Positions 1 through 36,958 of a stretch of 36,958 bases of DNA are shown piece after piece. Position 1 is the first letter of the stretch; every line of letters starts with the position of its first letter. The notes beneath the pieces were generated by a model. That model was not told the DNA's origin, did no database searches, and saw nothing but the letters and a program-made list of their open reading frames with translations. The position numbers and the translations under genes are program-made. Source of the DNA: a virus (Duplodnaviria > Heunggongvirae > Uroviricota > Caudoviricetes). Where the stretch lies: IMG/VR virus record IMGVR_UViG_3300033463_000046; one strand, written 5' to 3'.

Positions 1-1
1 T

Positions 2-577
2 CTTAATAAGTTTAGAGTCTATAGTTGTAAAACTATTTTCCTTAACACGAGGATAATTGCTCAAAGTGCTCAGCACAGTCCTATTTATGGATATTATCTT
101 GGTAAAAAAGAAAATCTTGAGCAATGGAGAATATATTTCCCACAAAGAAAAGACTTTAGATTTTTAGGAAATGTTTCAAGTAAGACCATTCAAGGTTTTA
201 AGCAACTTCCCAAAAAGGGAAAACTCTTAGTAATAACTAAATCTATGAAAGATGTAATGTGTTTATATTCACTAGGTATTACGGCAATAGCTCCGAATAG
301 TGAAACTCAATTTGTGGATGATAAAACCTTAGAAAATCTCAAAGAACGATTTGAGAATATTGTATTGTTATATGATAATGATCTAACTGGGGTAAGATTT
401 GCTAATAAAATAAGAAAGCAACATCCAGAGTTGAAAGTTGCTATAATTCCGCGAAGCACAGGATCTAAAGATATTAGTGATTATTATAGAGATCATGGTA
501 GAGAAAAGACATTACAGTTTATTAAGGATTCTGCTAAAGTATTAATTAATAAATATGAAAAAGTAGGCAAACACTAA
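2..577 (+). CDS. DNA primase, TOPRIM domain (5'-truncated by window edge)
   Basis: Frame is open from nt 2 to TAA at 575-577 (the track only started it at Met 245). TOPRIM motifs: LVITKSMKDVMCL and LLYDNDLTG; C-terminal KDISDY. Confidence 0.85.
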   Translation, partial: LNKFRVYSCKTIFLNTRIIAQSAQHSPIYGYYLGKKENLEQWRIYFPQRKDFRFLGNVSSKTIQGFKQLPKKGKLLVITKSMKDVMCLYSLGITAIAPNSETQFVDDKTLENLKERFENIVLLYDNDLTGVRFANKIRKQHPELKVAIIPRSTGSKDISDYYRDHGREKTLQFIKDSAKVLINKYEKVGKH

Positions 578-1100
578 AGTAACAGCTTTTTACAAAGATG
601 GTACAACCTGCACCTTTGAGACAATTGAAGCTGCTTCAGAGATGACTGGTTTAGCTGTCACATCAATTAAAGCACGAGCAAATAGACCAGGTTCTGGTGC
701 TAAATCCAAGGATGGAATTACTTTTGAATGGGCTGATCCAGCAGTTAAGCGTAGTAAAACAGCCTCTAAGAGTAAGAAGAAAGGTAATGCATTTGAACTT
801 GAAGTTATTCATAAGTTAAGAGAAATAGGCTATGCTGGAAGCGTATCCAGTAGAAGTCAAGATAAACGTGCAGATGCTAATAAAATTGACGTTGTAGATA
901 TGGATGGTGAGTTACCTGTAAATGTGCAATGTAAGTATACTCAGAACTTGCCAAATTATTTTGACATTAGAGATGCTTGTACAGATAAGGATAAACCATT
1001 CTGTCTTATTTGGAAGAAAGCTGGAAAGGATGGAGAGCAGAGTAGAGGTACTGTGGCTGTCATTCCTGTTGAATACTTTTATCAATTAATCGCAAAATGA
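555..1100 (+). CDS. Holliday junction resolvase-like PD-(D/E)xK nuclease with N-terminal NUMOD1-like HTH; in-frame TAG at codon 4 (564-566)
   Basis: ATG 555 (A at -3, AT-rich context) is in frame with ATG 642: MKK*ANTKVTAFYKDGTTCTFETIEAASEMTGLAVTSIKARAN. The C-terminal half has KKKGNAFELEV...IDVVD...VQCK, typical of Hjc-like resolvases. The standard-code ORF is 642..1100. Confidence 0.7.
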
Positions 1101-1312
1101 ACACTTATTTATTACCCGTCGTCGATGACGAATTCGTTCCGTTTATCATGAAAGTTGTAGCTAATGGCTACAATGATGCTAAAGATAAATTCATTAAGAA
1201 ATTTTATGAAGATTATGAATGGGATTATGCAGGTGATTGGGACGATCTCCTAAAACAGGCCGAAGGAAGGGACTGGGGAATAGGAGAAATAAGTGATAAA
1301 GATGATTTTTAA
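1097..1312 (+). CDS. small acidic hypothetical protein
   Basis: 71 aa ORF, ATGA overlap with upstream gene, abuts the next gene. Confidence 0.75.
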   Translation: MNTYLLPVVDDEFVPFIMKVVANGYNDAKDKFIKKFYEDYEWDYAGDWDDLLKQAEGRDWGIGEISDKDDF

Positions 1313-1828
1313 ATGAGAATTGCGCTAGATATAGATGATGTCCTTGCACGCTTTATGCAGGCTTACTGTGATAAGTTTGAAACAGATAAGTATCCAAAGC
1401 GGCTAGAACCTAAGATCATAACCAGAAATGTACACAGAAAATTAATGTACGATAAAGATTTCTGGTTGTCCCTCGAAGTTAAGCATAGGCCAAACTTTGT
1501 ACCTGAACTATATTGCACAAAAAGAGTTAATCCTAAAGAGTATACTAAGAAATGGTTAGAGATAAACGGTTTTCCGAAAAGGCCAGTTTATCAAATGATC
1601 TATCAAAAAGGAAACAAAGCTACAATGATTAAAGGTCGTTGTGACGTGTTGATTGATGATAGTGTCTCTAACGTTCTTAAAGCTATGGCTTCAGGATTAC
1701 CAGCAATACTAATGGATGATGAATATAATAAACATTCTGATTATCCATATAGAATACATAGTTTAGATATAAATGAAATAACCTGTGTTTATGAAGACTT
1801 AATTAAGAATGAATTTAAAGGAAATTAA
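1313..1828 (+). CDS. HAD-family 5'(3')-deoxyribonucleotidase-like protein
   Basis: N-terminal IALDIDDVLA (DxDxV motif I) and LIDDS (motif IV). Confidence 0.75.
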   Translation: MRIALDIDDVLARFMQAYCDKFETDKYPKRLEPKIITRNVHRKLMYDKDFWLSLEVKHRPNFVPELYCTKRVNPKEYTKKWLEINGFPKRPVYQMIYQKGNKATMIKGRCDVLIDDSVSNVLKAMASGLPAILMDDEYNKHSDYPYRIHSLDINEITCVYEDLIKNEFKGN

Positions 1829-2861
1829 GCTTGAACCGTTGTTGGATACTCTGACACTTACTAAGATTCCTGATGAGATTTATTTCTCTTCTCAATATGG
1901 TCAGTATGTCAGTAATTCCAGACTCGGAAAACTAAATCCTAAACAGGGAGGTTCTCCCGAACAATTCTTTGCTCCATTCGTTCCGAGTGGTTACTCAGCA
2001 GCTCTCGAGATGGGAAGCGCTGTGCATGAATTGACACTTCAACCAGAATATTTTGAATTGGCTGATGATTTAGGAAAACCCACAGCTAAGCTGGGTGCAA
2101 TGGCAGATGCATTATATCCTATATTTGTAGGACGTGAAGTAACACCAGAAGATGTTATAGAAGCGTCTGATAAAGTGGATTATTATAAAGGTAAGATGAC
2201 TTCCGATTTAATCAAGAAGGTGTTGACATCTTGTACACCATATTGGGAAGCAAGATCTAAGAGTGAACTTGATATTACTCTTGGTAAAGAACTTATTCAT
2301 ATGGATACTCGTTCTATGGAGACAGTTAAATCTTGTGTTGAAGCTTTAAAGAACAACACCCAAGTACAAAGACTCCTTCATCCAGAAGGGTTGATTGAAC
2401 AACCTATAATAGCTAATGAGCAGGCTATTCTTATGGATGTGAAAGCAACTTGTCCCAATGGTAAAGAGTTTATCTTACATTTGAAATCCAAATTGGATAA
2501 TTATACCATAGATACTGAGAATAATACTATTGTAGTGAATGATGTGAAAACTATTGGCAAAATCTTATCTGAATTTGACAATAATATTGCTAAGTTCCAC
2601 TATAGTAGAGAAATGGCAATGTATCTTTATTTATTAAAGTTATGTGCCAAGAAATTCCATGGTATTGAAAATCCAAAAATTCAAGCCAATTATTTAGTCG
2701 TTTCGACTATTCCAGATTTTTACACTAAAGTTCAACCAGTAACCTATGGACAAATTGTCCAAGGCTTTAAGGAGTTCCAAACTCTTCTAAAGTATGTAGC
2801 CTATCAAATAGGTTATCACGATTATAGCTTGGATGAACGACCTGGAAAATATCAGCTTTGA
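1809..2861 (+). CDS. PD-(D/E)xK exonuclease (RecE/DUF3799-like)
   Basis: YF...VSNSRL, GSAVHEL, LKSKLDNY, VNDVKT and YSREMAMY motifs; 350 aa. Confidence 0.7.
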   Translation: MNLKEIKLEPLLDTLTLTKIPDEIYFSSQYGQYVSNSRLGKLNPKQGGSPEQFFAPFVPSGYSAALEMGSAVHELTLQPEYFELADDLGKPTAKLGAMADALYPIFVGREVTPEDVIEASDKVDYYKGKMTSDLIKKVLTSCTPYWEARSKSELDITLGKELIHMDTRSMETVKSCVEALKNNTQVQRLLHPEGLIEQPIIANEQAILMDVKATCPNGKEFILHLKSKLDNYTIDTENNTIVVNDVKTIGKILSEFDNNIAKFHYSREMAMYLYLLKLCAKKFHGIENPKIQANYLVVSTIPDFYTKVQPVTYGQIVQGFKEFQTLLKYVAYQIGYHDYSLDERPGKYQL

Positions 2862-3183
2862 AAAATTGTTAAAAATATATCGAAAGTATTTCTCCTTACA
2901 CTTTATAAATACGAATACGGACAATAAACTTGCTTTAATAGCATTAGTCTGTTTTCTAACTAATGAATTGAAAAAGAAAGACAAGAATATAACTTGTTAT
3001 GATGTACTCTTGAAGATTGGTAAAGATTTTCCGGATTTACAAAAGAATACTTTTCTCAAATCATTAGGTTGTCTCTGTGAAGACATAATGTATGGTTGTA
3101 AGGAGTTTAATACTTTTGGTGTTGACAGGAAAGATGTTCCGAAAACAATTAAGAAATTGTTAGACGAATATGTTCCTTTTTAA
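2833..3183 (+). CDS. hypothetical protein
   Basis: 116 aa ORF in operon orientation, overlaps upstream gene, TAA stop. Confidence 0.7.
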   Translation: MNDLENISFEKLLKIYRKYFSLHFINTNTDNKLALIALVCFLTNELKKKDKNITCYDVLLKIGKDFPDLQKNTFLKSLGCLCEDIMYGCKEFNTFGVDRKDVPKTIKKLLDEYVPF

Positions 3184-3228
3184 CAATTTTTAATAAATAG
3201 ATTTTAACATATTTTTAGATGTATGCAT

Positions 3229-3259
3229 TTTGGGTCAGTACATTTTGGTAGTATGTTTG
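3229..3259 (+). promoter_or_regulatory. Bacteroidota primary-sigma type promoter (-33 TTTG / -7 TAnnTTTG)
   Basis: TTTG at 3229-3232, 19-nt spacer, TATGTTTG at 3252-3259, in the largest intergenic gap, upstream of ATG 3339. Confidence 0.65.
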
Positions 3260-3338
3260 AATACATCAGTGATGAAACAGATGCACAAAATGATATAGAT
3301 TATATGTCAATGAATATGTTTTAAATTTTATTTAAATT

Positions 3339-3899
3339 ATGTCAACAACGATTTTAAATTTTAAGAAGGTTGAAGTAGTAGCCGAGAGCAAAGAAGCAGC
3401 AAAAGCACAGATTGAAGAGTCTTTATTCCACATCCAAGGTGATGCTACACAGGCATACAAGAATTGGGAAGAGAAGCAGAACGGAATCGTAACAGATCGT
3501 GACCGTAAAGAATTTATGTTAGATTATCTCGCTAAGAAGTCTAAGAATTGCCCAGGTGCTGGTTTTATGATTACAGTTGAGTCAGCAGTTAAAGATTCTC
3601 GTGAGCGTCCTTATAAGATTGACGACATCAAGAACGAGGAAGGTAAGAGAAAGACTAAGAGACAATATAAGTGGTTCGATGAGGCTACAAACACCGTAGT
3701 TTGCTCAGTAGACACAAACAAGACAGATGCTAAGAATGCAATTAAGGAGCTCTATAAGAGCGGCGAATACAAGGGCAACGCTAAGTTAGTTATTACTTAT
3801 GACGTTGTAGAGGGACAGGCAGTAGTAGCAACAGCTAAGTACACTCCTTCTAAGAATACCAAGAATGGTAAGTATATCGCTTTTGGAATTGAGGCTTAA
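3339..3899 (+). CDS. hypothetical protein, probably highly expressed
   Basis: 186 aa, K/E/A-rich. Codons visibly favour AAG, AAC, ATC, TAC, GCT relative to neighbours. Has its own promoter and terminator. Confidence 0.85.
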   Translation: MSTTILNFKKVEVVAESKEAAKAQIEESLFHIQGDATQAYKNWEEKQNGIVTDRDRKEFMLDYLAKKSKNCPGAGFMITVESAVKDSRERPYKIDDIKNEEGKRKTKRQYKWFDEATNTVVCSVDTNKTDAKNAIKELYKSGEYKGNAKLVITYDVVEGQAVVATAKYTPSKNTKNGKYIAFGIEA

Positions 3900-3919
3900 T
3901 TCTTCAGCATATATTCGTT

Positions 3920-3958
3920 GGGGAGGATAGCAGTGATGCTGTCTTCCCCTATTTTTTT
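3920..3958 (+). terminator. Rho-independent terminator
   Basis: 13-bp stem GGGGAGGATAGCA / TGCTGTCTTCCCC (2 G:U pairs), GTGA (GNRA) loop, followed by TATTTTTTT. Confidence 0.9.
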
Positions 3959-4006
3959 GTTCGTCTAATTTGATAACTAAAACTTCGAGAGAAGAATAAA
4001 AGTCAA

Positions 4007-4588
4007 ATGAATTTTCCCGAAATATCAACTGATAGAGTATTTTCACAAATACCAAAAGGGAGCGTTGAAGCAATGTCTGATTTCATGTGGAGTGATGCTC
4101 TATGGAATCAAGGTAATTGTAGAATTGACCTGAAACGTAAAGTAGGTTCTGGTTTCGTAGACGTTCTTCTTAGATATTATAATGAATTGGGAGATAAATA
4201 TATATGGATGTTAGGAGAGTATAAGCAAAAGTATGATCAAGAAATGCAGGCTATAGCTCAACTCCTAATGTACCTCGGAAATTTCTTCTATGATACTAAT
4301 ATAGAAGGAATAGATAATTTAGCTAATGTGTTTGTCGCATCCGGTGAGCATTTTAGGCTAATAAGAAGAGAGAAGTTATTTGGGATAATGGAAAAGTTTG
4401 AGTATATTTGGAGAAAGCACTTTAGGGTAAGTCCTAACACTGCTTATGAAGTGCCAGAGATACGAGAATTTGTTCAACAATATTCCCAAGAACTGTTAGA
4501 AGACAGTTTATTAGTAATGAGATCCGAGAATAATATAAGATTAGACGAATTAATCAAAAGTATTTATAAGGAATGGAACTTACAGTAG
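4007..4588 (+). CDS. restriction-endonuclease-fold (PD-(D/E)xK-like) protein
   Basis: GFVDVLL...LGEYK...AIAQLLMYL resembles the D...ExK...QLxxY signature. Ends in TAG; read-through would stop at TAA 4619-4621. Confidence 0.5.
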   Translation: MNFPEISTDRVFSQIPKGSVEAMSDFMWSDALWNQGNCRIDLKRKVGSGFVDVLLRYYNELGDKYIWMLGEYKQKYDQEMQAIAQLLMYLGNFFYDTNIEGIDNLANVFVASGEHFRLIRREKLFGIMEKFEYIWRKHFRVSPNTAYEVPEIREFVQQYSQELLEDSLLVMRSENNIRLDELIKSIYKEWNLQ

Positions 4589-5340
4589 ACCAATTACTAC
4601 AAGGTAAAGCTACTAAGATAAAGGAGAAAGAGTTCTTCACGACAAAAGCGTATGTCGAACCATTCTTTGATAGGATGTCAAAGTATACTGAAGAATTTAT
4701 AATCAATGTAAAGCCTGCAGATCAAATATCTCTTACTCCTAGTGGGGAGGTAAACTTTGATGATATAGTTTATAATAGAGTATGGATTCAGGCCGTATTG
4801 CCCGATGAATATGCGTATGAAAATCATAAGAGAGTAATGAGTATGATTTATGCTCTGGATACTCGCAAGCCAGTAGTTAAGATGTATACAGGAGCATTAA
4901 ACATGGCTTGTTTAAACTTATGTGTGTTTAATCCTGATGCCTTAAATGTAGCTGAACTTGAGCCAACTACTGCTATTAATTTTAGTCCAGTAAATCTCTT
5001 AATGGGAATGACAGACACTATCAAAGTAACTCTTGAAAAGATGTCTAAGAAAATCTATACTAGAGACAGTATTTATGAAGAGTTAGGTCTTTGGATAGAT
5101 AGAAGTATTACTGCTAAATATAATAGTGGATTTGGTATTGTCAAGATTGCTGAGTCAGGTCCGATTAATGTATATAAGAGTCTTTTCTATGATGAAGAGT
5201 CTAGTTATTATACTAGGGGAGAAGAGGTTGATGGATTCACAGTCTATAATGCCTTTACTGACCTGATTACCCAAGATAAGAAAGATCTTGTCAATAAGTT
5301 TGAGAAGACTCTTCTTGTAAAGGAAATCATGGATATTTAA
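4573..5340 (+). CDS. DUF932-like conserved crAss-like phage protein
   Basis: 255 aa; GALNMACLNLCVF segment and TVYNAFTDLIT C-terminus recall DUF932-type proteins of crAss-like phages (recognition from memory). Confidence 0.5.
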   Translation: MELTVDQLLQGKATKIKEKEFFTTKAYVEPFFDRMSKYTEEFIINVKPADQISLTPSGEVNFDDIVYNRVWIQAVLPDEYAYENHKRVMSMIYALDTRKPVVKMYTGALNMACLNLCVFNPDALNVAELEPTTAINFSPVNLLMGMTDTIKVTLEKMSKKIYTRDSIYEELGLWIDRSITAKYNSGFGIVKIAESGPINVYKSLFYDEESSYYTRGEEVDGFTVYNAFTDLITQDKKDLVNKFEKTLLVKEIMDI

Positions 5341-6500
5341 TGCCACGAAGACTTACTACTGAAGAGTTTATCGAAAAAGCGCGAGCCGTTCATGGAGATA
5401 TATATGATTATTCTAAGGTTGAATATATAAATAATCAAACTAAAGTTTGCATAATATGTCCTGTTCATGGAGAGTTCTGGCAAACACCTGGTAATCATTT
5501 ACACGGTTATGGATGTAATCAATGCGCTATAGAAAAGCGTAAGACTTCTTCTACAGGAAAACGTTCTACTGCAGAAGAATTTATTAAGAAAGCTATAGAA
5601 GTTCATGGTAACAAATATGATTATTCTAAAGTAAATTATATAAATAGAAAAACTGATGTTTGTATAATATGTCCAGAACATGGAGAATTTTGGCAACAAC
5701 CTTCTCATCATTTACAAGGATCTATTTGTCCTAAGTGTGCAGATTTAGGTAGAAAAGAAAAATTAACACTTACTAATGATGATGTTATTGAAAGACTTCA
5801 GAAAGTTAGAGGCGATAGATATGATTATTCTAAAGTAAAGTATACTGGATGGAATGATCCTATTGTAATTACATGTAAAGAACATGGAGATTTCGTTACA
5901 ACAGCTTCAAATGCTTTAGACCGTAGAACTATTGAAATTTGTCCATATTGTTGTGATACTGCTCATATTATAAATACAGAACATTTTATATTTAGAGCTA
6001 AACAAGTTCATGGTAATATATATGATTACTCTAAAGTTAAATATGGTAAAACTAATGATAAAGTATGTATAGTTTGTTCAAAACATGGAGAGTTTTGGCA
6101 GTCACCAAATGACCATCTTCAAGGTAAAGGTTGTTTGAAATGTGGTTACGAAAAAAGTTTAAACATATCTGTTTCCAAAGGAGAAATTGAAATTATGAAT
6201 ATACTTAATAAACATAATATTGAGTATATGACACAAATTCCAATAAAATCCTCAATTAATTATACAGGATGGATGTATATAGACTTTTATATACCTTCCA
6301 TGAATACCATTATAGAATATAATGGTCAACAACATTATACTGCTGTTAAAGGTATGGGCGGAGAATTAAGATTTGAAAAACAACAGGCTCGTGATGAAGA
6401 ACTTCGTCAATATTGTAAAGACAACAGTATTAGACTTATTGAGATAAGATATGACGAAGATGTTTGGGAAAAACTCAACAATGAAATCATATGCAAGTAA
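5340..6500 (+). mobile_element. free-standing homing-endonuclease-like gene: four zinc-ribbon repeats plus C-terminal Vsr/DUF559-like PD-(D/E)xK nuclease
   Basis: Four copies of F...A..VHG..YDYSKV.Y....KV.I.C..HGEF.Q....HL.G..C..C, then IDFYIPSMNTIIEYNGQQHY...RDEELRQYCKDNSIRLIEIRY. Sits directly upstream of nrdD. Confidence 0.75.
5364..6150 (+). repeat. four intragenic ~200-213 bp degenerate tandem repeats
   Basis: TATGATTA(T/C)TCTAA at 5403, 5616, 5820, 6021; CATGGAGA(G/A/T)TT at about 5466, 5679, 5883, 6084. Confidence 0.85.
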
Positions 6501-8710
6501 TTAAGCGAGACGGTACAAAAGAACAATTTAACAAACATAAGATTTATGAAGCAATCGGAAAAGCATTCGATGCTCTCAATTGGAAGATTTCTCCGAACGC
6601 TATTAATAATGTGGTGGATGCGGTTCCTGTATGGGACGGTATTACGATCGAAGAAATTCAGGATTCTGTTATTGAAACCCTCCGCGATTTTGACTATGAT
6701 AAAGTGGCGGATTGCTATGCGGCTTACAGGGGTGAGCAATCACGTCTAAGAGAAATCGAGAAGAAAATCAATTATCAGGATGAGTATATGGCGAGTGGTG
6801 AAAATGCAGCCACTTCGTCAGAAACTGATGGTAACGCTAATGTTATTAGTAAGAATGTTGCCACCTTAGAAAGTGAGGATAGAAAGCGTGAGAATAGAGA
6901 TATTCAACGCTATAGAATGAAGCATCAGCTTAAGAAGATGTCTCCAGAAGTTGCGAGTCAATATCGTAGAGATTTGGAACATCATATTATCTATACTCAC
7001 GATGAAGCATCTACTTCTGTATTGAAGCAGTATTGTATGGCAGCATCTCTATATCCTCTTATGTTAGAAGGTGTAGGAAATATTGATGGTGTAACTCCTG
7101 GTCCTCCAAATGATTTACAATCATTTAGTGGTCAAGTTACTAATCTTGTATTCTTATTATCTTCTCAATGTAAAGGAGCTGTTGCATTAGGCGGATATTT
7201 CATTGCACTTAACTATTATATAATAGCTGAGTTTGGAGAAGATTGGTATAACAAATTAGACTGTATTGCTACAAGTGAACACTGTAAAATTCAAAGGACT
7301 ATTGGTGATTCTATTAAGAAAGCTTTTAAACAGTTTGTGTGGGGTATTAATCAGCCTGCTGGTAATAGGAGTTATCAGTCTCCTTTTACTAATGTTAGTT
7401 ATTACGATCATACCTATTTCAATTCTCTGTTTGCTGATTTTTATTATCCTGATGGTACACAACCTGAGTGGAAGGCTATTGACACACTTCAGCGAATGTT
7501 CATGCGATGGTTTAATCAACTTAGACTAAAGCAGGTACTTACTTTCCCAGTTGAAACATTTGCTATGGTTTATGATCCCAAAACTATGGATATTATAGAT
7601 AAGGATTATAAAGACTTCTGTGCAGAAATGTATGCTGAAGGACATTCCTTCTTTACTTATATTTCTGATTCTGCAGATAGTTTAGCAAGTTGTTGTAGAC
7701 TTAGAAATGCTCTTGACAAGAATACCTTTAATCCTACTTCTGGTTTAACTGGAATTAAGACAGGTTCTTGTAATGTTATTACTCTCAATATGAATAGAAT
7801 AGTTCAAGATTGGTATGCTCTTGATGAGCCAGATCCAAGTATTGAATATGATGTTCAAGGAGCAATGCATTCACCAGCTGACAGAATTAACACTATGTGG
7901 GTTGGTAGTAAAGAAGAAGCATTTAAACTATTTAAAGGATATCTAATTAGAATCCTTGAGAGAGTTTATAAGTATCATATAGCATATAAGACAATGCTTT
8001 ATGAATGGGAGGATAAAGGTATGTTTGCTTCTTCTAATGGAGGTTATATCAATATCAAGAATCTGTATAGCACTGTAGGTTTAAATGGTCTTAATGAGGC
8101 TGCAGAATTCTTAGGATTCAAGGTATCTAATAATAAAGAATATATTGAATTCTTACAATTAGTTCTCGGAACTATTAAGGAACAAAATGCTAAACATTCC
8201 ATTCATGATTCTAAGAGACCATTCCTATTCAATAGTGAGGTAGTACCTGCCGAAGGATTAGGTGGAAAGAATTATAAATGGGATAAAGAAGAAAATTACT
8301 GGGTTCCCGAAGATAGAAACTTATACAACTCTTATTTCTATAATGCTCATGATGATACATCAGTACTTGATAAGTTCATTTTACATGGACGACAAACTTA
8401 TCAGTATACCGACGGAGGAAGTGCATTACACTGTAATCTGGAGGAACACTTAAGTAAAGCACAATATCTCAGGTTAATCGACTTTGCTATTAAGGAAGGT
8501 ACCAGTTATTTTACCTTTAATATTCCTAATAGTAAATGTGAGGATTGTGGACATATTGTGAAAGCTCCGATTAAAGAATGTCCTAAGTGTGGTAGTAAAC
8601 ATATTACTTGGTATACTAGAATTATTGGTTATCTGAGACCTTTAACTTCCTTCGGTAAGGATAGAAGAATAGAGGCAGATAAGAGAACTTATTCAAAAAC
8701 TATAGAATGA
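6491..8710 (+). CDS. nrdD: anaerobic (class III) ribonucleoside-triphosphate reductase
   Basis: N-terminal ATP cone (MQVIKRDGTKEQFNKHKI), SCCRL, C-terminal CEDCG...CPKCG zinc ribbon and glycyl-radical motif RIIGYL. Confidence 0.95.
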   Translation: MQVIKRDGTKEQFNKHKIYEAIGKAFDALNWKISPNAINNVVDAVPVWDGITIEEIQDSVIETLRDFDYDKVADCYAAYRGEQSRLREIEKKINYQDEYMASGENAATSSETDGNANVISKNVATLESEDRKRENRDIQRYRMKHQLKKMSPEVASQYRRDLEHHIIYTHDEASTSVLKQYCMAASLYPLMLEGVGNIDGVTPGPPNDLQSFSGQVTNLVFLLSSQCKGAVALGGYFIALNYYIIAEFGEDWYNKLDCIATSEHCKIQRTIGDSIKKAFKQFVWGINQPAGNRSYQSPFTNVSYYDHTYFNSLFADFYYPDGTQPEWKAIDTLQRMFMRWFNQLRLKQVLTFPVETFAMVYDPKTMDIIDKDYKDFCAEMYAEGHSFFTYISDSADSLASCCRLRNALDKNTFNPTSGLTGIKTGSCNVITLNMNRIVQDWYALDEPDPSIEYDVQGAMHSPADRINTMWVGSKEEAFKLFKGYLIRILERVYKYHIAYKTMLYEWEDKGMFASSNGGYINIKNLYSTVGLNGLNEAAEFLGFKVSNNKEYIEFLQLVLGTIKEQNAKHSIHDSKRPFLFNSEVVPAEGLGGKNYKWDKEENYWVPEDRNLYNSYFYNAHDDTSVLDKFILHGRQTYQYTDGGSALHCNLEEHLSKAQYLRLIDFAIKEGTSYFTFNIPNSKCEDCGHIVKAPIKECPKCGSKHITWYTRIIGYLRPLTSFGKDRRIEADKRTYSKTIE

Positions 8711-9156
8711 AATATATGACAGCGGGCATAGTATTTACTGAGATTCCGGATGAAATAACTCTGGAACTCGGTATTTCTAATTGCCCGTATCATTGTGAGG
8801 GATGTCATAGTCCCTTCTTACAGTCTGATATGGGAGAAGAACTTACTTGGATTAAGTTGAAAGAAATGTTAGAAATCTATAAAGATTTAATAACTTGTTT
8901 ATTAATTTCTGGAGGAGATTCTATGTCCGCTGAATACTTATTTAAGTTAGTTAAACTAGAATATCCAAAAATTAAAACAGCTTGGTATTCCGGAGGTGAA
9001 GAACTCCCTAAGAACATTAGATATTTTGACTATGTTAAGTTAGGTCCATATAAGCAAGATTTAGGTGGTTTAAAGAGTCCTACAACTAATCAAAAACTGT
9101 ACAAGGTACAAGATAATGGTGAATTGTTGGATATAACTAGCAAGTTCTGGAAATGA
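8707..9156 (+). CDS. nrdG: class III RNR activating protein (radical SAM)
   Basis: CPYHCEGCHS (CxxxCxxC), ISGGD, VKLGPY, TTNQKLY; ATGA-coupled to nrdD. Confidence 0.92.
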   Translation: MKYMTAGIVFTEIPDEITLELGISNCPYHCEGCHSPFLQSDMGEELTWIKLKEMLEIYKDLITCLLISGGDSMSAEYLFKLVKLEYPKIKTAWYSGGEELPKNIRYFDYVKLGPYKQDLGGLKSPTTNQKLYKVQDNGELLDITSKFWK

Positions 9157-9488
9157 TTTTAAATTTAGCCTATACTGGAAACGATCTTGACTTTCTAAGA
9201 AAAGTTAAAGAACTTTTAGAGAATTATCCTTTAGTTGAATTACATGCTTTTTGTAAAGATAAGTACAAGGAGCAAAAGAATTATTATAAATTGTTACAAC
9301 ACTTTGCTACTAGAGCAGGTAAGTTTATGGTTCTTTTTGATAATGATAATAATGTAGTCCAACCATTTTATATAGAGGATAGAACATTTAGTATAGATTA
9401 TTTAAAAATAGTTTTAGATCACTGGGTATTGTATAATCCTATAGAGGATGGACACGATAGAACTGAAGAAACAGAGGGAGGATCTTGA
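9153..9488 (+). CDS. hypothetical protein
   Basis: 111 aa, ATGA-coupled to nrdG. Confidence 0.7.
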   Translation: MILNLAYTGNDLDFLRKVKELLENYPLVELHAFCKDKYKEQKNYYKLLQHFATRAGKFMVLFDNDNNVVQPFYIEDRTFSIDYLKIVLDHWVLYNPIEDGHDRTEETEGGS

Positions 9489-9840
9489 GAAATATTATAA
9501 GAGCCTCTATGACATAGATGCAGAAGTAATCAAGAAGGAAGCAATGGAATATGCTGACAACGATGTACAAAGGGCTAAAGACTATATAGCAGGTTATTTG
9601 TCTTCTATTAAACAGCCACATACAAGAACTATCAGATTAGTTACTATGTATGTAATGGACTTTGTGCCTTATTTCCGTAAGCATCCAGATTCCCGAAATA
9701 TGGTTACTAGAATTAGAGATATATTTAGAGAAAAACGTTATCCAAAAGAATTATTTAATTCTGAGGATCCTTCAAAATCTGTAGACAATGAAGTACGTAA
9801 GGATAAGAGTATCAAGACTAGCGGAACTCCTGAGGAATGA
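9448..9840 (+). CDS. hypothetical protein
   Basis: 130 aa ORF in operon. Confidence 0.7.
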   Translation: MDTIELKKQREDLEKYYKSLYDIDAEVIKKEAMEYADNDVQRAKDYIAGYLSSIKQPHTRTIRLVTMYVMDFVPYFRKHPDSRNMVTRIRDIFREKRYPKELFNSEDPSKSVDNEVRKDKSIKTSGTPEE

Positions 9841-10000
9841 AATTAGACTACTAGCGTTAGAAGCTGGTGGTGTAGACAATTGGGATTGGTATGGTGATTG
9901 TTTCACTGAGGAAACTGATGAATTATTAGATGCAGATGATGAAGATTTAGTTAAATCAGAAGGTTTTACAATTCAGGATACTGACGATTTATTCGGATGA
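9788..10000 (+). CDS. small acidic phage protein
   Basis: 70 aa; LEAGGVDNWDWY motif recurrent in small phage proteins. Confidence 0.7.
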   Translation: MKYVRIRVSRLAELLRNEIRLLALEAGGVDNWDWYGDCFTEETDELLDADDEDLVKSEGFTIQDTDDLFG

Positions 10001-10398
10001 AAATTGAAATTTTACCTGTACAATCAGACGGACCATATTACACATTAACCACATATTACATGATAGGTGATGCTAATGGTGATATGCAATTTGACATTAG
10101 CTTTACGAAATTAAATCCTTCAATAATCAAATTGTTAACAGCTTTAGTTAAGTTGGGAAACTTTACGCCTAAGGGTCACTGGGGTTGGATATTTGATAAA
10201 GAACACTATGACTTAGCTATTGAAGCAGGCGTTCTTACCGAAGAAGACATAGAGGCTTTCAATATAGAAAATGAAGAACTTGAGTCTTGGGAAGTAATAA
10301 GAAGTGAAGGAGAAATGTACTGGTTATGTTATAAAGGTTATCAAGTAACTTATACAGATGAAACAGGACTAGAACATCCTTGTAAAGTGATACTATGA
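9997..10398 (+). CDS. hypothetical protein
   Basis: 133 aa, YMIGDANG motif, ATGA overlaps at both ends. Confidence 0.75.
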   Translation: MKIEILPVQSDGPYYTLTTYYMIGDANGDMQFDISFTKLNPSIIKLLTALVKLGNFTPKGHWGWIFDKEHYDLAIEAGVLTEEDIEAFNIENEELESWEVIRSEGEMYWLCYKGYQVTYTDETGLEHPCKVIL

Positions 10399-11057
10399 AA
10401 TTACTAATTATTCCTGACGTACACGGAAGAAGCTTTTGGGTGGAACCTTGCTCTCATATAGACGAATTTGATAAAGTAATTTTCTTGGGAGATTATCATG
10501 ACCCATATGGATATGAAGTGAGTCAAGATACTTCTCGTCATAGATTACGTGATGAATTAGTGCCATTTGTTCTCGAACATAGAGATAAATGCGTATGTTT
10601 ATTCGGAAATCATGATGGTAACTATCTAGTTGGAGATATGGCTGATAGAGTCGATTGGTTCCACAAGAAAGAAATTCGTCAATATTTAAAACAAATGGAT
10701 CTTAAATTGATTCATAGAGAAGGTAAATATTTATTTTCACACTCTGGAGTTCTTCCCAAGTGGTTGGCTTCCAACAACTTAACTTTAGAAGATCTAGAAA
10801 CCTTACCATTTGACCATCAAGCATTAATGAATGTTTCTCCTTATAGAGGAGGATGGTCGGAAGCAGGTAGTTGCATCTGGGGAGATGTACGAGAATATGC
10901 TGCTTCAGAACATATTCCGGATACCTATCAAATATTCGGACATACTCAATTAGCAGAGAATGCTATCATTGAGCCAGATTGGGCTGACCTTGATTGTAGG
11001 AAAGCTTTTATACTTTATGATTATGGAATAGAACCTTATGAAGAGGAAGTTCACTAA
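10395..11057 (+). CDS. calcineurin-like metallophosphoesterase
   Basis: PDVHG, LGDYHD, GNHD, FSHSG, FGHTQ motifs. Confidence 0.9.
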   Translation: MKLLIIPDVHGRSFWVEPCSHIDEFDKVIFLGDYHDPYGYEVSQDTSRHRLRDELVPFVLEHRDKCVCLFGNHDGNYLVGDMADRVDWFHKKEIRQYLKQMDLKLIHREGKYLFSHSGVLPKWLASNNLTLEDLETLPFDHQALMNVSPYRGGWSEAGSCIWGDVREYAASEHIPDTYQIFGHTQLAENAIIEPDWADLDCRKAFILYDYGIEPYEEEVH

Positions 11058-11433
11058 AATTGTTTGTATTTATACAGATGATAAGAATTATGTTCCAGCA
11101 AGATTTAATTGTCCTGACTTAACTATTGATGATGTAGTTCTCAACCTAACTACCAATCAGGAAGATAATTTTAATAAGACTGCTGAACTAATTGTAGATT
11201 ATGCATTTGCATTATTCTGTAGTAAAGCTAATCTAGCAGACTTTCCAATACATCCAGCTCAGTTTAAGAGAAGTAATTGGAGACTTTTAGATTTTGTAGA
11301 TTCTACTAAGGAACTTACTGCTCCTAGAACACAACAGATTGTAACATCTGCTGGTCCTTCTCAAGTAGAAACTCCAGCTAAACCAACTACTAAACCAATT
11401 GATAAAGATGGTAAAGATAGTAAACAAGGGTAA
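11038..11433 (+). CDS. hypothetical protein
   Basis: 131 aa with P/T/K-rich low-complexity tail. Confidence 0.7.
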
Positions 11434-11839
11434 TCAGCCGCTACCTGAATATGCAACTCCTCAAAGTGCAGGAATGGATTTACGTGCCAATATAGATGAA
11501 CCTATAACTCTTGCACCATTAGAAAGAAAACTTATTCCTACGGGACTTCATATAGCTTTACCTAAAGGATATGAAGCACAGGTCCGCCCACGTAGCGGAT
11601 TAGCTTTAAAGAAAGGAATAACAGTATTAAATAGTCCAGGAACTGTTGATGCTGATTATAGAGGAGATGTAGGTGTAATTCTTATCAATCTTTCTAATGA
11701 ACCATTTGTAATAGAACCTGGTGAGAGAATAGCTCAGATGGTGGTTGGTAAATTTGAACAAGTTGAATGGGAATTAGTAGATAATTTAGATGAAACAGAA
11801 CGTGGTGACGGCGGATTCGGTCATAGTGGAGTAAAATGA
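11408..11839 (+). CDS. dut: trimeric dUTP pyrophosphatase
   Basis: All five motifs: [38 protein letters not shown] 11408 preferred over the TTG at 11399. Confidence 0.96.
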
Positions 11840-12117
11840 CACTAGAATACGTTAAGAACGATTACTTGCAACAGTTTAAAGATGCTGATTGTAAGTATAT
11901 CGTTTTAAAGATGGAAGACCTTATGAGTTCCATCGAAACCTGGGAAGAGTGGGAAGCTCTTCAAGATCTTTTAGATAAATACAATCATCATCGATGGAGC
12001 AAAGGTAAAGGAATTAATAAATACTTTGTTGCTAATCGAGATGAATTTCCAAAAATTAAGAATGGTGAAGAGTATAATGCTGCTCTTCGCTATCTTCATG
12101 ACAACTTATTAGGATGA
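11836..12117 (+). CDS. hypothetical phage protein
   Basis: 93 aa, KYIVLK...GK...YFV pattern; ATGA-coupled. Confidence 0.75.
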
Positions 12118-12803
12118 TTACATTTGAAAAATTTAAAGAAATTATTGTCAAGTACATTCGTTTCTCTCATATGGAGGAACAACTTCGTAAAATGAATATT
12201 GACATTGTAGAAACTCCTTTATTCTCTACTCCAGGTTATTATCTTGACTGGTTATGGGAAGCATATTTTGAGGAAGATGCTCAAGATACTATTGCTTGGT
12301 GGATGTTTGAGTATCATGAAATCGATGAGGACTTCGATAATGAAGGTAACTTCATAGGAGAAGAAATGAAACCAGGAATGTGGGATAAAGATGACAAAGT
12401 AATTCCTATGGTTACTATTGAAGACTTATGGAATGAGGTACAAGACCAGCGTAAAAAATTCGTTCAAAGTCCCAAGGAGGCTATGAAGGAAGTTATTACT
12501 GATATGGTTACAGCTCATTTAAAGAGTGCAGTAAAGCCTGCTAGTGTTGATACACTAAAGGATGCTACTGAGGAATATTGGGATAAACTTGTAGAGTTCT
12601 TTGATGATCCCAATAAGTTAGTTTGTGTAGATAATACTGACGAGGCTATCGCTGATATTATGACAACTTATCTAGATGATAAGACTCCTTACATATCAGA
12701 AGATGCTGAATCTTGTCATATTGAAGTCTTTTTAGATACTAAAGTTGGTACAGTACTCGTATTATCAGCTGATGATTACGAGTTGTATGTTTGGCAAGGA
12801 TGA
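12114..12803 (+). CDS. acidic hypothetical protein
   Basis: 229 aa, ATGA-coupled. Confidence 0.75.
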   Translation: MITFEKFKEIIVKYIRFSHMEEQLRKMNIDIVETPLFSTPGYYLDWLWEAYFEEDAQDTIAWWMFEYHEIDEDFDNEGNFIGEEMKPGMWDKDDKVIPMVTIEDLWNEVQDQRKKFVQSPKEAMKEVITDMVTAHLKSAVKPASVDTLKDATEEYWDKLVEFFDDPNKLVCVDNTDEAIADIMTTYLDDKTPYISEDAESCHIEVFLDTKVGTVLVLSADDYELYVWQG

Positions 12804-14038
12804 ATTCCGACGTTAAGGTATTAGTATCAAGAGACGCAAAAGGTAAGATACGAGTAGCAGAAATATCATACGATGGTAATGAAGCTACTCGTATTTATAC
12901 TATATATAGGTATACAGGTCAATATGAAGGCAAAATGACTCGACAACCTGACATATATGTTGATAGAGGTAAAGCTACTCGTAATATACATGAACAAGTA
13001 GAACTTCAATTCAATGCACTTGTTAAAGGTTATCGAGATAAAGGTTATATCGAATTAGAAAAAGAACTTGATGATTACAGTACTGAAGAGTTACATTCAC
13101 TGTTTGGTGACGCTCCTACTGGTTCCAATGGAGTTGTTAAACCAATGCTCGCAAAGCAGGCAGACAAAGTAACTAATACTAAGATATTTGATAAAACATG
13201 GGTAGCATCTCGGAAGATTGATGGACTTCGTTGTCTAATATTTATGGACGATAAAGGAGAACTTCATACAGCTTCCAGAGGTGGTTCTATTAATTACGAT
13301 GTTGGTATGTTCCAAATTCTTAATCATCCTATACTTATTAAAGTATTTAAGGAAATGAAAGAGAAATATCCTAATTTTATGCTAGATGGAGAAGCTTATC
13401 ATCATGGTTACACTCTTCAACAATTAAATTCATATGCTCGTAGTGTAAAGACTGCTAAGGATATGGATGTTCTTCAATTCTATTGGTATGATATAGTTGA
13501 CCAAAGTCGAATATTCATGGATAGAATGAGAATAATGGATATATTTGCTTCTAAATTAGATGTTGCTGGAGCACCAACTGTTTGGGAACCAGATAAGACA
13601 TTTAAAGATGGAGAACTCAGAATACAAAGAGTTCCTCAAGTTTATGTATCTGGTTGGGATAATATGATGAAACTTCACAACGAATATGTTTCAGAAGGTT
13701 GGGAAGGATTAGTTATTAGAGACCCTGAGAGACCTTATAAACCTAATGGTCGTACTAATGATATGATTAAAATTAAAGTTTATAAGGATGATTGCTTTAA
13801 AGTTGTAGGTAAAGAAGCAGGTCTTCGCGGAAGTGAAGATATGGTCTTTATTATGCAAATGCCAGATGGTAGAACATTTAAAGCAAAGCCATTCGGAGAT
13901 AGAGAGCAAAAACAAGAATATTGGATTAACTTTGAAGAGAAATATAATGGTCATATAGGAGAATGTAAGTTCTTCTATTATAGTGATGATGGTATTCCTC
14001 TTCAACCAGCATTTAAAGCATTTAGGGATGACTTATAG
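12800..14038 (+). CDS. ATP-dependent DNA ligase with N-terminal extension
   Basis: Motif I RKIDGLRC, LDGEAY, YWYD, EGWEGLVIR, MIKIK, OB-fold tail ending GIPLQP. Ends in TAG; TAA follows 2 codons later. Confidence 0.9.
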   Translation: MNSDVKVLVSRDAKGKIRVAEISYDGNEATRIYTIYRYTGQYEGKMTRQPDIYVDRGKATRNIHEQVELQFNALVKGYRDKGYIELEKELDDYSTEELHSLFGDAPTGSNGVVKPMLAKQADKVTNTKIFDKTWVASRKIDGLRCLIFMDDKGELHTASRGGSINYDVGMFQILNHPILIKVFKEMKEKYPNFMLDGEAYHHGYTLQQLNSYARSVKTAKDMDVLQFYWYDIVDQSRIFMDRMRIMDIFASKLDVAGAPTVWEPDKTFKDGELRIQRVPQVYVSGWDNMMKLHNEYVSEGWEGLVIRDPERPYKPNGRTNDMIKIKVYKDDCFKVVGKEAGLRGSEDMVFIMQMPDGRTFKAKPFGDREQKQEYWINFEEKYNGHIGECKFFYYSDDGIPLQPAFKAFRDDL

Positions 14039-14222
14039 AGTTAATGTAGACCAAGTAGTACGTTACATGGTTACATATGAATTTCAAACAGAAGATGATC
14101 CACAAGAAGTATTAGAAGATATGATTGCTCGTGGTGATTATTCTGAATTAGAAGAGATAGATGCGGACGAAATAGAAATTCGTGATTTTGATATTTTAAA
14201 TATTGAAGAAGTCGATGACTGA
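14028..14222 (+). CDS. small acidic protein (paralog 1 of 'GDY' trio)
   Basis: ATG 14028 preferred over 13983: MTYRVNV...ARGDYSELEE... Confidence 0.75.
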   Translation: MTYRVNVDQVVRYMVTYEFQTEDDPQEVLEDMIARGDYSELEEIDADEIEIRDFDILNIEEVDD

Positions 14223-14355
14223 ACAAGAAGTAATTCGGAAAAGAGAAGCGGCTTATGAAAAAGCTGTTAATGCTCTTATAGAATTGGTTAATGCGATAAC
14301 CAATGAAAGAGATTTCTATAAGAATAAATGTGAAAATGATATTCGAGGATTATGA
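14215..14355 (+). CDS. small helical protein (46 aa), missed by ORF track
   Basis: MTEQEVIRKREAAYEKAVNALIELVNAITNERDFYKNKCENDIRGL; fills the gap, ATGA overlap with next gene. Confidence 0.65.
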   Translation: MTEQEVIRKREAAYEKAVNALIELVNAITNERDFYKNKCENDIRGL

Positions 14356-14648
14356 AAAATACTGTAACACCTGAACAGGTTAAAGAAAACATGCAAGACG
14401 TTATTGTTCGTACTCTTGTCGACTTTGGTAAGCCTACAACTTATGTAACAATACGAATGAAAAACGGTTTCACTCTTCGTGAATCTACTACTTGTGTAGA
14501 TCCAAAGAACTATGACGAAGAGATTGGGAAGGAAATCTGTCTTAAAAGACTTGAAGATAAAGTATGGTTCCTACTTGGTTATCAACTACAGGAAGAGTTA
14601 TATATCGACCAGTTGTTAGCAGAACATGAATTAAGTGATGATATATGA
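14352..14648 (+). CDS. phage N4 gp49/Sf6 gp66-like protein
   Basis: TTYVTIRMKNGFTL..STTCVDPKNYDEEIGKEICLKRLEDKVWFLLGYQLQ matches my recollection of the Phage_gp49_66 pattern. Confidence 0.8.
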   Translation: MKNTVTPEQVKENMQDVIVRTLVDFGKPTTYVTIRMKNGFTLRESTTCVDPKNYDEEIGKEICLKRLEDKVWFLLGYQLQEELYIDQLLAEHELSDDI

Positions 14649-14826
14649 AGTAACACTCCACAGAGTTGTGGAACATGAAACCATTTACATAGTCGATGCA
14701 GATTCTCCAGAAGAAGCTGAAGAAATGGTATTACATGGAGACTATGATGAAATAGTTGAAGACTCCGAACAAGGAGAAATGGAAGATCCTGAAGTAATTG
14801 ATGTAGTAGAACAAGTAGCAGTATGA
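14638..14826 (+). CDS. small acidic protein (paralog 2 of 'GDY' trio)
   Basis: 62 aa, 21 D/E, one R and no K; VDADSPEEAEEMVLHGDY. Confidence 0.8.
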   Translation: MIYEVTLHRVVEHETIYIVDADSPEEAEEMVLHGDYDEIVEDSEQGEMEDPEVIDVVEQVAV

Positions 14827-15023
14827 AGTATTTGATTGAATTTTTTGAAAAAGCTACCGTTAGAAGACTTGTTCAGTGTGAAGTTGAAGCTAATGATGAA
14901 CAAGAGGCTGAGAAAAAGGTAAAAGACGGTGACTATGAGTTTATAGATAGTTGGGATGAAGATGAGGAAGGTGCAGAATTCATCGGAATTGAAAATATAG
15001 AAGAGGCTCCAGATGAGGACTAA
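14823..15023 (+). CDS. small acidic protein (paralog 3 of 'GDY' trio)
   Basis: 66 aa; VEANDEQEAEKKVKDGDY. Confidence 0.8.
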   Translation: MKYLIEFFEKATVRRLVQCEVEANDEQEAEKKVKDGDYEFIDSWDEDEEGAEFIGIENIEEAPDED

Positions 15024-15144
15024 TTGCTATCATTGTGGATACTTCCGTGAGGAGGAAAGACCTGACGGGAGTATCCGTAACTATTGTAATGATAGAGATT
15101 GTACAGTAGACCCTTATGAACCGGACTGCAATGACGAAGGCTGA
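15013..15144 (+). CDS. small Cys-rich putative metal-binding protein (43 aa), missed by ORF track
   Basis: MRTNCYHCGYFREEERPDGSIRNYCNDRDCTVDPYEPDCNDEG; CxxC plus three more Cys; fills the gap. Confidence 0.6.
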   Translation: MRTNCYHCGYFREEERPDGSIRNYCNDRDCTVDPYEPDCNDEG

Positions 15145-15529
15145 ACAACTTTTATCTGATATTCTTAAAAAGCGTGAAGCTGATAGAGAAGAATTTAAGA
15201 AAGAAATCCAAGCATTGGTAAATGAAGAAGAAATATCTTACGCTGATGCTATTAAGTTAATGGAAGAATCTCGTTTATTTGAAATTCATCCATTTATCTT
15301 AGGAAATCATACAAATTCTCAAATTGATATATTATTTGATGAGTATGACGAGGATTTTGAAGATAGATATGCAACTATTCGTTTTACTGATATTTCTGAT
15401 TGGATAGAGTGGAGCGAAGGAGAGGTTGAAGAAGCATTAGATGCTGCAGGAGTTACTGAAGATCCGTTTAAATTACTATATGATTATGCTATGAAAACTA
15501 ATTATATAGGTTATAAATTTGATTGGTGA
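15116..15529 (+). CDS. acidic hypothetical protein
   Basis: 137 aa (alternative ATG at 15131). Confidence 0.75.
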   Translation: MNRTAMTKAEQLLSDILKKREADREEFKKEIQALVNEEEISYADAIKLMEESRLFEIHPFILGNHTNSQIDILFDEYDEDFEDRYATIRFTDISDWIEWSEGEVEEALDAAGVTEDPFKLLYDYAMKTNYIGYKFDW

Positions 15530-15843
15530 TGAAAGCAGAAGAAATGTCTAAAGTATTAGCTGATGCAGTTGATATATACGGAACAGAAGCCCAAATCTGG
15601 ATGATGATGGAGGAAATGTCCGAATTAGGAAATGCAATAGCTAAATATCAAAGAGGAAGGGTAACCGAAGAAGATGTTTGTGAAGAGATAGCTGATGTAA
15701 TAATTATGTGCTTTCAAATGGCAGCTATATTTGGTTCCGAAGAAGTGAATGAAATACTAGATGCTAAGATGGAAAGATTAAAGAAAAGACTTGAGAAGCA
15801 TCATGTTACAGACAGTAAGACAAACGTGGCAGGAGAGGTATGA
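15523..15843 (+). CDS. MazG-like nucleoside triphosphate pyrophosphohydrolase
   Basis: MMEEMSEL...EEIADV (EExxE...EExxD) motif. Confidence 0.85.
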   Translation: MVMKAEEMSKVLADAVDIYGTEAQIWMMMEEMSELGNAIAKYQRGRVTEEDVCEEIADVIIMCFQMAAIFGSEEVNEILDAKMERLKKRLEKHHVTDSKTNVAGEV

Positions 15844-15988
15844 TATGTATATGCAACTACCTAAAGAACAATTAGCTACTATGCTTGCTGAGCAAAGTAA
15901 ATGGTTGTTTCCAGATAGTTGTGCAGAGTTTGCTCCTGTAGAAAATATAGATGTTCGATATTATACAACAAGTAGTTATAAATTATGA
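15803..15988 (+). CDS. small hypothetical protein
   Basis: MLQTVRQTWQERYDMYMQLPKEQLATMLAE; ATG 15803, TGA overlaps next ATG. Confidence 0.6.
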   Translation: MLQTVRQTWQERYDMYMQLPKEQLATMLAEQSKWLFPDSCAEFAPVENIDVRYYTTSSYKL

Positions 15989-16665
15989 AAGAGAATTTTA
16001 TTCACGTATGTTTTGTGATTGACTCTAGTGGGTCAATGTGTGGTTCTGAAGCAGATGTAATCGGCGGATTCAAAAGAGTGGTGGATGAACAGAAGGCTAA
16101 TGAAAATGGTAGCTGTGCAGTTACTGTAATTGATTTTAATAGTATTCCAGAAGTAGTATGTGTTGGTAGAGATGTAAAAGATATCGATTCTGAACTTAAC
16201 TATACAGTAGGTGGTGGAACTGCATTGTTTGATGCAATTGCTTTGGGAATCGATAAGACTCATAATTATAATATGTCTCTCGATAACGCTGAAAGACCTG
16301 AGAAGACTATGGTTGTAATTATGACCGATGGTGGTGAGAATTGCTCTCGCAATTTCTCAGGAAGTGCAGTAAGGAATAAGATTAAAGAAATGGAAACTGA
16401 GTTTGGTTGGTCATTTGTATATCTTGGAGCTGATCTAACTAACGTTCATGATGCTGATACTCTAGGTATTAAGACGCGTGGTGTATCAACTAAGGGTATG
16501 ATGGCTTCTAACTATGATGTTATTAATTCAACCGTAAATGTATTCCGTTGTGCATCTGGTACAACTGAAATGAAGTATGCTACTATGGATAGCTTTATGG
16601 AGAATTCTGTAGAAACTCTTAACTCTAACTATGAAACTTCTACAGGTATTAAAATTAATCAATGA
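15985..16665 (+). CDS. von Willebrand factor A (vWA) domain protein
   Basis: MIDAS motif VIDSSGSM, GGTALFDAI, VIMTDGGEN. Confidence 0.9.
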   Translation: MKENFIHVCFVIDSSGSMCGSEADVIGGFKRVVDEQKANENGSCAVTVIDFNSIPEVVCVGRDVKDIDSELNYTVGGGTALFDAIALGIDKTHNYNMSLDNAERPEKTMVVIMTDGGENCSRNFSGSAVRNKIKEMETEFGWSFVYLGADLTNVHDADTLGIKTRGVSTKGMMASNYDVINSTVNVFRCASGTTEMKYATMDSFMENSVETLNSNYETSTGIKINQ

Positions 16666-18098
16666 ATTTAGGAAAAAGTAAAAAGGCTAATGTTAATTAC
16701 TTAGCCAAAATTGTGAACATTAAGGAGTTTACTCCTCACCCAAAGCCTACTGTGGAGCGTTTAAAGTGCGCCACAGTAGACGGGTTCACAATTCTTGTAG
16801 GAATTAATTCTGAGCCTGGATTGTATGTTTACTTTCCAGCAGGGTGTAAGATTAACCCACAATTTTTAAGCTATAATAATCTATTCAGACATGGAGAATT
16901 AAATGCTAACCCAAATGAAACCGGAATGTTTGATGATAATGGTAGAGTTAAAGCAATCAAATTGCAAGACGTTATTTCAGAAGGTTTCTTATTACCAGCA
17001 GTAATGTTATCAAATTTCATTACTTCTGTTACAAACAAAGACATAGAGATTAAAGATGGTACTGAATTCGATGCAGTACTAGACGGAGATAAAGAATTTT
17101 GGATTAACAAGAAATATGTAGTCCATGAAAACAGTCACAACCAAGGAAGTGGATCAAAACAAAAGAAGAAAGTTAAGGGTATCAACAGAGTTCTCGACGA
17201 TCAGTTTAGATTCCATTACGACACAGTTATTATTAAGAAGTGTCCTTACGTAATAACTCCTGACAGTTGGATTCATATCTCAAGTAAAGTTCATGGTACA
17301 TCAGGTATTTCTGCGTATGTTCAATGTAAAAAGATTAATACGAAGCATGATAAGGTTATTGAGTGGATGTGGCAAAACATTCTTAATAAGTGTATTGTCA
17401 ATCCTATTAATAAATTATTAAAGAAACCTACTTATGAATTCTCATTAACCGATAGGATATATGATTATTTATATGCTTCTCGTACCGTAATTAAAAATCA
17501 AAATTATAATCCTAATGTAACTCCAGGTTTCTATGGATTTGATATTTGGGAAGAGGCTGATAAGATTATCAGACCTAAACTTGAGAAAGGTATGACAGCA
17601 TATTATGAAATCTTAGGTTATCTCCCTGGATATCGATATATTCAAAAAGGTTATGATTATGGATATGTTCCTGATGTATCTGATAAACAACCTTATCAAT
17701 ATGGTAGAAACTTTGGAATTAGAATTTATAGACTAACCTATACCAATGTAGACGGAAAAGTATTTGAATTCTCTCCAAGAGAGGTTCAGATATGGTCAAA
17801 AGAACATGATTTAATTCCAGTAACAGAATTGTATTATGGTAAGGCACGTGATTTATATCCTGATCTCGATCCCGATGTACATTTTAGTGAGAACTTCATT
17901 GATCGTTTATCAAATGACAAGAACTTTTATATGGAGCTTGATTCTCCTGACTGTACCAACAAGGTTCCTCATGAAGGATTAGTAATTAAGATTGACAATA
18001 TGAAGCCAGCAGCTTTCAAATTGAAATGTTTTAGATTCTTAAATAAAGAACAACAAGCTCTTGATAAGGGTGAATCTAACATTGAAGACGAAGCATGA
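16662..18098 (+). CDS. ATP-dependent RNA ligase (Rnl2 / DRB0094-like, with N-terminal OB-like module)
   Basis: SSKVHGTS (KxHG motif I), YYEILG, EGLVIK, FKLKC; N-terminal AKIVNIKEFTPHP...LK.ATVDG...YVYFP as in DRB0094-type ligases. Confidence 0.8.
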   Translation: MNLGKSKKANVNYLAKIVNIKEFTPHPKPTVERLKCATVDGFTILVGINSEPGLYVYFPAGCKINPQFLSYNNLFRHGELNANPNETGMFDDNGRVKAIKLQDVISEGFLLPAVMLSNFITSVTNKDIEIKDGTEFDAVLDGDKEFWINKKYVVHENSHNQGSGSKQKKKVKGINRVLDDQFRFHYDTVIIKKCPYVITPDSWIHISSKVHGTSGISAYVQCKKINTKHDKVIEWMWQNILNKCIVNPINKLLKKPTYEFSLTDRIYDYLYASRTVIKNQNYNPNVTPGFYGFDIWEEADKIIRPKLEKGMTAYYEILGYLPGYRYIQKGYDYGYVPDVSDKQPYQYGRNFGIRIYRLTYTNVDGKVFEFSPREVQIWSKEHDLIPVTELYYGKARDLYPDLDPDVHFSENFIDRLSNDKNFYMELDSPDCTNKVPHEGLVIKIDNMKPAAFKLKCFRFLNKEQQALDKGESNIEDEA

Positions 18099-18493
18099 AA
18101 CACTATTTAATTAAATGTTCGAAGGATTGGGCAGATGAATGTGATGTACACTTTCTCGAAACTTTCGATGAGGCTGTGCATAACAGATATATGATTTGCA
18201 AAGATGTTCTAAAAAATTGGTATGATTCATACTATTTCGGAACAAACGAAGGTTGGGAAGATGGCGACTTTGACTACTTAGACTTTACACCAATTGAACT
18301 TTCTGACTCTGAGTATAGAGTATTTAAGAAGTTCAATATTCATGGAGAAACAATTATGCAAGATTTCTTCTGGAATCTACATGATTGTTTAGTAGACGAA
18401 GGAATAATCAAAGAAGATGATGACTTATTTGAAATGTCTGAGGAAGAGTTTAAGAAAGCTGTAGAAAGTTATGCGAGTATGCTTAATGAGTGA
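18095..18493 (+). CDS. acidic hypothetical protein (WADE/FGTNE paralog A)
   Basis: 132 aa; DWADECDVHF and YFGTNE motifs shared with 20962..21279. Confidence 0.75.
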   Translation: MKHYLIKCSKDWADECDVHFLETFDEAVHNRYMICKDVLKNWYDSYYFGTNEGWEDGDFDYLDFTPIELSDSEYRVFKKFNIHGETIMQDFFWNLHDCLVDEGIIKEDDDLFEMSEEEFKKAVESYASMLNE

Positions 18494-19172
18494 TTTGCAT
18501 GGCGAATTACCTGAAGCACATGATATTGCAGAAATTACTTTAATATGTGGGGATATAGTTCCGTTAAGAATTCAGCGGAACATTCCTCAGTCTAAGAAAT
18601 GGGTTAAAACCGAATTCCTTTATTGGGCTAAGAACTGGCCAGGTGAGAGAATATATTTTATAGCAGGAAATCATGACTTTGTATTTGATGGTCATTGGAC
18701 ATCTAGCGATACTATAGAACTTTATACATTATCTGATGGAAAAGTTCAGTATATGAATGGAGAAGAGACCAAACATTATACAAGTAATGATGGACAAGTA
18801 TATAAAATATATGGAACACCTTACTGTCATATATTCGGAAATTGGGCATTTATGAGAGAAGACACTCTCTTAAAAATGTACTATGATAAAATACCATTTG
18901 ACTGTGATATAGTATTTTCTCATGATGCTGCTGACATTAATGATTTAGGATTAGTTCCACCAAATGCTTGGCATCCAACATCTTCTGAAAATGCTGGCAA
19001 TAAAGTTCTCGCAGAAGCTATAATATATAAAGAACCAAAGTATTATTTCTGTGGTCATATTCATGAAGGTAATCACCTTGTAACTAAGATAAATAATACG
19101 ACTATGGCTAATGTTTCATTACTAAATGATCAGTATAGGATGGTCTATGAGCCTCTTTATCTTGATATTTAA
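18471..19172 (+). CDS. calcineurin-like metallophosphoesterase
   Basis: SDLHG, CGD, AGNHD, FSHD, CGHIHE motifs. Confidence 0.9.
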   Translation: MRVCLMSDLHGELPEAHDIAEITLICGDIVPLRIQRNIPQSKKWVKTEFLYWAKNWPGERIYFIAGNHDFVFDGHWTSSDTIELYTLSDGKVQYMNGEETKHYTSNDGQVYKIYGTPYCHIFGNWAFMREDTLLKMYYDKIPFDCDIVFSHDAADINDLGLVPPNAWHPTSSENAGNKVLAEAIIYKEPKYYFCGHIHEGNHLVTKINNTTMANVSLLNDQYRMVYEPLYLDI

Positions 19173-19292
19173 TTCTTTAACACTTTTTATATTGGTAATT
19201 TATCTTTATAAGAGTACATTACAAGATGAGAATAATTTAATAGATATTTATGGTAGTAGATTTTTATTTTGAATTTAGTAACGTTACAAACT

Positions 19293-19559
19293 ATGGAAAA
19301 AGAAGTTTTTGATAGACTTTTAAAAGAGTTTACTGAAGTAAACGAGAAGGCTAATAAGCTAAAAGATTTTATCTTAGATGAAGAGAAAATTAAGGCCGTA
19401 GATAACCTTAACAAAGATTTACTAATCGCACAGTTAAAGGCTATGGAGGCTTATCTTTCTATACTATCTATCCGCATTGGATTAAATGCTCCTCGTGAGA
19501 TGGTTGACGCTGTTAAACCTAAAGAAGAGCCTGCTGAAGAGGTAAAGGAAGGTGAGTAA
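19293..19559 (+). CDS. crAss001_48-like helical hairpin protein
   Basis: RL..E..E..EK..KL.DFI...L...DLLIAQLKAMEAYLSILSIRI pattern recalled from that family; ATG 19293 preferred over the TTG at 19269. Confidence 0.6.
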   Translation: MEKEVFDRLLKEFTEVNEKANKLKDFILDEEKIKAVDNLNKDLLIAQLKAMEAYLSILSIRIGLNAPREMVDAVKPKEEPAEEVKEGE

Positions 19560-20397
19560 GAAAGTAATTTTCACTGATAGGTCAAATGAACTATTAAATA
19601 GCTATCTCAAGGATATTTCTAAATATAAGATTTTAGAAGGTCCTGAGATAGCTAAACTTGTTTTAGAAGCACATGAAGGTAATGAAAGGTCTAAGAATAA
19701 GGTAGTTCAATCCAATCTTAGATTTGTAGTCACAATTGCCAAACAATTTCAACATCGTGGGATAGATCTAATGGATCTAATCGCAGCCGGTAATGAAGGA
19801 CTTATTAAAGCTGTAGATAAATTTGACCCTAGCAGAGGAGTTACTTTTCTCTCTTATGCTGTATGGTGGATTAAACAAGCCATATATAAAACTATCTATT
19901 GGAACGGAAGAGAAATCCGACTTCCAATGTCTCAGCAACTTCTTGTAAATCGTATTCTAGAAGCCACTAATCAATTCTTACAAAAGAATAATCGTAATCC
20001 TAGTTCCGAAGAAATTTCGGATATGACAGGAATACCTCGTGAACAAATTGATTATCTTGCTCAATTCTCTAATAAACTTGTCTCTGTTGATGATTTTATA
20101 GGAGGAGACGAAGATAATAGTCAAGTTTGTGATATAATCCCAGACGGTGAGCCTCCTCTTGAAGATGAGGTAAATAAGAAATATGTTGCAGAAGAAATTC
20201 AACATTATCTAGGTAAACTAACAATTAGGGAACATGATATATTAATGATGTATTTCGGATTTGGAATGGAACCTATTCCTCCAAGAACAATAGCTGCAAT
20301 GTATGGTGTAGGAACAGAAAGAATACGACAAATTAAGGAAGGAGCTTTAAATAAATTAGAACGTAGATTTGGTAATAAATTAAAAATGTTATGGTAG
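19552..20397 (+). CDS. sigma70-family RNA polymerase sigma factor (RpoD/RpoH-like, no region 1.1)
   Basis: Region 1.2 SYLKDI; region 2 NLRFVVTIAKQF...DLIAAGNEGLIKAVDKFDPSRG..FLSYAVWWIKQAI; region 4 HTH GVGTERIRQIKEGALNKL. Ends in TAG; TAA follows at 20404-20406. Confidence 0.92.
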   Translation: MSKKVIFTDRSNELLNSYLKDISKYKILEGPEIAKLVLEAHEGNERSKNKVVQSNLRFVVTIAKQFQHRGIDLMDLIAAGNEGLIKAVDKFDPSRGVTFLSYAVWWIKQAIYKTIYWNGREIRLPMSQQLLVNRILEATNQFLQKNNRNPSSEEISDMTGIPREQIDYLAQFSNKLVSVDDFIGGDEDNSQVCDIIPDGEPPLEDEVNKKYVAEEIQHYLGKLTIREHDILMMYFGFGMEPIPPRTIAAMYGVGTERIRQIKEGALNKLERRFGNKLKMLW

Positions 20398-20990
20398 ACA
20401 ACATAAGTACAATTAGAAGTACTCTAGAATTTGATAATCCTGAGGAATTCTATTATATTTCAATTATGCAAAGAAATAAAGATGGTGTAAAAGTTGCTAG
20501 TTCTCACGACAATGCTCGGAGAATCCGAACTTTTTATGTCTTCTCACTTGAGGATTTTGATAAGATTACAGATTTCATTAGAGAAATTTGTGACAAAATT
20601 AATGCTCGTTGCTACATAGAATTAAATAGGAAGAATATTTTTCAGTGTCAACTAGAGTGTATAAAGAGACTTGCAGAATGTATAGAACATCGTACAACTA
20701 AGTCTCGTGCCATTATGGATTCAGTAGTAGCAGGTGCACCGTCTAGAGATAAACTCTGGATGATTGATGCTGATGATACTAGTCCTAGTAGTGATTTAAT
20801 TGAACATATCCTTCAAGATGTAGAGGATAGAAAAGGAAAACATTATGCTGTCATTCCTACCGTAAATGGTACACATATTATAACAAGTAGATTTGATCCA
20901 CGTGAGTGGCCATATGAAAATGCTGAGATAAAAAGAAACGCATTTACTCTACTTTACTATAATGATGAAACACTACATAGTAACTTATGA
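20391..20990 (+). CDS. putative AEP (primase-polymerase) superfamily protein
   Basis: WMIDADD (hhDhD) and IPTVNGTHII (S/TxxGxH-like) motifs. Confidence 0.45.
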   Translation: MVDNISTIRSTLEFDNPEEFYYISIMQRNKDGVKVASSHDNARRIRTFYVFSLEDFDKITDFIREICDKINARCYIELNRKNIFQCQLECIKRLAECIEHRTTKSRAIMDSVVAGAPSRDKLWMIDADDTSPSSDLIEHILQDVEDRKGKHYAVIPTVNGTHIITSRFDPREWPYENAEIKRNAFTLLYYNDETLHSNL

Positions 20991-21279
20991 CGGTAATTGG
21001 GCCGACGAATTTGATGTATATTTTCATACAGTAATGGATGAAAATGAACTCACCAAGTCTAAAGAATTAGTTAAGGAATGGGAACAAGACTGGTATGAAT
21101 TCGGATTTGGCACAAATGAAGACTTAGAAGTATCTAAGGAAGAAATATTAGAATGTCTCGAAAATGCTCGTGAATTAACTGAAGATGAATATGAAGTTTT
21201 ATCTCGATTAGGTTTACTCAATATTGGTTTTGGAGATAGGCTTAACTTTGATCGCATAATAGGTTATGATGAGGAATGA
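20962..21279 (+). CDS. acidic hypothetical protein (WADE/FGTNE paralog B)
   Basis: 105 aa; NWADEFDVYF and GFGTNE. Confidence 0.75.
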   Translation: MMKHYIVTYDGNWADEFDVYFHTVMDENELTKSKELVKEWEQDWYEFGFGTNEDLEVSKEEILECLENARELTEDEYEVLSRLGLLNIGFGDRLNFDRIIGYDEE

Positions 21280-23531
21280 TATATCTAGTAAGCAAGAATA
21301 AAACTTTATTCGGCTCTACCAGATATTCCGAAGTATCTTTCGATAAAGCTATGTTCGTTCTAGACCCTCTCAAGCTTCCACAATTGGATACTGAGACTAC
21401 GGGTCTAGATGAGCACACTAAGAAAATTCTCACTATTCAATTGGGTAATAAGGAGAATCAAGTTGTATTTGACTGGACTACTCTTACTCTGCATGAAAAA
21501 CGTAAGTTAAAGAAGTATCTAGAATCTGATGATAGAACATTCCTTGGATGGAACTTAATGTTTGATCTCCGATTCTTGTACTCTGTTGACATATGGCCAA
21601 AACATGTATGGGATGGTTATATTGGACAGAAACTCATATGGTTAGGTTATACAAGAGAAGACATAATTGGTATGTTTGTTGATCAAGGATTGGATACTAT
21701 ATATGCAGGATATTCCCTTAAAGCAGCCTGTCACAATTATTGTGATATAGACTTAGACAAGAGTGTTCGAGGTAAGATTATAAACGAAGGTCTTACTGAG
21801 GAAGTTGTTGTCTATGCTGCTGGAGATGTAATGTATATTGAAGACATTAAGAATGAAATGGACAAGATACTTGATGCTCAAGAACTTCAAACAGCAATGT
21901 TTGTTGAGTGTGAGTTTATTAAAGGTCTTGCTTATTTCCAGTATTGTGGAGTACTTCTCGATGTGAACAAATGGCAAGCTAAGATGGATAAAGACTTAGC
22001 TAACATGCGTGCAGCTGAAGAGAAGTTAAATGAGTGGGTTGTTGATTGGGAATCTAAACAGGATGAAGAGTATGAATTACGTTATCCTGAACTCGAAGAG
22101 GAAGGCAATGATGTAGCTATTGAAAAACTTATTAAAAAACTTCTTAAGCAAGGCTTTATAAGGTATCCAAAAGAGGATTTAGAGCGTGCTTGGAGTGATA
22201 AGAAAGTAGCTGCTTATAGGAGAAAAGTAGAAGGTAGTTATACCACTATTAATCTACAAGGTGATTTGTTCGAAGGCTTTGACACTAGACGTAAGTGTAA
22301 AGTGAATTGGAGAAGTCCAGACCAAGTCATTGGCCTATTTAAGAAGTTAGGAATTCAAACAGAGACTTTCGATAAGAAAACTAAAAAGAAGAAAGACTCT
22401 ATTGATAAGACTATTCTTAAACCTCAGAAAGATAAATTCCCAATCATTCCAATCTATCTTGATTATAGAAAGGCTGCTCAGGTCGTAAGTAATTTCGGAC
22501 AGAACTGGTTAGACGCTATTAACAAGGGTGATGGTAGAATTCATCCAGAATTAAATCCAATTGGTACTGATACTAGCAGAGTAAGTTCTGGAGGTGGTCA
22601 GTATGATTTAAATATTCAAAATATTCCTCATGATCCAGAAACAAGAGCTTGTTTCGTTTCTGCTCCAGGAAACGTCTGGATTAGCGCAGACTATCAGTCA
22701 CAAGAATCTCGCATTATTGCTTCTGTTGCAAATGATCCAGCTATGCTTGATCTATTTATTAATGGAAGTGGTGACGTTCATAGTCTAGTTGCTAAAATGT
22801 CTTATTCTCAAATTCCAAGAGATTTACCTGTAGAAGATGTCAAATCATTCTCTAAGGCAAGTGCTAAGGAAGGCGGATTAGATTATAGACAAGAAGCAAA
22901 AGGAATTGAGTTTGCTATTAATTATGGCGGAGATTTTAATACCATAGCTAATAACAAAGGTATACCACTTGAGGAGGCCAAGGAAATTTATGAAAATTTC
23001 ATGAAAGGTTTTCCAGGTGTTGCATCTTATCAAGAATATTGTCGTATGGCAGTTATGAGAGATGGATATGTTCTTATGAATCCTCAAACTCGTCATAGAG
23101 CACATATTCCAGAATTGCGTTTTATTAGGGAAATGCAAGAGAAGATGGATAATCCTGAATTCTGGGATTATTATCGAGAGATGAAGAGAGATGCTCCGGA
23201 AAGTGAAACAGTACGTAGTGTAAAGAAATATTTCATAATTAAATCTCAATGGGAAAAGAACTCCATTAATTATCGTATTCAGAATAGAGGTGCAATGTGT
23301 TTCAAGTTTGCGTCCATTAAGCTATTCAGATGGATATGTGAGAATAACTATCAGAATATAGTTAAGATGTGTGTTCCAGTTCATGATGAATTTAATCTTG
23401 AATGTCCTGCTGAAATGGCTGAAGAAGTTTCCAAGAAACTTATTGAGTGTATGGAAGAAGGTGCAAAACCATTCTGTAAGAGATTACACTTAGGAGCAGA
23501 CTGTGATATTAATGATCATTGGGTACATTAA
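21276..23531 (+). CDS. polA: family A DNA polymerase with 3'-5' exonuclease
   Basis: Exo I DTETTGLD; motif A SADYQSQESR; motif B RQEAKGIEFAINYG; motif C VHDEF; 751 aa, uninterrupted. Confidence 0.95.
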   Translation: MIYLVSKNKTLFGSTRYSEVSFDKAMFVLDPLKLPQLDTETTGLDEHTKKILTIQLGNKENQVVFDWTTLTLHEKRKLKKYLESDDRTFLGWNLMFDLRFLYSVDIWPKHVWDGYIGQKLIWLGYTREDIIGMFVDQGLDTIYAGYSLKAACHNYCDIDLDKSVRGKIINEGLTEEVVVYAAGDVMYIEDIKNEMDKILDAQELQTAMFVECEFIKGLAYFQYCGVLLDVNKWQAKMDKDLANMRAAEEKLNEWVVDWESKQDEEYELRYPELEEEGNDVAIEKLIKKLLKQGFIRYPKEDLERAWSDKKVAAYRRKVEGSYTTINLQGDLFEGFDTRRKCKVNWRSPDQVIGLFKKLGIQTETFDKKTKKKKDSIDKTILKPQKDKFPIIPIYLDYRKAAQVVSNFGQNWLDAINKGDGRIHPELNPIGTDTSRVSSGGGQYDLNIQNIPHDPETRACFVSAPGNVWISADYQSQESRIIASVANDPAMLDLFINGSGDVHSLVAKMSYSQIPRDLPVEDVKSFSKASAKEGGLDYRQEAKGIEFAINYGGDFNTIANNKGIPLEEAKEIYENFMKGFPGVASYQEYCRMAVMRDGYVLMNPQTRHRAHIPELRFIREMQEKMDNPEFWDYYREMKRDAPESETVRSVKKYFIIKSQWEKNSINYRIQNRGAMCFKFASIKLFRWICENNYQNIVKMCVPVHDEFNLECPAEMAEEVSKKLIECMEEGAKPFCKRLHLGADCDINDHWVH

Positions 23532-23920
23532 TGGAAACATTATTTGATAAGTTCGAAATTCCTGACCGCTATACTATTGGTGGTCAGGAATATAAAGTAA
23601 TAAAAAAGGAAACAGTAAGAGATAGTGATGATGATCCAGTATTTGGATTACATGATCCTGCACAAGCTACGGTTACCATTGCTGAAAAATTTCCTATTAC
23701 CGATTCTCTAAAACATACGTTTACTAAAGATCAGATGCTTAATAGTTTCTTCCATGAAATGTTTCATTCATTTAACTTTATGATGAACAATGAGCAGGAA
23801 GAAGTTATTGCGCAATCTTTCGCTAATTTTATGTGTGAATTTTTAAAAACAGCTAAGTATGATACTGGACATGCAGGGGAATCCGGTCCAGGATTCCGCC
23901 CCTTCGATCAAGAGGATTGA
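23531..23920 (+). CDS. small HExxH (zincin-like) metallopeptidase-domain protein
   Basis: FFHEMFHSF and a downstream EEVIAQ; ATG 23531 overlaps the polA TAA. Confidence 0.7.
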   Translation: METLFDKFEIPDRYTIGGQEYKVIKKETVRDSDDDPVFGLHDPAQATVTIAEKFPITDSLKHTFTKDQMLNSFFHEMFHSFNFMMNNEQEEVIAQSFANFMCEFLKTAKYDTGHAGESGPGFRPFDQED

Positions 23921-24038
23921 AATCGATATTAACCCTCTCTTAGAAACTGAGAGGTTAGAAGATTTTGTAAATAATTATCTGGTACCATTTATGCAACAAT
24001 TGCAGGTACCGGTTATTAAAGTGAATATCAATGAGTAA
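23859..24038 (+). CDS. small hypothetical protein (59 aa), missed by ORF track
   Basis: MILDMQGNPVQDSAPSIKRIEIDINPLLETERLEDFVNNYLVPFMQQLQVPVIKVNINE; fills the gap, overlaps the PNK start. Confidence 0.55.
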   Translation: MILDMQGNPVQDSAPSIKRIEIDINPLLETERLEDFVNNYLVPFMQQLQVPVIKVNINE

Positions 24039-24933
24039 ACTAATTATCTGCCGCGGAATACAAGGAAGCGGTAAAAGTACTTGGGCAAAAGCCTGGGCAA
24101 AGGAGGACCCGACTCATAGAGTCCGATTTAATTGGGACGATATGAGAATTATGATGGGAGAATATTGGGTTCCCGAAAGAGAAAATACAGGAATCTTAAG
24201 AACTCTTAGAGCATCTTTCTTAGACGATATGATGCATAAAGGTTGGGATATCTGTATTGATAATATGAACTTAAATCCAAAGGATTGGGAATTCTATGAA
24301 GGATTAGTCAAAGCGTATAATGCTGTTAATCCCGGAAAGGAGTATGAGGTTGAATATATGGATTTCTTCACTCCAGTAGAAGAATGTATCCGTAGAGATG
24401 CTATGAGACCTAATCCTATTGGAGAAGCAGTGATTCGTTCTACTTGGAAACGTTATCGTCATTTTATTATTTGTCAAGAAATTAAAGATAAATATGAAAG
24501 AATGAGAACTTATGATGCAACTAAAAAAGATTGTATTATAGCTGATATGGATTCAACTATATGTGTCAATCTCACAGGACGTCCTTTCTATACAGATGAT
24601 TGGGCAAGTAAGTGCATTTATGATACACCTCTTACTGGTCCAATCTCTATTCTCAGAGCTCATAAGATAACTGGTACTTGTGACATCATTATCTTAACTG
24701 GTAGAAGAGAAGAAGGGCGTGCTCAAACAGAAGAGTGGTTAAAGACATATAATGTGCCTTATGATAGACTCTTTATGAGAGGTGACGTTGATTATAGTAA
24801 GGGAGATCTATTTAAAGAGCAAATTCTTAAAGAGTTTATTCTTCCGAAATATAATGTTCTCTTTGCTTTAGATGATGATAACAAATGTGTTCAGATGTAT
24901 AGACGTAACGGTTTAATTTGTTTACAACCATGA
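24031..24933 (+). CDS. polynucleotide 5'-kinase / 3'-phosphatase (T4 PseT-like)
   Basis: P-loop RGIQGSGKSTWAK, IDNMN; HAD domain IADMDST, LTGR, LDDD. Confidence 0.9.
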   Translation: MSKLIICRGIQGSGKSTWAKAWAKEDPTHRVRFNWDDMRIMMGEYWVPERENTGILRTLRASFLDDMMHKGWDICIDNMNLNPKDWEFYEGLVKAYNAVNPGKEYEVEYMDFFTPVEECIRRDAMRPNPIGEAVIRSTWKRYRHFIICQEIKDKYERMRTYDATKKDCIIADMDSTICVNLTGRPFYTDDWASKCIYDTPLTGPISILRAHKITGTCDIIILTGRREEGRAQTEEWLKTYNVPYDRLFMRGDVDYSKGDLFKEQILKEFILPKYNVLFALDDDNKCVQMYRRNGLICLQP

Positions 24934-25172
24934 CAGTATCGATTGAAACCAGAAGTGGAATTTCTTTAAGAGCTAATAAAGAGCATTTTACTCTATACGA
25001 TAGTGAGATGGAGGAATGGGGTTGGCTTGATGGTGAACCTGAGGACTTCTATGACAGAGTTGATGACTATCTTAGAGATGTTCTTCCTGATGAGGGACAT
25101 CCAGATTGGACTTGGAAGAGTTCCGATTTAAAGAAAGCTTGTAAAGAAGTTTATAAAAGATTAAAAGGATGA
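24930..25172 (+). CDS. small acidic hypothetical protein
   Basis: ATG 24930 in ATGA overlap with PNK stop. Confidence 0.7.
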   Translation: MTVSIETRSGISLRANKEHFTLYDSEMEEWGWLDGEPEDFYDRVDDYLRDVLPDEGHPDWTWKSSDLKKACKEVYKRLKG

Positions 25173-25441
25173 TTCTACAAATATTAGATCTTATAGGCTG
25201 GTTCATGTGGGGACTGGCCTTACTTATGTATCTCGATTATCATAAAGAAATTAACAAAGAATTTAAAGTTCGTTTTAGATGGGCTTTACAAAACACTCGA
25301 GAGACATATTATGAAATGTTCTATCCTCATGGTTATTATCTTATGAAGAAAGTACCTGGAACGGACATTTATTATCAAAATCTGACGAAGCAAGACTATC
25401 GTCAGCAAACATATTATCATAGAAAAATGTTAAAGCGATGA
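25169..25441 (+). CDS. small protein with N-terminal hydrophobic (membrane) segment
   Basis: MILQILDLIGWFMWGLALLMYL followed by a basic tail. Confidence 0.65.
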   Translation: MILQILDLIGWFMWGLALLMYLDYHKEINKEFKVRFRWALQNTRETYYEMFYPHGYYLMKKVPGTDIYYQNLTKQDYRQQTYYHRKMLKR

Positions 25442-25704
25442 AATTTTACAAATTTTATGCGGATTGGTGTGGTCCTTGCAAGGTTCTTACTACCAATTTA
25501 AGAAGAGCTGGAGTTACGGATTATGAACCTATCGATGTTGATAAGGAAGAGAACGAACATTTAGTAGTTGCTTATAATATTCGTAATATTCCAGTATTTG
25601 TCGCCGTTAAAGAAGAGAACGGTGTTGAGAATGAAGTTGATAGATTTGTCGGAATTAAATCTCCTGACGCCATTAAACAATGGGTTGAAGCATTAAATGA
25701 ATAA
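25438..25704 (+). CDS. thioredoxin
   Basis: FYADWCGPCK, NIRNIPVFV. Confidence 0.92.
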   Translation: MKFYKFYADWCGPCKVLTTNLRRAGVTDYEPIDVDKEENEHLVVAYNIRNIPVFVAVKEENGVENEVDRFVGIKSPDAIKQWVEALNE

Positions 25705-25996
25705 TTATCCTCCTGGTGCAGCAAATGATCCAGATGCTCCTTACAATCAACCATTACCAGATACTCGTAGAGTATTAGTAAGTATGTGTATTAGTAAGGA
25801 ATTCGATATTGATGTTTTTAATAACGATGATAGAGAAGTAAACGAAGGAGATGTAAGATTAGTACATTTCTTACCTGATGATATTCTAGATCAGGTAGCA
25901 AAACCTAATTCAGAATTTCGTAAGTTAGTACTTGATCAAATGAAAAAAGATGCTGCAGATTGGACGGTCGATAACATTACTGTTATAGAATCATGA
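25697..25996 (+). CDS. hypothetical phage protein
   Basis: 99 aa, N-terminal YPPGAANDPDAPYNQP. Confidence 0.75.
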   Translation: MNNYPPGAANDPDAPYNQPLPDTRRVLVSMCISKEFDIDVFNNDDREVNEGDVRLVHFLPDDILDQVAKPNSEFRKLVLDQMKKDAADWTVDNITVIES

Positions 25997-27057
25997 AAAT
26001 ATTAACTTCACAAGCCTCTATTGTACCACAAGGTCCTGGTATTATAGGGGCTTTTAAACAAATTGAAAAAGTTGGAAGAGCCTGTTGGGCAAGTGAAAAC
26101 TTAATTACAGAAGACTCATATGAGAAATTTGTAGAAGGGTTAATGAGTAGGGAACATAATGCTCCTCTTGAGCATGGTACTCTATATTTAATCTACATAA
26201 TAGGCTCTCCAATATATGATCCCTACTATCTTGTACATACAGACGATGTACATAAGTTTAAGAGAAATCCTTATTCAAAGGTAGTAGAGAAAAAATTTGA
26301 TGTAGCTGCACAAGCTAAGGATTCCGAATGGATGCACTCATTTGTAGAGCAATATGGTCCATCTACTGCCTACTTTATAACAACTAATCTACGTGTTATT
26401 GTTGAAAACTTTACAAAAGAAGAAGTAGAGAAAGTATTAGATCATGCTGTTAATAATCCTTATAAGGAGCATATACGTCGAATAACAGTACACTTTACTT
26501 GCCAACGTGCTATTTCTGCGGAGTTTAACAGACACCGTAAAGATAGTATAATGGAGAGAAGTTCCCGTTATTGTAACTTTAGTAAAGATAAGTTCGGAAA
26601 CGAAATAGGGATAGTTCAAGCTGATTGGGTTCCTATTGAAGACATAGAAGAAAGAACATTTGAAGAATATTGTAAAGACATTGCTAATCATGAAGACCGG
26701 GATACTGATTTTAGATTAGTGAAATTTCCTTGGTCTAAATTTGATTATTGGGTATTCGCTAATCTTGCTTGTGAATATTCTTATATGAATCTTTTGCGGC
26801 TTGGTTGTAAACCCGAAGAAGCAAGAGATATTCTTCCTATGGATTTACAAACCGAACTTTATCATACTGCATTTATCGATGATTGGGAACACTTCTTCAA
26901 GTTACGTGCTTGGCAAAGTAAAGGTAATAAACCTCATCCTGAGGCTAAGAAGTTAGCTCGTCAAGTATTTGATAAGTTTGTAGAACTCGGATTAGTTTCC
27001 GAACAATTGAGAATAGACAATGAAATCGTGGATGAAGCTACAGTGGCTAAATCTTAA
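25993..27057 (+). CDS. thyX: FAD-dependent thymidylate synthase
   Basis: RHR-x7-SxR motif (RHRKDSIMERSSR), HNAPLEH, EARDILP, HFFKLR. Confidence 0.9.
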   Translation: MKILTSQASIVPQGPGIIGAFKQIEKVGRACWASENLITEDSYEKFVEGLMSREHNAPLEHGTLYLIYIIGSPIYDPYYLVHTDDVHKFKRNPYSKVVEKKFDVAAQAKDSEWMHSFVEQYGPSTAYFITTNLRVIVENFTKEEVEKVLDHAVNNPYKEHIRRITVHFTCQRAISAEFNRHRKDSIMERSSRYCNFSKDKFGNEIGIVQADWVPIEDIEERTFEEYCKDIANHEDRDTDFRLVKFPWSKFDYWVFANLACEYSYMNLLRLGCKPEEARDILPMDLQTELYHTAFIDDWEHFFKLRAWQSKGNKPHPEAKKLARQVFDKFVELGLVSEQLRIDNEIVDEATVAKS

Positions 27058-27092
27058 GATATTCTTTTTAAGACTTTGGTTAGGAGTATAAT

Positions 27093-27290
27093 ATGTGGTT
27101 AGTTAGAAATATAGATGGTGTATTGCTGTTATATCAGAATAAACCAACACGAGCAAAAGATGGTTGGTCAGGTGGTGGATTATGCTTCGTAATTGGAGAC
27201 TTCCCATTAGAGCATGTTCCATCATTTGCTGAACAACAACAATGGAAGGATGCTCCATTACAAGTTAAACTTTCAATGGTTAAAAAATGA
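27093..27290 (+). CDS. small hypothetical protein
   Basis: 65 aa, MWLVRNIDG.LLLY..KP.R; ATGA-coupled to next gene. Confidence 0.7.
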   Translation: MWLVRNIDGVLLLYQNKPTRAKDGWSGGGLCFVIGDFPLEHVPSFAEQQQWKDAPLQVKLSMVKK

Positions 27291-27811
27291 ACAGATTAAA
27301 TGAAAAGATTGTAGAAATCTTAAAACAGCATCCAGAAGGTGAAGACTTTTTCGATGCTTTAGATGCAATGGTACGTGGTGATATGGATATTCTAACATCT
27401 TTTATCGCATTTGCCTTTAATAAAATACTTGATCCATCTGATAGAACTCTGATTCTCACTGGCCAATTTGGTATTGCTATGATGAATATTTATAGTGATA
27501 GACTCAGAAGTACGTTTGGTGATGTTATTTTAATTAATGGTGGAATTCGTACTGGACAAGAACCTATTATTTATAGGGAATCTCTCCCGTATCCAAAATG
27601 TATAATGTTTGATGATTCTTTCTATTCTGGAACTACCAGAGATAAGATTGAAGATAAATTAAAACTAATACATTCTGAAGCTAAGATTACTGATACATTT
27701 GTGGTATATGATGGAGCAGTTGTTAAAGATGATAATGTATATAGTATGTTTCGTTATCATAAAGACCCCGTACCTGATATATCCGTAATATTTGATGACA
27801 CATCATTATGA
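27287..27811 (+). CDS. type I phosphoribosyltransferase-fold protein
   Basis: PRPP-binding motif CIMFDDSFYSGTT. Confidence 0.65.
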   Translation: MNRLNEKIVEILKQHPEGEDFFDALDAMVRGDMDILTSFIAFAFNKILDPSDRTLILTGQFGIAMMNIYSDRLRSTFGDVILINGGIRTGQEPIIYRESLPYPKCIMFDDSFYSGTTRDKIEDKLKLIHSEAKITDTFVVYDGAVVKDDNVYSMFRYHKDPVPDISVIFDDTSL

Positions 27812-28455
27812 TTTGGTTAACAAGTGATACTCATTTCGGGCATGATAATATTATTAAGTACTGCGCCCGGCCATTTGCTAATACTGAAGAAATGGATGCA
27901 ACACTTATTAAGAATTGGAACGAGCATGTTGCTTTAGATGATACAGTATATCATCTTGGTGACTTTGCTTGGGGTACTATAGGATATTGGGAAAAGATTC
28001 GTGAGAAGCTTAATGGTGATATTCATCTTATTATAGGTAATCACGATGAACGATTTGTAAATAATGAGAGGATGCACAAACTCTTTAAAGAGATTACCTA
28101 TCAAAAACGTATTTGGTATGGTAAGAAATGTCTTTATTTAAATCATTACCCATTCCTATGTTTTGGTGGAGCTTATAAAGGTCTTGATGCTGTATGGCAA
28201 GCCTTCGGACATGTCCATAGTAATAACAGATCTGAAATAGGTCTTGATCATAAAAGACTTATTCATTGTTTCCCAACTCAATATGATGTTGGAGTAGACA
28301 ATAATGATTTCCGACCAATCTCTATTGAAGAATTTGCTCAGATTATGGAGAATAGAATGATGTCTTTAGGAATGTATAGTTCTGATTGTTCTAGTCATAA
28401 GTACACTGAGGAAGACTTAAAGAAATTTAAAGAAAATGAAGGTTTGGTTAAATGA
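27808..28455 (+). CDS. calcineurin-like metallophosphoesterase
   Basis: SDTHFGH, HLGDF, GNHD, NHYP, GHVH, DVGVD. Confidence 0.9.
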   Translation: MIWLTSDTHFGHDNIIKYCARPFANTEEMDATLIKNWNEHVALDDTVYHLGDFAWGTIGYWEKIREKLNGDIHLIIGNHDERFVNNERMHKLFKEITYQKRIWYGKKCLYLNHYPFLCFGGAYKGLDAVWQAFGHVHSNNRSEIGLDHKRLIHCFPTQYDVGVDNNDFRPISIEEFAQIMENRMMSLGMYSSDCSSHKYTEEDLKKFKENEGLVK

Positions 28456-28747
28456 TTTAAAACCCGGAGATAAATTCTGGGTATGTGATTGGGAGGGGCC
28501 AAGAGAAGTAGAAATCTTGGGCCCTGACCATGATCCATCTTTTGCTATGTCGAGATGGAAATTAAGTGATGGAACTTCTACATTTGTTAATCATTATGTA
28601 TTTACTACTAAAGAGGAAGCTATTGACGATTTCTTACCTAAGTTAAGAAAACAACTTGAGAAATTAGAGAAAGCACAAGCTTATACTCAAATTGAGATAA
28701 ATATGTGTAAAGAACAAATCGCCAATTACGAGAAATGTCTGAATTAA
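28436..28747 (+). CDS. hypothetical protein (SH3-like N-terminus plus coiled coil)
   Basis: DLKPGDKFWV N-terminus, heptad-like C-terminus. Confidence 0.65.
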   Translation: MKVWLNDLKPGDKFWVCDWEGPREVEILGPDHDPSFAMSRWKLSDGTSTFVNHYVFTTKEEAIDDFLPKLRKQLEKLEKAQAYTQIEINMCKEQIANYEKCLN

Positions 28748-29172
28748 AATATAACGTATGTTTTACCCTTGGTGATCCAAGTGGTGACGGTCACGCTAAC
28801 ACTTCCGATTATCATATGGTATCAAATTATCCAGCAAAGGAAATAGATGAAGCTTATAAAAAGGCTACTGAAATTCTTGGATTTGATTTTGTAGATAAAG
28901 TCGGAGCAGATTATCAAGATAGTAGACTTCGTGAACCTTATTTCTCAATTCTTATTGAAAAGGGAATAATAAAGAAAGAGGATTACGAATATGAATATAA
29001 AGGTGAAATACATCTTGATACATATTTAGATGAAGACGACTTTATAGATATTTTTGAGAGTATTTGTCAATTAGTTTTACCAGATTTAGTAGTAGATTAC
29101 AGAGATTTGGAAGAACAACAAATATTCTCCTTAGAAGGTGCTGCTTATGGTATAGCATATCATGGAGAATAA
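28735..29172 (+). CDS. acidic hypothetical phage protein
   Basis: 145 aa, LGDPSGDGH motif. Confidence 0.75.
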   Translation: MSELKYNVCFTLGDPSGDGHANTSDYHMVSNYPAKEIDEAYKKATEILGFDFVDKVGADYQDSRLREPYFSILIEKGIIKKEDYEYEYKGEIHLDTYLDEDDFIDIFESICQLVLPDLVVDYRDLEEQQIFSLEGAAYGIAYHGE

Positions 29173-29740
29173 ATTAAAAAGAATAATTAAAAGTACAATA
29201 CTTTGTATACGTTTTCCTTTTCTTTATCCTCGTAATCGTTTCACAGGTCTTCATTATAATAATTGGAAAATCTTAGAGAAAGCTTCTCAATATTATAGAG
29301 AGGCAACTCATACTAGAGATTTTAAAGTTATTATAATTAATAGACGTAAGTGGTTTTGTGGGAAGTTTCTTATATGGTGGCATAACAATGTATTACAATG
29401 GATACACTGCTTAACCAAATATACAGAGTTAGATGCCTTAGAACCTGGATGGAAAAAGAAATTCGGAAAAGAAATTTGTGAAGACATCAAGAAACAACTT
29501 AAAAAAGAAGGAAATTTATATAAATATCGCATTACTCAAATAAAGGAGAAATGGGGATATTTACATTGGTATGATAATGGTAGTCATGAAATAATGAAGA
29601 TTATTAACAAATATGAAGAGATTTCTCGTCATACTTGTATAGTTTGCGGAAAGCCTGCAACCAAGATTAGTAAAGGTTGGATTAGTCCCTATTGCGATGA
29701 CTGTATTGGGGATCAGGATTATGATGAAATCGATGATTAA
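29162..29740 (+). CDS. phage protein with C-terminal zinc ribbon
   Basis: QIKEKWGYLHWY followed by CIVCG...GW...CDDC. Confidence 0.8.
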   Translation: MENKLKRIIKSTILCIRFPFLYPRNRFTGLHYNNWKILEKASQYYREATHTRDFKVIIINRRKWFCGKFLIWWHNNVLQWIHCLTKYTELDALEPGWKKKFGKEICEDIKKQLKKEGNLYKYRITQIKEKWGYLHWYDNGSHEIMKIINKYEEISRHTCIVCGKPATKISKGWISPYCDDCIGDQDYDEIDD

Positions 29741-30224
29741 TATAAGTAAAGAATTAATGTTAGCTATGGTAGAAAAGAAGAACGCTGTAGCAGGTAAAGA
29801 AGATACCACTTTAATTGACCTTAAATTAAATGCACTTAAAGACTTTAAGACAAAAATAATTGAATTCCAAACATCTGGTTCAGGAAAGACTTATGATGCT
29901 AAGGCTGAACTCGATATTCTTAAGAGCTTGATTAAGCAGCGCAAAAACTCTCTTGAAGAATATAAAAATGGCGGTAGACAGGATCTAGCCGACAAAGAGG
30001 CTGTGGAGATCGAGACACTAGAAAAACTCCTTCCTGAGCTCCCAAATGAAGCGACAATAGGTGCTACGTATTTGGAGTGGCGTCAGAATTCGGTGTCATC
30101 TCTGGAATTTCCATACATTACGAAAAAAGAAATGGGCAATGCAATTAGGTCAGTTTCTGAGAAATTTGCTTTAGTAGATAAAGCACTCGTAAGTAAGGTA
30201 ATTAAAGAATACGTTTCAGAATGA
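29733..30224 (+). CDS. GatB/YqeY domain protein
   Basis: ELDILKSLIKQRKNSLEEYKNGGRQDLADKEAVEIETLEKLLPE, characteristic of YqeY; ATG 29733 preferred. Confidence 0.85.
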   Translation: MINISKELMLAMVEKKNAVAGKEDTTLIDLKLNALKDFKTKIIEFQTSGSGKTYDAKAELDILKSLIKQRKNSLEEYKNGGRQDLADKEAVEIETLEKLLPELPNEATIGATYLEWRQNSVSSLEFPYITKKEMGNAIRSVSEKFALVDKALVSKVIKEYVSE

Positions 30225-30805
30225 TTATAGGTATTTCCGGAAAAGCTGAGTCTGGTAAAGATACGGCTGCTGAAATGTTAGAAGTAATATATGGAAATCC
30301 AGAAATAACCTTTGATGATTACTGTAATAAGAATTACAATAGGTTTGTTAATGTAAATACAGTACATTTTGCTGATACTTTGAAGGAAGCAACTCAAACA
30401 TTACTACATGTAGGTGCTTGGGAAACTAATACCCAGAAAGGTAAGAAGACTACTATTACTTGGCTAGGTATGACTGTACGAGAATTTCTTCAAAAGTTTG
30501 GCACTTGTGTAAGAGAAAGTATTGACAATTTATTCTGGATTAAAGAAACTTTTGCCAGTATTGATGGTTGGGAAAATGCTATTATAGCTGATGTACGTTT
30601 CCCAGAAGAAATACAAGCAATTAGGGAAAAAGGAGGAATAATACTTAGATTAGAAAGAGATGGTGCTGGAGCTGGTAATCATATCAGTGAAACAGCACTT
30701 GATAACTATAATGATTGGGATGAAGTAATTAATAATAACGATTCATTATCATCATTATTTGAACAATTAAAACAATTTGCGAAAGCGCATAAAATAGATA
30801 TATAA
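30221..30805 (+). CDS. deoxynucleoside monophosphate kinase
   Basis: IGISGKAESGKDT, HFADTLKE, REFLQKFGT, IADVRFPEE, HISE. Confidence 0.9.
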   Translation: MIIGISGKAESGKDTAAEMLEVIYGNPEITFDDYCNKNYNRFVNVNTVHFADTLKEATQTLLHVGAWETNTQKGKKTTITWLGMTVREFLQKFGTCVRESIDNLFWIKETFASIDGWENAIIADVRFPEEIQAIREKGGIILRLERDGAGAGNHISETALDNYNDWDEVINNNDSLSSLFEQLKQFAKAHKIDI

Positions 30806-30808
30806 ATT

Positions 30809-30849
30809 AAAGGCGGCTCGGGGAGAAATCCTCGGGTCGCCTTTTTTTT
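30809..30849. terminator. bidirectional Rho-independent terminator between convergent early and late blocks
   Basis: Stem AGGCGGCTCGGGGA / TCCTCGGGTCGCCT, GAAA loop, T-run on + strand and AAATTAAA (T-rich on - strand) upstream. Confidence 0.9.
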
Positions 30850-30855
30850 ACTCCG

Positions 30856-33800
30856 TTATTGGGTGTCTCGTACATACATCCTGTAAGTATCTCGGAATGC
30901 CCTGGTAAATGCTTGAGCACCCATGGTAGTGCCCATTAGGGTTTGGTCACCTGTTGCTAACTTATATAAATCGTTAAACATCTTCGTTGGAAGTTTGTAG
31001 GTGGCCGGGTTTGTTGAATTTCCTATATAATCAAGAACTGAGAATGGTCCAAAGAAGTTGTCCCAAGAATTATGCCAACCTTTGTAGGTAAGTTCAGTTA
31101 GAGCATTACTAACAATATTCTTACCATTAGCATTCTTCTTGTGTTCAGCATATGCTGGATCTAATGCTAACTTGAAGATAGCTCCATATAGTAACATCAT
31201 AAATATGTCAGAAAATAACTTGTTAAAGTTTCTTCTGTTTATATCATTATGTTTATATGAAACATCTACAGCTTCTTTTAATCCATTATTTACCCATTCT
31301 TTCGCGAATTGAACAACAGTATTGATAATACCTTGAACTTCTAATGGAACGTCTTTCATTACAGGAACACCTGTATCAACTTCAGTTGTAGTTCCATCAG
31401 GCGCAAAGAATAATGGTTTACCATTATCATCAGTTTCTTGAACTTCTTTAATTTCACTTTGAGATATTTGTCTCTTCTTAGCATAATTATCTACGATACC
31501 GTTCATCCAAGTAGAGAATATACCAAAGTTTCTACCGATAATAGTATGCTCATATTTAGCACGAGTACTTTGGTTATATGAACCATAAATATTATCAGAG
31601 AAGTGTTTGAAAGCAGCAATTTGTTGTTCAGTATATGCATCAGGCAAAGCATCACCTTCTACAAAAGGTTTACCCTGCTCATTGAGACGCCCTTCTTTAT
31701 TAAATTGTCTTAGTAAAGATAGATATTTAGAACGCTACTTATTATATTCTTCTGGATTATTTTGGAAACCATTTGGATCATTATAAACATTAAAACGTTT
31801 ATCCTTTTTCCAGTCATATATCAATTGTCCATCCTTGATATAATAAGCATCCTCAACGCCGTCATGATGCATACGAGCAGAGAATAATACCATTCTATTA
31901 AGATAGTCAGGAGCTCTTAAAGTAAAATATGCCATACTATCAGCATTAAGAACACCACTACCACTAGTCTTCAAACCTTCAGATATACGAGCAACATCAA
32001 GGTTAGAGAATCTATACTTAAGATTAAGCTGATTCAACTTAGATATTGTCATGACATTTTGAGGTCCTTCTAAGACTACTTGAGCATAACCATGTGCCAC
32101 ATCAGAAGGAGTTATATCTGTTTGGAATTTAACTAAACTTCGAACCATATTCTACTTAAGACCTTCAGATATATCACGAACCATAGCTACAGGGTTGGCA
32201 GCGATATAACAAACTGATACAGCTCTTCTAATAGGATCAAGAACATTTTCAATTTTCTTAGAAGTATCTTCCATAATAGATTTGTTATACACACTTACTG
32301 CCAAATAATCATTAATGGTTTTAACCGTATGTTCTATTCCTTTTGGATCATCTTCTGCAATTCCTCTCATTTGTAGATCCAGTAAGATGCCTTTAGTACG
32401 AGTAAGCATTTTATTGAATTCTACCGATTGAATATGTTTTTCCATAAAGTCAATCATGAGAGTTTCTACGTCAGTTTCAAAGTAATCAACACCATTTTTA
32501 TCAATATAATTCTGACGTAAGTTACTAGACATTTCTGACTTTAAGAATGGATTATAAGCTTGGAGGCGTTGAATGTCGTTGTCTCTTTGAATCTTTTCTT
32601 CCTCATTGAGAACACCTTCACTAAATTCTAAGAAAGTCTCTTTAGGGTGACGAATTATACCTTGCCATCTTCTTCCGAAGTCTTTCCAAGTTTTTCCAAC
32701 ATTTTCTCTGCGAGTTGCCTTAGAAGCTTTTCTAAGAGGAACATTTAAGTAATTTAATTCTCCATTATTTACTTTTTCGATGAGACCTTTATCATTAACT
32801 CCAGTATATTCCCATGTCATACCTTTCATTTCATGACGAATCTTGTTCATTTCATAAAGAATATCCTTTAAGAAATCTCTTTCATAATCTTCTAAATCAA
32901 CACTCATATCATAGGGATTTTTAAAGCGGAGAGTTTTTTCTCCATTCAAATCTCTTTCATATAAATTATCAAATTGAGCAGCGTGATTACCCACCAAGCT
33001 ATTCTCAGCAGCACTATATCCTTTCTTTTCTAAGAAGTTAAGAATCTTAGTTCTAATAGGTGAATATCTTTCAAGCATTTGGCTAGATATTTTATCAATA
33101 GAACGTTGGAACATAAAAGCTACTGTACGAACGTTGGTATTTGGAATAGATTGAGGCTTAGCAAAATATTCAGACATTTGACTAAAATACTCATTGTCAA
33201 GAGATAAGTCTCCACTGTACATATTTAGTGCTCTAAGAGCATTAATAAGAATACGTGCAGTTGTAGCTCTTTGAATACGTGTAGTATCTTTAGAATAATC
33301 AATAAGTTGCTGTATGTTAGCATTACCTATAACAGCATCATAACTTTTAATCATTTCAATTAACTGTTGTAATTTATTGATTTTTCCTTCAATAGTATCC
33401 ACGGTTTCAAGACCATCAACAAATGTTCCATCTACTGCAGTAGAACCCGTCATAATATTATTAAATGTGGCTTGAATATCCTTTGTATTCTCTGGATAAT
33501 CAGTAACAGCTTCTCTCCAAGTATCGACCACAATTTTAATTGGATCTATAGTTTTAATATTGTTCTTTTTAAAGTTATTTTCAAAATCTAACATTGAGTT
33601 ATTTTCCTTAACAACTTTAACTACAGTTTCAAACTATGGTAGTAATTGAGAAATCATAATATCACGTCCAGTCTTTCTGTGATATTTAGATAAGCTAACA
33701 ATTTTTAGTTGTCCGAGTTCTACATTTCCGAGAGAACCTACAACTTCATTAAGAAGAGTCATAGTACGGATAGCCTCTATATTACCATAGTTACTTTCCA

Positions 33801-35442
33801 TTATAAAGTTATGACTATTCATATCAGAGAGATAATATCCTAATATGTTATCACGACCTTTAACTTTACTCTTTAAATCAACTTCAAATGGTGTAAGAGA
33901 TACAACATCAAGTTGATTAGTTGTTTTATTGCGGAACATCAATACATTAGCATTGAAAAGAGTTTGGTTATCGATTAATTCCCACTTATATTCTGTAACA
34001 TGACCATCTTCATCCAAACCATTATTTTCATGGAAATACTTACCAAGTTGTCTTTCAAGTACACCATTTATTTCAGAATTACTTGACGTAGATAAGAAAT
34101 TGTGTTTATCTTTATAAGATTTTTTAATATCACTAACAATACGATAAGTAGTTTTAGCTCTTGCGGTATTACCGAATAAAGATTCTTCGCGGTCTCTTAC
34201 TAAACCTACAACAGTTTCGTTATCAACACCTACTCTAGTATCTTCTACATAAATAGGCTCTTTTTCACCGGGTAGTTTAATATTCCAACCCTTCTTATCA
34301 ACAGCCTGAGTTGCTATCTGTTTCCAGTTAGCTTGAACCCAACCCTTAGCAGACTCTCTAATACCTTCAGCAGCGATATCTTTATCTCTTCCTGGGAAGA
34401 TTTTATGAAGTTGCTCATTAACCTTAATTAAAGAAGAATCATTAATATCCGAAACTTCTATATTAGAGTCAATAAACTGAGAAGCAACATTATCATATCT
34501 TTGGAAGATATATTGAGAATTCTTAGTATCATATGAAACGTATCTTTGGGGTAAAACCCTTATCACATTTTCATATTTATCATCATATGTGATTTGAACA
34601 GGTACAAGATTTAAACGAATATCTCTTGCACTTATTCCATTATATTCAAGAATTTTCTTAATTAAAGCAAGTTGATACTTGAATTTCTCTTTCTTAGTAG
34701 CATCCCATTGAGACTCAGCTTCTGTAGATACTTTAAGATTGAAGATTTCAATATCACCATCAGGTTTTACAAATAAATAATCGATGTGACCAACAATAGT
34801 TTCAACTAGATTCTTAAGTTTGGCCTCTATATTGATATTACGAATTAGAGTAGAATCCTTTTGTCTATCCCATATATTTTTCATAATAGAGTCTACTGTA
34901 GGCCTTAATTGATCAGATACTTTCTAAAAAGACGTATTAAGAGAAGCTCCCATAAAGTATCTTTCAGTATCATCTGAGCTTGCAGATACTAATATTCTAT
35001 GAAGATCAGAAGCATCTTTAGCAATTCTTTCCCAATTAGCTAGAATTTGATTAACCTTAAAGGTTGCATCTTCCTCACTCATTTTCTCAACTTTCATATA
35101 GTACTCCTTCTTCCTCTTAGCATAGTCTTCCTTATTCATTCGGAACATGTCATAGTTACCGTCTACACTAAAATGAGCAGAGTCTATAAAGGTTTGACTA
35201 GTATATTTACCATCTTCTACTTTTATATCAGTATCATCATCAACAATACTTGACTATTTAGTAAAACCATAATTCTTCTTTAATTTTTCTATCTTATCCT
35301 TCATTGTAGCTTGTCTATTCTCTAAGTCCTTACTAAATAGAAGAGACAAAGCCTAAGAAAGTCCCTTATGTTTAGCTAAATCTTCCAATAGCTCATCATA
35401 AGATTTATATATTTTATCATTAAAACTATATTTACAAGGCAT
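30856..35442 (-). CDS. giant (1528 aa) putative virion-packaged/ejected protein with degenerate PD-(D/E)xK-like domain; six in-frame TAG codons
   Basis: Single frame from ATG 35442 (MPCKYSFNDK) to TAA 30858-30856. The only stops are TAG at 35353, 35254, 34924, 33634, 32152, 31735; junctions were translated by hand and are all in frame. Motif VGHIDYLFVKPDGDIEIFNLK...YQLAL. Confidence 0.8.
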
Positions 35443-35444
35443 TT

Positions 35445-36956
35445 TTAACAATCAAATTCGGTTAACGCTCTACTATCTATAAGTTCTTTAACAAGCTATG
35501 ATAATTTCATGTTCTTATCCATAGCCTTCATAACATCAGAATCAGCCATTAATGTTTGTACTAATCCTTGGAAATCTAAAGAATCATTGGGATTGGCATG
35601 AATAATGCTGTCAAAATCTTCTTGAATTTGAGTAAACATATCATTAAACTCATCGTCAAAATCAGTCCCATTAAATCCACTAACTAATGAACCTTTCTTG
35701 AACATATTCTGAGCCATAATACTTACTACAACTTCTTCTATCTTATCTTGTTTGGAAAAACCTCTATAAGCATCATCAACGCTTCCCATCATATTCAAAT
35801 ATCTATCAGTATATTTATCCTTAAAGTAGTCAATTAAATGATTATAAGCCTCAGGATTTGTAGCCTTTATTACTCCTAAGAATATGTGACCCATTTCATG
35901 GAACATATCAGATACATTAGCTTTAGCTCCATTGATATAAATTTTACCATCAAGAACAAATGCTCTGGTATCTTTTCCGAGTTTAAATCCTGGATGAGTT
36001 TTAGCATATTCTTCAACAAACTGATCAAGCTCTTCCTTAGAAAGAACATTTACATCAACTCCATATTTCTTATTAAAATACTCGGCAGCTGTATGCATAT
36101 CAGCCATTGTAGGATATATCTTATCAGGATTATTATACATTTCAATTACATTACCATCATTTTCTAAACGACGTAAGTAAGCAAAGTTACTCTAATCCTT
36201 ACTTTTACGAATAAACCTTTCTACTAAATAATGCTTAGGTTTAGCAGAATTAATCACATCAATAATTCCGTGAGCTAAATCAATATTTTTCTTAATTAAT
36301 GTTTTAAAGTCTCTCTCATTATCCTTCTTATTTTCAGCAAACTTCTTATTGATTTCATCGAAAAACTTAAACATAAAGATTGCCGCTTTCTCTGGGGTAT
36401 TTATTTCTTTAATACGTGGTATGGCGGAGAAATATTCTCTAAATGTAGGTAGGTTTCCATTAAGTAACATCTTCATAAATGAAGGCATACTATTTACCTA
36501 TATACTAGGAAGAGTTACATCCAAAGAAGTAATGATTTGACCAGTCCTTACATCTTTTAAGTTAAGTACAGAAGTACGAGGATCGTCTTTATATTGCTTG
36601 AGAATATACAAACTATTATCAAGAATAGAATGTGTCTCATTCCATTGGTTTATTTTGTTCTTAGCATCTTCTAAAGATGTATAAATAGAACTAGTTGAAT
36701 TTGGAGAAATTAAATGTCTTGATATAGCATATTCAGTTTGAGCGGTACGTGGATTATAATATTCGAAAATATATACTCCGTTATACATTCCATCTTCGTC
36801 AAAGTCAGCAGTATCGGTATTCTCTACTTTTTTTACTGGAGACCATATTGACAAATTATCATATGCATAATCGTGGAATCCTCCTAGTATTGACCAGGGA
36901 AATTTAAAAGTGATTACCTTGTTCTCCTGTTTAGTAACAATAGCAGCAGGTTCTGT
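35445..36956 (-). CDS. large putative virion protein with zincin-like HExxH motif (5'-truncated); three in-frame TAG codons
   Basis: Open from window end to TAA 35447-35445 apart from TAG at 36498, 36192, 35496. Motif IYING...MFHEMGHIF. Its stop lies 2 nt before the next ATG. Confidence 0.8.
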
Positions 36957-36958
36957 AT

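Follow-up and report, generated by a model that had tools for sequence, protein, structure and literature searches.

Reassignment of TAG from stop to glutamine (genetic code 15) has been described in the late genes of crAss-like phages from groups Beta, Delta and Zeta (PMC7886860; 10.1101/2021.08.26.457843), and Peters et al. 2022 validated code 15 by proteomics in two crAss-like phages from the human gut (PMC9523058). Within the Zeta group, genomes of 145-192 kb carry many tRNA genes, and TAG stops that are backed by a close TAA have been described (PMC12386605). A further point of reference is phi14:2: its virion contains a DxDxD-bearing RNA polymerase together with the products of the two adjacent genes, all three being transcribed late, and gp65, encoded next to the polymerase, has a zincin domain (10.1101/2020.03.07.982082).

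We analysed a stretch of phage DNA of 36,958 nucleotides, referred to here as the window, and conclude with high confidence that it belongs to a large crAss-like phage (probably of the Zeta group) whose late, virion-packaged genes contain TAG as a third codon for glutamine (translation table 15). The late-gene use of TAG for glutamine is real, but the strategy has already been published and experimentally validated in other phages. The replication block, which lies on the opposite strand from the recoded genes, includes a Toprim domain, a PD-(D/E)XK nuclease and a polymerase, and the best named-phage matches of the polymerase I gene are IAS virus, cr116_1, cr111_1 and crAss001 (40-47%). Complete related genomes measure 176-192 kb, and 23-30 tRNA matches were found in two other relatives. 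On the basis of the polymerase, the genome size of the relatives and their tRNA counts, the phage is probably a member of the Zeta group (proposed Echekviridae).

Two genes that contain TAG in frame

With TAA and TGA taken as the sole stop codons, the minus strand between 36956 and 30856 resolves into two open frames:

35445..36956, minus strand: gene A (P0002), last 503 codons plus stop of a gene of about 911 aa, open at the window end, with three TAG codons read as Gln
30856..35442, minus strand: gene B (P0001), complete from its ATG, 1,528 aa under table 15, with six TAG codons read as Gln

Counted by their first base on the minus strand, the TAG codons lie at 36500, 36194 and 35498 in gene A and at 35355, 35256, 34926, 33636, 32154 and 31737 in gene B, the latter being codons 30, 63, 173, 603, 1097 and 1236. 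Our recount agrees with the initial annotation that all nine in-frame stops are TAG, with no TAA or TGA among them, and a reading of the junction likewise agrees that TAA closes both genes and that 2 nt separate them. Every other frame has at least 95 stops across the same stretch, and the probability that nine premature stops arising by point mutation would all be TAG is about 1e-5. With a single type accounting for all in-frame stops and long genes restored once it is removed, the locus shows the pattern by which code 15 is recognized. Reassignment of TGA was ruled out, as neither gene contains TGA and an internal TGA was seen in one distant locus only.

Two of the annotation's descriptions held in part. 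The eight fragments that it counted are the pieces of at least 100 codons, the nine TAGs producing 11 pieces in total. Of the two genes that it called giant, gene B has 1,528 aa, but gene A is only 911-916 aa long in relatives; the true giant, with 3,600-3,700 aa, is found upstream of gene A and beyond the window. The remaining observations stood: TAG is a sense codon in genes A and B and near-absent from the plus-strand genes, with nine in about 2,030 minus-strand codons against one in about 10,200 plus-strand codons, and TGA is a common plus-strand stop (the 53 genes end in TGA 31 times, TAA 19 times and TAG three times). Plus-strand homologues in relatives repeat this division between a recoded late block and a standard replication block: their 126,647 codons include 4,165 CAA or CAG and 37 TAG, 35 of which belong to genes homologous to a single probable homing endonuclease. 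Where plus-strand genes of the window end in TAG, a TAA follows closely, and the border between the TAG-free and TAG-using blocks, at which the sign of the GC skew flips, is marked by a hairpin:

4586..4621, plus strand: gene ending in TAG, then 10 sense codons and a backup TAA, the same layout being found in L172 and L173
14036..14044, plus strand: end of the DNA ligase gene, TAG, one sense codon, TAA
20395..20406, plus strand: end of the sigma-70-like gene, TAG, two sense codons, TAA
30809..30844, no strand assigned: 16-pair, terminator-like hairpin between the converging plus- and minus-strand blocks

The gene order of the closest relatives (L005-L008) places a gene of 3,600-3,700 aa ahead of gene A, followed by gene B, and in these relatives as in the window the three-gene block converges on a dNMP kinase gene. 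In L005, whose gene B is 93% identical to that of the window, and in L007, the large upstream gene carries DYDID, which is the catalytic motif of the virion RNA polymerase in crAss-like phages. By synteny, gene B closes a virion RNA polymerase block made up of three large genes and is a probable virion cargo protein, and it is from this synteny that we infer the late status of both genes. Each of them also carries a feature of its own:

35886..35900, minus strand: HExxH zincin-type motif HEMGH, P0002 residues 353-357, kept in L005 and L102
34453..35205, minus strand, approximate bounds: PD-(D/E)XK-like nuclease fold (RecB/AddA/Cas4/Exo5-type) within the N-terminal region of gene B

Sequence searches against PHROGs, Pfam and PDB gave nothing significant for either gene, and gene B had no sequence similarity to annotated proteins of cultured phages. 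The nuclease fold was recognized in a model of gene B residues 1-345 (pLDDT 85, pTM 0.79), which matches the folds of Cas4-like proteins, Exo5 and AdnA with Foldseek E-values of 4e-5 to 8e-4 and low TM-scores; a match to PF12705 was found in 5 of 52 gene B homologues, and the TAG at codon 173 sits within this domain. An asparagine (Asn235) occupies the expected position of the second catalytic acid, making nuclease activity of gene B doubtful, and the domain may be inactive.

Turnover of TAG sites and the residue they encode

For gene B, 107 homologues were found, with lengths of about 1,500-1,560 aa. It is a single TAG-free open reading frame in L102, L154, L104 and L106 (41-45% identity), and one TAG-free frame of L102 is 34% identical to gene A over the whole length of the latter. 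Among the loci fetched with their DNA, the closer ones mostly carry TAG in gene B, with up to 51 per gene. The window copy, in which TAG makes up 9% of the glutamine codons, has the lowest share of the closest 40 loci bar one that is TAG-free. When five strains of 82-97% identity were compared, 51 columns had a TAG in one strain or more, and none of them was TAG in all five. Individual TAG sites in the late genes are neutral synonymous codons that turn over freely.

Homologous proteins in the databases are already translated with TAG as glutamine, so the glutamine found opposite TAG at the protein level was set aside as circular and the test was done on codons. In strain L089 (93%), seven of the eight non-TAG codons at TAG sites of the window are CAA or CAG and one is GAA. 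In the 51 TAG columns of the five-strain comparison, the 174 partner codons include 132 for Gln and 12 for Glu, with Gln the only partner in 38 columns. Near-complete gene B copies, down to 45% identity, hold a combined 62-77 TAG, CAA and CAG codons, although the part of these taken by TAG varies between 0 and 0.72; their Glu count is 89-107. Compared with the TAG-free genomes, the share of Gln is 26% in gene B columns with TAG, 29% in those with CAA and 8% in those with GAA. By this non-circular codon comparison, TAG is glutamine in genes A and B. A few observations would suit glutamate, or some other residue, instead: gene B codon 30 faces GAG in L005 and GAA in L089, the column of codon 1097 is mostly Glu in distant relatives, and gene A, which is shorter, gives no separation against the TAG-free genomes (Gln 17%, Glu 17%). 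We nevertheless regard such a reading as extremely improbable, given the 132 Gln against 12 Glu among close-strain partners, a Gln total that compensates for TAG when the Glu total does not, and the strongly different behaviour of GAG columns, where 205 of 250 codons opposite are Glu.

In-frame stops of this kind could also stem from read-through that is leaky and depends on context, from pseudogenes or split genes, or from errors in assembly, and the TAGs of the window are few enough that partial read-through could yield some full-length gene B product. The contexts flanking the TAGs vary, however, as had been reported (three were read directly and the rest are consistent with the translations), and the sites shift between strains. 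By simple arithmetic, the relative with 51 TAGs in gene B would need read-through above about 95% at each site for a 10% yield; a requirement of this size at some 50 sites per gene argues for true reassignment rather than leakiness. The checks proposed for split homologues and assembly errors found neither: the TAG-free relatives carry both genes unsplit, and several of the TAGs are common to close strains. Contigs of run X2, a bovine gut metagenome, match the whole stretch with zero differences, but the read-archive comparison covered contigs only, and X1 and X2 are one sample, probably the source; the independent strain L088 (97% identity), which has five of the nine TAGs, is for that reason the better evidence. 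Taken as a group, these explanations have almost no likelihood left. In two other runs, from diverged strains, the sequence is apparently shifted by one base at 36195-36198, at a TAG site.

It might also be that UAG already means Gln in the host and that nothing switches during infection. The window has no tRNA gene at all, in keeping with the suppressor tRNA having been reported missing from it, nor was a release factor or synthetase found there. Such a host would, however, leave unexplained both the near-absence of TAG in the plus-strand codons of the relatives and the relatives' own tRNA with a CUA anticodon, which was present in both related genomes examined (39-50% protein identity). Each of these tRNAs has U1:A72 as its first pair, and the stem of one combines U1:A72, G2:C71 and G3:C70, which we take to be the tRNA-Gln identity set. 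A phage CUA suppressor tRNA is found in only about 40% of code 15 phage genomes. Borges et al. moreover predict that phages of this kind infect hosts with the standard code (10.1101/2021.08.26.457843), and we consider a recoded host very unlikely.

A start-proximal TAG in an Hjc-like nuclease gene

The sole internal TAG of the plus-strand block is codon 4 (564-566) of the following gene:

555..1100, plus strand: P0110, 181 aa, a small helix-turn-helix domain plus an Hjc-like PD-(D/E)XK nuclease

Homologues match this 181-aa reading in full. A TAG occupies one of codons 3 to 6 in 58 of the 61 copies that are distinct and full-length (38-97% identity, with many from close strains), while the later Gln codons of these homologues are CAA or CAG 352 times and TAG three times. 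One homologue has CAA where the others have the early TAG. In four genomes whose gene B lacks TAG, the matched part of the P0110 homologue contains no stops; the recoded genome G007 also lacks the early TAG. The TAG lies inside the overlap with the end of the primase gene in 41 of 51 classifiable copies and outside it in 10, by rough overlap calls; the overlap is a confounder and was rejected only in part as the sole cause of the codon-4 TAG.

Hjc-type Holliday junction resolvases combine an N-terminal KKG..FE motif with a PD-(D/E)XK core. For P0110, Hjc was both the top profile match (E-value 0.095) and the top fold match (E-value 0.035), each below significance, so that a likeness to these resolvases is suggested weakly but consistently. 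We lean slightly towards a reading in which the lineage would use TAG in two ways, as a drifting glutamine codon in late genes and as a selected start-proximal gate that would hold back the Hjc-like nuclease for as long as the suppressor tRNA is inactive. If this is true, the hypothesized regulatory role of recoding becomes testable by one codon change. The difference between drifting late TAGs and a fixed nuclease TAG matters more than the late-gene recoding because it separates neutral spread from regulatory use. A limited literature search found no published description of a start-proximal TAG gate, and the description of Zeta phages in PMC12386605 mentions neither a resolvase gene nor a conserved start-proximal TAG.

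Proposed code switch and comparison with known phages

Early in infection, host RF1 would stop at UAG, and products would come from TAG-free genes only. Later, a phage CUA-anticodon tRNA charged with Gln would build up and outcompete RF1, after which the full-length cargo (gene A with its zincin motif, gene B with its nuclease fold and the upstream RNA polymerase) could be made and packaged. The plus-strand genes would function under both codes, since they are TAG-free or have their TAG backed by a close TAA.

In practical terms, annotation with table 11 leaves 11 pieces in place of two real genes and makes a third too short. To what is known, the analysis contributes a lineage from the cattle gut and a confirmation of glutamine that is not circular; it introduces no new principle. 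As in the code 15 phages from groups Beta, Delta and Zeta, TAG is the only reassigned stop, it encodes Gln, and it is confined to the late block next to a standard-code replication block; TAG-free relatives are close by and a CUA tRNA is present in related genomes. The ruminant lineage differs in extent from several relatives of about 47-50% identity, in which TAG makes up 54-72% of the Gln codons of gene B as against 9-30% here. Translation with table 15 leaves the polymerase-block genes of the closest relatives intact, whereas some Zeta phages have them frameshifted. The phages of Peters et al. share the same codon, the same residue and the use in structural proteins, the present phage being known from sequence alone. 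With the Zeta phages of Babkin et al. 2025 (PMC12386605) it has in common the genome size of its relatives, a family A polymerase, large tRNA arrays and a CUA tRNA (both in relatives), and TAG stops backed by TAA. Lastly, the late block resembles phi14:2 g065-g067 in having three large adjacent genes, one with a DxDxD motif and a neighbour with a zincin motif, a match made by synteny and motifs only, with gene B showing no sequence similarity to annotated proteins of cultured phages.

TAG turnover and the N-terminal domain of gene B

Gene B, the large, probably late, minus-strand gene (30856-35442), carries six TAG codons in the window and 11, 13, 19 and 12 in the close strains L088, L089, L005 and L006, respectively (82-97% identity). 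TAG usage in this gene is thus low and unstable within the window's lineage. Across the five strains, the codon opposite TAG was CAA in 113 cases and CAG in 19, making CAA the main exchange partner even though it requires two changes and CAG only one.

34453-35205, minus strand: PD-(D/E)XK-like fold at the gene B N-terminus; the family consensus has Asn where one catalytic acid would be expected

The gene B product is probably an ejected cargo protein, in which this fold may serve as a DNA-binding, inactive nuclease domain.

Plus-strand genes and gaps

555-1100, plus strand: helix-turn-helix and Hjc-like nuclease gene with TAG at 564-566 (Hjc likeness weak but consistent)
5340-6500, plus strand: probable homing endonuclease in which zinc-binding-like motifs recur
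19552-20397, plus strand: phage-encoded sigma-70-like factor; regions 2, 3 and 4 are present
14223-14351, 15024-15115 and 23921-24030: short gaps between the listed genes

The near-start TAG of the nuclease gene is conserved in 58 of 61 homologues, within which Gln is otherwise encoded by CAA/CAG (352 codons, versus 3 TAG). The endonuclease candidate, upstream of an anaerobic ribonucleotide reductase-like gene, contains no TAG in the window; homologues in relatives together hold 35. The sigma-70-like factor may control transcription of middle or late genes, and the three gaps probably contain small ORFs of <60 aa.

Recoding and tRNA arrays in related genomes

tRNA arrays in the relatives L170 (at 150-167 kb of G002) and L168 include a CUA tRNA and several unusual anticodons, among them His AUG, Tyr AUA and two with irregular loops. 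The genome G007 (locus L226) is recoded, with 21 TAGs across the matched parts of gene B, and its nuclease gene lacks the early TAG. Gene B of its close relative L224 (G006) has no TAG, and comparing these two genomes would be useful in the study of a code change that is recent.
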